DNA from: an uncultured Clostridia bacterium
Lineage (GTDB): Bacteria; Bacillota; Clostridia; TANB77; CAG-508
Length of the DNA stretch: 64,000 nucleotides
Direction of reading: 5' to 3'
Assembly: GCA_949045875.1 (NCBI GenBank)
Contig: CARPYP010000008.1
Location: 3,747-67,746, forward strand
In this document: positions 1 through 64,000 of the stretch, one piece after another
Layout of the letters: each line of letters opens with the position of its first letter
How positions within the stretch are numbered: the first letter of the stretch is position 1
Notes under the pieces: generated by a model
What the model saw: the letters and a program-made list of their open reading frames with translations, nothing else
Databases searched by the model: none
Told to the model about the DNA's origin: nothing
Program-made: the position numbers and the translations under genes

Positions 1-1284
1 GTCTACTATAAAGCAACATTTGTAAATACCTTTTTCTATTAAATCTAATTTATTTCCAAGTTCTATTCTTACAAGTCCAGCTAGTTTTTGTGCTATTTTA
101 AATTCATCTGCTATGAAGAACATACTTGAATTGTTTTCTGCTCCATATTCCTTTTGTAATTTTTCTTTTATATCTTCTGTAATAAATTTTGCTATTCCTC
201 CTTGAACTAAACCTTCTTTATCTATTTTTGTCCAAGCAAGTCCCTTTGCTCCGCATTCTTCTATTGCAAATTCAGTCATTTTATCAAAGAATTTTCTTCC
301 TTGTTCTGCACCATTTGGAACTATTATTACTTTTACTGTTTTATCTTTGAATGCATTAAATTCTGTATCTTTAAATAATTTTGTTACATCTTGAATTATT
401 AATGGATTTCTTAAATCTGGTTTATCTATACCATATTTTTCCATTGCTTCTCTATATGGTATTCTTAAAAAGTGTCCTTCATCAACTTTCCAATTTGTAA
501 ATTTTTTAAATATATGTGGTACTAATTCTTCTATTACATTAAATACATCTTCTTGTGTTGCAAATGCCATTTCAAAGTCTAATTGATAAAATTCTCCTGG
601 TGCTCTATCTGCACGTGGGTCTTCATCTCTAAAACATGGTGCTATTTGAAAGTATTTATTAAATCCAGATACCATTAATAATTGCTTGAATTGTTGTGGT
701 GCTTGTGGTAATGCATAGAACTCTCCTGGATTTATTCTACTTGGTACTAAATAGTCTCTTGCTCCTTCTGGTGATGAGTTTGCTAAAATTGGAGTTTGGA
801 TTTCATAAAATCCCATTTCATCCATTTTATCTCTTAATGCTTTTAAAACTTTAGAACGTAATAAAATACTTTTATGTAATTTTTCATTTCTTAAGTCTAA
901 AAATCTATATTCTAATCTTAAGTCTTCTCTTACTTCTTGGTCTGTATTAATTTCAAATGGTAATATATTTTTGCATTTTCCTAAAACTTCTATTTTACTT
1001 GCTACTATTTCTATATCTCCTGTTGACATTTTAGGATTTTTACTTGTTCTTTCTACTACTTTTCCTTCTACACTTATACAACTTTCTGTTGTATATTCTT
1101 TTGCTATTTCTTGCATTTTTTCATCATTTATTACTATTTGTGTAATTCCTTCTTCATCTCTTAAATCTATAAATATCATTCCACCTAAATTTCTTATTTT
1201 TTGAATCCATCCTGCTAATTTTACGTCTTGCCCTATATGTTCTTTTCTTAGTTCTTCACAATTTTTTGTTCTATATTCATTCAT
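1..1284 (-). CDS. aspS: aspartate--tRNA ligase, N-terminal 428 codons (3' end runs off the window start)
   Basis: Own minus-strand translation from ATG at 1284: MNEYRTKNCEELRKEHIGQDVKLAGWIQKIRNLGGMIFIDLRDEEG...FYALPQAPQQFKQLLMVSGFNKYFQIAPCFRDEDPRADRAPGEFYQLDFEMAF. This matches the AspRS OB-fold plus class II motifs. The frame is open to position 1, and it is absent from the ORF track because no stop lies in the window. Confidence 0.9.
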   Translation of the reverse strand, partial: MNEYRTKNCEELRKEHIGQDVKLAGWIQKIRNLGGMIFIDLRDEEGITQIVINDEKMQEIAKEYTTESCISVEGKVVERTSKNPKMSTGDIEIVASKIEVLGKCKNILPFEINTDQEVREDLRLEYRFLDLRNEKLHKSILLRSKVLKALRDKMDEMGFYEIQTPILANSSPEGARDYLVPSRINPGEFYALPQAPQQFKQLLMVSGFNKYFQIAPCFRDEDPRADRAPGEFYQLDFEMAFATQEDVFNVIEELVPHIFKKFTNWKVDEGHFLRIPYREAMEKYGIDKPDLRNPLIIQDVTKLFKDTEFNAFKDKTVKVIIVPNGAEQGRKFFDKMTEFAIEECGAKGLAWTKIDKEGLVQGGIAKFITEDIKEKLQKEYGAENNSSMFFIADEFKIAQKLAGLVRIELGNKLDLIEKGIYKCCFIVD

Positions 1285-1440
1285 GCTATTTCATTCCCTT
1301 TCTCTGTTTTATGTGTATTATTTTATAATATTTATTTATAAAAATCAAGTATTTAAAATCACAAAAAGTGACTTTATTACACATACGAGTAATAATGCCC
1401 TTACGTTTCCACTTTATTCCTTAATTTAATAATAGATTTT

Positions 1441-1491
1441 ATATGAAAAATTAAAAGCATAAAGATAAGACAATAGTTTCTATCTTTATGC
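1441..1491 (-). terminator. rho-independent terminator downstream of mltG
   Basis: 11-bp stem GCATAAAGATA/TATCTTTATGC (1457-1467 / 1481-1491), followed on the minus strand by TTTTAATTTTT. Confidence 0.6.
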
Positions 1492-1511
1492 CTATTATTT
1501 ATAAACTCTAA

Positions 1512-2594
1512 TTAAAATTGTATCCATAATCCTGAGTCTTTTAATTCATTTACTTTTTCTAAATGTTCATCATATGTTCTTGTAAAATATACTGTTCCAT
1601 TTTTGTCTGCTACAAAGTATATATAATTATTTTCATTTGGATTAATTGCTGCTTCTATTGAGGCTATACTTACCATTGAGATTGGTCCAACTGGTAATTT
1701 TCCTGTCATGTTTGGTCCTCTAGTATTATATGGATTATACTTGTTTATTTCTGATGAGTATAAATCTCTAGTGCCCATTTCTATTTTAAATGCATAATAT
1801 GTTGTTACATCACTTTGAATTGCCATATTTTCTTTTAGTCTATTATAAATTACACCTGCAATATCTTTTCTGTCTTTATCAAATACTGCTTCATTTTCAA
1901 TTATTGCAGCAGTAGATAAAATTTTATGTATCGAATATTTTGATTTTTCAATATTTTCCTTATATGTACTTAATTTTTTATCCATTTCATTTAATAATGT
2001 TTCAAATATTTTTTCTACTTTTATATCTTTATTTTCAAATTGATATGTATCTGGAAATAAATATCCTTCTAAAGGATAATATATGTCTTCATTTTTTATA
2101 TCATCTGTTAAGAACCAGTATTTTTCAATTAATGAATTTATATATTCTTTATCTTCTAATAGTGCATATACATCTTCTTCACTATTATTTGTATTTTCTG
2201 CAATTTTATTTGCAACCCATCTCATGTTTTTTCCTTCTACAAATGTTATTGATATAGTATCTTTTCCATTAACTTTTCCTGTCTGTAAAATTTCTGCAAT
2301 TTCTTTTACTGATAAATTTTTTGTTAAATTATATGTACCTGCTTGAAAATTAGATATTTTATTTAATTTTACATATATTTTAAATGCTATTTCATTTTTT
2401 ATTAATCCTTCATTTTTTAGTTTCTTTGCAATGGTAGATGAGCCTGATCCCATTGGTATCTCAAGATTATATGATGTTATATCGTCTTTATTTACTGGAC
2501 CTAAACTTATATTGTACCATGCAAATGCTGAACCTATTACTATTATAATTATTGCTACTATTATTGATAATATTATTATTACTTTTTTTGCCAT
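1512..2594 (-). CDS. mltG: endolytic transglycosylase MltG (YceG family)
   Basis: 360 aa with an N-terminal TM helix and the YceG-like C-terminal core (YNPYNTRGPNMTGKLPVGPISMVSIASIEAAINP...YFVADKNGTVYFTRTYDEH). RBS AAGGAGA lies upstream. Confidence 0.9.
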   Translation of the reverse strand: MAKKVIIILSIIVAIIIIVIGSAFAWYNISLGPVNKDDITSYNLEIPMGSGSSTIAKKLKNEGLIKNEIAFKIYVKLNKISNFQAGTYNLTKNLSVKEIAEILQTGKVNGKDTISITFVEGKNMRWVANKIAENTNNSEEDVYALLEDKEYINSLIEKYWFLTDDIKNEDIYYPLEGYLFPDTYQFENKDIKVEKIFETLLNEMDKKLSTYKENIEKSKYSIHKILSTAAIIENEAVFDKDRKDIAGVIYNRLKENMAIQSDVTTYYAFKIEMGTRDLYSSEINKYNPYNTRGPNMTGKLPVGPISMVSIASIEAAINPNENNYIYFVADKNGTVYFTRTYDEHLEKVNELKDSGLWIQF

Positions 2595-2821
2595 TTTTAT
2601 TTCTCCTTATTATTCATTAACTATTTTTATTGATGATTATTAAATCCATACTTTTCGAGCAAATGTCATAGTTCTCTACAACTTTTTCTCTTAATGATTG
2701 ATACAAATATGAATCAATTTATATATAGATTAACAAACAATTTAATAAAAATCAAGTAATTTTCCAAAAAAACCTTTACGAATTTTCGTTCTTTTTGTAT
2801 TGATTTATTGTAAATTGTATG

Positions 2822-2992
2822 TTATTCTTGTGCATTTATAACAGAATTATATGCATCACAATGAATTGTTTGGTTGCTTTCTTCAATACCATTAATAATA
2901 TTTTCTGTTTCTTTAATGATATTAGGTTTTATCATATCATCAACTTTGTTCATTTCCTTTTCTGATATAATCTCTGCCTTCACTCCAAACAT
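2822..2992 (-). CDS. possible 56-aa hypothetical protein (weak)
   Basis: Own translation: MFGVKAEIISEKEMNKVDDMIKPNIIKETENIINGIEESNQTIHCDAYNSVINAQE. Non-repetitive composition, but no clear RBS. Below the ORF-track length cutoff. Confidence 0.25.
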   Translation of the reverse strand: MFGVKAEIISEKEMNKVDDMIKPNIIKETENIINGIEESNQTIHCDAYNSVINAQE

Positions 2993-3077
2993 TTCTACTG
3001 ATTTTATATCTTTATATCACACTTACGCCAAAAAATCTAGTATTATATTTACTTTACGAACTTTTGTTTTTAATCTA

Positions 3078-3106
3078 TTGACTTCTATTCGTAAAACTAA
3101 TATAAT
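3078..3106 (+). promoter_or_regulatory. sigmaA-type promoter for the MazF-like gene
   Basis: TTGACT (3078-3083), 17-nt spacer, TATAAT (3101-3106), 28 nt upstream of the ATG at 3134. Confidence 0.5.
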
Positions 3107-3133
3107 ATTGTTCAAAGGATGTGACTATTTTTC

Positions 3134-3727
3134 ATGGATATAAACAAAAATATAATTAACTTAGTAAAAAGAAATGATGTAAAGTTTAAAAATATAAAAT
3201 TTATGCAAGACGAAAAACTTAAAAAGGAATTCTTTACATCTTTAAAAAATTATGAGTTTAAATTGACCGAACAATCTGCTTATGAAATAGCATTATGGAT
3301 AGAATCAAACGAAAAGCATTTATCTGCATCTCAACAAAACAACTTTACTAAATATAATTTAGGAGAAATTCTCTTAGTTGATTTAGGTTGGAATAATTAT
3401 GATATAGAATTCGCTTATATCCACCCTGCTATTGTTATAAAAGAAACCTATACTAAAATATTTATAGTTCCATGTTCAAGTAGTACACCTAGAAAAGATA
3501 AAAAGGGAAATATCTATCCTGAATTTGAAGTTGGAACACCTAATGATGGTTTTCAAAGGAATACCATAGTTATGTTATATGAAGCTAAGTACATTGACAA
3601 AAATAGAGTAATTTCAAAGCTTGGAAAAACTTCTAATCAGTTCTTTGACAAAATCTATAATAAGTTATTTGAGCAAATATTTGAACCTATACATTATAAA
3701 ACGGAGAAACTCATAAATAATCAATAA
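3134..3727 (+). CDS. long-form MazF/PemK-like toxin-fold protein with a ~75-aa N-terminal extension
   Basis: LGEILLVDLGWNNYDIEFAYIHPAIVIKE...IFIVPCSSSTPRKDKKG matches the MazF/PemK strand pattern (xDIxxVDL...RPxVVx...VxPxTS). No adjacent antitoxin ORF. Confidence 0.6.
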   Translation: MDINKNIINLVKRNDVKFKNIKFMQDEKLKKEFFTSLKNYEFKLTEQSAYEIALWIESNEKHLSASQQNNFTKYNLGEILLVDLGWNNYDIEFAYIHPAIVIKETYTKIFIVPCSSSTPRKDKKGNIYPEFEVGTPNDGFQRNTIVMLYEAKYIDKNRVISKLGKTSNQFFDKIYNKLFEQIFEPIHYKTEKLINNQ

Positions 3728-3780
3728 TATTCTTAATTTTGCATATAATACTAATATAAATATAAAATTTTATATTTTCA

Positions 3781-3809
3781 TTGACTTATCGTAACGAAAA
3801 TGCTATAAT
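3781..3809 (+). promoter_or_regulatory. orphan sigmaA-type promoter
   Basis: TTGACT (3781-3786), 17-nt spacer, TATAAT (3804-3809). No ORF follows. Confidence 0.5.
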
Positions 3810-3815
3810 AATTAT

Positions 3816-3916
3816 AGATATTTGGGGCGGTATGCCGATGCCATAGGTTTTAATCCTATGATGAAAAGTAAAATAGCTTAATACTTGATGACAAGTGTTA
3901 AGCTATTATTTTTTGT
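3816..3916 (+). ncRNA. candidate ~100-nt small RNA (sRNA-1), function unknown
   Basis: Bounded by the consensus promoter at 3781-3809 and a terminator (AGCTTAATACTTG/CAAGTGTTAAGCT at 3875-3904 plus a T-run to 3916). Internal hairpin CATAGG-N7-CCTATG. No plausible ORF. Confidence 0.4.
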
Positions 3917-4119
3917 TTAAAATTTTTGTCAATATCTTACATATTTTCTAATGTAATAAAAAACTTTTCTAATGTAATTCTAATGTTTGTAGAAAGAATT
4001 TCTAGAAATTATTCAAAATTGTATAAAAGTAAAAAATGGAAAGCTCTTTTGGCTAAAGGCTTTCGACATCTAAAAAAACTCTTGTAAATTTGTAAAAATT
4101 GCAAAGAATTTTTGATTTA

Positions 4120-4195
4120 TGGAGCTTGCAACGGGAATTGAACCCGTGACCTCAGCCTTACCAAGGCTGCACTCTACCTACTGAGCTATGCAAGC
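4120..4195 (-). tRNA. tRNA-Thr (anticodon GGU)
   Basis: The reverse complement GCTTGCATAGCTCAGTAGGTAGAGTGCAGCCTTGGTAAGGCTGAGGTCACGGGTTCAATTCCCGTTGCAAGCTCCA folds as a cloverleaf. Anticodon loop is TTGGTAA, T-loop TTCAATT, and CCA is encoded. Confidence 0.9.
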
Positions 4196-4452
4196 ATATC
4201 ATGGCTTTTCAGGCTATTTCAATTAATTTGCACACTTTTTTGTTTTATAGTGTATCCATTTTATCCACTTTTTCTGATGTTTTCCATTCTAAAAGTTGTC
4301 AAAAGTGTGTCGGAATATTTTATACAATTATTAATAAATTACCCATTTACTACTTACTAATTATAAATTTTAATTTTATAATTGTCAATTAAAATTTTAA
4401 TTTTTATATTCAATTTTCATTAATCTTTTTATCCTCTATACTGTAAATATTG

Positions 4453-4479
4453 GAAAAGCACTTATTTTTCATAAGTGCT
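4453..4479 (-). terminator. rho-independent terminator downstream of sigH
   Basis: Stem AGCACTTAT/ATAAGTGCT (4457-4465 / 4471-4479), followed on the minus strand by TTTT. Confidence 0.6.
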
Positions 4480-4513
4480 CCAGACTACATAATATAGTAA
4501 TTTATGTAGATTT

Positions 4514-5176
4514 TTATACGTTTTCCTCTACATCTATAATATTTTTTATAGCTTTTTTTCTAATTCTTTGAATAGCATTATCAACAGATTTTGCTTGTGT
4601 GTCTAGCTTGGTGGCAATCTGTTCATAACTTTGTCCATTTATAAATCCTTTCAAAACTTGTTTTTCAAATTCACTAAGGGATTTATCTATTGTGTTTTCA
4701 ATGTCTTTATAATATTCTTTTTTAGTTATTGTTTCTAATGGATCTTCTATAAGATTTGCATTAAATATATCCATTAAGTCTTTCCCTTCTTCATCTTCTT
4801 CTCCTGCTGAAGAGTTTAATGATAAGTAACCATTAAGAGGCATATGCTTTTGCCTATTTGATGTTTTTATTGCTGTTATCATTTGACGCTCAACACACAT
4901 ATTGGCAAAAGACTTGAATGATGATTGTTTTTCACATTCAAAATTTTGTATGGCTTTATATAACCCAATCATTCCTTCTTGAATCATGTCTTCTCTTTCT
5001 GCTCCTATTATAAAGTATTTCCCCACTTTCATGTTTACTAGTTCTTTATATTTATCTAATAAAAATTCTAGAGCCTCTTTATTATTATCATCTTTTATGA
5101 GCTTTACTATTTGTTCATCACTTATTTCTTTGAGATTATTTATATCTGGTAAAAAAAATTTTGTTGTACTCTCCAT
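4514..5176 (-). CDS. sigH: RNA polymerase sporulation sigma factor SigH
   Basis: EDMIQEGMIGLYKAIQNFECEKQSSFKSFANMCVERQMITAIKTSNRQKHMPLN is the SigH/Spo0H signature. Start moved to the ATG at 5176 because AGGAGG lies 8 nt upstream; the track start at 5242 has no RBS. Confidence 0.85.
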   Translation of the reverse strand: MESTTKFFLPDINNLKEISDEQIVKLIKDDNNKEALEFLLDKYKELVNMKVGKYFIIGAEREDMIQEGMIGLYKAIQNFECEKQSSFKSFANMCVERQMITAIKTSNRQKHMPLNGYLSLNSSAGEEDEEGKDLMDIFNANLIEDPLETITKKEYYKDIENTIDKSLSEFEKQVLKGFINGQSYEQIATKLDTQAKSVDNAIQRIRKKAIKNIIDVEENV

Positions 5177-5397
5177 ATGTTTTTTCCTCCTGCTGTTGTT
5201 GTCCTTTGAAAGTATTATATTCGTAAAAGTCTTTGGTGTCAATAGATTTACGACAAATTTATTGAAATTTTGTTAATGTTTAGAATATATTTTTATATAT
5301 TTTTTTTATCTCTTACTCATTTTTCGTTTTTTTTTGAAAAAGACTTGACAAATTAAATTAAATTGTTTAAAATTATATATGCACTGTTAAAAAAAAT

Positions 5398-5475
5398 GGT
5401 GGATGTAGCGTAGTTGGTTAACGCGCCAGTTTGTGGCACTGGAGACCATGGGTTCGAATCCCATCTTCCACCCCA
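5398..5475 (+). tRNA. tRNA-His (anticodon GUG)
   Basis: GGTGGATGTAGCGTAGTTGGTTAACGCGCCAGTTTGTGGCACTGGAGACCATGGGTTCGAATCCCATCTTCCACCCCA. It has the extra 5' G-1 typical of tRNA-His, anticodon loop TTGTGGC and T-loop TTCGAAT. Confidence 0.9.
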
Positions 5476-5505
5476 TTTATAAAGTTCTAACTATTTTGTT
5501 TATAT

Positions 5506-5580
5506 TGGGCTGTAGCCAAGCGGTAAGGCACATGACTTTGACTCATGCATGCGCTAGTTCGAATCTAGCCAGCCCAACCA
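5506..5580 (+). tRNA. tRNA-Gln (anticodon UUG)
   Basis: TGGGCTGTAGCCAAGCGGTAAGGCACATGACTTTGACTCATGCATGCGCTAGTTCGAATCTAGCCAGCCCAACCA. Anticodon loop is CTTTGAC, and CCA is encoded. Confidence 0.9.
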
Positions 5581-5622
5581 ACGACGTATCTGTTCGAACC
5601 AATAGAACAGACGATACAAATA

Positions 5623-5648
5623 TCATTCTGAAAAGAATGGTATTTTTT
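5623..5648 (+). terminator. terminator after the tRNA-His/tRNA-Gln unit
   Basis: CATTCT-GAAA-AGAATG hairpin (5624-5639) followed by TATTTTTT. Confidence 0.55.
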
Positions 5649-5668
5649 ATTTGAGGAAATTTATTGCC

Positions 5669-5715
5669 TCGCATAGCCCTCGAGTTGTGTTAATAGGACA
5701 CAACTCATAGGGGGT
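5669..5715 (+). repeat. Rep-E family copy (variant loop)
   Basis: TCGCATAGCCCTCGAG...CTCATAGGGGG. It has the same entry motif (TCGCTAGCCCTTGAG) and closing stem as copies 7302-7363 and 60761-60822; the loop is replaced by the hairpin TTGTGT-TAATAGG-ACACAA. Confidence 0.45.
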
Positions 5716-5846
5716 TAGGACTTGTGTCAAAGCCAAAGTCCTTTGCTACTAAGAAAAAAAATAAACTAAAAAAATAAATGAAAAATCTAAAAAAACAGAA
5801 ATTATTTACCTCCTAACAAATTGGTGTTAAGGTTATTATCAGAAAA

Positions 5847-6032
5847 TTACTTTAAGCTTGCAATTAATTCATCATAATCCTCTGATAATGGCATTCCGAT
5901 AAATCTCTTGTACTCTTGCATTTCTCCTTCAGTTCTATCATCATCATAAACATCATAGAAAGAATTGATTTTACCTCCTGCGTTTACTATTCTTTGTTGT
6001 TCACTTGATAAATCTAATCTTTTTGCTTCCAT
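5847..6032 (-). CDS. 61-aa hypothetical protein
   Basis: Strong RBS (AAGGAGGATAATAGT-ATG). Acidic, non-repetitive sequence MEAKRLDLSSEQQRIVNAGGKINSFYDVYDDDRTEGEMQEYKRFIGMPLSEDYDELIASLK. Same strand as, and downstream of, the second MazF-like gene. Confidence 0.55.
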   Translation of the reverse strand: MEAKRLDLSSEQQRIVNAGGKINSFYDVYDDDRTEGEMQEYKRFIGMPLSEDYDELIASLK

Positions 6033-6320
6033 ACTATTATCCTCCTTAATATTTACAATATTGAGTTACATTTAGTTCATTGTGTTCTTTTGTCAGATTT
6101 GTACTAAAATCTATAAATTTCATATTCATTTCTGACTGAATATTTGGAAAATCAAATGATAGCGTTGAATAAAATCGTTTATCAATAGTAACTTTCTTAA
6201 TTATGTATTCGTTAGTAACTTTATTCCTTTTCTTGAAAAAGTACTTTTTAATTTGGTAAAAACCAAATATAATACAAATAATAAATATAATACTTGATAA
6301 TATTGATATAATAATTATTT

Positions 6321-6827
6321 TTATTTAGATTTATATTTTAATTCTTGAATAGCTTTATCTATTAAATTTATTTGTTCGGTACTTACTTCAGGATTAGAAT
6401 ACAGACCAGTTTTTAAGTTTAAGTTATTATAATATTTCCCCTCATATTTTTTAGTTTGTATTCTAAGTTTACTAATTGCTCTTAGTTGATCAATTTTACA
6501 ATATGAAAAGCCTTCAAAATTTTCTATTTTTCCAATGTCAATAATAACATCAGATTCGTTTTGCTTACTTGTTAATGGGGCAACTAGTACTGTACCAACA
6601 TTTGGTCTTGAATATAGAACAACTGCTGGATGTGAATGATTTAATTCTTGACCAATATTAACTCCAAAATCTACCCATACTACTTGTTTTCTAGTTACAT
6701 ATGGTACATAGTTTAATTGTTCATTTTTATTAACTTTATTTAGTTTATATATTTGTTCAACAAACCATTTTTCTAATTCTTGTCGTTGATTATTATTTAA
6801 TTTATTTAATTCATCATTTATGTTCAA
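6321..6827 (-). CDS. second long-form MazF/PemK-like toxin-fold protein
   Basis: RKQVVWVDFGVNIGQELNHSHPAVVLYSRPNVGTVLVAPLTSKQNESD matches the MazF/PemK core. Start placed at TTG 6827 (AGGAGG plus 7 nt); the track ATG at 6881 lacks an RBS. Confidence 0.6.
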   Translation of the reverse strand: MNINDELNKLNNNQRQELEKWFVEQIYKLNKVNKNEQLNYVPYVTRKQVVWVDFGVNIGQELNHSHPAVVLYSRPNVGTVLVAPLTSKQNESDVIIDIGKIENFEGFSYCKIDQLRAISKLRIQTKKYEGKYYNNLNLKTGLYSNPEVSTEQINLIDKAIQELKYKSK

Positions 6828-7005
6828 AATTTGTGCCTCCTTAATGTAAAATTCAAATAAATAATAGCATAAAATAAGCAAAATTTCTACATAAATATAA
6901 TTATTTTTTACTTTCTATTTTAAGAAAATTTATAAAAAATACAACTTTTTTTATAGAGAATACAAAAAAAAATTAAATAAAATACAAATTTTTTTACATA
7001 TTTTA

Positions 7006-7034
7006 TTGATTTTTTTAAATAATTTGAGTATAAT
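7006..7034 (+). promoter_or_regulatory. orphan sigmaA-type promoter, divergent from the MazF-like gene
   Basis: TTGATT (7006-7011), 17-nt spacer, TATAAT (7029-7034). Confidence 0.5.
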
Positions 7035-7040
7035 AATATT

Positions 7041-7162
7041 AACAGAAGCAATTCTGTTACGAGTTGAAATACACTCAATTTAAGAAGACATTTAGACCTG
7101 AAAGACGGTCAAGTTGATTTACAAATAACCTTTAGAATTAGTCTAAAGGTTATTTGCTTTTT
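7041..7162 (+). ncRNA. candidate ~120-nt small RNA (sRNA-2), function unknown
   Basis: Bounded by the promoter at 7006-7034 and a terminator (AAATAACCTTTAGA/TCTAAAGGTTATTT at 7123-7155 plus a T-run). Internal hairpins are AACAGA..TCTGTT, GAGT..ACTC and GACC..GGTC. No ORF. Confidence 0.4.
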
Positions 7163-7276
7163 AAAAAATATCTATTTCAAATTTATATCTTCTAAAAATT
7201 CAATTAAGTTGTAAATAACTACGTTGTTCGAACCAATAAAAAATCATAGTAAAAACTATGATTTTTTTATATAATA

Positions 7277-7304
7277 GGAAAGTGATACTTTCCTATTATA
7301 TAAA
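7277..7304 (+). repeat. Rep-D family copy
   Basis: GGAAAGT-GAT-ACTTTCC hairpin followed by TATTATATAAA. Related to copies at 8681, 14515 and 16211. Confidence 0.5.
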
Positions 7305-7363
7305 GGCTATAATCGCTAGCCCTTGAGATTTTCTCCTTACAGTCGAAAACTCAATCGGGCGAG
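7302..7363 (+). repeat. Rep-E family copy
   Basis: AAAGGCTATAATCGCTAGCCCTTGAGATTTTCTCCTTACAGTCGAAAACTCAATCGGGCGAG aligns base-for-base with 60761-60822. Stem changes are compensatory. Confidence 0.6.
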
Positions 7364-7449
7364 AACAAATTAAAGAAAAATCTTTGATTTTTCTTATTTT
7401 TTATTTTTTGTGAAAATTATATATTATAATTTCTATCTCATTTTATTTT

Positions 7450-7836
7450 CTAAAATATATTTTTAAAACTTAAACTATACTTATCTTCAATATGTTCTAA
7501 TATATAATCGCATTTATCTAATTCCCCTATTGCTTGACTATATTCATCTGAATTTACATTACTATCTATTCCTACTATATATAAATGTACTTTTTCTAAT
7601 TCGTCATGTTCTATATAATATGCTAATTTTTCATATCTTTGTTCCCAATTGTTTTTTAAATTCATTATTTTTTCATTTACTAAGCTTATATCTTTTTCTT
7701 GCTCTATATCTTCTTTGATTTTACTTAATTCAACTTTTAAACTCTGTACACTTTCTTTTGTATAGTTTATTGTTATTATATTCAATATTACTACTGCAAT
7801 TATTATTACAAAACAAATTATTATTTCTTTTTTCAT
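7450..7836 (-). CDS. DUF4363 family membrane protein
   Basis: 128 aa with an N-terminal TM helix and a coiled region, then YIEHDELEKV...ELDKCDYILEHIEDKY. Typical partner immediately downstream of a DUF421 gene in Clostridia. Confidence 0.65.
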   Translation of the reverse strand: MKKEIIICFVIIIAVVILNIITINYTKESVQSLKVELSKIKEDIEQEKDISLVNEKIMNLKNNWEQRYEKLAYYIEHDELEKVHLYIVGIDSNVNSDEYSQAIGELDKCDYILEHIEDKYSLSFKNIF

Positions 7837-7854
7837 TTGAACATTTTTCCTCCT

Positions 7855-8529
7855 TTATTTTTTGTCTTTCTTCTGACAGAATATTTGTCCTTTTCCATCT
7901 AACGTTACTATTAATGCTTCTTCTGGATTAAATCCGAATTTTTGAACTGCTTTTTTTAGCCATTCATAATTTCTACCTATTTTTTGTAAATTTTCTCTCA
8001 TTATTACTCCATCTATAACTAAATCATATGATATTCCTTCGTAGTCTGGCATTATATTAAAGTCCTCTGGTATTGTGTTTCTTTTATTTGGTTTTTGTAT
8101 TACTGTTAATTGTCCACTGGTTTCTAATATAGCATATTCTACATCTCCAATATTATTTATATTATTTCCTCTTAGTCTTTCTTCTAATTCATTTATGGTA
8201 AATCTCTCTTTTTTTAATGCCTTTTCGTCTATCTTTCCTCTATATATAAGTATTGTAGGTTTTCCACATACAATTTCTCTCATTCTTATGCTTTTCATAT
8301 TTATCATGGATATTATTAAATGCATTATTAATAATGCTAAAATAGGAATAATTCCATTCCATATTGGAATTCCCGCTTCTGTCATTGGTATTGATGCTAA
8401 GTCTGCTATCATAATTGCTATTACTAGTTCAAATGGTTGTAATTGACCTATTTCTCTTTTTCCCATTAATCTCATTACAATTAAAATAATTATATATAAA
8501 ATAATTGACCTAATAAATGTAATTAACAT
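7855..8529 (-). CDS. DUF421 (YetF/YdfS-like) membrane protein
   Basis: MLITFIRSIILYIIILIVMRLMGKREIGQLQPFELVIAIMIADLA is the conserved DUF421 N-terminus. 224 aa. Confidence 0.8.
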   Translation of the reverse strand: MLITFIRSIILYIIILIVMRLMGKREIGQLQPFELVIAIMIADLASIPMTEAGIPIWNGIIPILALLIMHLIISMINMKSIRMREIVCGKPTILIYRGKIDEKALKKERFTINELEERLRGNNINNIGDVEYAILETSGQLTVIQKPNKRNTIPEDFNIMPDYEGISYDLVIDGVIMRENLQKIGRNYEWLKKAVQKFGFNPEEALIVTLDGKGQIFCQKKDKK

Positions 8530-8680
8530 GATTTCTCCTTTAAAAATTTTATTTTTGTATTATCTTTTCCATTCTAACTTAAATTATGCTTAAAAATATA
8601 ATAAAAAAACGAATTTTAAGAATTGCTAAGCGGTGGAAACCGCAAAGCAATTCTAATAATCCGCATAATTATCTAGTACT

Positions 8681-8720
8681 GAAAGTTATGCCACTGGCAT
8701 AACTTTCCTACTATATAAAA
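8681..8720 (+). repeat. Rep-D family copy
   Basis: GAAAGTTATGCC-ACTG-GCATAACTTTC hairpin followed by CTACTATATAAAAAA. Lies in a divergent promoter region. Confidence 0.5.
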
Positions 8721-8882
8721 AAATTGAAATTGTAAATGTTTTCCATATATATGAGTTTTATTGTTTTTCTTTACTATAAAATTTTTTTGAATTGTATAAA
8801 AAAATTTTTTATGTCAATAATATATAAATGAGAAAAATTATTTCTCATTTTATGAATTTGATTTTTTTAGGAGGTAAACTAA

Positions 8883-9260
8883 ATGGATAATAGTCGTGTA
8901 GATAATAATACTCAAAGTGGTGCAAGTACAGCTTGGCAAATCGTTGGTAGATTAGTTGTTGCCGCTATAGTTCTTGGAATTACTGCATTTTTTACACCTG
9001 GTTTCTCTATTAATAATATATGGTCTTTAGCAATAGCTGCTATAGTTTTAACAATAATGGACTATCTAATAGTTAAATTTACTGGGCTACATGCAAGCCC
9101 TTTTGGTAAAGGTTTTGTTGGATTTATTCTAGCTGCAGTAACTTTATATTTAACTCAGTTCTTTGTAGCAGGTTATTCAATTTCTTGGATAGCTGCCATA
9201 ATAGGTGCTTTAATATATGGAGTAGTAGATTATTTAATTCCTGGTGAACAACAGATGTAA
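8883..9260 (+). CDS. small 4-TM membrane protein (holin-4_2 / DUF2512-like)
   Basis: 125 aa with four predicted hydrophobic helices. Strong RBS AGGAGGTAAACTAA-ATG. Family assignment is from memory only. Confidence 0.45.
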   Translation: MDNSRVDNNTQSGASTAWQIVGRLVVAAIVLGITAFFTPGFSINNIWSLAIAAIVLTIMDYLIVKFTGLHASPFGKGFVGFILAAVTLYLTQFFVAGYSISWIAAIIGALIYGVVDYLIPGEQQM

Positions 9261-9295
9261 CAAAAATATCCCCAGTATAACTGGGGATATTTTTA

Positions 9296-10324
9296 TTATT
9301 GTTTTTTTCTATCTGATACGTCTTTATCTATTTCTTTGCTCTTTTTTACAACTTCTGAGGTAACTCCATTTTTGTCATCACAACATGCATCTGGTGCTTC
9401 TGGCTTTGGTGGATATTTTGGTCTTGTGTCTATTCCTAATGCATTCCCTATTCCTAACATTTCTGTTGTTAGTCCTAATCCTGTTGCAGCACTTGCAAGT
9501 TCAGTTGGCATAAATATTTTTGTTGCTCTTCCATCACTTATTGCTTTTAAAGCATCTAATTTCTTTAATGTTAAAACTCCATCATCTGCATTTGCTCTTT
9601 TTAACATTTCAATACCTTCTGATTCTGCTTCATATACTAGTCTTATTGATTCTGCTTTACCTTTTGCTAATGCTATTTCTGAATCTCTTTCTGCTTCTGC
9701 TGCTAATATTTTTGCTTGTTTGTCTCCTTCTGCTCGAGATACTACTGATTCTTTATGTGCTTCCGCTTCTAGTAATGTTTGACGTTTTTCACGTTCTGCT
9801 TTCATTTGCTTTTCCATTGCTTGTTGTATTTCTTTTGGTGGAATTATGTTTTTGAGTTCTATACGATTAACTCTAATTCCCCATGGATCTGTTGCTAAGT
9901 CTATAATTTCTCTCATTTTATTATTTATTAAATCTCTAGATGTTAATGTTTGGTCTAATTCCAAATCACCTATTATGTTACGTAATGTAGTTGCTGTTAG
10001 ATTTGCTAGTGCCATTATTGGATTTTCAACTCCATATGTAAATAGTTTTGCATCAAATATTGTATAATATACTACTGTATCTATTTGCATTGTAACATTG
10101 TCTTTTGTAATAACTGGTTGTGGCGGAAAGTCTGCAACTTGCTCCTTTTTTGATACCACATTTGCTACCCTTTCTATTAGTGGAATTTTAAAATGTAATC
10201 CATTATTCCATGTTTGTTTATAGCTTCCTAAAAATTCTATTACATAGTTTTTTGCTTGTGGAACTATTCTAATACAACTACAAAGAATAACAATGATAAT
10301 TACTATTAATATAATCCATCCCAT
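9296..10324 (-). CDS. SPFH/band-7 (stomatin-like) membrane protein
   Basis: N-terminal TM helix plus the SPFH core (VPQAKNYVIEFLGSYKQTW..GLHFKIPLIERV...ITKDNVTMQIDTVVYY...DPWGIRVNRIELKNIIPP), then an Ala/Glu-rich coiled coil. Confidence 0.85.
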   Translation of the reverse strand: MGWIILIVIIIVILCSCIRIVPQAKNYVIEFLGSYKQTWNNGLHFKIPLIERVANVVSKKEQVADFPPQPVITKDNVTMQIDTVVYYTIFDAKLFTYGVENPIMALANLTATTLRNIIGDLELDQTLTSRDLINNKMREIIDLATDPWGIRVNRIELKNIIPPKEIQQAMEKQMKAEREKRQTLLEAEAHKESVVSRAEGDKQAKILAAEAERDSEIALAKGKAESIRLVYEAESEGIEMLKRANADDGVLTLKKLDALKAISDGRATKIFMPTELASAATGLGLTTEMLGIGNALGIDTRPKYPPKPEAPDACCDDKNGVTSEVVKKSKEIDKDVSDRKKQ

Positions 10325-10454
10325 TTATATTTCCTCCTTAAAATTAACTTACTATATTATTATACCATATTTGTCATTTTTCTACAATATTTTTATGTGC
10401 TTTTGTTTTTCTATTTTTTCTCAAAATTTTCTTTCTATTTTTTCCCCAGATTAT

Positions 10455-11309
10455 TTAACTCATATTGTGCTTTCGTATGAATTCTTTTGCTTCATTATAT
10501 CCTTTTGCATATAAGAAATCAATTTTACTTGAATCTAATAAAGAAATATGTTTTGTCTTTATTTTTAATAATTCTTCTGCACCTGCTAACTCAAAGTTTG
10601 ATAGTTCATGAGAAAGTATACCAAATGCTCTTTCTAGTACTTCTATTATATTTATATAGTCATCATCTTTTAAAAATTCCTCAAATACTACACAAATTAT
10701 TTTATCTGACCCAATAAGTTCTAATTCTTTCCATGGTGTGTTTTCTTTTATGCCTCCATCTATTAATTCATCTTTTCCATACTTAATAGGTTCGAATACT
10801 CCTGGATAACTACAACTTGCTCTTACCGCTTTTTCAATTTCAATATTTGTTATATATTTTTTTCCATCATCATATGAACCTCTAGTTTTATAAGATGAAA
10901 AAATATACTTTTTACCATTATGTAGACTTACACTTGGTATTATTAATGGCATTTTTATATCTTTAATATTTTCTATTCCTTTTTTCTCACAAAATCCCTT
11001 CATTAATTTTTCTATTTTTTTACCATTATTTAGTCCTTGTATTATAATATCGTTTTTTAGTATTAATCCATATATTAGTTTAACCACATTCCATACACTT
11101 ATGTAATTGATTTGTCTACTATAATTTTTAAATAATGAATATATTTCTTCTGGTTTATATCCTATTGCATATAATGTTGCAACAATACTTCCAGATGATG
11201 TTCCTGATATATAATCTATTTTTATGTTTTCATCCTCAAATGCTTTTAGTACTCCTATGTGTGCTGCACCTTTTATTCCTCCACCAGATAATGCTAATCC
11301 TAATTTCAT
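10455..11309 (-). CDS. patatin-like phospholipase
   Basis: LALSGGGIKGAAHIGVLKAF (oxyanion GGG), GTSSG nucleophile elbow, and DGG near the C-terminus. Confidence 0.85.
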   Translation of the reverse strand: MKLGLALSGGGIKGAAHIGVLKAFEDENIKIDYISGTSSGSIVATLYAIGYKPEEIYSLFKNYSRQINYISVWNVVKLIYGLILKNDIIIQGLNNGKKIEKLMKGFCEKKGIENIKDIKMPLIIPSVSLHNGKKYIFSSYKTRGSYDDGKKYITNIEIEKAVRASCSYPGVFEPIKYGKDELIDGGIKENTPWKELELIGSDKIICVVFEEFLKDDDYINIIEVLERAFGILSHELSNFELAGAEELLKIKTKHISLLDSSKIDFLYAKGYNEAKEFIRKHNMS

Positions 11310-11360
11310 TACACTCCCTCCCTTTAAGTATTTTATTATCTTAAAGAGCTTTTTGTGTCA

Positions 11361-12317
11361 TTATATTAAATCTCCTGCCCCTGATTTCCTTGCAATTTTA
11401 AATTTTTCTTTATCTTTTTTTGTAATAGTTATTTCTTTTATTTCATCTTTGTCACACACTTTTAGTTTAATAAAACCGCTATATATCATTGGATGCCTTA
11501 AAATTCGCCTTTTTTCGGTTTGATTAATGTTTTCTTTTGCTACTGATAAATATATATACTTTTCGTCTTCATATGGAACATTTCCTTCTTTTAATTCTTT
11601 ATGTATTTTTGTTCTTTGTACTCTACATGAAAAATTACACCAATCACTTTTTTGTAATTTGCATTCATTATTTCTACATGGTGCTACAATTTTTCCTCCA
11701 TTTTCTATTAATTTTTTCTTTGCATTAATTATGTTATTATATCCTTGCATTGTTCCTGGCTCGACTATTAATAGCATTTTATTGCATGTTTTCCATAATT
11801 TTTCTACAATTATATTTTTTTTATCGTTACTGATTTCATTTAACATATATGATACAACTACTAAATCATATTTTTGTTTTATTTCATCTTTACATATATC
11901 AAATTTATTCCACTTAGCTTTTTTTGAAATATTATCGTAATTATCAAAAATCTTTTTGCCTATTTTCTGCATTGAATCTTCTCTTTCTAAACATTCTATT
12001 TCTTCTATATCTAATAATTCATTTACAGCTAGTGCTCCTGCGCCAGTTCCTGCTCCAATGTCTACCACAGTTTTTATATTTGGGTTATAAATTTCTATTG
12101 AATGTTTTAGCGAATTGTATACTGCTCCATATGTTGCTGGCATTCTTGAAATAGCATATGCTAATGCCTCATTTTCGCTTTTTAATAGTATTTTTCCTTC
12201 TCCTCCATTTGTTCTATAGTTTATACTTATATTTTTTGCATTATTTTGTAATTCATTTTTACTTATTGTGTTTAATTCTTTTTCTATATATTTCTTTATT
12301 TGAATTGGCAAATCCAT
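11361..12317 (-). CDS. Rsm22-family SAM-dependent methyltransferase
   Basis: SRMPATYGAVYNSLKH, VVDIGAGTGAG (SAM motif I), and a C-terminal Cys cluster (CRNNECKL..WCNFSC). Start moved to ATG 12317 (GAAGGGAAATATAAG-ATG). Confidence 0.7.
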   Translation of the reverse strand: MDLPIQIKKYIEKELNTISKNELQNNAKNISINYRTNGGEGKILLKSENEALAYAISRMPATYGAVYNSLKHSIEIYNPNIKTVVDIGAGTGAGALAVNELLDIEEIECLEREDSMQKIGKKIFDNYDNISKKAKWNKFDICKDEIKQKYDLVVVSYMLNEISNDKKNIIVEKLWKTCNKMLLIVEPGTMQGYNNIINAKKKLIENGGKIVAPCRNNECKLQKSDWCNFSCRVQRTKIHKELKEGNVPYEDEKYIYLSVAKENINQTEKRRILRHPMIYSGFIKLKVCDKDEIKEITITKKDKEKFKIARKSGAGDLI

Positions 12318-12360
12318 CTTATATTTCCCTTCTAAAAATAGAGTCACAGTTAATTACAAT

Positions 12361-12957
12361 TTAACTGCGACTTTCTTCAGTGATTTTACAATATTTATTA
12401 TATATTTTCTTTAAATTTTTTGAGGTTATTGTTTTATTAATACCTTCTTTACTTACTTGCAAAAATACTTCATCAAAAACCTTTTTTATGCTTTCATTTA
12501 TTGGTTCTACATCACGTTCTTTATTTCTCCAATATTGCAATTCTGTATCATTTGTCCACTCTTTTCCTGTATATACAATTGATGCAGAGATTTTATCACA
12601 AATCATTTCAACTGTATATTTGTATGGAATTATAGGCATTTTTATTGGCGCTCTTAAATCATACCAATATGCCGAATGATGTTTGTTTCTTGCTCTATGA
12701 TGTAACCAAACTTTAGAAAATCCTTCTATTTCTTTTTGTATTGGAATTGGACTTTTCTTTCCTTCTTGATAATATTTTACTGAATCCCAAAATTCTTCTT
12801 TAGAATATTTAGATAAATCATGAACTAAACCTCTCCATGGTACTCCAGCTTTACAACATAATTTAAAGACTATCCATTTATGTTTATTTATTGTATTAAA
12901 ATGTTTTATTGCATTTTTTAATGTAATTTTGTATTTTCTTTCCACTATTATCACCAC
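12361..12957 (-). CDS. DUF5662-like (HD-superfamily-like) protein
   Basis: VHDLSKYSKEEF ... HHRARNKHHSAYW motifs. The GTG start is uncertain and no clear RBS was found. Confidence 0.5.
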   Translation of the reverse strand: MVIIVERKYKITLKNAIKHFNTINKHKWIVFKLCCKAGVPWRGLVHDLSKYSKEEFWDSVKYYQEGKKSPIPIQKEIEGFSKVWLHHRARNKHHSAYWYDLRAPIKMPIIPYKYTVEMICDKISASIVYTGKEWTNDTELQYWRNKERDVEPINESIKKVFDEVFLQVSKEGINKTITSKNLKKIYNKYCKITEESRS

Positions 12958-13189
12958 ATATATTTTATATTGTTTTTTCTATCTACATTAATATAATGTA
13001 TCATCTTTTCAGTTTATAAAATGTAATTATTTTTATTATATATATTTTAACATATACTTTATTAAATGTGTACCATTAAATAAAATTTCACTAATAAACT
13101 TTCAAAGAACATTTTTTGAAAACTTGTTTTTTTAGTATTTATATGATATTATAACATTAGTCTTTTTTAGTAAAGGAGGTTTTAGTTAA

Positions 13190-14422
13190 TTGGAATCTAT
13201 CTTAGGCATAATTGGAGAATATAACCCTTTCCACAATGGTCATTTATATCAATTGCATAAATCTATTGAACTTGTTAATGCTAAACGTACTGTTTTGATT
13301 TTGAGTGGAAATTATGTTCAAAGAGGCGATTGTGCATTAATTGATAAATGGAAACGAACTGAAATGGCTTTAAAAAATGGAGTTGATTTAGTAATTGAAT
13401 TACCTATTCTTTGTAGTATATCAAGTGCAGAAATTTTTGCCTCTAGTGCAATAAAAGTTCTAAATTCACTAAAAGTTGTAAATTACTTATCATTTGGCAG
13501 TGAATGTGGTAGTATTGAAATACTTTCAGAGTTTGCTAATGTTTTATCAAATGAACCTCCTGAATTTAAAGCATTATTACAACATGAATTGTCAAAGGGG
13601 ATTTCTTTTCCAAAGGCTCGTGAAAATGCTTTACTTTTATATTTAAATGATATTCTTAAATATTCTAATATTTTAAATTGTCCTAATAATACTCTTGGAC
13701 TTGAATATTTAATATCTCTAAAAAATAGTAATTCTAAAATTAGACCACTTACAATTAAAAGACAATTTGCTGAATATAATTCTTTAGAAAGTATTAATGG
13801 TTTTGCTAGTGCAACTGCTATACGCGAAATGATTTATAATAATGATTATGATAATTTATTTTCATCAATGCCACAGTCTTCTTATGAAATATTGATGGAA
13901 GCTTTACGTTCTGGTGAATTTGTTTGCGGTTTACAAGATTTTGAAAAAGAAATTCTATTTTTATTAAGATGTATGTCAAAAGAATCTATTGCTAATTTAC
14001 CTGCTGTATCTGAGGGATTAGAAAATTCTATTAAAGAGGCTGCTTCTACTTGTAATACTTTGGAAGAATTGATCCAAAAAGTAAAGTCTAAAAGATTTAC
14101 TAGAACTAGAATTCAAAGAATTTTGCTTTATGCATTATTGGGTTATACAAAAGAGGATATGAATTTTGTACAAGAAAATATACCTTATATTCGTGTTTTA
14201 GGTTTCACTGAAACAGGTAAATCTCTTTTGTCTACTATATCAAAATCTAATAAAAAATTAAAAATTGTTACATCTGTAAAACACTTTACTGATAGATGCA
14301 AAAATAAAAAAATTCTTAATTTATTACAGAAAGATATTAGGTCAACAGATATATATACTCTTGGTTATAGAAATAACTCTCAAGCAAATTTGGATTATAC
14401 CAAAAGATTAATAAGAATGTAA
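13190..14422 (+). CDS. tmcAL: tRNA(Met) cytidine acetate ligase (UPF0348/YlbM family)
   Basis: GIIGEYNPFHNGHLYQL (HxGH nucleotidyltransferase motif) and 410 aa length. TTG start with RBS AAAGGAGG. Confidence 0.8.
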   Translation: MESILGIIGEYNPFHNGHLYQLHKSIELVNAKRTVLILSGNYVQRGDCALIDKWKRTEMALKNGVDLVIELPILCSISSAEIFASSAIKVLNSLKVVNYLSFGSECGSIEILSEFANVLSNEPPEFKALLQHELSKGISFPKARENALLLYLNDILKYSNILNCPNNTLGLEYLISLKNSNSKIRPLTIKRQFAEYNSLESINGFASATAIREMIYNNDYDNLFSSMPQSSYEILMEALRSGEFVCGLQDFEKEILFLLRCMSKESIANLPAVSEGLENSIKEAASTCNTLEELIQKVKSKRFTRTRIQRILLYALLGYTKEDMNFVQENIPYIRVLGFTETGKSLLSTISKSNKKLKIVTSVKHFTDRCKNKKILNLLQKDIRSTDIYTLGYRNNSQANLDYTKRLIRM

Positions 14423-14440
14423 AAAAGTGGCTTGGCTACA

Positions 14441-14466
14441 CGGACGCCCCAAGGGCGCCCCTACAT
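14441..14466 (+). repeat. Rep-A family copy (type 1)
   Basis: CGGACGCCCCAAGGGCGCCCCTACAT: a GC hairpin (CGCCC-CAA-GGGCG) plus CCCCTACAT. Followed by the palindrome ATTTCTTCAAAGAAAT. Confidence 0.65.
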
Positions 14467-14514
14467 TTACAGTAATTTCTTCAAAGAAATATAATAGATT
14501 TTACTTATTATCTT

Positions 14515-14563
14515 CTAAGGAAACTAACCACTCCGTGATTACTTTCCTAAGAAAATAAAAAAA
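14515..14563 (+). repeat. Rep-D family copy
   Basis: CTAAGGAAACTAACCACTCCGTGATTACTTTCCTAAGAAAATAAAAAAA aligns with 8681-8720 and 16211-16242. Confidence 0.5.
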
Positions 14564-14587
14564 TGAGGGACTTCCCTCATTTTTTTA
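14555..14587. terminator. bidirectional terminator between tmcAL and pyk
   Basis: TGAGGGA-CT-TCCCTCA hairpin (14564-14579) flanked by an A-run and a T-run. Abuts the pyk stop codon. Confidence 0.7.
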
Positions 14588-16015
14588 TTTTACATCTATT
14601 ATTTTTCCTAATGTAATTTTATTTTCGTCTTTTCTATGACCTGCTACTACTACTCTGTCTCCTGCTTCTAAAATTCCACTTGCTTTTAATTGTTCAATAG
14701 CAGCATCTACTGTTTTACAACCACATTCTTTTGTTTCCATATAAACTGGGAATACGTCTCCATATACAGACATTTTATGATATGTTTTCTTATCATCTGT
14801 AACAGCTATTATTGGACATACTGGTGATAAACCACCTATCATTCTTGCTTCTTCTCCATCTTTTGTGCATACTATAATTGCGTCTGCACATATATTTGCT
14901 GCTGTAACACATGTTGTATATCCTAATGTTTTTGTTTCATCTGCTGTTTCTGGATCATATCTGTTTTCATAAAATCTTTTTTCATAGTTTACATTTGATT
15001 CTGTTTCTTCTGATATTTTTACCATTGTGTCAACACAAAGTGCTGGGTGCGCTCCCATTGCTGATTCTCCTGATAACATTATTGCACTTGTTCTATCATA
15101 TACAGCATTTGCAACATCACTAACTTCTGCTCTTGTAGGACGTGGATTTTTTGTCATTGATTCAAGCATTTGTGTTGCTGTAATAACTGGTTTTCCTACT
15201 TCATTACATCTTTTTATAAAGTGCTTTTGAACTGCTGGAACTTTATAATATGGTATCTCAACTGCCATATCTCCTCTTGCAACCATGATTCCATCTGATG
15301 CTTCTAGTATTTCTTCAAAATTGTCTATACCTTCTTGGCTCTCTATTTTTGAGATAATTCCTATCTTTTCTCCACCATTTTCATTTAGTAATTTTCTTAT
15401 TTCTTGAACGTCTGATAGTCTTCTAACAAATGAAGCAAATATATAATCAAATCCTGCTTTTGCTCCATTTGTAATATCATCTATGTCTTTTGCTGCAAGT
15501 GCTGGTAAGTTTATAACTACTCCTTGTATATTTACAGTTTTTCTACTTCCTAACATTCCTGTATTTAAAGCTTTACAAACTACATCTTTTCCAACTACTT
15601 CTTGAACTTCAAATTCTATAGCTCCATCATCTACTAATATTTTTGCTCCTGGTTTTACGTCTTGATATAAGTTTTTATAACTTATAGATGTTTTTGTCTC
15701 ATTTCCTACTATTTCTTCATTAACAAATGTGAATGTTTGTCCTTCTTTTATTTCTACTTTTTGGTCTCCTGATTCTTGCTTTCCTGTTCTTATTTCTGGT
15801 CCTTTTGTGTCTAAACATAATGCTATTGGTTGGTTTAATTTTTCTCTTATCATTTTTATTCTTTCGATTTTTTCTGCATTCTCATCATATCCTCCATGTG
15901 AGAAATTGATTCTTGCAACATTCATTCCTGTGTTGATTAGTTTTTTTAACATTTCTTCTGGTTCTGCTGCTGGTCCAATTGTACATGTAATTTTTGTTCT
16001 TCTTAAATTTTTCAT
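14585..16015 (-). CDS. pyk: pyruvate kinase
   Basis: RRTKITCTIGPA, NVARINFSHG, MVARGDMAVEIP, and 476 aa length. Confidence 0.95.
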   Translation of the reverse strand: MKNLRRTKITCTIGPAAEPEEMLKKLINTGMNVARINFSHGGYDENAEKIERIKMIREKLNQPIALCLDTKGPEIRTGKQESGDQKVEIKEGQTFTFVNEEIVGNETKTSISYKNLYQDVKPGAKILVDDGAIEFEVQEVVGKDVVCKALNTGMLGSRKTVNIQGVVINLPALAAKDIDDITNGAKAGFDYIFASFVRRLSDVQEIRKLLNENGGEKIGIISKIESQEGIDNFEEILEASDGIMVARGDMAVEIPYYKVPAVQKHFIKRCNEVGKPVITATQMLESMTKNPRPTRAEVSDVANAVYDRTSAIMLSGESAMGAHPALCVDTMVKISEETESNVNYEKRFYENRYDPETADETKTLGYTTCVTAANICADAIIVCTKDGEEARMIGGLSPVCPIIAVTDDKKTYHKMSVYGDVFPVYMETKECGCKTVDAAIEQLKASGILEAGDRVVVAGHRKDENKITLGKIIDVK

Positions 16016-16210
16016 TTTAATCCTTCTTTCTTTCTGATTTTTCTCGTACTAATAATATAGACATTTCTACATTATTAAAATTTCTATGTTAGTATAACAC
16101 AAATTAAATCCTTTGTATACCTTTTTTTTGATTTTTTCTAGCAAATTTTACTGCACCATTACAATTTACAGCTATCTTAATATAAAAATTTGGGTTTGTA
16201 TAAGAAACCT

Positions 16211-16242
16211 CAGTCACTGCGTGACAGCTATCTTAAATAAGA
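16211..16242 (+). repeat. Rep-D family copy, with a partial second copy at 16168-16188
   Basis: CAGTCACTGCGTGACAGCTATCTTAAATAAGA. The tail ACAGCTATCTTAA recurs at 16168-16180. Confidence 0.45.
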
Positions 16243-16270
16243 GAGCCAAGGTGGTAAACAGATTTTATCG

Positions 16271-16338
16271 AGTAAAATTTGGCGAAGCATGAAAAATTTG
16301 CATAGCAAATTTTTCTGCATCACCAAAATTTTTCACGC
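16271..16338 (+). repeat. Rep-C family copy (with a nested extra hairpin), immediately 3' of the ATPase stop codon
   Basis: AGTAAAATTTGGC...CCAAAATTTTTCACGC. It has the same ends as 21479-21507, plus the inserted hairpin GCATGAAAAATTTGC-ATA-GCAAATTTTTCTGC. Confidence 0.5.
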
Positions 16339-16339
16339 C

Positions 16340-18421
16340 TTATTTCAGTATTCGCAGTGTATTTAGTATCGTTATTATTGTGACTCCCACATCACTAAAT
16401 ACTGCTTGCCACATATTTGATAACCCTAGTATTGAGAGTGCTAGTATGATGATTTTTATTGCTATTGAGATTGTTAGATTTTGCTTTATTATTTTGTTGG
16501 TTTTTTTTGATATTTCTATCCCTTCTTCTATTTTTTTTATTTCGTCTGTCATTAATACTATGTCTGATGCTTCTATTGCTGATTGCGCTCCTACTCCTCC
16601 CATTGATATTCCTATGTCTGCTCTCGCTAATACTGGACTGTCATTTATTCCATCTCCTACAAATGCTACTTTTTTTCCTTTTTGATTTTTATTTATTATT
16701 TTTTCTAGTTCTTCAAATTTATCTTGTGGTAGCATTTGCGCTTTTATTTCTTTTATCCCTGCTTTTTGGGCAATTTCTTCTGCTGTTTCTTTTACGTCTC
16801 CTGTGAATATTCTTGTTGTAATTCCCAGTTTGTTTAGTTTTTCTATGTCTTTTTTTGCGTTTTGCTTTATTTGGTCTTCTAATGTTATCGCTCCTTTTAC
16901 CACATTGTCTATTGATAGGTAAATTACTGTTCCAGTTGTTTTTATTTCTTTTAATTCCTCCTTTGATGTTTCTTCAATGAATTTTTTGTTTCCTATTTTT
17001 ATTTTTTTGCCTTCTTTTTCGTATTCTATCCCTTTTCCTCTTATTTCTTTTAGATTTTTTACCTCGCTTGTGTCTATTTCTTTTGTGTATTTATTGGTGA
17101 TTGATTTTGCTAATGGATGGGTTGAATAGGTTTCTCCTATTGCTACATATTCTAATATCTCTTCTTCTGTTAGTTCATTTTCTAGTGTCTTTATTTCTGA
17201 GACTTCAAATTCTCCTGTTGTGATTGTTCCTGTTTTATCGAATATGATATTATTTATGTCTTTTAGTCCATCTAAAAAGTCACTCCCTTTTACTAATATT
17301 CCTCTTTTTGATGATTTACCTATTCCAGAGAAATATGATAATGGTACTGATATTGCAATAGAACATGGACACGCAATTACTAAAAAGGTTAATGCTCTAT
17401 AAATACTTTCTGAATAATTAATTCCTTGTACTATAATAGGCATAAATATCGCAACTATTAATGCTAATATAATTACAATAGGTGTATATATTTTTGCTAA
17501 TTTTGTTACATATGTCTCTGTTTTTGCTTTTTTATCTGTTGCACTTTCAACTAGTTCTAAAATTCTATTTACTGTTCCGTTTTCATAATTAGCTGTTACC
17601 TCTATTTCTATTAGTCCATTTTGATTAATGCTTCCTGAAAGTACTGTATTTCCTTTTTTTACTTCATAAACTTTAGTTTCTCCTGTTAATGCTGATGTGT
17701 TTAATGATGCATTTCCTGAAATTACAATTCCGTCTAAAGGTATTTCTTCTCCTTCTTTTACAATTATTGTGTCTCCTATTTTTACGTCTTGTGGTTCTAC
17801 TTGTTTTGTTTCTCCATTTTCCCCTTTTAAGTTTGCATATTTAGGTTTAATGTCCATTAAGTCTTTAATTGATTTTCTTGATTTTGATATTGCTTTCGCT
17901 TCTAATACTTTTCCTATTTCAAATAAAAGTATAACCATTAACCCTTCTAATTTTTCTCCTACTAAATATGCACCTATACATGATATTACCATTAATAGGT
18001 TTTCATCTATTATTTTTCCTCTTATTTGCTTTATTGATTTTATAAATGTTCTATATAATAATACTCCATAAGCTCCAGTTATTAAACTGTTTGATATTAT
18101 TTCGTTTGGTATTATTTTTGTAAATCCTATTATTGCTAATATAATTCCTATTATTAATCTTATTATTCCATAGTCTTTTCTTTCTCTTTTATCTTCTTCT
18201 GGCAATTTTATTGTACAGTCTGGTTCTACTTTTGCTGCTACTTTTTTTATTTCTTCTAAAGTGTTTTCTAGTTCAGATTCTAATGTGATTTTCCCTGTTC
18301 CAAAGTTTACTATACAGTTTTGTATTCCTTTTATTTCATTTATTGCTTCTTCTACTTCTTTTGCACATGCTGCACAGTCTAAGTCTATAATATCATATCT
18401 ATATTTCTTCAATATGTTCAC
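16340..18421 (-). CDS. cadA: heavy-metal (Cd/Zn/Co-type) translocating P1B-type ATPase
   Basis: N-terminal HMA domain with CAAC, ACPCSIAISVP (CPC), DKTGTIT, and GDGINDSPVLA. The GTG start overlaps the ArsR-family gene by 23 nt. Confidence 0.85.
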   Translation of the reverse strand: MNILKKYRYDIIDLDCAACAKEVEEAINEIKGIQNCIVNFGTGKITLESELENTLEEIKKVAAKVEPDCTIKLPEEDKRERKDYGIIRLIIGIILAIIGFTKIIPNEIISNSLITGAYGVLLYRTFIKSIKQIRGKIIDENLLMVISCIGAYLVGEKLEGLMVILLFEIGKVLEAKAISKSRKSIKDLMDIKPKYANLKGENGETKQVEPQDVKIGDTIIVKEGEEIPLDGIVISGNASLNTSALTGETKVYEVKKGNTVLSGSINQNGLIEIEVTANYENGTVNRILELVESATDKKAKTETYVTKLAKIYTPIVIILALIVAIFMPIIVQGINYSESIYRALTFLVIACPCSIAISVPLSYFSGIGKSSKRGILVKGSDFLDGLKDINNIIFDKTGTITTGEFEVSEIKTLENELTEEEILEYVAIGETYSTHPLAKSITNKYTKEIDTSEVKNLKEIRGKGIEYEKEGKKIKIGNKKFIEETSKEELKEIKTTGTVIYLSIDNVVKGAITLEDQIKQNAKKDIEKLNKLGITTRIFTGDVKETAEEIAQKAGIKEIKAQMLPQDKFEELEKIINKNQKGKKVAFVGDGINDSPVLARADIGISMGGVGAQSAIEASDIVLMTDEIKKIEEGIEISKKTNKIIKQNLTISIAIKIIILALSILGLSNMWQAVFSDVGVTIITILNTLRILK

Positions 18422-18767
18422 GCCCTTTCATTAATATTTCTATTACATGCTCATCGTCTAAACTATAATAAACACTTTTTCCTTCTTTTCTATATTTTAC
18501 TAGCTTAGACTGTTTAAGAATTCTTAATTGATGTGATATTGCACTTTGGGTTGTGTTTGTTATAAATGCTATTTCTCCTACACATAATTCCTTTTCTTTT
18601 AATGCACAAATTATTTTCATTCTCGTAGAGTCTGCAAACATTTTAAATAGTTCTGCTAAGTCAAATATTTTATCGTCTTCTGGTAGAATTTCTTTTACTT
18701 TTTCTACTATATCTATCCTAATAATATTATTTTGCTCTTGCAAATCTTCATTATTTTCTTTTTCCAT
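18399..18767 (-). CDS. ArsR/SmtB-family metalloregulator (CadC/CzrA-like)
   Basis: LAELFKMFADSTRMKIICALKEKELCVGEIAFITNTTQSAISHQLRILK is a winged HTH. Start moved to ATG 18767 because the longer track ORF runs through the groESL terminator. Confidence 0.85.
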   Translation of the reverse strand: MEKENNEDLQEQNNIIRIDIVEKVKEILPEDDKIFDLAELFKMFADSTRMKIICALKEKELCVGEIAFITNTTQSAISHQLRILKQSKLVKYRKEGKSVYYSLDDEHVIEILMKGREHIEEI

Positions 18768-18789
18768 TTTTCTTCCCCTCTTCATTTTA

Positions 18790-18813
18790 ATATATGAGCA
18801 TTCGTTCATATAT
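18790..18813. promoter_or_regulatory. probable ArsR-family operator (12-12 imperfect inverted repeat)
   Basis: ATATATGAGCATTCGTTCATATAT has arms ATATATGA/TCATATAT and lies 23 nt upstream of the regulator ATG. It resembles the TGAA-containing Czr/Cad operators. Confidence 0.5.
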
Positions 18814-18880
18814 ATTATATGATTATTGATTTTATATGTCAATATATTTGAGAAAATTTTTTTGGATATTTCTGTACATA

Positions 18881-18918
18881 GCAAAACTCCCAACCAAGTT
18901 TTCACTCTGTTGGGAGTT
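18881..18918 (-). terminator. rho-independent terminator of groESL
   Basis: 10-bp stem AACTCCCAAC/GTTGGGAGTT, followed on the minus strand by TTTT. Confidence 0.65.
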
Positions 18919-19044
18919 CGTGTGGTTTAAACAATGCGGGAAGCCTAAATTACGTTGCATTCCCCCTGTTCGTCTATGTTTGAGACGAAACTTAGAATCA
19001 TCTTAATATTTTTCTTATCTTACCATCAAATTGATTTCTTCGAA

Positions 19045-19073
19045 GAACGGGCGATTAATAATCGCACCTACAT
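19045..19073 (+). repeat. Rep-A family copy (type 2)
   Basis: GAACGGGCGATTAATAATCGCACCTACAT: stem GCGATT/AATCGC plus CCTACAT. Preceded by the palindrome TTCTTCGAAGAA (19036-19047). Confidence 0.6.
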
Positions 19074-19085
19074 CTCACTTCTCAA

Positions 19086-20778
<1,693 letters not shown>

Positions 20779-20887
20779 TAATTTATTAATTTATTTTTTC
20801 ATAATTAGCATACAATAAATAATTAATAAATTTGAAAAATTATTTGAATGAAATTGAGTTTAGAAAATGTTAAAAATTAATTTATAG

Positions 20888-20950
20888 GGAATCTCGAGTA
20901 TATCGAGAGGGCGCTGTAAATTAATTTGTTACAGTTTCTACGAAATTGAA
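20888..20950 (+). repeat. degenerate Rep-A-like element inside the groES-groEL spacer
   Basis: GGGAATCTCGAGTATATCGAGAGGGCGCTGTAAATTAATTTGTTACAGTTTCTACGAAATTGAA. The AGGGCGC..T.TA.AT head and TTACAGT..TTCT.C.AA tail align with copy 14441-14500. Confidence 0.4.
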
Positions 20951-21006
20951 TTCTAGGAATTTTGATAATTTATTAATTATTTAATTGTATATAGTGTACA
21001 TCGTTT

Positions 21007-21288
<282 letters not shown>

Positions 21289-21348
21289 TTAAAATTCCTC
21301 CTTTTTTATGTACCTTTTATTATATGTTACAAATTTATATTTGATAAT

Positions 21349-21375
21349 TTGGCACTCATATTTATTGACTGCTAA
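21349..21375. promoter_or_regulatory. CIRCE operator 2 (HrcA site) in the groES leader
   Basis: Minus strand reads TTAGCAGTC-N9-GAGTGCCAA, against the consensus TTAGCACTC-N9-GAGTGCTAA. Confidence 0.8.
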
Positions 21376-21391
21376 TATAATATACCAAAAA

Positions 21392-21418
21392 TTAGCACTT
21401 GTCAATATAAAGTGCTAA
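21392..21418. promoter_or_regulatory. CIRCE operator 1 overlapping the groES promoter -35
   Basis: Minus strand reads TTAGCACTT-N9-AAGTGCTAA. TTGACA lies inside it, followed by 17 nt and TATTAT. Confidence 0.8.
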
Positions 21419-21435
21419 TTTTTTTAATTTTTTTC

Positions 21436-21471
21436 TTAGTACTGACGTCCCCAAATTACCATTGTCGTTGC
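21436..21471 (-). pseudogene. vestigial original 3' end of proS (last 11 codons plus stop), displaced by an 84-nt insert
   Basis: GCAACGACAATGGTAATTTGGGGACGTCAGTACTAA encodes ATTMVIWGRQY*, identical to the live proS C-terminus (21520-21555). The last four sense codons (G-R-Q-Y) are synonymous variants and the stop codon is the same. Confidence 0.7.
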
Positions 21472-21478
21472 TGAAACT

Positions 21479-21507
21479 AGTAAAATTTGCTTCCAAATTT
21501 TTCACGC
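21479..21507 (+). repeat. Rep-C family copy, immediately 3' of the proS stop
   Basis: AGTAAAATTTGCTTCCAAATTTTTCACGC: stem AAAATTTG/CAAATTTT. Shares both ends with 16271-16338. Confidence 0.5.
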
Positions 21508-21519
21508 TCCAATGCGGTT

Positions 21520-22953
21520 TTAATATTGTCTACCCCAAATTACCATTGTCGTTGCGTTTTCGCCGCAGCATACACATTTGTTGCCTAGTTTTTCTTGTGT
21601 GAATGGTATACATCTTGAGTGTGCTCCTGTTAGTTCTTTTATTTTGTTTTCACATTCTTCTTTTCCACACCACATTGTTTTTATATATCCTTGCTTTTCT
21701 TCTATGTTTTTTACAAATTCGTCTAAGTTTGAGGCTATTGTTGTTCTTTCTTCTCTTATTTTTTTACATTCTTCATACATGTTTTTTTGTATGTCTTCTA
21801 ATGTTTCTTTTATTTTTTCGTTTAGCTTTTCTAAGTCTATTGTCTCTTTTTCTAATGTATCTCTTCTTACTATTACACATACATTATTTTCTATGTCTCT
21901 TGGTCCTAGTTCTATTCTTATTGGTACTCCTCTTAGTTCCCAGTCATTAAATTTATATCCTGGTGTGTAGTTTTCTCTTAAATCTATTTCTGCTCTGAAT
22001 TCTTGTTTTAGTTTTTCATAAACTTCTGTTGTTTTTTCTACTACTCCTTCTTTTTTCATCATGACTGGCACTACTACTACTTGTATTGGTGCAACTTTTG
22101 GTGGGAGTTTTAGTCCACGGTTGTCTCCATGTGCCATGATTGTAGCTCCTATTAGTCTTGTACTTATTCCCCATGATGTTTGATATGGATATTCTTCTTT
22201 TCCTTCTCTATTTTGGAATTTTACGTCATATGGTTTTGTAAAGTTTTGACCAAAGTAATGTGATGTTCCTGCTTGAATGGCTCTTCCATCATGCATTAAT
22301 GTTTCTACTGTGTATGTGGCTTCTGCTCCTGCAAATTTTTCCTTTTCTGTCTTTTTACCTTTTAATACAGGGATTGCAAGTATATTTTCTATTACTTCTG
22401 CATATATGTCTAACATTTGTAGTGTTCTTTTTTCTGCTTCTTCTTTTGTTTCATGTATTGTATGCCCTTCTTGCCATAAGAATTCCCTAGAACGTAAAAA
22501 TGGTCTTGTTTCTTTTTCCCATCTTAATACATTACACCATTGATTATATACAAATGGTAAGTCTCTCCAAGATTTTAACCATTTTGAGTATAAGTCACAG
22601 AACATTGTTTCAGATGTTGGTCTTATACATAATTTTTCGTCTAATTCTTTCCCCCCTGCTTCTGTAACTGTTGCTACTTCTGGTGCAAATCCCTCAACAT
22701 GATCTTTCTCCTTTTGTAATAAACTTTCTGGAATTAAAACAGGGAAATATACATTTTTTACTTCATTCTTTTTGAATATCTCATCTGTGTACTTTTGTAT
22801 ATTTTCCCATATTGCATATCCATATGGTTTTATTGCTATACATCCTTTTGTCCCTGTATAATCTGCTAAGTCTGCTTTTAATACTATGTCTGTATACCAT
22901 TTTGCAAAGTCTTCTTCTATGTTTGTTACCTCTTTTACAAATTCTTTATCCAT
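21520..22953 (-). CDS. proS: proline--tRNA ligase (archaeal/eukaryote-like type with a C-terminal Zn domain)
   Basis: 477 aa: FAKWYTDIVLKADLADYTGTKGCIAIKPYGYAIWE, RPTSET, FLWQEGHT, and the C-terminal CxxC...CxxC. Confidence 0.93.
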   Translation of the reverse strand: MDKEFVKEVTNIEEDFAKWYTDIVLKADLADYTGTKGCIAIKPYGYAIWENIQKYTDEIFKKNEVKNVYFPVLIPESLLQKEKDHVEGFAPEVATVTEAGGKELDEKLCIRPTSETMFCDLYSKWLKSWRDLPFVYNQWCNVLRWEKETRPFLRSREFLWQEGHTIHETKEEAEKRTLQMLDIYAEVIENILAIPVLKGKKTEKEKFAGAEATYTVETLMHDGRAIQAGTSHYFGQNFTKPYDVKFQNREGKEEYPYQTSWGISTRLIGATIMAHGDNRGLKLPPKVAPIQVVVVPVMMKKEGVVEKTTEVYEKLKQEFRAEIDLRENYTPGYKFNDWELRGVPIRIELGPRDIENNVCVIVRRDTLEKETIDLEKLNEKIKETLEDIQKNMYEECKKIREERTTIASNLDEFVKNIEEKQGYIKTMWCGKEECENKIKELTGAHSRCIPFTQEKLGNKCVCCGENATTMVIWGRQY

Positions 22954-23020
22954 GTTTATTCCTCTCCTTTTCTTTATTCTGTCTTCCCCTATAGTTCATT
23001 TTATTATTAAGTTGGAAAAG

Positions 23021-23120
23021 AATTGTTCTTTCGCTAGGCAAACAAAATTGAAATCAATGAGGCGTACTAGTGTACGTTGATTTGATTTCAATTGCAGTTT
23101 AACAACGCGAAAGGTCAATT
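23021..23120 (+). repeat. Rep-B family copy (~100-nt long hairpin), abutting the scpB stop codon
   Basis: AATTGTTCTTTCGC...GGCGTACTAGTGTACGTTGA...GCGAAAGGTCAATT aligns end to end with 50195-50293. Changes in two stems are compensatory. Confidence 0.65.
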
Positions 23121-23670
23121 ATTTTTCAACTGAAACGATTTGTTGATTTTCATCAATTCTATACTTCGGCAGTTCTGGTAATTCCTCTAAACTTCCATAT
23201 CCGAACATTCTTAAAAATTCATCTGTTGTTTTGTATGACATTGGTTTTCCTAAAATATCAACTTTTCCTGCTTCTTCTATTAAGTTATATTCTAATAGTT
23301 TGTATATTACTGCATCTGATGATACCCCTCTTATTGCTTCTATTTCTGCTCTTGTTATTCTTGGATTATATGCTATTATTGATAGTGCTTCTAATGCTGC
23401 TTGTGAAAGTTTTGGCTTTATTCTTTTGTCTATTACTGGGTTAATATATTCATAATATTCTTTTTTAGTACACATTTGATAGCCATCATTAATTCTAATA
23501 ATTTCTATCCCTCTTGATATGTCTTTATATTCTTTGTTCATATCATTAATTATTTCTATAATGTCTTTTTCATTAATTTCTACCGCTAATTCTAATTCTT
23601 TTATTTTTACAACTCTCCCCGCACAAAATAGTATTGCTTCTATTATTCCTCTTATTTTGTCTATTTCCAT
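23119..23670 (-). CDS. scpB: segregation and condensation protein B
   Basis: IIEAILFCAGRVVKIKEL...SQAALEALSIIAYNPRITRAEIEAIRGVSSD...L.E.GLI. 183 aa. Confidence 0.9.
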   Translation of the reverse strand: MEIDKIRGIIEAILFCAGRVVKIKELELAVEINEKDIIEIINDMNKEYKDISRGIEIIRINDGYQMCTKKEYYEYINPVIDKRIKPKLSQAALEALSIIAYNPRITRAEIEAIRGVSSDAVIYKLLEYNLIEEAGKVDILGKPMSYKTTDEFLRMFGYGSLEELPELPKYRIDENQQIVSVEK

Positions 23671-23706
23671 AATGATTAATTTTTCCTTTCTATATTTCTT
23701 TGCAAC

Positions 23707-23732
23707 CGGACGCCCAAAGGGCGCCCCTACAT
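23707..23732 (+). repeat. Rep-A family copy (type 1)
   Basis: CGGACGCCCAAAGGGCGCCCCTACAT, between a hypothetical gene and scpB. Confidence 0.65.
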
Positions 23733-23772
23733 TTTTATGGTGATTTGCTAGAATATCGGAAATCTTACTTTT

Positions 23773-24225
23773 CTATTTTTTGAAAAGACTCTTTATTTTT
23801 TGCCATAAATTCGTTTTTTTCCTTACTTTTATATCACCTTTAGATGGAATATATTTTTCAATTTCGCTTATAATATATGCGTTTCTATATCCCTCTTTGT
23901 CTTGTTCTTTTAATTCTTGAATTAATTTATATATGTTTCCATTTAATTGTTCTAGTCTATCTTTATAACAAAAATTTTCACTATATGGATTATATTTGTC
24001 TTCTATTATATTATCATTGCTTATATTTTCATTTGTGTCTTCTTCTGTATCGAATATTGCTGGTTGAGCAGTTGTTTCTGCCTTTTCTATCATATTTATT
24101 AATTTTTTTATTTTTGTGGTGTATACTTCTGTTTTTATTTCATTTTTTACTGAAAAGTCTTTTTCAGTATACGCATCTATCTTTTGGCATATTTTTTCTA
24201 CTTTTTCGTATATTTCATTACTCAT
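23773..24225 (-). CDS. 150-aa hypothetical protein
   Basis: RBS GGAGAACTAGGG-ATG. Acidic and coiled-coil-like. No motif recognised; not ScpA-like. Confidence 0.5.
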   Translation of the reverse strand: MSNEIYEKVEKICQKIDAYTEKDFSVKNEIKTEVYTTKIKKLINMIEKAETTAQPAIFDTEEDTNENISNDNIIEDKYNPYSENFCYKDRLEQLNGNIYKLIQELKEQDKEGYRNAYIISEIEKYIPSKGDIKVRKKTNLWQKIKSLFKK

Positions 24226-24259
24226 CCCTAGTTCTCCATTTCATTATTTTTTATAATAT

Positions 24260-24394
24260 TTAATTTCCTAGTTTAGCTAATGTTTCTTGTAATACTTTTT
24301 TACATTTTTTTAATGTTTTTTTATCAATTTGTTTTAATTCTTCCTCTGTAAATTTTATGTTATAGTCTTCAAATATAATTTCTTCGTCCATCAT
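24260..24394 (-). CDS. possible 44-aa hypothetical protein
   Basis: Own translation MMDEEIIFEDYNIKFTEEELKQIDKKTLKKCKKVLQETLAKLGN, with RBS GAAAGGGAAGG 5 nt upstream. Below the ORF-track cutoff. Confidence 0.4.
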   Translation of the reverse strand: MMDEEIIFEDYNIKFTEEELKQIDKKTLKKCKKVLQETLAKLGN

Positions 24395-24530
24395 TATTAC
24401 CTTCCCTTTCTGTGGCGTATGCTTCATCTCTCTTCTTTTTTCTATATAAATATACTATAACTTTTAATTTTTTTCAATACTTTATACTAGAAAAAGACAC
24501 ATCTCTGTGTCTTTTTCTAATTTATATTTT

Positions 24531-24887
24531 TTACATATTATAATCTTTTACTTTTTTGAATGCATATATTCCAGCTACTGTACAAATTATCATTAATCCT
24601 ATAATTATATTTTCATTAGTACCTGTCTTTGGTAATGTTTTATTAGTATTTGTTGTATTGTTTGTTATACTAGTTATTGGTGTTGTATTTGCAGTATTTG
24701 TTGATGTATTTCCTGCTGTATTAAATAATTCTGTTGATGTATTGTTTGTTTGTTGCAAATTACTTGTTTCATTTCCTTCCCCTAATATTTGGTCAATTGT
24801 CATAGCTCCAACTCTACATGTTTGAATTATTATTAAACTTAAAATGAATAACAAAATTAAAACTTTTATTACTTTGTTTTTACTCAT
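24531..24887 (-). CDS. small LPXTG-anchored surface protein
   Basis: Signal peptide, Thr/Asn-rich spacer, LPKTG, a hydrophobic helix and a basic tail (KKVKDYNM). Start moved to ATG 24887 (AAAGGAGAAAAAGCT-ATG). Confidence 0.7.
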   Translation of the reverse strand: MSKNKVIKVLILLFILSLIIIQTCRVGAMTIDQILGEGNETSNLQQTNNTSTELFNTAGNTSTNTANTTPITSITNNTTNTNKTLPKTGTNENIIIGLMIICTVAGIYAFKKVKDYNM

Positions 24888-24997
24888 AGCTTTTTCTCCT
24901 TTTCTTTTATTATATAACACTTAATATAAGTTATACTATATTTTAAAATTTTTTGCAATAGTTTTTTTTTACTTTTTTAGTTTTTTTTTACATTATT

Positions 24998-26302
24998 TTA
25001 GAAATGCCTTCCAATTTTGCCTGTTTCTATTGCAATATTTTGATTTCTTATTTTTAGACCGTCCTCTTCTATATCGTCTTCTATTATTAACTCCTCGTCT
25101 GTTGATTCTTCCAACTCTTTACTAAGCATATATGAAAGGATTATATATCTTATTGCAATTATTCCTAATGAGCAAATAATTAATATAGATAAAATTTTTT
25201 TTAAATTATCAGCTATAAAATTATTATTCCCATTATCTTTTTTATTATCACTATCATCTGTCATTCCAACTATTTCTTGCTGTTCTGTTTCATTTTTTAA
25301 GTCTATAATGTATACTGAACTTTCTTCTCCTAATGTTACTGTTATTTTTATTACATTGTCTCCTTCTTTTAATTCTGTTGCTCCTTCTATGTCTATTTTT
25401 GCTTCTGGTATATTTGCCGTTGCATCAATTTCTAATTCTTTCATGTTTTTCACATTTGTTGTATAAGAGTAAATTTCTGGATTAAATTCAGGATTTAATT
25501 CTACATCTTTTATTATTAATGATGTTAATTTGGGTTTTGTTTCTTGTGTTATTGGTACATCTGATATTGGTGCCTGCTCATCTATTATGTTTGGTACCGT
25601 AGTATCATCTGCTAATCTTATTATATTTACATTATACGTTTTTTTTGTCCCATTTTCAGCAGTTACATTTATTTGAAATTTATTTGTTTGACCTGCAACT
25701 AATGATTTTGTTCCTGTTCCACTTACAGTTGCTTTACTATGATTTTTTACAGCACTTATTTTTATTGAGTTTACTGATGATTCTACTGTATAACTAATTG
25801 TATTTTTTAATGATGAACCCGAAAATGTTTTTCCACCTATTGTAATTGATTTTAATGTTGCATCACCCGATTTTGTAGTGTTTGGCTGACTTGGCGTTGT
25901 TGGATTTGTTGGTTGATTTGGTGTTGTTGGATTATTTGCACCTACTGTTATTATTACCGATTTTGGTGATGTTATTTTATTATATTCTGTATCTGAAACA
26001 TCTACTGGTGTAACCGTTATTGTTGCTGTTCCTGCTGCTTTTGCTGTTAAAGTTATATTTTCGCTACTCGATACCCAGACTGATGGTGTTCCTACTGTTA
26101 ATACACTTGGATTTGATGATGTTATATTAAATCTTCCTTCTGCATTTGTTGTTTTTATAGTTAGTGTTGCTGTTTTTCCCGTTTCTATTGATTTTGATGA
26201 TGCTGATACAGTGTAACTTCCTGCAGCATAAACTATTGAGTGTAATGAAATTAAAAATATTGTAATCGTTATAAAAATTAATATTTTTTTTGCTGTTTTC
26301 AT
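24998..26302 (-). CDS. cell-surface protein: Big_2-like Ig domain, Pro/Thr linker, two cadherin-like beta-sandwich domains, C-terminal TM anchor
   Basis: Signal peptide; ...ITLTAKAAGTATITVTPVD (Big_2-like); DATLKSITIGGKTF...YTVESSVNSIKISA...KTYNVNI and LTSLIIKDVELNPEFNPEIYSYTTNV... (cadherin-like). TM helix near residue 385. Confidence 0.65.
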   Translation of the reverse strand: MKTAKKILIFITITIFLISLHSIVYAAGSYTVSASSKSIETGKTATLTIKTTNAEGRFNITSSNPSVLTVGTPSVWVSSSENITLTAKAAGTATITVTPVDVSDTEYNKITSPKSVIITVGANNPTTPNQPTNPTTPSQPNTTKSGDATLKSITIGGKTFSGSSLKNTISYTVESSVNSIKISAVKNHSKATVSGTGTKSLVAGQTNKFQINVTAENGTKKTYNVNIIRLADDTTVPNIIDEQAPISDVPITQETKPKLTSLIIKDVELNPEFNPEIYSYTTNVKNMKELEIDATANIPEAKIDIEGATELKEGDNVIKITVTLGEESSVYIIDLKNETEQQEIVGMTDDSDNKKDNGNNNFIADNLKKILSILIICSLGIIAIRYIILSYMLSKELEESTDEELIIEDDIEEDGLKIRNQNIAIETGKIGRHF

Positions 26303-26365
26303 TTTTAATATACTTCCTTTCTAAGGTATAAACCCTTTAACTTTTGTTATTTATTTTAAACTTAA

Positions 26366-27919
26366 TTACATTGTTATTGCTGAAATTCCCATTATATGAT
26401 TTTTAATTTTCATATAGTCTCTTGCATCTATTACTCTGTCTGCATATATATCTCCTAATACTACTACTTCATATTCTGTTCCATTTATAGTGAATTTATC
26501 ACCTGTTGTTAATGGATAATTAGATTCTAGTGGTCTTAAATCTCCTGCTCTTACTGAATAATTTGTTACTGATAGACTACTTGCTATTTCTGCTATTGTT
26601 TTACCAGGTATTGCTACTAAATTTTTTCCTTCTATTTTTGCAATTTTATTTCCTGCTCCATTATTACATGGTGCTAAGTATTTATTTGCTATATACCCTA
26701 CATTTCCATTTGATAGTTGCACTTTTGCCCATTGTAAGTTATTTGCTGTCCCTGCATTAAATTCTAATACTGTAACTACTTCATTTTTTTTAAGTGTTCC
26801 AAGTATACTTGATGATGTTGTTGGTGCTTGTCTTAGTCTTACATCACTTCCTGTTAAATAATATGAGTTTGGAAGTGTTGTGTCTATAGTTGTAGGTAGA
26901 TTATTCGATGCTGGCATATTATTATAAACTGGTATTATAAAATTTAATGATGAACTTAGTAAATTGTTTTTTGCATATGTATTAAATAAGTTTTTTGCTT
27001 GGCTTGATGGGTCTTGAATATTTGTCATATATTGATGTTTAAATAATTGAGAAAGTTCTGTTCCTACAACATCCCATTTATAGAAATATGCTGTATTTTG
27101 CCCTGCATTTGTATATGAATTTGCCATTTTTTTAGCACCTTCTATAATTGATATATATTGATTTGTCCATCCATTTGCTTTTGCATATTCTAGTCCATTT
27201 GCTATTGCATCTCCTGTGTCATATGCACCATAGTTGAAAAAGTTATAATAATTATCATATACTGTGCCATTTTTTGCTACATAGTGCCCTGATACTGAAG
27301 CACTACCATTTCTTCCTACTTCTTGTATTATTTTTATTGCTATACTATATGGACTCATTTTGCTTTGTTTTGCTGCTTCCATTATTATCCCTGAGTATGG
27401 CATTGTACATTCTTTTCCATTTAGATTAAATGTTACTGTTGTATTCATAAATGTTGAAGCTATAATTCCTTTAACTCCTGCTTCTGTTTGTGAATTTGAA
27501 TTATATGTCATTTCTAAAAATTGGAATATTCCTGATTCATTCAAAAAGTTTCTTGGGTCTGAATAGTATTTTAATATTGATGTTGAAGCACATGCATATC
27601 CACTAGCAACTTGTCCACAACTATCTAACCATAAAGCATTTGAGGATTTTATGACTGTATTTCTTAAATGTAAGGATGTTTCTTCTCTTATGAATTCATC
27701 CCAATTTATTCCTGTATTAAATGCTGTAAATGTCCAGTTTGGATACAGCGATTTTAATTCGTTTAATTTTGCTTGATAACTTGCTGGAAAATTAGATATA
27801 CCTGTTTTTGTTGTTTGTGTATATGTACTTGCTTTTACACTATGTGGAATATATATTATTTGAATTATTAGTATTACACAGAATATAAGTATTAATATCT
27901 TTTTTCTATGTAGTTTCAT
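26366..27919 (-). CDS. secreted glucosaminidase-family peptidoglycan hydrolase with an SH3b domain and a dockerin-like C-terminal repeat
   Basis: Signal peptide; SPYSIAIKIIQEVGRNG...YNFFNYGAYD (glucosaminidase-like); VRLRQAPTTSSSILGTLKKNEVVTVL...WAKVQLSNGNVGYI (SH3b); GDIYADRVIDARDYMKIKNHIMG (a single dockerin/EF-hand-like repeat). Confidence 0.6.
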   Translation of the reverse strand: MKLHRKKILILIFCVILIIQIIYIPHSVKASTYTQTTKTGISNFPASYQAKLNELKSLYPNWTFTAFNTGINWDEFIREETSLHLRNTVIKSSNALWLDSCGQVASGYACASTSILKYYSDPRNFLNESGIFQFLEMTYNSNSQTEAGVKGIIASTFMNTTVTFNLNGKECTMPYSGIIMEAAKQSKMSPYSIAIKIIQEVGRNGSASVSGHYVAKNGTVYDNYYNFFNYGAYDTGDAIANGLEYAKANGWTNQYISIIEGAKKMANSYTNAGQNTAYFYKWDVVGTELSQLFKHQYMTNIQDPSSQAKNLFNTYAKNNLLSSSLNFIIPVYNNMPASNNLPTTIDTTLPNSYYLTGSDVRLRQAPTTSSSILGTLKKNEVVTVLEFNAGTANNLQWAKVQLSNGNVGYIANKYLAPCNNGAGNKIAKIEGKNLVAIPGKTIAEIASSLSVTNYSVRAGDLRPLESNYPLTTGDKFTINGTEYEVVVLGDIYADRVIDARDYMKIKNHIMGISAITM

Positions 27920-28077
27920 TTTTATGTTCCTCCTCTTTATTATTTATTGTAGTTTTCTTTAATAATATACATTTAATTTCTTTTTCTTACATAGTATAAC
28001 ATTTCTTGACTTTTTTAGTCAATGAAAATTTCTATTTGTAATGTAAATGTAATATAATTTTAATATTACATGAATAC

Positions 28078-28102
28078 AAAAAAGGGCACATGCAATGTGC
28101 CC
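28078..28102 (-). terminator. rho-independent terminator of glgP
   Basis: Minus strand: GGGCACAT-TGC-ATGTGCCC followed by TTTTTT. Confidence 0.75.
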
Positions 28103-28111
28103 ACACAGTTC

Positions 28112-30742
28112 TTAAATATTTTCTATATTTTGAATAATGTCTTCAACTTCTTTTCTTTCTTGTTCTGTTATTTCTTCGTGTTCTTCTTCTTCAATCCATT
28201 TTATTAAATTTAAGTTTTGTACATCTAATAACATTGGATGTTTTGGCATTACTCTAAATGTATAGCCGTAGTCTCCTCCTGTTTTTAATGTTATTTCTCC
28301 AGTATATAGATTATCTTCTTTTATATCTCTTGTCATTGGTGTGATATTTATATCCTCAAATGTTCCATCTGACATTATTTTAGCTGAATAAACTTCAACA
28401 GATATGCTATCTGGACTTATATTTGGTAAATCTACTTTACAACTTACTTGTATTTTATTTCCAGCATCTATTGTAACATCTTTCATATTGTTTTTTTGTG
28501 TTATTTTTATTTTTCCCCATTCGTTTTTTGCATTTGCTTTCCATTCATTATATCCAATTACATTTTCTAAATCTTTATAATATGTATTATACAGATTACA
28601 TAATGGTAAATATAGCTTTTCAGTATAATCTACAACCATTCTCGCAGTGCTATACATTCCTCCTGTAGATATAATTGAATTTTTCATCATTTGTAGCCAT
28701 TTGCTTGAAAAATCTTCTTCACATTCTCTGTCATAATAAATTGGTATAATTTTATTTTCTAAAGTATTATATATGCTTTGACAGTCTGCATTATCTTGAA
28801 TATCATAAGAATCATATTCATCATCATTTCCTATTATCCAACCATTTTCTTTATTATATCCTTCTACCCACCAACCATCTAATATACTGAAATTTACTAC
28901 TCCATTTACTGAGGCTTTTTGTCCACTTGTTCCTGAGGCTTCCATTGGTCTTCTTGGATTGTTTAGCCAAACGTCTACACCACTTACTAAATATCTTGCC
29001 ATTTCAATATCATAGTCTTCTAATATAAATATTTTTCCTTTGAATTGTGGCTTCATTGATAGTTCATGTATTTGTCTTATTAAGTCTTGACCTTCTATAT
29101 CTCTTGGATGTGCTTTTCCTGCAAATATTAATTGTATGGGTTTATCTTGATTATTTAAAATTTGTGTTATTCTTTCTAAGTCTCTAAATATTAATGTTGC
29201 TCTTTTATATGTTGCAAATCTTCTTGCAAACCCTATTGTTAATGCATTTGGATTTAGTTTTGATGTTATTTCCATTATTTCATCATATGGAGTTCCATTT
29301 CTTCTTAGTCTATTTGTTACATTTTCTTTTACTAATTTTAGTAGTTTTTCTTTTCTTGAAATGTGAGCAGACCATAATTCTGCATTTGGTATATCTTGTA
29401 TCTTTTTCCATGTTTCTTCTTCATGTATTTTGTCTTGCCAATATGGTATTAAGTACTCATTATATAGTTCTTTTAGCCTTGGAGCTAACCACGAACATGT
29501 ATGTATACCATTTGTTACATGTGTTATTGGTGATTCGTTTGAGGCAATGTCTGGCCAGCATTCACCAAATAGTTCTCTTGATACTTCTCCATGTAGTTTA
29601 CTAACTCCATTTTTCTTTCCTGCTATTTTTAGAGCTAATATTCCCATATTGAAACCACTCTCAGTAGGTTGATTTGGTGCTACACCTAGTCTTAAAAATT
29701 CCTCTCTTTCTATTCCTAATGATGTCCAGAAATTTTTGAAATATTTGTCTATTAAGTCTATATTAAATATATCGTTTCCTGCTGGTACTGGCGTGTGTGT
29801 TGTAAATACAGTTTGTGCTGTTACTATATCTCTTGCTATTTTAAATGCTATTTTTTTGTCTTCTATTAACTCTCTCATTAATTCTAATAGTAAAAATGCC
29901 GAATGTCCTTCATTCATATGGTAAACTGTTGGTTTTAGTCCTAGTTCTCTTATTAGCTTTGTTCCTGCCATTCCTAAAACAATTTCTTGTCTTATTCTCA
30001 TGTCTTGATCTCCACCATATAGCCTTTTTGTGATTTCTCTTAAATCTTCATCACTGTTTTCTGCAATGTCTGAGTCCATTAAGTATAGTTTTATTCTTCC
30101 TACATTTACTTGCCATACTTTTAAGTATAGGGTTCTCCTTTGTATTTTTTCGGAAATTATTAAGTCATTTCCACTTGCATCTTTTGCTGGTATTATTGGA
30201 AGATTTTCTAAGTCTATGTCTGTATAAACTGATTCTTGTCTTCCTTCTCTATTTATTACTTGATGAAAATATCCATTTTTATATAGCAAACCAACTCCTA
30301 CTAATGGTAGTCCTAAGTCACTTGCTGCTTTTAAGTGGTCTCCTGATAGTATTCCAAGTCCTCCTGAGTATATAGATAAGATTTGGTCTAATCCATATTC
30401 TGCCGAAAAGTATGCTATTAAATCGTTTTTATTTTCTGGATATTTTTTACTAAACCAAGTTGTTTTACTATTCATATAATTTTCAAAATTTTCTACAACT
30501 TTATCATATTCTTTTAAAAAGTTTACGTCTTTGGCATATTGTTCTAGTTTCTCTTGAGATATTAGTTTTAAAAATTTGACTGGGTTTTTGTTTACTTGTT
30601 CCCATAAATCAATATCAATTTCTTTAAGTAGTTTTAATAAGTCTGTGTTCCATGCCCACCAAATGTTATATGCCATGTCCATTAATTTGTTAATTCTTTT
30701 TGGTAGTTGTGGGTTAACTGTAATTCTATTAAATATATACAT
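28112..30742 (-). CDS. glgP: alpha-glucan (glycogen/maltodextrin) phosphorylase, GT35 with a DUF3417-type N-terminus
   Basis: 876 aa: AYNIWWAWN, YFSAEYG, GGLGILSGDHLKAASDLGLPLVGVGLLY, and GTSGQKASVNG (PLP-Lys region). Confidence 0.9.
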   Translation of the reverse strand: MYIFNRITVNPQLPKRINKLMDMAYNIWWAWNTDLLKLLKEIDIDLWEQVNKNPVKFLKLISQEKLEQYAKDVNFLKEYDKVVENFENYMNSKTTWFSKKYPENKNDLIAYFSAEYGLDQILSIYSGGLGILSGDHLKAASDLGLPLVGVGLLYKNGYFHQVINREGRQESVYTDIDLENLPIIPAKDASGNDLIISEKIQRRTLYLKVWQVNVGRIKLYLMDSDIAENSDEDLREITKRLYGGDQDMRIRQEIVLGMAGTKLIRELGLKPTVYHMNEGHSAFLLLELMRELIEDKKIAFKIARDIVTAQTVFTTHTPVPAGNDIFNIDLIDKYFKNFWTSLGIEREEFLRLGVAPNQPTESGFNMGILALKIAGKKNGVSKLHGEVSRELFGECWPDIASNESPITHVTNGIHTCSWLAPRLKELYNEYLIPYWQDKIHEEETWKKIQDIPNAELWSAHISRKEKLLKLVKENVTNRLRRNGTPYDEIMEITSKLNPNALTIGFARRFATYKRATLIFRDLERITQILNNQDKPIQLIFAGKAHPRDIEGQDLIRQIHELSMKPQFKGKIFILEDYDIEMARYLVSGVDVWLNNPRRPMEASGTSGQKASVNGVVNFSILDGWWVEGYNKENGWIIGNDDEYDSYDIQDNADCQSIYNTLENKIIPIYYDRECEEDFSSKWLQMMKNSIISTGGMYSTARMVVDYTEKLYLPLCNLYNTYYKDLENVIGYNEWKANAKNEWGKIKITQKNNMKDVTIDAGNKIQVSCKVDLPNISPDSISVEVYSAKIMSDGTFEDINITPMTRDIKEDNLYTGEITLKTGGDYGYTFRVMPKHPMLLDVQNLNLIKWIEEEEHEEITEQERKEVEDIIQNIENI

Positions 30743-30852
30743 AAAAATATATTCCTCCTTTTGTTTTTTACAAGTCCTTTGTTTTAATATATTTATTATC
30801 CATTAAATTAGTGAAAATGTCAATTGGTTTTTTGTATTTTTTGTTCTTTTTA

Positions 30853-30899
30853 AATTTAAAAAGGCGACATGGCTCGGTATTAAACCAAGCCATGCCACC
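30853..30899 (-). terminator. rho-independent terminator of the spoIIIA operon
   Basis: 15-bp stem GGTGGCATGGCTTGG/CCGAGCCATGTCGCC followed by TTTTT on the minus strand. Confidence 0.75.
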
Positions 30900-30908
30900 C
30901 TATTATAT

Positions 30909-31535
30909 TTATTTTACTGAAATATGTATATTGTCCGCGCTTGCTTCTAATTCTCTAGATATTATGTTTTGAATTTGTGCAATTTCTTCTTGTGATAAAT
31001 CCTGTTTTCCAATTATTACACTTATACTTTTATCATTTACAAATATTATGCATTTATCAAATCCTTTTGCTAATAATAAGTTTTCTGATATCATTATTGC
31101 GTTTTGCGTTTGGTTGATTTTTGCTATTTCTTGTGTCGTTATTGCCTTTTGTTCTTCTGATACATTTGGATTTTCTATTATTTTTTGGTAGTTTTCTATT
31201 ACTTGTGAATACATATTTGTTCTGTCTAATTTGGCTGATACAAAATATCCATCGTCTTCTTTTGCTTCTTTGTTTTCTTCTTCTTTTTTCTCTTCTTCAC
31301 TAAATACTTCTTGTGTTTGCTCTTGATTATCACTTACTAATTTTGCATCTCCGAGTTTTGCTATTTCTTCTTGTTGTTCTTCTGTGTTTGGATTTGATGC
31401 TACCTCTTCTTGATTTGTAATTTCTGAACTTACTTGTTCTGTTTTGTTTTTTCCTATATAGTCTAAGTATCCTGCTGTTACTAGCATTAATGCTATTACC
31501 AATATGGTTAATTCATTCTTTTTAATTATTTTCAT
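30909..31535 (-). CDS. spoIIIAH: stage III sporulation protein AH
   Basis: N-terminal TM helix, acidic linker, then DGYFVSAKLDRTNMYSQ...LLLAKGFDKCIIFVNDKSISVII...IAQIQNIISRE. Last gene of the operon. Confidence 0.8.
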   Translation of the reverse strand: MKIIKKNELTILVIALMLVTAGYLDYIGKNKTEQVSSEITNQEEVASNPNTEEQQEEIAKLGDAKLVSDNQEQTQEVFSEEEKKEEENKEAKEDDGYFVSAKLDRTNMYSQVIENYQKIIENPNVSEEQKAITTQEIAKINQTQNAIMISENLLLAKGFDKCIIFVNDKSISVIIGKQDLSQEEIAQIQNIISRELEASADNIHISVK

Positions 31536-31580
31536 AATTTATCTCTTCCTTTCGTGTATATCATTTTCATTCATAAGGAT

Positions 31581-31635
31581 AAGGGCACAGTGGTGTCAAT
31601 CCTATAGGGTATTCCCCCAAACGGTGCCCCTACAA
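31581..31635 (+). repeat. Rep-A family copy (expanded hairpin) in the spoIIIAG-spoIIIAH spacer
   Basis: AGGGCAC...AAACGGTGCCCCTACAAT: stem GGGCAC/GTGCCC encloses a ~35-nt insert. The CCCCTACA tail is conserved. Confidence 0.5.
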
Positions 31636-31655
31636 TAATTCATTCTATATATTTA

Positions 31656-32288
31656 TTAATTCATTTCAAAGACTTGGACTTTGTATGTAGCGAGCCCTGT
31701 AATCGCTTCTACTGCTGATATTATATTACTTTTTACGGTTGCATTTGAAGCACCTTCTGCAATTACTATCGCTCCTTTTACTACTGGATTTATTACTGTT
31801 TGCGTTTCTATTTTTGAACCATCTGAATATACAATTTCTTTTGATGTATCTTTTTCTTCTATAACTCTAGTACCTCCCTCTGAGTCTGTTTCTTGTGTTG
31901 TTGATACTTTTGAGTTTTCATTTTGCATTGGTACTATTTCGCTTCCTTTTGAATATGTAAGCATTACATTTACTTTTCCTACTCCTTCCATTTTTGATAA
32001 TATTTCTTCTAGTTTTGTTTCTATTTCGTCTACTGTTACTTTTTTCTTATCATCTGTATTGTCTGCTAATATTTTATATCCTGAACTTTCTTCTGATTTG
32101 TTATCTTTTGTTTTTGTATCATCTTTCCAGATTGTATTTATTGCAATTAATGTTATTATTAATATTATTATAAATACTACAAGACTTTCTATCTTTTTTT
32201 TATCTGTTTTTCCTTGATATTTGGATTTTATCATTTGCATTTTTTCTTTTAACATATTTAATACCATTCCTTTCTTGTATACCAACAT
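31656..32288 (-). CDS. spoIIIAG: stage III sporulation protein AG
   Basis: TM helix then VNVMLTYSKGSEIVPMQN...PVVKGAIVIAEGASNATVKSNIISAVEAITGLATYKVQVFEM. The true start may be one of the internal ATGs (M8/M12). Confidence 0.8.
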   Translation of the reverse strand: MLVYKKGMVLNMLKEKMQMIKSKYQGKTDKKKIESLVVFIIILIITLIAINTIWKDDTKTKDNKSEESSGYKILADNTDDKKKVTVDEIETKLEEILSKMEGVGKVNVMLTYSKGSEIVPMQNENSKVSTTQETDSEGGTRVIEEKDTSKEIVYSDGSKIETQTVINPVVKGAIVIAEGASNATVKSNIISAVEAITGLATYKVQVFEMN

Positions 32289-32334
32289 GTGTTGGAAAAG
32301 AATTGTTAAAATTGTTTTTCTACATTTTTATAGA

Positions 32335-32946
32335 TTATATTATTGAAATTTGCTTGTTGTTTATACCATATTCTTCACTCATAAACATTTTTATCTCACG
32401 CTCCTCTTCTTCTGTTAATTCTTTTTTTATTGTTGAGTTAGTTTGTTCTCCAATTTTTATTTTATTAACTGCTATTTCATTTTTCTCATTTTCATTATTA
32501 CCTTCATTTACACTTTTTGATATATTAAGTTCTATATTTTCGATTCTTCCATATGTTTCGCTATTTTCTTCTAAGTTAACTTCTAATTTTATGTTGCTTA
32601 CAATATAACCTTTTTCTCTTAATTTATTTTCCATATCTTGTTTTAAATTTAGTTTATATGTTTCTTCAAAGTTATTTGTTTCTATTTTTTCTACACTGCT
32701 TTCTAGGTTTTGATATATTTCACTACTTGTTAAATAATTTTCATAGTCTATATTGCCAAAGTCTAAATTTTTTCCTCCTATTAATTTTAATCCTGGCGCA
32801 ATAATTGTATATACAACATATATTCCTATTACTGTTTTTATGTATTTTGTGCTTTTGCTATTAGGAGATAATATCATTTCTAGTATAATTGCAACTACGA
32901 CACTGACTATTACTTGACGTGCCCATGAACTAATGTATGTAATCAT
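32335..32946 (-). CDS. spoIIIAF: stage III sporulation protein AF
   Basis: MITYISSWARQVIVSVVVAIILEMILSPNSKSTKYIKTVIGIYVV, plus position in the operon. Confidence 0.8.
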   Translation of the reverse strand: MITYISSWARQVIVSVVVAIILEMILSPNSKSTKYIKTVIGIYVVYTIIAPGLKLIGGKNLDFGNIDYENYLTSSEIYQNLESSVEKIETNNFEETYKLNLKQDMENKLREKGYIVSNIKLEVNLEENSETYGRIENIELNISKSVNEGNNENEKNEIAVNKIKIGEQTNSTIKKELTEEEEREIKMFMSEEYGINNKQISII

Positions 32947-32961
32947 TATATTTCCCCCTTC

Positions 32962-34092
32962 TTATATGTTTGAAACTTTTATTACTATTGTTACTCCTAT
33001 TATTAGCATTACAGATATTGAGCATACCATTGCTAGTAATACTTTAAAGGTATCTCTCATCTGTTCTATAATATCTATTATTTTTTTATCTGCTATTGGT
33101 TGACATACTGCTGATAAAATATGATACAAGACTGTAAGTACTGCTAGTCTAATTATTGGCATTGCACATATTCCTATTATTACAATTACACCAATTATTC
33201 CAACTGCATTTTTTAGTACTATTCCACTTCCCAATACCATTTCTGTTGTATCACTTAGAATTTTACCTACTACTGGAATTGCATTTGAGACTACTGCCTT
33301 TGTAGTTTTAGTGGTGATTTTATCAACATGTCCTGTTAAACTGCTTTCTAATGATAGTACACTTGTAAATACTGTTAGTACTATTCCTAATATCCATACT
33401 ACACTAGATTTAAAAGTTTTTGCTATTTTATCTATTTGAACTTTGTCTGATATTTTTGATATTATTCCAAGCGATGTTCCAATTAGTACCATTGGTAGTA
33501 AAAAGGCTGAAATGAATTTTCCTATAAATGTTATCATTACTAATAGAATAGTTTGTACTGTGCTTGCTGTTACTAAATTTCCTGTTATCATCATTAATGT
33601 TAGTAGTAGTGGAATTAATGAATATGAAAATCCTACTAAGTTTTGAATTGTATCTTTTATACTAGAGATTATTCCTGCAAAATTGGTCATTATTAATGTT
33701 ACAATTAATATATATTGAACAAAATATGTAATTTGACTTATTCCGCCATTATCTAATCCATCACTTACACTTTTTAAAATACTATGTACTACTATAATTA
33801 TTATTATGCTGGCAATCATTATAATTTGTTTTTTTATTTCTATTCCTAAAAGATTTACTATTTTTTTTGCAATGCTTGCCTCGTCTATATCTCCTGTAAC
33901 CGCAGAGTTTAATACATCGGAAAAATCTATGTCTTTAAATACATTGTCTGTGTATTTTTGTGCTTCCGTTATAAATGATGATATGTCTAACATCTCTTCT
34001 GCTGATTGTATTATTTCTTCACTTGCTAAAGATGTAGTTGGTATTATAAATATTAAAATTATCATTAATAATATAATTCTTTTTATTTTCAT
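32962..34092 (-). CDS. spoIIIAE: stage III sporulation protein AE
   Basis: 376 aa, signal peptide plus multiple TM helices. Operon position between AD and AF. Confidence 0.88.
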   Translation of the reverse strand: MKIKRIILLMIILIFIIPTTSLASEEIIQSAEEMLDISSFITEAQKYTDNVFKDIDFSDVLNSAVTGDIDEASIAKKIVNLLGIEIKKQIIMIASIIIIIVVHSILKSVSDGLDNGGISQITYFVQYILIVTLIMTNFAGIISSIKDTIQNLVGFSYSLIPLLLTLMMITGNLVTASTVQTILLVMITFIGKFISAFLLPMVLIGTSLGIISKISDKVQIDKIAKTFKSSVVWILGIVLTVFTSVLSLESSLTGHVDKITTKTTKAVVSNAIPVVGKILSDTTEMVLGSGIVLKNAVGIIGVIVIIGICAMPIIRLAVLTVLYHILSAVCQPIADKKIIDIIEQMRDTFKVLLAMVCSISVMLIIGVTIVIKVSNI

Positions 34093-34103
34093 TCGTTTCT
34101 CCT

Positions 34104-34490
34104 TTAGGGTAAAACATGTACAATCGTTTCCAATAATGCTGATATTATAGGTATTGACATTGATATTATTATTACTTTTCCTCCTAAATCTACTTTCGAG
34201 GCAATAGCACTTTCCCCTGAGTCTTTACATATACTTACTGCAAATTCTGTTAAAAATGCGATACCTGTAATTTTTATCAGAACTGTTAAAAATCCATTTG
34301 TATCACTAACTTTGTTTGATAATTCTGTTAATAACTCTATTATTCCACTTAATCTTGTCATAACAAGTCCTAAAATTATAACTCCAGCACAAATTGATAC
34401 ATATATTGTGAATTCTGGTTTATATTGTTTTAAAATAATAACTATTATTACTGCAATTAAACCAATTCCAATAATTTTAATAATATCCAT
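34104..34490 (-). CDS. spoIIIAD: stage III sporulation protein AD
   Basis: MDIIKIIGIGLIAVIIVIILKQYKPEF...AVSICKDSGESAIASKVDLGGKVII. 128 aa. Confidence 0.9.
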   Translation of the reverse strand: MDIIKIIGIGLIAVIIVIILKQYKPEFTIYVSICAGVIILGLVMTRLSGIIELLTELSNKVSDTNGFLTVLIKITGIAFLTEFAVSICKDSGESAIASKVDLGGKVIIISMSIPIISALLETIVHVLP

Positions 34491-34541
34491 ATTTATATAT
34501 CATTCCTTTTTTTGATGAACCAGTTTAGTATTTCCTACGAA

Positions 34542-34570
34542 GGACGGGCGATTGATAATCGCCCCTACAT
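34542..34570 (+). repeat. Rep-A family copy (type 2) in the spoIIIAC-spoIIIAD spacer
   Basis: GGACGGGCGATTGATAATCGCCCCTACAT: stem GGGCGATT/AATCGCCC. Followed by the palindrome TTCTTCGAAGAA (34583-34594). Confidence 0.65.
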
Positions 34571-34603
34571 TACCCAAGCGATTTCTTCGAAGAATAATAT
34601 CAG

Positions 34604-34798
34604 TTATAGATTGAATAATGTCCTAACGGTATCAAACAATGTACTAATCTCTTTAATTACTAAACTTAATACTATAACTAGTCCTGCTAAAGTGGTCATC
34701 ATTGCTTGGTCTTCTCTACCAGCTCTAACCAATACTTGATGTAATACAGCAACTAAAATTCCGATTGCAGCAATCTTAAATAATAAATTAATATCCAT
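34604..34798 (-). CDS. spoIIIAC: stage III sporulation protein AC
   Basis: MDINLLFKIAAIGILVAVLHQVLVRAGREDQAMMTTLAGLVIVL. Start moved to ATG 34798 (GGAGG plus 8 nt). Confidence 0.9.
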   Translation of the reverse strand: MDINLLFKIAAIGILVAVLHQVLVRAGREDQAMMTTLAGLVIVLSLVIKEISTLFDTVRTLFNL

Positions 34799-34822
34799 GT
34801 CTATATCCTCCATTTTCAATAG

Positions 34823-35339
34823 TTATATTAGAATTATAACTAGTCCAACTCCAGTTAGCATTCCCAAAGTCTTGTACAATTTTTTGTTTTTATTCTCCTC
34901 TGTTTGTGCTTGTTTTATTTGTGTTTCTAAAAAGTCTAATGTAAGTTTTACTTTCCCAAGTTGTCCTTGTAAGTCAGTTTGTCCTAATATTTTTCCGAAA
35001 GTCTTTTATTATGTCTAAATCTTCTTTAAGTAAATTTGTTTGTGATATGTCTACTGAGTGTTCCCATGCGTCTTTTGCCGATGTTTCTTTCATTTTTACT
35101 GCTGCTATTTTAAAAATGCTTCCGATTTCTCTTTTTATATTATTGGAAATTTCTATAAAAATATCTGCTATTGGCTCATATGTATATTCTATCTTAGCTT
35201 CAAAAAAATTCAGGGCTTTTTTCATCTCACATAATTGTATAGTTCTATTTTTATATTTATTAGATATCATTATTCCTACTAGTGTGGAGCCACCAAATAT
35301 TGAGCATAATATAATACTTTTTATAAATAACATACTCAA
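34823..35339 (-). pseudogene. spoIIIAB: stage III sporulation protein AB, interrupted by a +1 frameshift near 34997
   Basis: Frame A gives MSMLFIKSIILC...EDLDIIKDFRKNIRTN*. The next frame continues GKILGQTDLQGQLGKVKLTLDFLETQIKQAQTEENKNKKLYKTLGMLTGVGLVIILI*, the expected AB C-terminus. 517 nt = 172 codons plus 1. The extra base is the C in GAC TTT c GGA AAA. Confidence 0.8.
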
Positions 35340-35363
35340 TTTCCCCTTTCTAAATATATATAT

Positions 35364-36293
35364 TCATTGCTTGTACTTTTTAGAACTATCTTTTTCTAGT
35401 TTGTCTAAATGATATATATCTTTTATTCTTCCTTTATTTGATTTATCAAGGAAAATTATTATTTCAAATATATTTAATTCTATTATTTTTCTTATATATA
35501 AATTCATATTTATATCTTCTAAAGTTTCACCATGTGCTGTAAAAATTCCCTTTACTCCACATGATGTAGCACAATTAATTGCGTTTACATCTTCTATGTT
35601 TCCTATCTCGTCTGCAACTATTATTTGTGGTGCCATAGATCTTATTAACATTTCCATTCCTACCCATTTTGGTACATTGTCTAAAATATCGGTTCTTATT
35701 CCTATATCATTTTGCGGAATTCCTTTATACATTGCTGCGATTTCTCCTCTTTCGTCTGCTACTCCTATTGTTTTACCTTTAAAATTTATGTATTCTATTC
35801 CTGTACTTAGTTGCCTTATTAAGTCTCTTAAAATTGTAGTTTTCCCTGCTCCTGGAGGTGAGACTATTAAAGTAGTATATATATTGTCATTTTCTATATC
35901 AATAATATGTTTTATGACTTCATTCGCTGCTCCAATTTTTTGTTTTGATATTCTAAAGTTTAAACTATATATGTGTGAAATATTTATTACTTTATCATTT
36001 TCTATTACACAGTTTCCTGTAATTCCTACTCTATGCCCACCTTTTATTGTTATATATCCATGATTTATTTCATTCTGATATGCATAAATAGAATTTTCAC
36101 ATACAAATTGTAATATTTCTTTTGTGTCTTCATTTGTAACTTTATGGTCTATTATTTCTTCTTTATTATTAAATTTTAAAATTATCGGACAGTTTACTCT
36201 TATTCTTATTTCTTCTAATTCACTATAGTCTTGTCCTATTTTATTGTTTATTTTTTCTCTTATCCTTATTGGAAAGTATTGTAAAATTTCCAT
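35364..36293 (-). CDS. spoIIIAA: stage III sporulation protein AA (ATPase)
   Basis: Walker A VSPPGAGKTTILRDL, IIVADEIG (Walker B), 309 aa. First gene of the operon. Confidence 0.9.
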   Translation of the reverse strand: MEILQYFPIRIREKINNKIGQDYSELEEIRIRVNCPIILKFNNKEEIIDHKVTNEDTKEILQFVCENSIYAYQNEINHGYITIKGGHRVGITGNCVIENDKVINISHIYSLNFRISKQKIGAANEVIKHIIDIENDNIYTTLIVSPPGAGKTTILRDLIRQLSTGIEYINFKGKTIGVADERGEIAAMYKGIPQNDIGIRTDILDNVPKWVGMEMLIRSMAPQIIVADEIGNIEDVNAINCATSCGVKGIFTAHGETLEDINMNLYIRKIIELNIFEIIIFLDKSNKGRIKDIYHLDKLEKDSSKKYKQ

Positions 36294-36352
36294 TTTATCT
36301 CCTTTTAAATTTTGGGTTGTTGTTCTAGTAGATAGATGTTAGAAATTTATAT

Positions 36353-36396
36353 AAAAACTAGCATATACATATTAATATGTATATGCTAGTTTTTTA
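36353..36396. terminator. bidirectional terminator between the radical SAM gene and spoIIIAA
   Basis: Near-perfect palindrome AAAAACTAGCATATACATATTAATATGTATATGCTAGTTTTT. Confidence 0.7.
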
Positions 36397-36399
36397 TTT

Positions 36400-37284
36400 T
36401 TAGAACTCCCAATTTGGAACATATTGTTCTTCATGTTCTCCTAATTCTTGAATATACCCATTTTCTAAGTTTAGTTTATATAAATAATTTTCTATTTCTT
36501 TATATTCTTCTTTTGTTAATTTTCTGTTTAAGTCGCTTTGCATTGCTTTATATGTTGGAAAGTATTGTGCCATTATACTTATATAAACTTCATTTCCGAA
36601 ATTAGTTTTTATCCATTTTAAAATTTTTTTTGTGTTTTCTATATGATTTGGTAAAACTAAATGTCTGATTATAATTCCTTTTTTTATTATTCCTTTTTCG
36701 TCTATTTCGGGACTTCCTACTTGTTTATACATTTCTTTTATGGCTTTTGTTGCTATTTCAAAATAATTTTTTACTTTTGAGTATTTTTCTCCTAGTTCAT
36801 TATAATAATATTTTAAGTCTGGTAAGTAAACATCAATATATCCTTCTAATTTTTTTATGGTTTCTAAGTTTTCATATCCATTTGAGTTATATATTATTGG
36901 TATTTTTAATCCCTTTTTTTTTGCAATTTTTATTGCTTCTATTATTTGATAAGCATAGATTGTAGGTGATACTAGATTTATATTATTTGCCTCATTTTCT
37001 TGCTGTTTTATAAATATATTTGCTAATTCTTCAATTGTTATTTCTTTGCCTTTCCCTTTTTGACTTATTTCATAGTTTTGACAAAATATGCAGTTTAAAT
37101 TACAGTTAGAAAAGAATATTGTTCCTGAGCCATCTTTGCCACTTATACATGGTTCTTCAAATTTATGTAATGAATATAATGCAATTTTAATTTTGTCTGT
37201 CCCCTTACATCTTCCTATTGTTTCTTTTCTGTTGATATTACATTTATGTGGACATGTATTACAATTTTCTAGTTCTTTTAACAT
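36400..37284 (-). CDS. radical SAM protein (PflX / pyruvate formate-lyase activase-like)
   Basis: CNLNCIFCQN (CxxxCxxC) plus an N-terminal Cys cluster (CNTCPHKC). 294 aa. Confidence 0.75.
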   Translation of the reverse strand: MLKELENCNTCPHKCNINRKETIGRCKGTDKIKIALYSLHKFEEPCISGKDGSGTIFFSNCNLNCIFCQNYEISQKGKGKEITIEELANIFIKQQENEANNINLVSPTIYAYQIIEAIKIAKKKGLKIPIIYNSNGYENLETIKKLEGYIDVYLPDLKYYYNELGEKYSKVKNYFEIATKAIKEMYKQVGSPEIDEKGIIKKGIIIRHLVLPNHIENTKKILKWIKTNFGNEVYISIMAQYFPTYKAMQSDLNRKLTKEEYKEIENYLYKLNLENGYIQELGEHEEQYVPNWEF

Positions 37285-37306
37285 TTGCTTTTAAGTCCTT
37301 TCTTTA

Positions 37307-37576
37307 TTATTTGCTATATGCATCTCTTCTATGTCCAATTTCTAATACTAAAACTATAATTTCTTTATCTTGTATTTTACATATTACTCTATAATCTCCT
37401 ATTCTATATCTCCATTGTCCAGATCTGTTTTCTACTAAACCTTTTCCATGTATTCTTGGATTTTCACATCCTTCAATGTTTTTTTCTAACCACCCAATTA
37501 TTAGTGATGAGATATGTTTATCTAATTTTTTTAATTGTTTCTTGGCTTTTTCGGAAAATATAACTTTATATTTCAT
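37307..37576 (-). CDS. relE: type II toxin, RelE/StbE (ParE superfamily)
   Basis: MKYKVIFSEKAKKQLKKLDK...GQWRYRIGDYRVICKIQDKEIIVLVLEIGHRRDAY. The start overlaps the antitoxin stop (TAATG). Confidence 0.85.
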   Translation of the reverse strand: MKYKVIFSEKAKKQLKKLDKHISSLIIGWLEKNIEGCENPRIHGKGLVENRSGQWRYRIGDYRVICKIQDKEIIVLVLEIGHRRDAYSK

Positions 37577-37794
37577 TATAATCCCAACTCCTCTTTTATT
37601 TCTTGCATTGTATATGTTTTAGGATTTTTTTCATATTCTTCAACTGCTTTTTTATAACATTCTAAGTCATATTCATCTTCAATTTTTTCTAATACAGCTT
37701 TTCTAATTAAGTCTGATAAAGAAATATTGTTTATCTCTGCATATGTTTTTATTAACTTTGTATCTTCCTCATTTAATCTTACTGAAATATTCAT
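37576..37794 (-). CDS. relB: RHH-type antitoxin partner of RelE
   Basis: MNISVRLNEEDTKLIKTYAEINNISLSDLIRKAVLEKI is ribbon-helix-helix. Start set at ATG 37794 (GGGAG upstream). Confidence 0.75.
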   Translation of the reverse strand: MNISVRLNEEDTKLIKTYAEINNISLSDLIRKAVLEKIEDEYDLECYKKAVEEYEKNPKTYTMQEIKEELGL

Positions 37795-37817
37795 GATTAT
37801 CAACTCCCTATATTATA

Positions 37818-37834
37818 GTACTACATTGTAGTAC
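37818..37834. promoter_or_regulatory. probable relBE operator palindrome within the promoter spacer
   Basis: GTACTACA-T-TGTAGTAC (8-1-8 perfect palindrome), lying between TTGACA and the -10 on the minus strand. Confidence 0.5.
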
Positions 37835-37911
37835 GTATGTCAATATTATTATATTATCCTTAACATAATTTTGTGTTTTATTCTTAGATATAAATTATGT
37901 AATAAATAACA

Positions 37912-37956
37912 AACAAAAAGCAGCTAAAACCATTATATTTAAATAGTTTTAACTGC
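37912..37956 (-). terminator. terminator of the rpsF-ssb-rpsR operon
   Basis: Stem GCAGTTAAAAC/GTTTTAGCTGC (one G-U wobble), followed on the minus strand by TTTTTG. Confidence 0.65.
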
Positions 37957-37970
37957 TAACAATCTATCTA

Positions 37971-38249
37971 TTAATTTTGTGAATAAGGTAATAATGCTAT
38001 TTGTCTACATCTTTTTACTGCTAATGTTATGTCTCTTTGATGTTTTGCACAAGCACCTGTAGCTCTTCTTGGTAGTATTTTTCCTTTTTCATTTATGAAT
38101 TTCTTTAATTGTTCTGGATTTTTATAATCTAAAACTAAGTTTTTATCACTACAAAGTAAACATACTTTTTTTCTCATTCTTTTAAATTTTGAATTAAAGT
38201 CTTCATCATTATTGTTATTGTTTCTTCTATTATTTTTTTTGTCTGCCAT
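37971..38249 (-). CDS. rpsR: 30S ribosomal protein S18
   Basis: [63 protein letters not shown]. Confidence 0.95.
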
Positions 38250-38272
38250 TCTTCTTTCCCCCTATCTAATTT

Positions 38273-38704
38273 TTAAAATGGTAAATCATCACTAGGTGTA
38301 ACCTCAAAATCAGGATTTGGATTTGGGTTTGATGCAACATTTCCAAATGTATCTTCAAAGTTTGAAGAAGTACCTTCTGAATCTCTTTTTCCATCTGCAA
38401 AATATGCTTCTTCTGCAACAACTTCAGTAACATAGTATTTTTGTCCTTGTTCATCATCCCATGTTCTTGTTTGTATTCTTCCTATGATACCTACTTGTTG
38501 ACCTTTTTTGAAATATTTACTACAAAATTCTGCAAGTTTACTCCATACTACAATATTTATAAAATCTGCTTGTCTTTCTTCTCCTTGTCTTACAAATCTT
38601 CTATTTACTGCTAAGCTGAAGCTTGCTACCATTGTATTGTTTGTTTGTGTATACCTAACTTCTGGATCTCTTGTTAATCTTCCCATTAAAATTACTTTGT
38701 TCAT
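38273..38704 (-). CDS. ssb: single-stranded DNA-binding protein
   Basis: MNKVILMGRLTRDPEVRYTQTNNTMVASFSLAVNRRF, with the C-terminal acidic tip DDLPF. Confidence 0.95.
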   Translation of the reverse strand: MNKVILMGRLTRDPEVRYTQTNNTMVASFSLAVNRRFVRQGEERQADFINIVVWSKLAEFCSKYFKKGQQVGIIGRIQTRTWDDEQGQKYYVTEVVAEEAYFADGKRDSEGTSSNFEDTFGNVASNPNPNPDFEVTPSDDLPF

Positions 38705-38752
38705 ATTTAATTCCTTCTTTCTTTCTCAGTTTTGGCTCCCTAGCTTTTATTT

Positions 38753-39037
38753 TTAGTCTTCTAATTTTACAGTTATAAATTTTATAACTTCGTCTGTTAT
38801 TCTGTAGTTTCTTTCTAGTTCTGCTATTAATTCAGGTTTTGCTTCAAAGTTAAATACTACATAGTAACCTTCTGTGTTCTTTTTTACTTCATAGGCTAAT
38901 TTTTTTCTTCCTACTTCTTGAACATTATCAATTTTTCCATCAGTATTAATCAAGTCTGTAAATCTAGCTATAAGAGCTTTGATTCCTTCTTCTGTGACAT
39001 CTTGACCAATAATGATAACACTTTCGTATTTATTCAT
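38753..39037 (-). CDS. rpsF: 30S ribosomal protein S6
   Basis: MNKYESVIIIGQDVTEEGIKALIARFTDLI...GRKKLAYEVKKNTEGYYVVFNFEA. Confidence 0.95.
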   Translation of the reverse strand: MNKYESVIIIGQDVTEEGIKALIARFTDLINTDGKIDNVQEVGRKKLAYEVKKNTEGYYVVFNFEAKPELIAELERNYRITDEVIKFITVKLED

Positions 39038-39195
39038 TATTTTTCACCTCCTTTTGGATATATATCCCATAATCTTGTTATGAGAAAGGATGAAAAAAGT
39101 TTTATCTCTTTTCAAATATTGTTTATTCTAACATATCTTACATTTATTTTCAAGGGGTTTTAGAAAATATTTTCTTCTTTTGACTTTATTGATAT

Positions 39196-39855
39196 TCACA
39201 TTTTTAAATTTGATATTGTTTTTTTATAGTCTTCTGATTTTATGATATAACTTCCAGATACTAGAATGTTTGCTCCTGCTTCTTTTGCCATTTCTGCTGT
39301 TTCTATGTTTATTCCTCCATCTACTTCTATATCTATTTCTATATTATTTTTTTCTATGTATTCTTTTAATTTTTTTACTTTTTCTAAAGTTTCTGGAATA
39401 AGTTTTTGACCTCCTAAACCTGGTTCAACAGTCATAACTAATACCATATGAATATATGGTAAAAATTCATAGATTTCTTCTATTCTTGTACTTGGTTTTA
39501 TAGATATTCCGACTTTTGCATTGTTTTCTTTTATAAATTTTATGATTTCATATGTTTCTTCTTTGGATTTTACTGCTTCTATATGAAATGTTATTATATT
39601 TGGTTCTAAGTCTATATATTGCTCTATATAATCCTTTACATTGTATGTCATTAGATGTATATCTAATGGTATATTTGAAATTTGTTTTATTGTTGTTGCA
39701 TATTCTTTCATTATTTCATGAGTATTATTCGGTACAAATTTTCCGTCCATTACATCTATATGAAAATAATCTGTATGCGCTGTTTCTAAGTTATATAATG
39801 TTCTTGTAGCTTTTTCCTTCTCTACACTTAATATTGATGTTGATATTTCTACCAT
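39196..39855 (-). CDS. rpe: ribulose-phosphate 3-epimerase
   Basis: STSILSV..., HIDVMDGKFVPN, MTVEPGLGGQKLI, VDGGIN. 219 aa. Confidence 0.9.
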   Translation of the reverse strand: MVEISTSILSVEKEKATRTLYNLETAHTDYFHIDVMDGKFVPNNTHEIMKEYATTIKQISNIPLDIHLMTYNVKDYIEQYIDLEPNIITFHIEAVKSKEETYEIIKFIKENNAKVGISIKPSTRIEEIYEFLPYIHMVLVMTVEPGLGGQKLIPETLEKVKKLKEYIEKNNIEIDIEVDGGINIETAEMAKEAGANILVSGSYIIKSEDYKKTISNLKM

Positions 39856-40739
39856 TTTTTATGTTCCTCCTTGTATTTTAAATCTTTATATATTTTTACA
39901 TATCTATCATATCTATTTCTTGATATTTTCCCATTTTCTATTGCACTTTTTATTCCACAATTTTCTTCTTTCACATGAGAACATCCTTGATATTCGCATT
40001 GTGTTAAATAATCCCTAAATTCTATAAAGTATTTATCTAAATCGTTTGATTCTATTTCATTAATATCAAAGGTTGAAAATCCTGGCGTATCTACAAGATA
40101 GATATTTTTTTCTATCTCATAAAGACTTGTAATGGTTGTTGTATTTTTCCCTCTTCTATTTTTTGTGCTAATTTCTCCTGCTACTGCTTCATTTTTGTTT
40201 AATATTTTATTTATTATTGATGACTTTCCAACTCCCGAATTTCCTGAAAGTGCAATTATCTGGAGGTCTTCTTGATTTTTATCTAGTATTTCTTTTATGC
40301 CTTGTCCTGTTATTGCATTTGTAATTATTACCTTATACCCTATATTAGAATACTCATTTTTTATTTTTAATGCTGTATTTTCATCTAGGTCTATTTTATT
40401 TACAACGATTGTTGGTCTAATATTAAGATATTCAGTAAAAACTAATTGCTTGTCTAACATTAGCAAATCTGGTTTTGGTAGTTTTGTTGCTATAACACAT
40501 ATTAGACTTGTTAAATTTGCTACTTTGGGTCTTCTTGAAAAGTTTTTTCTTTCTATTATTTTTTCAATTATTGCCTTTTTATTTTGTTCATCTGTAATCT
40601 CTATTTCTACATTGTCTCCAACTGTTGGTGTTACTTCTTCTTGCTTGAATTTGCCTCTAGCTACTGCTTCATAAATAACTTCTTCTGATTTTATATAATA
40701 TTTATTTGTTATATTTTTTATTATTAATCCTTTTTGCAT
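39849..40739 (-). CDS. rsgA: ribosome small subunit-dependent GTPase A
   Basis: VVNKIDL (G4 first, circularly permuted), LSGNSGVGKSSIIN (G1), DTPGF (G3), and the C-terminal Zn knuckle CEYQGCSHVKEENC. Confidence 0.9.
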   Translation of the reverse strand: MQKGLIIKNITNKYYIKSEEVIYEAVARGKFKQEEVTPTVGDNVEIEITDEQNKKAIIEKIIERKNFSRRPKVANLTSLICVIATKLPKPDLLMLDKQLVFTEYLNIRPTIVVNKIDLDENTALKIKNEYSNIGYKVIITNAITGQGIKEILDKNQEDLQIIALSGNSGVGKSSIINKILNKNEAVAGEISTKNRRGKNTTTITSLYEIEKNIYLVDTPGFSTFDINEIESNDLDKYFIEFRDYLTQCEYQGCSHVKEENCGIKSAIENGKISRNRYDRYVKIYKDLKYKEEHKKW

Positions 40740-40799
40740 TTATTCTCCTATTCATTTTATTTCAATGGGCACAGGTAGTCCCGTGCCCTTATAATAGTA

Positions 40800-42785
40800 T
40801 TATTCTATTGTTAATGTTGTAGTTTGATTTAAATTGATTGTTGTGGTTTTCTTTATTACATCATCTACATATACTTTTACTGTTACTGTTCCTTTTCCTG
40901 TAACTGTTGCTGTTATGTCTGTTTTGTCTTGTGCAACTTTCTTTGAATAAATAGTATCTGTTCCTGCTACAATCTTGACCTCTGATACTTTTGCTGTTTT
41001 TATTGTTTCTCCTGTGTCTTCTTCTTCAGTTTCTACATATTCTATACTTGTTCCTAATAATGATTTCAAGTTTAAATTGATTGTTCCTGTTATAAATTCT
41101 TCTATTTTATTTATGGTAATTGTTATGTTTGAACCTTTTTCTACTGTATCACCTGCGTTAAGGCTTTGTTTTAATACTACTCCATTGTCTTTTGTTGTAT
41201 CTTCTGCATTTAGAGTTGTTGCTAAGGTTAGTCCTGCATCTGTTATTAATTTTCTTGCATCTGCTTCAGTTTTTCCAAGTACGTTTGGGACTAAACTCTT
41301 TTCTACTCCTGTACTTACTTTTATCGTTACTGTTGAGCCAGCTCCAATTTCTGCATTTTCTGGTACGTCTTGACTTATTACATATCCTGCTTCTATTTTT
41401 TTACTTGGTTCTTCTTCTACAACAACTACTAAGTCTTCTTTTTCAAGTAATTCTTTTGCTTCTTCTAGTGTTTTTCCTGTAACTTTAGGTACTTTTACTA
41501 TTTTTAAACCAAGACTTACTATTACATTAATTGTTGATTTTTCTTTTATTTTATAGTTTTCTTTATATATTGGATCTTGGGAAATTATTTTTCCCGCTTC
41601 TATTACTGCATCATATCTTTCTTCTTTTACTTCTATTTGAAGCTTAGATTCTTCTATTTTTGTTTTAGCATCTTCTAAAGTTAGACCTACTAAGTCTGGT
41701 ATTAATACATCTTTTGGTGTTGTCATATCAAATGCAAAACTCGTTATTGCTATAGTTAGGGCAAATAGTATGACTAAACCTATTATTGTGGAAATTATTT
41801 TATGTTTTCCAATGAATTCTGTAAATTTGTTCTTTTTCTCTTTTTCCATATCTTTCTCCTTCTCTTTTACTTTATCTTCTATTGGTTTTGAGTAAATAGT
41901 TGATATGGTTTGTGTTGGATAGTCTCTTATTGTGTTGTCTATATTTACAAAGTCTGCATCTGGATTTTTTAGTGCTATACTTAAATCTTTTAACATTTCA
42001 CCAGCGTTTTGATATCTTAGACTTGAATCTTTTTGCATAGATTTCATTATTATTTTATTTACAGCTTGTGGAATTGTCGGGTTTATTATTATTGGCTCTA
42101 TTGGTTGTTCTTGAAGATGTTTTAGTGCAACTGATACTGGTGTATCTGCATCAAATGGTAGTTTTCCTGTTAACATTTCATACATTACTACACCTAGAGA
42201 GTATAAGTCAGATTTTGCATCTGTTATACCTCCTTTTGCATGTTCTGGTGAAAAATAATGTACAGAACCCATTGTTGTTCCAAATGCTGTAATTGTAGAA
42301 TTTGAAACTGCTTTTGCTATTCCAAAGTCTGTTACTTTTGCCATTCCATCTTCTGTTATTATTATATTATGTGGCTTAATATCTCTATGTATTATATTAT
42401 TTTTGTGTGCTGTTTCTAAGGCTGATGCAATTTGTATTGCAACATTTACACACCATTTCCATGCAAGTGCTCCTTCTGAAACAATAATTTCTTTTAATGT
42501 TCTTCCTTTTATTAATTCCATTACTATATAATATAAGTTTCCTTCATGTCCAACATCATATACAGATACTATATTGGGATGTGTTAAACTTGCTACTGCT
42601 TGCGCTTCTGTATTAAATCTTTTAATAAATTCTTCGTCTGTAGTAAATTCATCTCTTAATACTTTTACTGCGACATATCTGTTTAATACATGGCATTTTG
42701 CTTTATATACTGTAGCCATGCCTCCATTTCCTATCTGTTCTATTATTTCATATCTATTCCCTAATAATCTACCTTCTAGCCCCAT
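40800..42785 (-). CDS. prkC: Ser/Thr protein kinase with PASTA repeats
   Basis: GNGGMATVYKA, HRDIKPHNII, DFGIAKA, a TM helix, then three PASTA-like repeats (IPDLVGLTLEDAK..., VPKVTGKTLEEAK..., VPNVLGKTEADAR...). Confidence 0.9.
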   Translation of the reverse strand: MGLEGRLLGNRYEIIEQIGNGGMATVYKAKCHVLNRYVAVKVLRDEFTTDEEFIKRFNTEAQAVASLTHPNIVSVYDVGHEGNLYYIVMELIKGRTLKEIIVSEGALAWKWCVNVAIQIASALETAHKNNIIHRDIKPHNIIITEDGMAKVTDFGIAKAVSNSTITAFGTTMGSVHYFSPEHAKGGITDAKSDLYSLGVVMYEMLTGKLPFDADTPVSVALKHLQEQPIEPIIINPTIPQAVNKIIMKSMQKDSSLRYQNAGEMLKDLSIALKNPDADFVNIDNTIRDYPTQTISTIYSKPIEDKVKEKEKDMEKEKKNKFTEFIGKHKIISTIIGLVILFALTIAITSFAFDMTTPKDVLIPDLVGLTLEDAKTKIEESKLQIEVKEERYDAVIEAGKIISQDPIYKENYKIKEKSTINVIVSLGLKIVKVPKVTGKTLEEAKELLEKEDLVVVVEEEPSKKIEAGYVISQDVPENAEIGAGSTVTIKVSTGVEKSLVPNVLGKTEADARKLITDAGLTLATTLNAEDTTKDNGVVLKQSLNAGDTVEKGSNITITINKIEEFITGTINLNLKSLLGTSIEYVETEEEDTGETIKTAKVSEVKIVAGTDTIYSKKVAQDKTDITATVTGKGTVTVKVYVDDVIKKTTTINLNQTTTLTIE

Positions 42786-42820
42786 CTTAAACCTCCTAAG
42801 ATTTTTTATCTATAATATAT

Positions 42821-43544
42821 TTACATTTTTACTATAACTGTTGTTATATTATCTAGTCCTCCAGCCTTATTTGCTTTTTCTATTAAGTCTTTTGCTATAT
42901 TATCAGATTCCTGTGTTATTATTTCTTGAATTTCTTTTGCTGGTACCATGTTTGTTAAACCGTCTGTATTCATTTCAATTATATCTCCATCTTGTATACT
43001 TCTTTCTATAATATCTGGTTCTACATATGGTGCACATCCTAATGCTTTCATTAACATGTTTTTTTTAGGATGATGTTCCGCTTCTTTTGGTGTTATTGTT
43101 CCTTCATTTACTAGTTCTTGCACATAACTATGGTCTTCTGTTAATTTTTGCATTACTCCTCGCCTAATTCTATATATCCTGCTATCTCCAATATGCCCTA
43201 TGTATAATTTATCTTTTATTATTAAGCAAATTTCCATTGTTGTTCCCATTCCTAATAGTTCTTCATCTTCTTGTGATTTTTCATAAACTACATTATTAGC
43301 ATATTCCATTGCTTTAGATATCATGTTAAAAATTTTTTCTTTTTCTTCATTAGTTTGTTCTATATTTTTTTCTATATATTCTTTTACGGTTTCTGTTGCT
43401 GTTTTGCTTGCAATTTCTCCACCATTATATCCGTCCCATTCCATCTGCAACTATGAATAGTTTTAAATCGTTTTTGCTTGCATAATAATAATCTTCATTT
43501 TTTTCTCTTATTCTCCCTACGCTTGTCCCTGCATATATCCTCAT
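42821..43544 (-). pseudogene. prpC: PP2C-family Ser/Thr phosphatase (Stp/PrpC), interrupted by a +1 frameshift near 43433
   Basis: ATG 43544 (overlaps the rlmN stop, ATGA) gives MRIYAGTSVGRIREKNEDYYYASKNDLKLFIVADGMGRI*. The next frame continues GYNGGEIASKTATE...MNTDGLTN... Removing the C in GGA ATG GGA c GGA TAT restores ADGMGGYNGGE. Confidence 0.8.
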
Positions 43545-44581
43545 ATGTTGCCTCCTTCTTTCCTTCTCAACTGCCCACAAGCAGCTTCTATATCGTCTCC
43601 AAGTTCTCTTCTTATTGTTGCTACTATTCCACGTTCATTTAAGTAATCTCTAAATTTTATAACGTTTTCGTTTGTGCTTGTATCAAATTGACCGTTTTCT
43701 ATTTTATTTATTGGAATTAAATTAACATGACATAATATTCCTTTTAATAGTTTTACTAAGGCTTTTGCGTCGTCTAAATTGTCATTGTTATCTTTTGCTA
43801 ATGCATATTCAAATGATATTCTTTTGTTTGTTTTTTCTATATAATATTTACATGCTTTCATTAATTCTTCTATATTATATTTATTATTTATTGGCATCAT
43901 TTTGCTTCTTTTCTCATTTGTTGTTGCATGTAAAGATATTGATAATGTACATTGTAAGTCCATGTCTGCAATTTCATATATTTTTGGAACTAGTCCACAT
44001 GTAGAAATACTTATGTGTCTTGCTCCTATGTTTAATCCTTTTGGATTGTTTATTGTTTTTATTGCTTTTATAACATTTTCAAAATTGTCAAGAGGTTCCC
44101 CTATTCCCATAAATACTACATTAGATATTTTAATGCCTGTATCTCTCTCCACTGCTAATATTTGTTCTGCGATTTCTCCTGATGTAAGGCTTCTTATAAA
44201 TGCTATTCCTGTTGAAGCACAAAATTTACATCCCATTTTGCAACCTACTTGTGATGATACACATATACTATACCCATGTTTATATTGCATAAGTACTGTT
44301 TCAATTGCGTTTCCGTCTAGGACATCAAATAAGTATTTTTTTGTTCCATCTGAGGATTCTTGCTTTTTTATAATTTTATATATGCCTAATGTATAATTCT
44401 CTGTTAGTTTTTCTCTTAATTCTAATGAAAGGTTTGTCATTTCATTAAAGTTTGTTACATTTTCTACATATATCCACTTAAATATTTGCTCTGCTCTATA
44501 GCTTTTTTCTCCTATTGAAATCATTTCTTCTTTTAATTTGTCTAAATTGTAATCTTTTATATTTTTCATATAATCCTTCAT
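43541..44581 (-). CDS. rlmN: 23S rRNA (adenine2503-C2)-methyltransferase
   Basis: YRAEQIFKWIY, CVSSQVGCKMGCKFCASTG (radical SAM), FMGIGEPLDN, and AACGQL near the C-terminus. ATG 44569 is an alternative start. Confidence 0.9.
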   Translation of the reverse strand: MKDYMKNIKDYNLDKLKEEMISIGEKSYRAEQIFKWIYVENVTNFNEMTNLSLELREKLTENYTLGIYKIIKKQESSDGTKKYLFDVLDGNAIETVLMQYKHGYSICVSSQVGCKMGCKFCASTGIAFIRSLTSGEIAEQILAVERDTGIKISNVVFMGIGEPLDNFENVIKAIKTINNPKGLNIGARHISISTCGLVPKIYEIADMDLQCTLSISLHATTNEKRSKMMPINNKYNIEELMKACKYYIEKTNKRISFEYALAKDNNDNLDDAKALVKLLKGILCHVNLIPINKIENGQFDTSTNENVIKFRDYLNERGIVATIRRELGDDIEAACGQLRRKEGGNI

Positions 44582-44648
44582 TCTATATTTTTATATCAAC
44601 GTTATACCATAAAAGAAAATTTTTTTCAATACATTTACAATATATTTA

Positions 44649-45779
44649 TTACTTAAATATATCTACAATATTATTCACCAAATAATCTATATCTTCTTTT
44701 GTGTTTTCTTTTCCTAGTGTTATTCTTAAGGCTCCTTCTGCTTCTTCATTATTTAACCCTATTGCCATTAGCACATGTGATGGGCTTGAGGCCCCTGTGT
44801 TACAGGCAGAACCTGCTGATGTACAAATTCCCTTTTCGTCTAATTTTAATAATAAGTCTGAACTGTCTTCTCCTAAAAATGATATATTTATATTTCCTGG
44901 TAGTCTATCTTTTCTCGCTCCATTTATTTTTATTTTTCCTATTTTGCTTTGCAATTTTTCTATACAATATTCTCTCAGTTCTATTAATTTTTTATTGTAT
45001 TCTTCTATATTTTCATATGCTAGTTCTATTGCTTTTCCCATTCCCACTATTCCTGCTACATTTTCAGTTCCTGCTCTTTTTCCATTTTCTTGATGTCCTC
45101 CATCTTGTATTTCTTTAAAGTTTACTCCTTCTCTTACATATAATGCTCCTACTCCTTTTGGTCCATAAAATTTGTGTGCAGACATTGATAATAAGTCTAT
45201 GTTCGTTTCTTTTACATCTATTTTTATGTTTCCTATCGCTTGCACTGCATCTGTATGAAATAGTATTTTGTGTTTTCTTGCAATCTTTCCTATTTCTCTT
45301 ATTGGCTGAATTGTTCCGATTTCATTGTTTGCTGTCATTATTGATATTAAAATTGTACTTTGTTTTATTGAATTTTCTAGTTCTTGTAAATTTATTTTTC
45401 CTTCTTTATCTACATTTAAATATGTTACTTCTACTCCTTCTTGTTCTAATGTTTTACAGGTATTTAAAATAGCATGATGTTCTATTTTAGTTGTAATTAT
45501 ATGTTTTTTGTCTTTTTCATTTGCATATGCTATCCCTTTTAAGGCTAAATTATCACTTTCGCTTCCACATCCTGTAAAATATATTTCCTTTGTTTTTGCA
45601 TTAATTGCTTTTGCTACCTTTTGTCTGGCTAAGTGTATTGCCATTTTGTTTTGTCTACCTATTGTATATGCTGATGATGGATTTCCATAGCTATATGAAA
45701 AATATGGTATCATTTCTCTTAAAACTTCTTCATCAACAGCTGTTGTTGCTGCATGGTCAAAATAATATATTCTATTCAT
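44649..45779 (-). CDS. nifS: cysteine desulfurase (NifS/IscS class V aminotransferase)
   Basis: YFDHAATT, SMSAHKFYGPKGVGALY (PLP-Lys), and SAGSACN (active-site Cys loop). Confidence 0.85.
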   Translation of the reverse strand: MNRIYYFDHAATTAVDEEVLREMIPYFSYSYGNPSSAYTIGRQNKMAIHLARQKVAKAINAKTKEIYFTGCGSESDNLALKGIAYANEKDKKHIITTKIEHHAILNTCKTLEQEGVEVTYLNVDKEGKINLQELENSIKQSTILISIMTANNEIGTIQPIREIGKIARKHKILFHTDAVQAIGNIKIDVKETNIDLLSMSAHKFYGPKGVGALYVREGVNFKEIQDGGHQENGKRAGTENVAGIVGMGKAIELAYENIEEYNKKLIELREYCIEKLQSKIGKIKINGARKDRLPGNINISFLGEDSSDLLLKLDEKGICTSAGSACNTGASSPSHVLMAIGLNNEEAEGALRITLGKENTKEDIDYLVNNIVDIFK

Positions 45780-45857
45780 AAATTATATTCTCCTTATTTA
45801 TATATTATATTGTTTGATATTGAATTTAAGAACAATTTAATTATATTATCCAAAAAA

Positions 45858-45883
45858 CGGACGCCCGAAGGGCGCCCCTATAT
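45858..45883 (+). repeat. Rep-A family copy (type 1); here it also works as a terminator-like hairpin after glmU
   Basis: CGGACGCCCGAAGGGCGCCCCTATAT. On the minus strand the hairpin is followed by GTTTTTTGG. Confidence 0.65.
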
Positions 45884-45898
45884 TTAATATAATTAATT

Positions 45899-47170
45899 TT
45901 ATTTATTCCATCCTTCTTTGTTTGTTTGTCTCTCTCTCGCTATTGCTAATGTATCATCTGGTACATCTTCTGTTATTGTAGATCCTGCTGCTACTAAGAC
46001 GTCATTTCCTACTTTTACTGGCGCAACAAAGTTTACATTTGAGCCTATAAAGGCATTATCTCCTATTACTGTTTTATTTTTGTTTTTGTGTATATCATAG
46101 TTACATGTAATTGTTCCACATCCAATATTAGTGTCTTTTCCAATTTCACAGTCCCCCATATAACTTAAGTGTGGTACTTTTGTTCCTTCTCCTATTATTG
46201 TCTTTTTTATTTCTACAAAACTTCCTACTTTTACATTATCTGCAATTTTACATTTTTCTCTTATATATGCATTTGGTCCGATTTCACAGTTTTTACCTAT
46301 TTTTACTCCTGATTTTATTGTAGTGTTAGGGTGTATTACTGTATCAATTCCTATTTCTACATCATCATAGATATATGTAGAGTTCATGTCTTCAATGGTA
46401 ACACCTTTTTCCATTAATTCTGTATTTATTCTAAGTTTTAAAATTTGTGTTACTAATTCTAATTGTACTCTATCATTTACACCTAGTATTTCTGTATTAT
46501 CTTCTATAATAACTGCACCTGTTTTTAAACCTTTTTCATTCATTATCTTTATAACATCTGTTAAATAATATTCTCCTTGTGCATTATTATTGTCTATTTT
46601 ATTTAGGGCTAAAGACAATTCTTCAATGTCAAAACAATACACTCCTGCACCTATTTCATTTATTAATTTTTCTTCTTCATTTGCATCTTTTTCTTCAACT
46701 ATAGATTTTACATTTCCTCCAATATCTCTAATTATTCTTCCATAACCTGTTGGATTTTCATAAATTGCAGTTAAAACTGTTGCATATTCTTTATCTTTTA
46801 TACTTTTCTTAATTAAATTTTTTAAGGTTGATGGTCTTATAATAGGAACATCTCCTGATAAAACTACCACTTTTCCTTTTTTGCCTTTTAATAGTGGAAG
46901 TGCTTGTTTTACTGTATCTCCTGTACCTAAAAGTTCTTCTTGGTACGCATATTTAACAGAATCCTCTAATACTTTTTTTACTTGCTCTCTTTTATGTCCT
47001 ACTACAGTTATAATATCATTTATTCCTGCTTCTTTTGCTATGTCTACAACTCTTTTTACCATTTCTTTTCCATATATTTTATGTACACATTTTGCTTTTT
47101 CTGTTTTCATTCTAGTTCCTTTTCCTGCTGCCATGATTATTCCTATTATTTCTTCCATAATTATAATCAT
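45899..47170 (-). CDS. glmU: bifunctional GlcNAc-1-P uridyltransferase / GlcN-1-P acetyltransferase
   Basis: IIMAAGKGTRMK, LSGDVPII, then left-handed beta-helix hexapeptide repeats in the C-terminal half. ATG 47158 is an alternative start. Confidence 0.85.
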   Translation of the reverse strand: MIIIMEEIIGIIMAAGKGTRMKTEKAKCVHKIYGKEMVKRVVDIAKEAGINDIITVVGHKREQVKKVLEDSVKYAYQEELLGTGDTVKQALPLLKGKKGKVVVLSGDVPIIRPSTLKNLIKKSIKDKEYATVLTAIYENPTGYGRIIRDIGGNVKSIVEEKDANEEEKLINEIGAGVYCFDIEELSLALNKIDNNNAQGEYYLTDVIKIMNEKGLKTGAVIIEDNTEILGVNDRVQLELVTQILKLRINTELMEKGVTIEDMNSTYIYDDVEIGIDTVIHPNTTIKSGVKIGKNCEIGPNAYIREKCKIADNVKVGSFVEIKKTIIGEGTKVPHLSYMGDCEIGKDTNIGCGTITCNYDIHKNKNKTVIGDNAFIGSNVNFVAPVKVGNDVLVAAGSTITEDVPDDTLAIARERQTNKEGWNK

Positions 47171-47221
47171 TCCTCCTTATTTACGATTTATAATATTACA
47201 TATATTATAAATTATCTTAAA

Positions 47222-48670
47222 TTATTCAATTTTTAATGAATTGCGTGCGTTTATCTCCCCTTGTAAATACCATATGGCATTTCTTACAATTTCAATTTCT
47301 ATTACTTTTCCTATTAAATCTTTGTTTCCTTCAAATATTACTACTTTATTTGTTTCTGTTCTTCCTGTTAGCATTTCATCATTGTTTTTACTTTTTCCTT
47401 CTACTAGAATTTTTTGTTTTGTTCCAACATATTTTTCACTATTATTTTCTGTTTGTTCTTCTACTAATGATTTTAATCTATTAAATCTTTTATGTTTTGT
47501 TTCTTCGGGTATTTGATTTTCCATCTTATCTCCTGGTGTTCCAACTCTTCTTGAATATATAAACATATATACTTGTTCATAGTTTATTTTTCTTACAACA
47601 TCTAATGTGTCTTCAAAATCTTCTTCTGTTTCTCCTGGGAATCCCACTATTATGTCTGTTGAAAATACTATTTCTGGGATTTCCTTTTTTATTTTTTGTG
47701 CTAATTCCAAATATTGCTCTTTTGTATATTTTCTATTCATTTCTTTTAAAACTTTCGTACTTCCTGATTGCAACGGGAGATGTATAATCTTACAAATTTT
47801 GCTACATTCTTTTATTGCTTTTATCACATCTTCTGTAAAATCCTTTGGATGTGGAGATACAAATCTTATTCTTTCTATTCCTTCTATTTTATTTACATCT
47901 TTTAATAAGTTTGCAAAATTATAGTTTTCTCCACCATTATATGAGTTTACGTTTTGTCCTAATAATGTAATTTCTTTATATCCTTTATTGGCAAGGCATT
48001 TAACCTCTTCTATAATATTTTCTGGCTTTCTACTTCTTTCTCTTCCTCTAACATATGGTACTATACAATAACTGCAAAAATTATTGCACCCATACATTAT
48101 TGTAACAGATGCTTTTAAGTTATCATTTCTTTTTACAGGAATGTTCTCATATACTTTTCCATCTATGTCTATAACATCCTCTATCCTTTTTTTCTCTTTT
48201 ATTGCATTGTATAAGTCTTCTGGAAATTTATGTAATGTGTGTGTTCCAAATATAATATCTGTATAAGGATAGCTTTTTCTTATTTTTTCTTGAATATGCT
48301 TTTCTTGCATCATACAACCGCCAATTGCGATTATTGTTCCTTTTTCTTCTTTTGCTTTTTTTAGTTCTCCTAGCTTTCCAAATAATCTATCTTCTGCATT
48401 TTCTCTAACACAGCATGTATTCATAACGGCTAAGTCTGCTTGTTTTGATTCTTCTATTTTTGTGTATCCCATTTTTTCTATCATTCCACATAGTTTCTCA
48501 GAATCGTTTTCGTTTAGTTGACATCCCATTGTAAGGATATTATATGTTAATTTTTTGCCTTCATTTAATTTTTTTACTTTATCTATGAATTCTTTTTGGT
48601 ATTCTATTTCTTCATTTATTTTCACTTTGAATTTCATTCCTCCTAATATACATGTTTTGTATTGTATCAT
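47222..48670 (-). CDS. miaB: tRNA (i6A37) methylthiotransferase
   Basis: YNILTMGCQLNENDSE (UPF0004), MYGCNNFCSYCIVPYVRGRERSR (radical SAM), and a C-terminal TRAM domain. The start codon is uncertain. Confidence 0.9.
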   Translation of the reverse strand: MIQYKTCILGGMKFKVKINEEIEYQKEFIDKVKKLNEGKKLTYNILTMGCQLNENDSEKLCGMIEKMGYTKIEESKQADLAVMNTCCVRENAEDRLFGKLGELKKAKEEKGTIIAIGGCMMQEKHIQEKIRKSYPYTDIIFGTHTLHKFPEDLYNAIKEKKRIEDVIDIDGKVYENIPVKRNDNLKASVTIMYGCNNFCSYCIVPYVRGRERSRKPENIIEEVKCLANKGYKEITLLGQNVNSYNGGENYNFANLLKDVNKIEGIERIRFVSPHPKDFTEDVIKAIKECSKICKIIHLPLQSGSTKVLKEMNRKYTKEQYLELAQKIKKEIPEIVFSTDIIVGFPGETEEDFEDTLDVVRKINYEQVYMFIYSRRVGTPGDKMENQIPEETKHKRFNRLKSLVEEQTENNSEKYVGTKQKILVEGKSKNNDEMLTGRTETNKVVIFEGNKDLIGKVIEIEIVRNAIWYLQGEINARNSLKIE

Positions 48671-48685
48671 AATTATTTTATTTTT

Positions 48686-49885
48686 TCAACTTAATAACCA
48701 ATCTATCGCATTTATCTTTTTAATTCCATCATAGTCTGCTTCTAAATCATCGTCTAATGTTATTATATATTTAGGATAATTATCGTTTATTTTTTTTAGT
48801 GGCGTTAACTCTCTTTCTAATGTTTTTTCATCTCTTACTGAAAATGCTACTTGGTAATATTCTATTCCTTCAAAGTTTTGTGCTACAAAGTCTATTTCTA
48901 ATTCGTCTAATTTACCTATATATACTTTATATCCTCTTCTTAGTAATTCAAGATATATTACATTTTCTAAGATGTGTCCCATGTCTTGACCTGCTTTTTT
49001 TCCTAATAAATAATATCTTAGTCCAATATCCACTATATAGTATTTTTCCTGTGTTTTTAAATAATCTTTTCCTTTTATATCATATCGATTTGCTTTATAT
49101 AAAATATAACTATCTACTAATGCTTCTACATAGTTTGCAACTGTATTGTATGATGTTTGTCTTGCCATTGATGTTAAGGTATCACTTATTTTTTTTATAC
49201 TACAATTACTTCCTATATTATTAAATAAATATTTTATTATACTCTCTAATACATTTTTATCTGAAATACCTTTCCTTGATATTACATCTTTATAGACCAC
49301 TGTATTAAAAATACCTTCTAAGTATATATTTATATTTTCTGGATTTACTGTATATAGTTCTATTGATTGAGGAAATGAGCTGTATCTTAGATAGTCTCTG
49401 AATTTTCTTGATAAATCTGTTCTATCCTCAAAAGCTGATATATATTCTTTAAATGATAATGGTAACATTTGAATTTCTATATATCTTCCAGAAAGTAATG
49501 TTGCAAGCTCAGATGATAACATATATGCATTAGAGCCCGTTATATATATGTCTACATTTTTATTAATAAATAACCCATCTACAGTTTTTTCGAATTCTTT
49601 AACATTTTGTATTTCATCTAGGAATATATATGTCATTTTCTCTTTTATTAGTTTTCCTTTTATATATTGATATAACTTTTTTCTATCAGTTAATTCTTCA
49701 AAATTTGGGTCTTCAAAATTTATTGAAATTATTTGATTTTCTTCTACTCCATTTTCTTTTAAGTATTTTTGAAATAGTTCCATTAAAGTTGATTTTCCAC
49801 ATCTTCTTATTCCTGTTATTACTTTTATTATTTGCTTATCTTTAAAGTTTTTTAATATTTTTAAATAATTATCTCTTTCTATCAT
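48686..49885 (-). CDS. AAA-family ATPase with a DUF4143-type C-terminal domain (COG1373-like)
   Basis: ITGIRRCGKSTLMEL (Walker A), YIFLDEIQ (Walker B). 399 aa. Confidence 0.75.
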   Translation of the reverse strand: MIERDNYLKILKNFKDKQIIKVITGIRRCGKSTLMELFQKYLKENGVEENQIISINFEDPNFEELTDRKKLYQYIKGKLIKEKMTYIFLDEIQNVKEFEKTVDGLFINKNVDIYITGSNAYMLSSELATLLSGRYIEIQMLPLSFKEYISAFEDRTDLSRKFRDYLRYSSFPQSIELYTVNPENINIYLEGIFNTVVYKDVISRKGISDKNVLESIIKYLFNNIGSNCSIKKISDTLTSMARQTSYNTVANYVEALVDSYILYKANRYDIKGKDYLKTQEKYYIVDIGLRYYLLGKKAGQDMGHILENVIYLELLRRGYKVYIGKLDELEIDFVAQNFEGIEYYQVAFSVRDEKTLERELTPLKKINDNYPKYIITLDDDLEADYDGIKKINAIDWLLS

Positions 49886-50061
49886 AGATTTTTCCTCCTA
49901 CAATATTTTTATTATACTTCTTTTATATATTATAGTCAAGTTTTTTCAAAATATTGAAAAAACTTTGCACTTTTGCAAAGTTTTTACTATTTTATGTTTT
50001 GTTACGTTTTATATAATTGTTATGCATTTTCTAACTTTTGCAATTTTTATATAAAACGGAG

Positions 50062-50100
50062 AAAAGCCAGCGAGGAAATGCTTTCCTCCTTCTGGCTTTT
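50062..50100 (-). terminator. probable terminator downstream of mutS
   Basis: AAAAGCCAG...CTGGCTTTT outer stem with an inner GAGGAAA/TTTCCTC stem. U-rich on the minus strand. Confidence 0.45.
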
Positions 50101-50117
50101 GAGAAATTTTACTATAA

Positions 50118-50143
50118 CGGACATGCAATACTCTCCCCTACAT
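50118..50143 (+). repeat. degenerate Rep-A-like element
   Basis: CGGACATGCAATACTCTCCCCTACAT keeps the CGGAC head and CCCCTACAT tail, but the hairpin is eroded. Confidence 0.35.
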
Positions 50144-50194
50144 CCATGTTTATCAAATTTTGTATCCCTATATCGTAATTTATGGTTCGCTCAA

Positions 50195-50293
50195 AATTGT
50201 TATTTGGCAAGGCGTTCAAGAAAGAAATACCGGAAACGTACTCATGTACGTTGAGGATTTTCTTTCGTAGAACAACACAGCCAAAGGGCAATT
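50195..50293 (+). repeat. Rep-B family copy, 10 nt 3' of the mutS stop codon
   Basis: AATTGTTATTTGGC...AAACGTACTCATGTACGTTGA...GCCAAAGGGCAATT. Long hairpin homologous to 23021-23120. Confidence 0.65.
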
Positions 50294-50302
50294 TTGTGTG
50301 AA

Positions 50303-52918
50303 CTAACTTGCCTGTTCTTTTAGTTTTACCAATATATTTAATGCCTCTATTGGTGTTAGTTCTTCTACATTTATTTTGTCTATTTCATGTGCTATTTCTG
50401 CTATTTTATAATTGTACATACTTAATTGTCCTGCTACTTCGTCTTTTTTCTCTTTTTCCATTTTCTTTTGTCCTAGCATGCTCTTTCTTTCTAGGCTTTT
50501 TAATATTTCATTTGCATTTTTTAAGACCTCTTTTGGAACTCCTGCAAGCTTTGCTACGTGTATTCCATAGCTTTCGTCTGTTCCACCTTCTACTATTTTC
50601 CTTAAAAATATGATGTCTTCCCCTTTTTCTTTTACAGCTATTGAATAGTTTTTTACTCCTTCTTGCTCATTTTCTAGTTCTATTAATTCATGATAATGTG
50701 TTGCAAATAGTGTTTTTGCTCCACATTTTTCTGTGTCTGATATGTATTTTGCTACTGCCCATGCTATTGATAGTCCATCATATGTTGATGTTCCTCTTCC
50801 TATTTCGTCTAATATTATTAAACTGTTACTTGTTGCGTCTTTTAATATGTTTGCAACTTCCATCATTTCTACCATAAATGTACTTTCTCCCATACTTAAA
50901 TCGTCTGATGCTCCAACTCTTGTGAAGATTTTATCTACTACACCTATTGTAGCTTTGTCTGCTGGTACAAAGCTTCCTATTTGTGCCATTAAGGTTATTA
51001 ATGCTACTTGTCTCATATATGTTGATTTTCCTGCCATATTAGGTCCTGTAATTATTGATAGTCTATCACTTGTTTTGTTTAAATAAGTATCATTTCCTAT
51101 AAAGCTTCCTCTTGGTAACATTTTTTCTATTACTGGATGTCTTCCATTGTTTATTATTATTTCTGCTCCATTATTTACTTCTGGCATTGTATAGTTCATG
51201 TCTTCTGCAACTGTTGCAAATGATGTTAGTACATCTAATGTTGCAATTATATTTGCGGATTTTTGTATTCTGTCTATTTGTTCTGCTATTTTATTCCTTA
51301 CTTCTAAAAATAAGTTGTATTCTAATTCAACTAATTTTTCTTCTGCTCCTAAAATGTCCTCTTCTAATTTTTTTAATTCTTCTGTTATATATCTTTCTCC
51401 TGTTGATAGTGTTTGTTTTCTGGTGTAATTTTCAGGTACTAGGTTTAAATATGATTTTGTTACTTCTATATAATATCCAAAGACTTTGTTGTAACTAATT
51501 CTTAGATTTTTTATTCCTGTTTTTTCTCTTTCTTTTGCTTCTAATTCTACTAACCATTTCTTTCCATTAGTAGTTGCTTCTTTATATTTGTCTGCTTCTT
51601 CATTATAACCATTTTTTATTATGTTTCCTTCTTTTATTACTATTGGCGGATCTTCTACTATTGCTTTTTCTATTAATTCATGAATTTCTTTTACTTCATC
51701 TAAATTTTCATATAGATTTTTTAACATTGGAGATTTTGTTGTGCTTAATATTTGTTTTATTTCGGGTAATTTCCCTAAAGAGTTTTTTAGAGATACCATA
51801 TCCCTTGCATTTGCACTACCATATGCAATTTTTCCTACAAGTCTTTCAATGTCATATACTTTTTTTAGGTTTTCTCCAATGTCTGCTTTTAATATTAAGT
51901 CTTCTTTTAGTTCTTTGACTGCACCAAGTCTATTATGTATTTCTTCTATATCTATAAGTGGGTCATTTATCCATCTTCTTAGATGTCTTCCACCCATTGA
52001 AGTTGATGTTCTATCTAATACCCAAAGCAATGTTCCTTTTTTGCTTTTATCTTTCATTCTCTCTGTTATTTCTAAGTTTCTTCTTGCTGTAATATCTAAT
52101 GCCATATATCTTGTTGTATTATATATTTTTATTGCATTTATATTTTCTATTTCCATTTTTTGCATTTGTGTTATGTATGACATTAAGGCATTTACTGCTG
52201 ATACTACTAATAATTTATCTTTAAATTCCGTTATTTTATTGTCTTTCATATCTAATATTTGATGTTTGTTTCTTATTTTTTCTATGTCAATATCAAAGTA
52301 TGTTTCATCATATTTTGATATATAACATTTTTCGAATCTCTGAGAAATTTTAGACATTTCTTCCATTGTAGAACTCATTAATTCATTTGTTACTATTTCT
52401 ACTGGTGAGTATCTTGCAATTTCGTCTAATAATTTTGCAAAGTTATTGGTTTCTTTTATTTGTGTTGCATAAAAGTCTCCTGTTGATATATCACATACTG
52501 CTAGTCCATAGAATAATCCTTGCTTATATATTGACATTATGTAGTTGTTTTTCTTTTCATCTAATACTGTTTCATCTAGTACTGTTCCTGGAGTTACTAT
52601 TTTTACTACTCCCCTTTTTACCATCCCTTTCGTATTTTTTGGATCTTCTAATTGTTCACATATTGCAACTTTATATCCTTTTTCTATTAGTTTTGCTATA
52701 TATACATTTGCTGCATGATAAGGTATTCCACACATTGGTGCTCTTTCTTCCATTCCACATTCTTTTCCTGTTAATGTAAGTTCTAATTCTCTTGATACTT
52801 CTATTGCATCATCAAAGAACATTTCATAGAAATCTCCTAATCTATAAAATAATATACAGTCTTTGTATTCTTCTTTCATATTTATATAATGTTGCATCAT
52901 AGGTGAGTATTCTGCCAT
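50303..52918 (-). CDS. mutS: DNA mismatch repair protein MutS
   Basis: SPMMQHYINMKEEYKDCILFYRLGDFYEMFFDDA, GPNMAGKSTYMRQ (Walker A), STFMVEM, DEIGRGTSTYDG. Start moved to ATG 52918 (GGAGG plus 8 nt). Confidence 0.95.
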   Translation of the reverse strand: MAEYSPMMQHYINMKEEYKDCILFYRLGDFYEMFFDDAIEVSRELELTLTGKECGMEERAPMCGIPYHAANVYIAKLIEKGYKVAICEQLEDPKNTKGMVKRGVVKIVTPGTVLDETVLDEKKNNYIMSIYKQGLFYGLAVCDISTGDFYATQIKETNNFAKLLDEIARYSPVEIVTNELMSSTMEEMSKISQRFEKCYISKYDETYFDIDIEKIRNKHQILDMKDNKITEFKDKLLVVSAVNALMSYITQMQKMEIENINAIKIYNTTRYMALDITARRNLEITERMKDKSKKGTLLWVLDRTSTSMGGRHLRRWINDPLIDIEEIHNRLGAVKELKEDLILKADIGENLKKVYDIERLVGKIAYGSANARDMVSLKNSLGKLPEIKQILSTTKSPMLKNLYENLDEVKEIHELIEKAIVEDPPIVIKEGNIIKNGYNEEADKYKEATTNGKKWLVELEAKEREKTGIKNLRISYNKVFGYYIEVTKSYLNLVPENYTRKQTLSTGERYITEELKKLEEDILGAEEKLVELEYNLFLEVRNKIAEQIDRIQKSANIIATLDVLTSFATVAEDMNYTMPEVNNGAEIIINNGRHPVIEKMLPRGSFIGNDTYLNKTSDRLSIITGPNMAGKSTYMRQVALITLMAQIGSFVPADKATIGVVDKIFTRVGASDDLSMGESTFMVEMMEVANILKDATSNSLIILDEIGRGTSTYDGLSIAWAVAKYISDTEKCGAKTLFATHYHELIELENEQEGVKNYSIAVKEKGEDIIFLRKIVEGGTDESYGIHVAKLAGVPKEVLKNANEILKSLERKSMLGQKKMEKEKKDEVAGQLSMYNYKIAEIAHEIDKINVEELTPIEALNILVKLKEQAS

Positions 52919-53188
52919 TTTGTTTACCTCCATTCGGTTTTTTTCTACATATTTCGTATTTTATCATACATATTTTATAAATTCAATGTATTTGTTCTAT
53001 TTTTACTCCTTTAGTTAACAAAAGAGGAATGTTTAAATTTCCTTGACCTTTTAGATGGCTTTCATCTTCGTTTTTGTTCGCCCGCCAATTCTACGTAGTA
53101 AAAAAATCTTGGCAAAACCAAAATTTTTTTGTGTAAACACATGCAATAAAAGTCCACTCCCAATATTACATATGCTCCTCTATAAATT

Positions 53189-54526
53189 TTATTTAATGTA
53201 AAGTGTTATACGAAATCCGATATCCAATTCAGTGCTAGTAGCGTGACTAACGCCATGGCGGTAACACGCTGGGAAAGTACTATACACATTAAGAAAGCTA
53301 CCACCACGGCGAACGTGGTATTGAATATTTGTTTCGTTTATGTTGCCCGCCTTATAGAATGAGCTTTCATCTGTCCATTCCCATAAACTTCCTGCCACAT
53401 CATATATGTGGTATTTTTCTGTTTGTTTACTTGCTCCTGTTGTTAGTAAATCTCCATCATTAGAACTATAATTACTCGTTTTTCCTTCTGTTTCTCCTCC
53501 AAATACTCCTAAGTACCAACTATTTGAGTACCATCCCCTTGCCATTCTTCCTTTGTATTCTATACTGTTATTCGTATAATTTCCCCAGTTTGCTGAGTTT
53601 GTTAAGTCTGCTTCTGTTAAGTCTGTTTTTTCTACTATTCTTTTTAGCATTACATCCCACTGTGTTCCTGTTATTAGTCCACTACTTACACTATTTGTAT
53701 TATACATGCTTTTTGCATTTTTTTGTGATGTTGTCCAGTCTATAAAATTCCATGGTACTTGTCCTGCTCTACTTTGTGGTATTCCCTCTTTATTATATAT
53801 TTGGTTTGAACCTGTTTGTTGCTGTGTTTGCGTAAATTCAGGAATTGTTTCTGCAAGCCCTGCTTCATATCTTGCTACATAAAATCCTTCATATTTTCTT
53901 ATTTGTGGTAATTCTGAGGTATATGTTGTTTTATCCCATCCTCCATACGCTAATATAGTATGTGATTGTGTTGTTCCATTCCATACTTCACATTTTTTAT
54001 ATTCCTCTTCTGCACATGGTATCCATACAAATTGATTTCCTTTTAAATTTGTCGTATATTCCCATGTCGTTTTATCTATTTTTCCATCATATTGGTCTTC
54101 TTCATTATCACTTATTATTACTCCTGTGTTTAAGTCTCCTCCTACATAATAAAAACCAATTGGCACTGGTACTGTTTCTCCATTTCCTAATGATATGGCT
54201 GTTACTGTTTCTATGTTCCAGTTTTCTTTTGGGGCTACTACTGTCCCTATATCTTGTGGAGTTTCAGTTGTGTTTTCTGGTAGATTTTCATTGTGTACAG
54301 ACACAGGATCCACCCCTACATTATCTTCAATGTCTTTGGTGTATGTTGCTAATCCAGTTGATATTAATGTCTTTTCTACTTCTTCTCTTGCATTTTCTTT
54401 TATTCTTTCTAGTGTTTTATTTGTACTTGCTATATTACTTATTAACATTACTGTTACCAAAAATAAAACTATACTTAATACATATATTATTTTTCTTCCT
54501 CTTTTTGTAGTTAACACTTCTTTCAT
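53189..54526 (-). CDS. membrane-anchored FGE-sulfatase / C-type-lectin-fold domain protein, paralog 1
   Basis: N-terminal TM anchor; FVWIP..., GFYVARYEAG, QVPWNFIDW, ITGTQWDVM, VAGSLWEWTDE, and RRGGSF...DIGFRITL at the extreme C-terminus (SUMF1/FGE-type fold). Confidence 0.7.
   Translation of the reverse strand: MKEVLTTKRGRKIIYVLSIVLFLVTVMLISNIASTNKTLERIKENAREEVEKTLISTGLATYTKDIEDNVGVDPVSVHNENLPENTTETPQDIGTVVAPKENWNIETVTAISLGNGETVPVPIGFYYVGGDLNTGVIISDNEEDQYDGKIDKTTWEYTTNLKGNQFVWIPCAEEEYKKCEVWNGTTQSHTILAYGGWDKTTYTSELPQIRKYEGFYVARYEAGLAETIPEFTQTQQQTGSNQIYNKEGIPQSRAGQVPWNFIDWTTSQKNAKSMYNTNSVSSGLITGTQWDVMLKRIVEKTDLTEADLTNSANWGNYTNNSIEYKGRMARGWYSNSWYLGVFGGETEGKTSNYSSNDGDLLTTGASKQTEKYHIYDVAGSLWEWTDESSFYKAGNINETNIQYHVRRGGSFLNVYSTFPACYRHGVSHATSTELDIGFRITLYIK
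53210..53308 (-). other. VR-like 99-nt hypervariable, A-depleted segment at the 3' end of paralog 1
   Basis: The segment CGTGGTGGT...ATCGGATTTCGT uses codons that are rare elsewhere in the window (CGC, CGT, GCG, GGC). 19 A in 99 nt of coding strand by hand count. Confidence 0.5.
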
Positions 54527-54568
54527 CTTCTGTCCTTCTTTCTTTTTCTAGATTTTGTATATTTTTAA

Positions 54569-55402
54569 TTAATTATCATTTTCAAATAATTCTTTAATAT
54601 ATAAATCTCTATTTTTTAATTCATTGCTTTTTTCTTGTAATAAGTTTTCGAAAAACATTATTAAATAATCAAATCTAGGATAAATTCCTTTGGGAATATT
54701 TCCATAATTGCTTCTTACTAAAGCATTTCTAAAGTATAAACTTTTATCTTTAAACATATCATTATTAACATTAAATCCCATATTATTAAGGTATTTTTCA
54801 ATGAATACTGCTGTTGTCCTTGTATTTCCTTCTCCAAAAGGATGTACTTGCCAAATGCTTGAAGTAAATTTTGCAATATGCTTTATCAATTCTTTATTAT
54901 TTAGTTTTGAATAATCAAATTCTTTTTCTTCTTTAAAATCATATTCCAAATAGCTTTCTATATCTTGATAATTTACATATTTAACAGTCTCTCCGTTTAG
55001 TATATCCTCTTTTTTTGTAATATTATAATCTCTATAATTACCTGCAAAGTTATATATATCTTTAAATAAGTATCTATGAATGTTTTTTAATGTAATAGGA
55101 CTAAATCCAAAACTTTTATCTTCTAATAATTGTGCGATTCTTAATGAAACTAAATCACATTCTTTTTCTTTTCGAATATTTATATTGCTAATATCTTGTG
55201 TTTTATAGTAGTCTTTTAATAAGTTTTCTACTTCATAATATTTGAGTTCACCATTAATATTTTTTTGGGATAAATCTAATAAATATTTAGAAGGCTCTAA
55301 ATTATCAACTTTATTTAATCCAATACCAGTACTCCAATATTCCTGTTTTTTTGTGATATCAGTTGTTTCATTTTCAATTATATAATTTTCTTCATTAGAC
55401 AT
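54569..55402 (-). CDS. fic: Fic/DOC family protein (AMPylase-type motif)
   Basis: HPFGEGNTRTTAVF matches the Fic motif HPFx[D/E]GN[G/K]R. 277 aa. RBS AGGAGAG. Confidence 0.85.
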   Translation of the reverse strand: MSNEENYIIENETTDITKKQEYWSTGIGLNKVDNLEPSKYLLDLSQKNINGELKYYEVENLLKDYYKTQDISNINIRKEKECDLVSLRIAQLLEDKSFGFSPITLKNIHRYLFKDIYNFAGNYRDYNITKKEDILNGETVKYVNYQDIESYLEYDFKEEKEFDYSKLNNKELIKHIAKFTSSIWQVHPFGEGNTRTTAVFIEKYLNNMGFNVNNDMFKDKSLYFRNALVRSNYGNIPKGIYPRFDYLIMFFENLLQEKSNELKNRDLYIKELFENDN

Positions 55403-55467
55403 ATAAAACTCTCCTAATTTATTTTAATCTTAGATTATTGACTAGACAAAAACTCCGTCCACTTGTC

Positions 55468-56820
55468 TTATTTTAGATATAAAACCACACGAAATCCGAT
55501 AAATGGATGAGTATAACTAACTATATTACCCCCATGGCGATAACACGCTGGTTGATCCTCATAGCCAAGGATACAATTACCACCACGAAGAACTCGGTAT
55601 TGATCATTTGTTTCATTTGTATTTCCTGCTTTACATAATGATGCTTCGTCTGTCCATTCCAATACGTTTCCTGCTACATCAAATATATGATACTTTTCTG
55701 TTTGTCTGCTTGCTCCTGTTGTTAACAACTCCCCATAAGTATAAGCTTGTTCATATATACTTGTTTTTCCTTCTGTCTTTCCTCCAAATGCTACTAAATT
55801 CCACATACTTGAATAATTTGTTTTTGCCATTCTTCCTTTATATTCTATACTATTATTTCTATAGTTTCCCCAGTTAGATGAGCTTGTTAAATCTGTGCTT
55901 TCAATTGAGCCTTTTTCTAGCATTTTCTTTAACATTACATCCCATTGGGTTCCTGTTATTAATCCACTACTTACACTGTTCGTATTATACATGTTTTTCG
56001 CATTTTTTTGTGAGGTTGTCCAGTCTATAAACACCCATGGAACTTGATTTACTCTACTTTGAGGTATTCCTTCTCTATTATATACTTGATTTGAAACTGT
56101 ATGTTTTTGTGTTGACGTAAATTCTGTTATTGTTTTTGCTAGTCCTGCTTCATATCTTGCTACGTAAAATCCTTCATATTTTCTTATTTGAGGTAATTCT
56201 GAGGTATATGTTGTTTTGTCCCACCCTGCATTACATAAGGTTCCTGTTTTTGATGTTGTTCCTGAGGGTTTTTGTGTTATTCCATTCCATACTTCACTTT
56301 TTACATATTGCTCTTCTTTGCATGGTATCCATACAAATTGGTTTCCTTTTAAGTTAGTCGTATATTCCCATGTTGTTTTATCTGTTGTTCCATCATATTT
56401 GTCAGCTTCTTCATCACTTATTATTACTCCAGTATTTAGGTCTCCACCTACATAGTAAAATCCAATTGGTACTGGCACTGTTTCTCCATTTCCTACTGAT
56501 ACTGCTGTTACTGTTTCTATGTTCCAGTTTTCTTTTGGTGCTACTATTGTTCCTATATCCTGTGGAGTTTCAGTTGTGTTTTCTGGTAAGTTTGCATCAG
56601 ATAGTGGGCGATTACTAATCGCCCATACATCTTTTGTATATGTTAATGTACCGTTTGAAATTAATGTGTTTTCCGCTTCTACTTTTGCATTATATATTAT
56701 TTTGTCTAGTGATGTTCTTGTACCTACTATATTGCTTATTAAAATTATTATTACAAATAATATGGCTATACCTAGTATAGTTATTATATTTCTTTCTCTT
56801 TTCTCTAATTTTTCTTTCAT
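55468..56820 (-). CDS. membrane-anchored FGE-sulfatase / C-type-lectin-fold domain protein, paralog 2
   Basis: Collinear with paralog 1 (GFYVARYEAG, QVPWVFIDW, ITGTQWDVM, VAGNVLEWTDE, LRGGNC...FIGFRVVL). Start moved to ATG 56820 (GAAGGACAGAAG-ATG, the same RBS as paralog 1). Confidence 0.7.
   Translation of the reverse strand: MKEKLEKRERNIITILGIAILFVIIILISNIVGTRTSLDKIIYNAKVEAENTLISNGTLTYTKDVWAISNRPLSDANLPENTTETPQDIGTIVAPKENWNIETVTAVSVGNGETVPVPIGFYYVGGDLNTGVIISDEEADKYDGTTDKTTWEYTTNLKGNQFVWIPCKEEQYVKSEVWNGITQKPSGTTSKTGTLCNAGWDKTTYTSELPQIRKYEGFYVARYEAGLAKTITEFTSTQKHTVSNQVYNREGIPQSRVNQVPWVFIDWTTSQKNAKNMYNTNSVSSGLITGTQWDVMLKKMLEKGSIESTDLTSSSNWGNYRNNSIEYKGRMAKTNYSSMWNLVAFGGKTEGKTSIYEQAYTYGELLTTGASRQTEKYHIFDVAGNVLEWTDEASLCKAGNTNETNDQYRVLRGGNCILGYEDQPACYRHGGNIVSYTHPFIGFRVVLYLK
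55489..55587 (-). other. VR-like 99-nt hypervariable, A-depleted segment at the 3' end of paralog 2
   Basis: Same length and same invariant blocks as 53210-53308 (CGTGGTGGT; CCAGCGTGTTAYCGCCATGG; ATCGGATTTCGT), with scrambled blocks between them. 22 A in 99 nt by hand count. Confidence 0.5.
56604..56630 (+). repeat. Rep-A-like hairpin (type 2) lying in frame inside paralog 2
   Basis: GTGGGCGATTACTAATCGCCCATACAT: stem GGGCGATTA/TAATCGCCC. On the coding strand it encodes V-W-A-I-S-N-R-P within a block that differs from paralog 1. Confidence 0.45.
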
Positions 56821-56862
56821 CTTCTGTCCTTCTTTCTTATCTTCGTTTATAGTATAACACAA
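56747..56862 (+). repeat. 116-bp direct repeat, left copy (5' end and promoter of paralog 2)
   Basis: ATTATTACAAATAATATGGCTATACCTAGTATA...TTTCATCTTCTGTCCTTCTTTCTTATCTTCGTTTATAGTATAACACAA. Roughly 90% identical to 57869-57984 by eye. Confidence 0.8.
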
Positions 56863-56899
56863 TATATATGTATAACTTAATAAAATGTATTTAAATGTT

Positions 56900-57550
56900 T
56901 TATATTAATAACTTTTCAAGGTTAGATTGAATTTTGGGCTGAAATTCTATAAAATATCTTTTTATTTTCTCCCAATCATAGTCAACAAAATTTTGTGGTA
57001 ATATTTCTTGCTCAGCATCTTCAAAATAGCTTAATCCCATTATGATATTAGCATAATTTATGTTTTCTCCACATTTTTGTAATAATCCATTCGCTAACTC
57101 TAAAATCATAATATCACTTTTAGTAAGTATATTATATAAGTCAAAAAAGTCTTTTTTAGCTCCTCTTCCTCCTATTGCAACTAACTTCATTACTGCTATA
57201 TCTAATATACTTGCTAGTTTTAATTTAGGCATTTCTTCTGGTATAATAAGATTTTTAATTATTTTATTTGGATAATAAAAAAAACTAATTTGTACTCCAT
57301 TTACTATTACATCACATGTTCCTTTCTGATTTTGTTTAACCTCCATTGTTCCCAATTTTCCTAACTCTTCTAATAATATTTCATTATTAAATTGTTCTGG
57401 CACACAAAAGTCAAAATCAAATGATTCCCTTAAACCTAATTGCAGTGATAATGCTGTACCACCTATCATATAATAGTTAGGTATACTTACCATTTCTATT
57501 ATATTATTCAGTAATTTATATCTATCATTATCAATTATATTCCAATACAT
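56900..57550 (-). CDS. nucleotidyltransferase, AbiEii/AbiGii-toxin-like
   Basis: IGGTALSLQLGLRESFDFDFCVP resembles the GGTAL...R.S.D.DF motif of AbiEii-type NTases. 216 aa. The start overlaps the upstream stop (TAATG). Confidence 0.6.
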   Translation of the reverse strand: MYWNIIDNDRYKLLNNIIEMVSIPNYYMIGGTALSLQLGLRESFDFDFCVPEQFNNEILLEELGKLGTMEVKQNQKGTCDVIVNGVQISFFYYPNKIIKNLIIPEEMPKLKLASILDIAVMKLVAIGGRGAKKDFFDLYNILTKSDIMILELANGLLQKCGENINYANIIMGLSYFEDAEQEILPQNFVDYDWEKIKRYFIEFQPKIQSNLEKLLI

Positions 57551-57846
57551 TATTTATTCACTCTCCAGTATTCATAATTCATAGCTGTAGTCCATATATA
57601 ATATGCCATTTCCTCCTTTTTTAAGCTAAATTGTTGCTTTAGATAATTCGCTACTAATGGTTTTAAGTTTCTACAATTTCTTGCAACATCTTCTATATCT
57701 TCATTACTATAGTTCTCTTTTACCCATCTTAGCGCTTTTAAATCTCCATAGCAATATAATCTGGAAATTATATACCTTTTATTTTTTTGTATATCTAATT
57801 TTTCAAATTTTGTATCCCAAAAATATTTTTTTAATTCCTCTGGCAT
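57550..57846 (-). CDS. 98-aa putative cognate antitoxin (DUF6922-like)
   Basis: Translationally coupled upstream partner of the NTase gene. RBS AGGAGGTAAAT-ATG. Family name is from memory of similar gene pairs and is not verified. Confidence 0.45.
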   Translation of the reverse strand: MPEELKKYFWDTKFEKLDIQKNKRYIISRLYCYGDLKALRWVKENYSNEDIEDVARNCRNLKPLVANYLKQQFSLKKEEMAYYIWTTAMNYEYWRVNK

Positions 57847-57861
57847 ATTTACCTCCTAATA

Positions 57862-57942
57862 TTAGAATATTATTACAAATAATATGGCTATACCTAGTAT
57901 AATTATTATATTTCTCTCTTTTTTATTTAATTTTTCTTTCAT
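57862..57942 (-). pseudogene. 5' stub (26 codons) of a third FGE/CLec paralog
   Basis: MKEKLNKKERNIIIILGIAILFVIIF*, compared with the paralog 2 N-terminus MKEKLEKRERNIITILGIAILFVIII. It has the same RBS and upstream sequence and is cut off where the TA module begins. Confidence 0.7.
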
Positions 57943-57984
57943 CTTCTGTCCTTCTTTCTTATCTTCGTTTATAGTATAACACAA
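57869..57984 (+). repeat. 116-bp direct repeat, right copy
   Basis: Matches 56747-56862. Together the two copies bracket the AbiEii-like TA pair. Confidence 0.8.
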
Positions 57985-58043
57985 ATTAATTATATAAATA
58001 TATTTTTTTATAAAATTTATATGCAAAAATAAAGATATTCATT

Positions 58044-59237
58044 TCAGTTGGTACATACTTTACCGTATACTCCTCCTCCTCCTGCTTGTAATTTTAGTTT
58101 TCCTTCTCTTCCTAGTATTATCTGGTTTGCAGTTTTTGAGCCTACAATTGCTTCTATATCATCAATTTCTATTTTGTGTAATATATTCATTTCTGTTTCA
58201 AATTGAGCTAAAAGTTTTTCTATTGTTCTTCCTCCTAGTCCTGGTATAAATGTTAATGGTATTTGATATATATATGGTGGTCTAAAGTTGGGACTTTTGC
58301 TTAATTTCTTATCTTTTATCATTTCTATTCTATCAAAAACTCCCATAGTAATATTTTTGCTATCACATGTATCACATTGTGTGACTGGAGCTCTTCCTTC
58401 TATTGTTTTTTCACAGATTTCACAATATGTTCTATGATATTTTCCTAGTTGAGGATTAAGTCCATAATTACATAATATTTTTCTATTATCTTCATTTTTT
58501 AATGCTTTTAATAATTCTTTAAAACTAATATCTTTAACCTGAATTTTATTATATTCCCTTGCAATTTTAGGTAATGAATGTGCATCTGAGTTTGTTAAAA
58601 ATGTACATGTTTCTAGTTCTGATATTTGGTCTGCTAAATATGTATCTGAGCTTAATCCTAATTCTATAGCAAATATTTTGCCAAACTTTTCTTTAAATAT
58701 TTTTTTTAGTCTGTCTGTACAATGTCCATAAAAACTTTTATGTGGCGTAAATGCATGTGCTGGTATTAATATTCCATTATATTTTTCTACTATATCAATT
58801 AATTCATATGCTGATATGTCTGCCCTTTGTGAACTTAATGTTATGTTTGATATATGTTTTTTCATCTCTTCTGAAAAACCTTTTATGTCTTTTAAATGTG
58901 GAAAGTAACACAGATTATGTGCACATCCCTTTTTTCCATCAGGTCTATTTTCTGATGTTTCTATTTCACTTCCTAATATTATACAAAGCTTGTCTTTATA
59001 TATTATTCCACCATCTTCTATTTCATATGCCTCTCCATTTTCTAAAAATTCTTCTATATCTTCTATTACATATGGTGAGGCACAGTCTATTATTCCTGCA
59101 ATGTTTATTCCTTTTCTTTCTACACATTCTTTTGCTATATTTTCAAAGTTTAAACTCCTTGCTGCTGTTATTTTTATTGGTTTATTGTTTTTTGTTCTTC
59201 CTATATGAATGTGTAAGTCTGCAAATATTTCGTACAT
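58044..59237 (-). CDS. endonuclease Q-like PHP-domain protein (TIGR00375 family)
   Basis: MYEIFADLHIHIGRT... (PHP metal-binding start), a later HAFTPH motif, and a C-terminal Cys4 cluster (CEICEK...CDTCDS). Confidence 0.7.
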   Translation of the reverse strand: MYEIFADLHIHIGRTKNNKPIKITAARSLNFENIAKECVERKGINIAGIIDCASPYVIEDIEEFLENGEAYEIEDGGIIYKDKLCIILGSEIETSENRPDGKKGCAHNLCYFPHLKDIKGFSEEMKKHISNITLSSQRADISAYELIDIVEKYNGILIPAHAFTPHKSFYGHCTDRLKKIFKEKFGKIFAIELGLSSDTYLADQISELETCTFLTNSDAHSLPKIAREYNKIQVKDISFKELLKALKNEDNRKILCNYGLNPQLGKYHRTYCEICEKTIEGRAPVTQCDTCDSKNITMGVFDRIEMIKDKKLSKSPNFRPPYIYQIPLTFIPGLGGRTIEKLLAQFETEMNILHKIEIDDIEAIVGSKTANQIILGREGKLKLQAGGGGVYGKVCTN

Positions 59238-59267
59238 TTTTATTATTCCTTTCTTGTATTTATATCT

Positions 59268-59292
59268 TTAAAAGGCACGATATTTCGTGCCC
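59268..59292 (-). terminator. rho-independent terminator
   Basis: GGCACGA-AATA-TCGTGCC followed by TTTT on the minus strand. Confidence 0.6.
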
Positions 59293-59294
59293 TC

Positions 59295-59492
59295 TTATAT
59301 ATTCTTTTCTTTTGTTACTATCTTTCCTCTTAATTCTATTTCTTCAAAGTTATACTTCATTGATATTGCTCCTATTGATGTGTTTTCTTGCTTTATATAT
59401 GTACATAATTTACTTATTCCTTTATTTAGTTTAGTATTGTTTTTAATTTCTCCATTTGTGTCTATATTGTTAGATATTTTAGTTGCTTGCAT
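59295..59492 (-). CDS. 65-aa hypothetical protein
   Basis: Strong RBS GAGGGGG 9 nt upstream. The start overlaps the end of the upstream gene (translational coupling). Confidence 0.45.
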   Translation of the reverse strand: MQATKISNNIDTNGEIKNNTKLNKGISKLCTYIKQENTSIGAISMKYNFEEIELRGKIVTKEKNI

Positions 59493-60030
59493 TTATCATT
59501 ACCCCCTCTTCTTTGTATATAAATTCTTTAAACTCATTTATATATTGATTCTGTACATCTTTTAAGTTTTCATTTAATAATAATTCCATTGCATTTTTAA
59601 TTCCTTGAGAGGCTTTTTCTTCTCCATTTAATAGTAATGCTCCTAAATTATCTACTAATTCTAAGATATCACTTTCTGGTTCTCTAGGTTCTAATCCACT
59701 ATATCTATTTACTCCTTCACAAATACGACAAAATCTTTCATTAAATCCAAACTCTGATAAATATTCTGCTCCATCTTTTGCATAAAATTTAATTTTTTCT
59801 AAGTCTGTTGTACAATTAATTTTCTTGCTTGCATATAATAGACATGCTGTTATTATTAAATTTTCATCGACGTCTAGGCTCATTGTTTCTATAAACATTC
59901 TTGCTAATTCTGCTTTACATATTACTGACTTGTCAAAAAAAGTATTTGCTTTTTTATGTAAATAATATGCTATTTCTATCTTTTTAAAATAGTTATTTTC
60001 ATTTAAGATATATTCAGCAAAACTTTCCAT
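59479..60030 (-). CDS. hypothetical protein, degenerate HD-domain-like
   Basis: ACLLYASKK sits where HD proteins have AALLHDIGK. Start moved to ATG 60030 (GGAGG plus 5 nt). Confidence 0.4.
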   Translation of the reverse strand: MESFAEYILNENNYFKKIEIAYYLHKKANTFFDKSVICKAELARMFIETMSLDVDENLIITACLLYASKKINCTTDLEKIKFYAKDGAEYLSEFGFNERFCRICEGVNRYSGLEPREPESDILELVDNLGALLLNGEEKASQGIKNAMELLLNENLKDVQNQYINEFKEFIYKEEGVMINASN

Positions 60031-60149
60031 TTTATCCTCCATTCATTTGTACTAATATATCCAATATTATATTTCATTTTACTTTATTTTTCAATATATA
60101 ACAAAAAATATAATTATTCTGTAATATTATTGTAACTTTTTTGTAATAT

Positions 60150-60584
60150 TTATAGTTCTTTTATCGCATTACGTGCTAATTCATCACATCTATTATTGTA
60201 TTTATTTGTGCTATGTCCTTTTACTTTTATGAATTTTACTTTATATTTTTTTACTAATAAATCTAATTCTTGCCACAGTTCTTTATTTTTTACTTCTTCT
60301 TTTTGAGAGTTTTTCCATCCATTTTTTTTCCATCCATCTATCCAATGACTATTAAAGGCATTTACTACATATGCACTATCACTATATACTTCAACTTCAC
60401 ACTGCGTTTTTAAGGCTTTTAACCCTTCTAATACTGCTGTTATTTCCATTATATTGTTGGTTGTTTGTTTTACTCCTCCTGATAATTCCTTTTTGCATTC
60501 CTTGTACATAAGTATTGTTCCCCAACCTCCTGGTCCTGGATTACCTGAACATGCTCCATCTGTATATATAATGACTTTTTCCAT
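60150..60584 (-). CDS. rnhA: ribonuclease HI
   Basis: [29 protein letters not shown], and [11 protein letters not shown]. 144 aa. Confidence 0.9.
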
Positions 60585-60760
60585 ATTTAATCTCCTTTTA
60601 CTTTTATTATTTTAACTTTTTTTATTATGATTATTTTTTCTCTTTTTACTTCTTATAAATTATACTCTTTTATGTTAATACTTACAATACTTGTTGTTAT
60701 ATTTTCAAAGCAAATAACAGTATTTTACTGATTTCTTCACTTTTCCATTTCTAAAAATTC

Positions 60761-60822
60761 AAAGGCTCTAATCGCTATTGCCTTTAATATTTTCTCATTT
60801 ACATTCGAATACTTAAATCGGC
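60761..60822 (+). repeat. Rep-E family copy
   Basis: AAAGGCTCTAATCGCTATTGCCTTTAATATTTTCTCATTTACATTCGAATACTTAAATCGGC aligns with 7302-7363. Confidence 0.6.
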
Positions 60823-60851
60823 AAAAGAAAAAGTGGCATAGCCACTTTTCT
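60821..60851 (-). terminator. rho-independent terminator of ddh
   Basis: GAAAAAGTGGC-TAT-GCCACTTTTTC followed by TTTTG on the minus strand. Confidence 0.65.
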
Positions 60852-60872
60852 TTTGGGATTATGTTGCCGTTA

Positions 60873-61856
60873 TTAAAGTAATCTTTTTATTAACTCCTCC
60901 TCTGATGATGGACTCATTAACTGAGGTGCAATAGAAAACATGGTTCTTGCTCCGCTTTCGCCATTTTTGTCCATACGGTATGCTGCTCTTGCGACTGCAA
61001 CAAGGATTGCACCTGTGAACTCTGGATTTGAGACAAGGTTTAGTTTATATTCTATAACTTCTTTGTTTCCAGCTCCTGTTACTCCACTGTGAAGTACACT
61101 ACCTCCATGTGGTAATCCTGAATGTTCTCTTAATAGTTCTTCCTCACTGATAAAGTGCACTGTGGTATCATAGTCAGCAAAATAGTTAGGCATATTCTTG
61201 ATTTCTGCTTCTATTTTTGCTCCATCTGCTCCCTCTTCAAGAACTACAAAACATTCTCTTAAATGCTTTTCTCTTGTTGTAAGATTAGGATTTTCTCCGT
61301 TCCTTACACGATTTACCGCTTCTTCGATAGGTATTGTGTATTGACGAGCATCTTTTACTCCTTCAATACGACGTATCGCATCAGAGTGTCCTTGACTAAC
61401 TCCTTTACCCCAGAAGGTATATGTATTGCCTTTTGGCAATATTGCTTCAGCATACAGTCTGTTTAGTGAGAACATTCCTGGATCCCATCCTGCTGAGATA
61501 ACTCCAATGGTTCCTGCTGATTTTGCTACCTCGTCAACTTTCGCATAATGCTCAGGTATTTTAGCGTGTGTGTCAAAACTATCTACTACATTAAACATTT
61601 TTGCTAACATAGGTGTCTGCTCTGGTAGGTCTGTTGCAGACCCTCCACATGCAATCATTACATCTATTTTGCCTTTATATTCTTCAACATTATTTGTCGA
61701 AACTACTGTAATATCTGCTTTTAATTGTGAAACAATATCTACTGGATTTCTTCTTGTAAAAATAGCAACTAATTCCATGTCTGGATTTTGATTTATCGCT
61801 TCTAATACTCCTTTTCCTAGATTTCCAAAACCATAAATTCCAATTTTAATTCCCAT
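60873..61856 (-). CDS. ddh: meso-diaminopimelate D-dehydrogenase
   Basis: MGIKIGIYGFGNLGKGV (Rossmann), CGGSATDLPEQ, WDPGMFS, and FWGKGVSQGHSDA. 327 aa. Confidence 0.9.
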   Translation of the reverse strand: MGIKIGIYGFGNLGKGVLEAINQNPDMELVAIFTRRNPVDIVSQLKADITVVSTNNVEEYKGKIDVMIACGGSATDLPEQTPMLAKMFNVVDSFDTHAKIPEHYAKVDEVAKSAGTIGVISAGWDPGMFSLNRLYAEAILPKGNTYTFWGKGVSQGHSDAIRRIEGVKDARQYTIPIEEAVNRVRNGENPNLTTREKHLRECFVVLEEGADGAKIEAEIKNMPNYFADYDTTVHFISEEELLREHSGLPHGGSVLHSGVTGAGNKEVIEYKLNLVSNPEFTGAILVAVARAAYRMDKNGESGARTMFSIAPQLMSPSSEEELIKRLL

Positions 61857-61891
61857 AATCTTTTTCCTTTCTGAAGACTTATAGACTTCTA

Positions 61892-62071
61892 TTAAAACAA
61901 ATTAGAATGCGTTTCAATATCAAATAATAATAAAACCAATCTTTCTTTTTCAATTTTATATATTAAAACTAAATCATTCAATACATGACAGTCATAATAA
62001 CCCTTTAGGTTTCCATTCAATGGGTGATTTTTATATCTTTCTCTATTTCTTCGAAATTTATTTTGCTGTAA
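61892..62071 (-). pseudogene. yafQ: 5'-truncated YafQ/RelE-family toxin remnant
   Basis: Own translation: ...RYKNHPLNGNLKGYYDCHVLNDLVLIYKIEKERLVLLLFDIETHSNLF*, matching the YafQ C-terminal half (..Y.DH.L.G...G..ECHI..D.LLIY.I......L.R.GSHS.LF). No start codon; its upstream part overlaps the antitoxin ORF in another frame. Confidence 0.65.
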
Positions 62072-62280
62072 TCATGTAGATGACCATATTCACATATATA
62101 AGAACCATGCCCATCATTTAATTCTATAATACCTTTTCTTTTTAGATTAAAAGGTATTCCATTATTTAATTTTATTTGATGTAGAAATAAGTTTATTGCT
62201 TCACTTAAAGATAATCCTAAATCCTCCAATATCGGTGTAACTTCTTTTTTTATATCATCATTTATTCTTACTGTAGACAT
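62017..62280 (-). CDS. dinJ: RelB/DinJ-family antitoxin
   Basis: MSTVRINDDIKKEVTPILEDLGLSLSEAINLFLHQIKLNNGIPFNL. Start set at ATG 62280 (AAAGGA upstream). The C-terminal ~30 aa read through former toxin DNA. Confidence 0.7.
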   Translation of the reverse strand: MSTVRINDDIKKEVTPILEDLGLSLSEAINLFLHQIKLNNGIPFNLKRKGIIELNDGHGSYICEYGHLHDYSKINFEEIEKDIKITH

Positions 62281-62303
62281 ATTAATCATTCCTTTTGCCA
62301 TTC

Positions 62304-62353
62304 TGTATACATTGTACTATATATTGTATACATTTGTCAATAAACTGTATACA
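62304..62353. promoter_or_regulatory. three phased TGTATACA palindromes overlapping the dinJ promoter
   Basis: TGTATACA at 62304, 62325 and 62346, exactly 21 bp apart. TTGACA-18-TACAAT on the minus strand lies among them. Confidence 0.55.
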
Positions 62354-62386
62354 GCTTTATATTATTATTTACAAATAAAAATGATA

Positions 62387-64000
62387 TTATTCTTCTCTAA
62401 TTATATTCTTACTTCCAAAATAAGTTGCTAGGAAATATGCTCCATATATTATCCCCATAACAATTATTGTTGCGATTATTGATGGTAATAAGTCTTTTTT
62501 TTCTGCAAGTCCTGATAAAATTTCTAGCACAAATTGTATTCCGAATATTGAGTGAATTATGGCTAAAATTAATGGTAAACCAAAAAATATTCCTATTTGC
62601 CTAAACAATGCCTTGTTTATCATCTTTTCGTCACAACCTATTTTCCTTAAAATTTCATATCTTTGTTTATTGTCTGAACTTTCTGTTAGCTGCTTTAATG
62701 CTAAAATTGCTGCACTTGCTATTAAAAAGATTATTCCTAAGTAAATTGCTATGAAGGTTACTATTGTTGCTAAACCTACACTTGCTTCCATTATAGATAT
62801 TTTGCTTATTCCAGTAATGTTTAATCCTTTATCAGATAATTTTTGTAATAATTCAGAAGCATCATTTGAAAATATTTCTTCTATTTTTTCTTTTTCTTTA
62901 TCTGTCTTTGCATTATAATTTGCTACTAAAAAGCTTTTCGCTTTTGATTCCTCTGTTAATGCACAGCTATCTGGTACTAAGATAATTCCTGTATTTGTAT
63001 GATTTGTTGATATTGCAATAAATCCATTTTTACATTCATTATATTTTGATTTGTATTGTTTTCCTGCTATTGTAAGTTTATTTCCACCTATACTTAATAC
63101 TTGACTTCTTAATGACGCCATATTATCAAAATTGCAAATTACTATATATTCATCTTCATTTAATTCATATTGCTCTGTTCCATATAATCTAGCTATTCTA
63201 TTATAATCTGATATTTTTATTATTTCTTCTTGTGTACTATAATCCATCATTGCATATAATCGTTTTACATTTCCTATTTCGCTTCCGAAAAATTTTTCTA
63301 TGGTTATTTCATTAGTTGCATATATTGGTATTTCTATTACATCTTTTAATACATTTATATCTAGTCCATTATTTACTAAAGTTTCTTTTACTGTTATTCT
63401 GGAGTCTTCTTGTTGTTCTTTTGAGTATGTTACTTTATTTCCGAATTTATTTATATAACTTTCAGGCAAATTTGCTGTTTTATGTAGGTTTATATCCACT
63501 GGAGTCATTTCTACTAAACCTCTCTCTAGTGTGCTTCTTAAAGCTAAACTAGATGATAAAATTGTGATTGTCATAAATAGCATTAAACAGATTACACTCA
63601 TACTTACTACTGTTGTGTTTATTTTGTTATTTATCTGTCTTAATACAAACATATTTGTACCTTTTAAATATACGTTTTTCATTATTTGTACCATTTTTAA
63701 TATAAATCCTGATAAAGACCAAAATATTCCTAAAGTTCCTACTATTCCCATTAATACTGGTGGTAATAATTTAACAAATTTATTCATAGAGAGAAAATCA
63801 GCTGTTACTTTCCAATAGGCATATCCTAGAATACTTGCAGATACTAAAAATATTAAAATAGATATTATTGGATTTCTCATTTTTATTTCTTCATTTTTCT
63901 TTATAGCATTTAATAAATTTATAAGTTTATATCTTGAAACTGTCATGGTATTAAAAAACATTACTGCAATATACATTACCCCAAAGTAAATGCATGTTTT
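62387..64000 (-). CDS. FtsX-family ABC transporter permease, C-terminal part (5' end beyond the window)
   Basis: The frame is open to position 64000 (…KTCIYFGVMYIAVMFF…). TM helix, large extracytoplasmic loop, then three C-terminal TM helices (FtsX/MacB-type). 538 codons in the window. Confidence 0.75.
   Translation of the reverse strand, partial: KTCIYFGVMYIAVMFFNTMTVSRYKLINLLNAIKKNEEIKMRNPIISILIFLVSASILGYAYWKVTADFLSMNKFVKLLPPVLMGIVGTLGIFWSLSGFILKMVQIMKNVYLKGTNMFVLRQINNKINTTVVSMSVICLMLFMTITILSSSLALRSTLERGLVEMTPVDINLHKTANLPESYINKFGNKVTYSKEQQEDSRITVKETLVNNGLDINVLKDVIEIPIYATNEITIEKFFGSEIGNVKRLYAMMDYSTQEEIIKISDYNRIARLYGTEQYELNEDEYIVICNFDNMASLRSQVLSIGGNKLTIAGKQYKSKYNECKNGFIAISTNHTNTGIILVPDSCALTEESKAKSFLVANYNAKTDKEKEKIEEIFSNDASELLQKLSDKGLNITGISKISIMEASVGLATIVTFIAIYLGIIFLIASAAILALKQLTESSDNKQRYEILRKIGCDEKMINKALFRQIGIFFGLPLILAIIHSIFGIQFVLEILSGLAEKKDLLPSIIATIIVMGIIYGAYFLATYFGSKNIIREE

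Follow-up and report, generated by a model that had tools for sequence, protein, structure and literature searches.

Probable orphaned variable regions of a former diversity-generating retroelement in two paralogous lectin-fold genes of an uncultured gut Clostridia bacterium

In Bordetella phage BPP-1, the prototype diversity-generating retroelement (DGR), which is carried by the phage, rewrites, specifically at adenines, the C-terminal binding face of a C-type-lectin (CLec) fold in the tail-fibre protein Mtd, and efficient homing requires sequence immediately downstream of the variable region (VR), where a hairpin/cruciform is located (PMC3240598). TvpA of Treponema denticola (PDB 2Y3C; PMC4891356, PMC5758913) is a cell-surface target of a cellular, non-phage DGR. 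It has a CLec fold of the FGE-sulfatase type, its VR lies at the very C-terminal end, and it belongs to a set of several paralogous targets per genome, which match a live template repeat (TR) with adenine-only differences. The targets of non-phage DGRs can lie >100 kb from the reverse transcriptase (RT; PMC5758913). Dispersed CLec paralogs of DGR variable proteins, including all3226 of Nostoc sp. PCC 7120, were described in cyanobacteria, and it was proposed that the diversification components may be removed after a good variant has been selected (PMC7517822). Frozen relics of former DGRs are already described in other bacteria, and the pair of genes reported here would add another case. The fold and the C-terminal RGG...GFR motifs of this pair are also those of the formylglycine-generating enzyme (FGE)/SUMF family (PF03781; PDB 1Y1E, 1Y4J); unlike those enzymes, the subfamily considered here has DGR targets as its closest characterised relatives.

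The window, that is, the whole stretch of DNA analysed (64,000 nucleotides, or 64 kb), comes from an uncultured low-GC gut Clostridia bacterium. Paralog 1 (53189..54526, minus strand) encodes 445 aa, and paralog 2 (55468..56820, minus strand) encodes 450 aa from the ATG at 56820, beyond which its ORF reaches a TTG at 56862. Both have the same architecture, an N-terminal membrane anchor followed by a C-terminal FGE-sulfatase/CLec-type domain. The PF03781 profile was matched by the C-terminal 70–140 residues only, up to the last residues in both paralogs (29.2 bits for paralog 1 and 27.7 bits for paralog 2; Pfam gathering cut-off 23.3). Against known structures, the family profile matched SUMF2 (1y4j, 4e-5) and several FGE structures, while similarity to TvpA was marginal (2y3c, E = 0.055). 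The AF2 model of paralog 1 contains a long N-terminal helix (residues 8–56) and has a mean pLDDT of 66, with 38–64 across the last 90 residues and <65 throughout the VR-like segment; a Foldseek search of this low-confidence model against the PDB returned zero matches at E <= 0.001. Judging from the fold and the membrane anchor, it is most likely that the two products are anchored at the surface and act as binding proteins, each with its own fixed specificity, and there was no indication of an enzymatic function for either paralog.

The two genes are ~80–95% identical along most of their length (48–58/60 nt per block), and the identity drops to ~65% in the final ~120 nt; a second patch of low identity (~65–73%) lies around 53450–53630. 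At its C-terminus, where the VR is located in CLec/FGE-fold targets, each paralog has a 99-nt segment (53210..53308 in paralog 1 and 55489..55587 in paralog 2, both on the minus strand) that encodes RGG-x27-GFR, starts with CGTGGTGGT, and ends with ATCGGATTTCGT. We read both segments as probable frozen VRs of a former DGR. As motifs, RGG and GFR are generic to the FGE fold; their presence alone is no evidence of a DGR.

The two segments are identical at 63 of 99 positions, and their differences are spread 10/15/11 over the three codon positions. They contain 19 (segment 1) and 22 (segment 2) adenines, while the 13,510 in-frame coding windows of 99 nt in the 40 other genes of the window contain 45.9 on average (sd 5.8, minimum 26), a deficit well outside what chance would give; within each paralog, counts of A <= 25 are confined to the last ~40 codons. 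Because T accounts for 34–35 of the 99 positions, the patch is depleted specifically in A, without overall enrichment in G+C. Codons ending in A make up 59% upstream of the segment and 9–15% within it, and codons ending in C/T 31–32% upstream in the same genes and 76–82% within the segments (82% in segment 1). All Arg codons among the last 40 are CGN (4/4 in each paralog, 8/8 combined), while AGA/AGG account for 412 of 448 (92%), CGN for 8%, and CGC for 3 of 448 elsewhere in the window, where GCG is likewise rare among Ala codons (41/807) and GGC among Gly codons (38/889). Two invariant blocks, one central (20 nt) and one terminal (12 nt), are each present in exactly two copies in the window (shuffle expectation 0.00 and 0.07, respectively). 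Our recount reproduced what the first-pass annotation had described, partly from hand counts, namely two ORFs ending in 99-nt RGG...GFR segments, their identity and adenine counts, the depletion in adenine relative to the flanks, and the invariant blocks written in otherwise rare codons.

The protein family of the window paralogs contains canonical DGR targets. At 16 related loci, avd and RT lie directly downstream of the target gene (phmmer with queries from locus L001 detected RT at 16 and Avd at 16 of the related loci), and 15 of these 16 also have a TR that copies the neighbouring VR. The gene order in L001 is target, bAvd, RT, and TR, with 12 of 13 VR/TR mismatches on TR adenines, and a base-by-base inspection of four pairs placed 11–13 of 12–14 mismatches on TR adenines. 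One cluster of the family, that of P0094, represents a target under active diversification: its 15 listed members all differ in their VR, while the protein has only 6 variable columns elsewhere. The window proteins are homologous along the full length to RT-adjacent targets; the nearest of these (L018, L029, and L050) show 47–49% identity, and the VRs align codon for codon. Active VRs of the family have an adenine content of 0.13–0.21, and the window segments are similarly low. The same low-A patch is present in every member of the family (>1,500 proteins), and its boundaries are those of the TR/VR homology seen in the active relatives. The two segments are homologous, position for position, to genuine DGR VRs of the same family.

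The positions of the template adenines are also reflected in the window segments. At the seven codons that are AAY in the L018 TR, the corresponding window codons are NNY in 13 of 14 cases, and the differences between the two segments occur at 17 of 29 L018 TR adenines vs 19 of 70 other positions (Fisher p = 0.005). Among 15 distinct VR-like segments from the clade of the window paralogs, the columns at TR-adenine positions have an entropy of 1.38 bits, as compared with 0.67 bits for the other columns (p = 3e-7). The window VRs mismatch the TRs of distant relatives at 34–44% of the non-adenine positions too, indicating that the ancestral template is unrecovered and that the enrichment at adenines is statistical, not exact. 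The segments keep the compositional design of a DGR target.

None of the DGR machinery was detected in the window. No RT or Avd was found by phmmer with L001 queries among all the ORFs of the window that reach 60 aa or more, tblastn with RT and Avd from several loci yielded no match at E < 1, and in repeat searches of the 64 kb neither the conserved blocks nor a degenerate pattern tolerant of A turned up a third time, in agreement with the claim made at first pass that RT, avd, and TR are all lacking here. In the genome and metagenome collections, a degenerate TR pattern matched nothing, not even the VRs themselves. In 14 of the 16 RT-bearing loci, the element CTGRAC.CT..GCGAT was found 2–3 nt past the stop codon and just past the VR, a location that corresponds to that of the required hairpin/cruciform of BPP-1 (PMC3240598). 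Unlike BPP-1, the window genes have no such downstream element: the motif had no match on either strand of the window, and it is also missing from same-clade targets without a cassette remnant. The intergenic region between the stop codon of paralog 1 and mutS (52934..53188, minus strand), which is where active relatives have the post-stop element and then avd-RT-TR, contains neither the element nor avd, RT, or TR. The spacer downstream of paralog 2 (55403..55467, minus strand) lacks the element as well; the inverted repeat that it contains, AGACAA...TTGTCT, is a different one. In active targets, the VR has a G+C-rich 3' end that reads GCCGTACT or GTGGCACT; in paralog 1 this end is eroded to ATAACACT. 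While BPP-1 is a phage, the window family is nearly absent from viral contigs (1 partial hit vs 278 in genomes).

Unlike the Treponema targets, which match a live TR, the window genes have no TR, RT, or Avd within 64 kb, and their VRs do not vary among the sampled strains. Segment 1 is invariant in all 10 members of its cluster and at loci L002–L007 and L094, and segment 2 in all 11 members of its cluster. Seven other assemblies have zero substitutions in either VR, although the strain diversity of the species is very low (<= ~1% in the paralog genes), which weakens the invariance argument taken alone. The few inter-strain differences fall elsewhere in the paralog genes, so that the site-restricted polymorphism in 53210–53308 and 55489–55587 envisaged in the first-pass annotation was not seen in the sampled strains. 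A protein identical to paralog 1 is on record (P0001), together with a one-residue variant on 43 contigs (P0121); for paralog 2 these are P0028 and P0130, the latter on 39 contigs. No near-identical protein with an alternative VR was found in a collection of 5.8 billion proteins. Paralog 2 has an ortholog in a different species (P0033, locus L015), with 78% identity within the VR and 82% outside it; other paralogs show ~80% outside and only 15–44% inside. The divergence of this VR2 ortholog includes synonymous changes at non-adenine positions, and its VR diverged at an ordinary rate, the same as the rest of the protein. Paralog 1 had no ortholog with a conserved VR outside its own cluster. In strain L094, a patch of 15 substitutions is located at 54013–54133, and gene conversion between the paralogs seems to occur. 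At one locus of a sister species, three VR alleles were observed.

Loss of the cassette appears to be observable in progress among the relatives. At L093, whose protein is ~72% identical, a TR remnant and a truncated Avd without RT lie between two paralogs, and at L022 an Avd fragment accompanies a TR-like copy with an indel, again without RT. One MAG contains at least 15 paralogs, and its TR fits only the RT-adjacent VR (1/84 non-A mismatches vs 17–43/84 for the others). Relatives at 58–75% identity had no recognisable RT in their flanking DNA, up to 10 kb on each side. Such decayed cassettes in sister lineages are a difference from the cyanobacterial case, with which the window genes share duplicated CLec-fold targets situated away from any RT. 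In addition, all3226 retains remnant TR-VR homology, while no template was found in the window for its two genes, so that their past has to be deduced from relatives and from the bias in codons and adenines; and the cyanobacterial proteins are kinase/caspase fusions, while those of the window have an N-terminal membrane anchor.

Taken together, we consider, with a probability of roughly 80%, that both segments are orphaned, now static VRs of former DGR target genes. An ordinary history without any retroelement, in which point mutation and diversifying selection acted on a ligand-binding face and the conserved blocks are constraints of the fold, was the alternative named at first pass. It would be in keeping with the retention of RGG and GFR in all FGE-sulfatase domains, including enzymes untouched by DGRs, with the even spread of differences across codon positions, and with the 19 of 36 differences at non-adenine positions of the L018 TR. 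Selection at the protein level, however, leaves the synonymous choices unexplained (the CGN arginines in an AGR background, and the fall in third-position A), and the variable columns match the template adenines of active relatives; moreover, DGRs demonstrably write homologs that have the same scaffold, and a decayed cassette persists in the same clade. We therefore regard this alternative as very improbable. That the low-A patch is a 3' cassette recently acquired from a higher-G+C donor by horizontal transfer or gene conversion can hardly be credited. The composition of the patch is sharply unlike that of the remaining gene, and the event in L094 suggests that the paralogs do undergo conversion, but the depletion is specific to A with G+C not raised overall, the limits of the patch are those of TR/VR homology, and the same patch occurs across the whole family.

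The first-pass annotation had also suggested that the two genes may be current targets of a DGR located elsewhere in the genome. In that case they would be rewritten in trans, perhaps rarely. The distances reported for non-phage DGRs (PMC5758913), an adenine content still typical of active VRs, and the three alleles in the sister species speak for it. It is nevertheless very improbable, because the VRs are invariant throughout both clusters and the near-identical proteins recur on 43 and 39 contigs, while the active relative differs in every listed member. Also against it are the missing post-stop element, the eroded VR 3' end of paralog 1, the VR2 ortholog that diverged at the rate of the remaining protein with synonymous non-adenine changes included, and the lack of alternative VRs among the 5.8 billion proteins. 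Thus, the DGR reading stands as regards homology to DGR VRs, retained compositional design, and absence of machinery in the window, but not as regards live target status; and where the element had been said to be elsewhere or lost, invariance and the missing post-stop element speak against the former, and the evidence favours loss.

For orphaned and static VRs, we propose the following history, of which both the order of events and the binding function are inferred. An ancestor among the low-GC gut Clostridia would have had a target-avd-RT-TR cassette, from which mutagenic retrohoming would have given duplicated targets sequences that differ in the presumed ligand-binding face at the C-terminus. 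The cassette would then have been lost together with the homing signals downstream of the VR, and since then each paralog would have inherited a fixed sequence changed by ordinary point mutation. The footprint that remains comprises a scaffold in adenine-free codons, variable codons of the form NNY, and paralog differences at former template-adenine positions. The L093 remnant suggests a possible route of self-destruction: its TR keeps the flanks and has only 3 adenines in 87 nt of interior, as would be expected if homing had been directed at the template and had removed its adenines irreversibly. A broader idea, which we offer as doubtful, is that DGRs in these gut Clostridia act as transient "repertoire writers," which diversify duplicated surface-lectin genes and then self-destruct or are deleted, leaving a fixed panel of 2 to >15 binding specificities with a history readable from adenine-free codons.

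Because a TR/VR match is what defines a target in DGR surveys, genes such as this pair are invisible to them. A former target may be recognised from its sequence alone, by local adenine depletion, CGN arginines in an AGR genome, and NNY codons. Within this single gut lineage, such relics would make up the majority of a large surface-protein family, of which few members are still coupled to a retroelement. Past DGR activity can thus be counted, and it becomes possible to ask if selected variants are subsequently "locked in," as was suggested earlier for cyanobacteria (PMC7517822). For annotation, the window would encode two fixed lectin-fold surface proteins rather than a hypermutation locus.

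A Fic-domain gene (54569..55402, minus strand; Pfam Fic 6.9e-14) sits between the paralogs as context outside any DGR, and a pair of genes for a DUF6922 protein and an AbiEii-type nucleotidyltransferase (56900..57846, minus strand) lies upstream of them as part of the island context. The related locus L008 has the same Fic gene arrangement and also keeps the DUF6922/AbiEii-type pair in synteny.

The proteins encoded by the two membrane-anchored paralogs, minus-strand ORFs at 53189-54526 (paralog 1, 445 aa) and 55468-56820 (paralog 2, 450 aa counted from ATG), both exceed the Pfam gathering score for FGE-sulfatase, and NCBIfam has no family for either. Their fold was assigned from Pfam and a profile search of PDB sequences; no conclusion was drawn from structure because the AF2 model (35-sequence alignment; pLDDT 66) was too poor, with a Foldseek search against the PDB returning noise only. 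The variable-region (VR) segments, VR1 (53210-53308, minus strand) and VR2 (55489-55587, minus strand), both run for 99 nt from CGTGGTGGT to ATCGGATTTCGT, contain 19 and 22 adenines, respectively, and are identical at 63/99 positions; our recount agrees exactly with the limits and figures of the first-pass annotation. Further copies of their conserved blocks were found nowhere in the window. In 13,510 in-frame windows from 40 other genes, 99 nt contain 45.9 adenines on average (sd 5.8, minimum 26), and the depletion is restricted to the last ~40 codons of each paralog. AGA/AGG accounts for 92% of the 448 arginine codons found elsewhere in the window, and for 10/10 and 10/11 of those further upstream within the paralogs; at the 3' ends, 4/4 arginine codons are CGN in each. 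Third-position A falls from 59% upstream to 9–15% in the VR segments, and codons ending in C/T rise from 31–32% to 76–82%. The observation is real, and a chance effect is ruled out.

Searching the protein collection yielded 1,583 relatives. They have a common C-terminal scaffold, RGG-x-PACYR-x-VS-T-x-GFRVVLYIK, in which hypervariable positions are interspersed among the conserved residues. P0094, a 90% cluster of 122 members, behaves like a live target of a diversity-generating retroelement (DGR), with a different VR in 15/15 listed members and only 6 variable columns outside the VR. At its locus (L001), the target is followed by bAvd, a reverse transcriptase (RT), and then a 119-nt VR repeat, which is the canonical cassette, and 12/13 mismatches between repeat and VR are on template adenines. 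A link to mutS, suggested by a MutS_I fragment beside this cassette, was rejected, since tblastn with the window MutS found no similarity there. A scan of GTDB species genomes gave 80 loci, all from MAGs of uncultured gut Clostridia (human, mouse, and rabbit), in 15 of which avd and RT immediately follow the target, making 16 with L001; a template repeat (TR) copy of the adjacent VR occurs in 15 of these 16. In the four TR/VR pairs compared base by base, 11–13 of the 12–14 mismatches are at TR adenines. IMG/VR contained a single partial relative, so a viral origin was rejected and the family is considered to be cellular.

The window segments themselves carry the DGR design. VR1 and VR2 were aligned by codon with the equally long TR of a related locus, L018: the window counterparts of its seven AAY codons are NNY in 13/14 cases, and those of its four TAY codons are TNY in 7/8. 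VR1 and VR2 differ at 17/29 L018 template-adenine positions versus 19/70 other positions (p = 0.005), and the column entropy among 15 distinct VR-like segments of the window's clade is 1.38 bits at template-adenine positions versus 0.67 elsewhere (p = 3e-7). The TRs of L018 and L050 were rejected as the cognate template, because they show 34–44% mismatch with the window VRs even at non-adenine positions; being so diverged, they were used for the positional enrichment test only. The ancestral template was not recovered, and the DGR history thus rests on homology and statistical footprints.

Neither RT, Avd, nor a third repeat copy was found within the 64-kb window, as the first-pass annotation had stated for RT, avd, and template repeat, and no Avd or TR remnants lie in the 255 bp that separate paralog 1 from the downstream mutS. 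Active targets carry the element CTGRAC.CT..GCGAT (also given as CTGAACGCTT..GCGAT) 2–3 nt past the stop codon. This element is present in 14/16 RT-bearing loci and otherwise, in 1.5 Mb of related DNA, only in the related locus L067; it is missing from both window genes and from the clade's other targets without a cassette remnant. In the Bordetella phage, an element at the matching position forms a hairpin/cruciform and is needed for efficient homing (PMC3240598). In paralog 1, erosion has left ATAACACT in place of the G+C-rich sequence at the VR 3' end. The L067 target, for which neither RT nor Avd is recognisable in the surrounding DNA examined, retains the post-stop element CTGAACGCTTGACAGCGAT (L067:11194-11212) and could truly be a remote target within its own genome.

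The clusters of paralogs 1 and 2 comprise 10 and 11 sequences, in which all VRs are identical and substitutions lie elsewhere; P0121 and P0130, near-identical variants of the two, occur on 43 and 39 contigs. Across seven further assemblies of the locus, 0–23 substitutions were counted in 4.6–4.9 kb, 0 of them in either VR; strain diversity is low. This lack of VR polymorphism, both among cluster members and in the seven assemblies, speaks against the earlier suggestion that the segments may be remote DGR targets. The protein collection has no near-identical protein whose VR differs, the next match to paralog 1 being 75% identical. A degenerate TR pattern (99-nt IUPAC, with the VR1 base, the VR2 base, or A at each position; 117 bits) detects both VRs, in the window as well as in six of the other assemblies (L002–L007); it had no match in genome_contigs and metagenome_contigs, which is uninformative on a remote TR, as the window VRs were not recovered either and the organism is therefore unrepresented there. 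The three matches of the TR-specific 3' end GGATTTCGYGTRGYACTCTAA in metagenome_contigs were rejected as unrelated DNA of 59–62% G+C, and the L093 contig described below was not recovered either. In the most divergent strain (L094), all 15 paralog 1 substitutions fall within 121 nt (window 54013-54133) and shift residues 141–150 towards the paralog 2 sequence; this patch looks like gene conversion between the paralogs. In the paralog 1 cluster, one variant of 612 aa (P0126), perhaps a fusion or a mis-assembly, has a longer and different N-terminal part, with 60 differences in the first ~100 aligned residues, followed by a C-terminal part that is identical, VR included.

Loss of the retroelement is visible in relatives. 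Loci with proteins 58–75% identical to those of the window have no recognisable RT in the surrounding DNA examined (≤10 kb on each side). L093 belongs to a sister species (about 72% identity; JGI sample 3300006217, contig Ga0081461_1003986). Between two paralogs it carries a truncated Avd and a TR homolog (460-597) with intact TR-specific flanks, and no RT. The 87-nt interior of this homolog is T/G-rich with 3 adenines, and does not align in register with either of the flanking 81-nt VR interiors; possibly the template became overwritten, losing its adenines, or it decayed, or it is an assembly artefact. A second decayed cassette (L022:11232-12022), again with no RT, retains a fragment of Avd together with a TR-like copy; the copy carries an indel, is one codon longer than the adjacent VR, and mismatches it at non-adenine positions. 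The Hadza-gut MAG CAKOTZ (L040–L054, L060, and L084) has at least 15 paralogs and one avd-RT-TR cassette (L050), the TR of which fits only the cassette-adjacent VR (1/84 non-adenine mismatches, versus 17–43/84 for the other VRs); the mismatch excess at adenine positions persists in the least diverged non-adjacent VRs. Orphaned VRs are the majority state in the protein family. Pseudogenisation affects some paralogs, in the VR-like segment or immediately ahead of it (L008:14704-14814; P0027 cluster): one has an in-frame stop (CFRAV*), others are truncated variants ending in FRDQLLNVNS.

Diversification was recent in the sister species of L093, where one MurJ-adjacent locus has three VR alleles in different samples (L091:11140-11238, L093:2727-2825, and the L099 gene at 6001-7260) with 13–17 nt differences in the 102-nt VR versus 11–17 nt over the 1,158 nt outside it. 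In L093, the VR of the upstream paralog is identical to one of these alleles, suggestive of copying from one paralog to another.

The most telling result on the present lack of diversification comes from the paralog 2 ortholog of another species (P0033; L015): identity is 82% outside the VR and 78% inside, and the nucleotide differences in its VR include synonymous changes at non-adenine positions. For all other paralogs, identity is about 80% outside the VR and falls to 15–44% inside. This contrast indicates that wholesale rewriting of the VRs between paralogs took place earlier, and that they have been inherited vertically since then. We consider the window VRs to be probable frozen relics of a former DGR system (probability about 0.8). 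Diversification without any retroelement is very unlikely; ordinary diversifying selection, the alternative offered by the first-pass annotation, is disfavoured by the synonymous choice of adenine-avoiding codons, for which selection at the protein level alone fails to account in a 28% G+C genome. It is very unlikely that the window genes are a live remote DGR target: such targets are on record (PMC5758913), but tests of the window genes for the hallmarks of a live target, with RT and TR sought within the 64 kb, came out negative. That the segments came from a donor of higher G+C content, by transfer or conversion, is hardly credible.

The situation of the window genes has a precedent in cyanobacteria, where CLec paralogs occur at a distance from any RT, remnant TR-VR homology persists in one of them, and it was suggested that the diversification components are removed after a good variant has been selected (PMC7517822). 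Given this known case and the missing live-target features, our finding is a further example of a known situation. Treponema TvpA is similar to the window genes in its fold, C-terminal VR, and multi-paralog habit, and Mtd of the Bordetella phage resembles them in principle.

A Fic-domain gene (54569-55402) is located between the paralogs and a DUF6922/AbiEii-type toxin-antitoxin pair (56900-57846) upstream of them, forming with the paralog array a small island that recurs at a different chromosomal site in a related locus (L008:9016-13646). The long ORFs of the window (1-64000) are nearly all on the minus strand, and its plus strand has 45.7% T versus 26.4% A at a genome G+C of about 28%, which indicates a strong gene-strand bias across all 64 kb.
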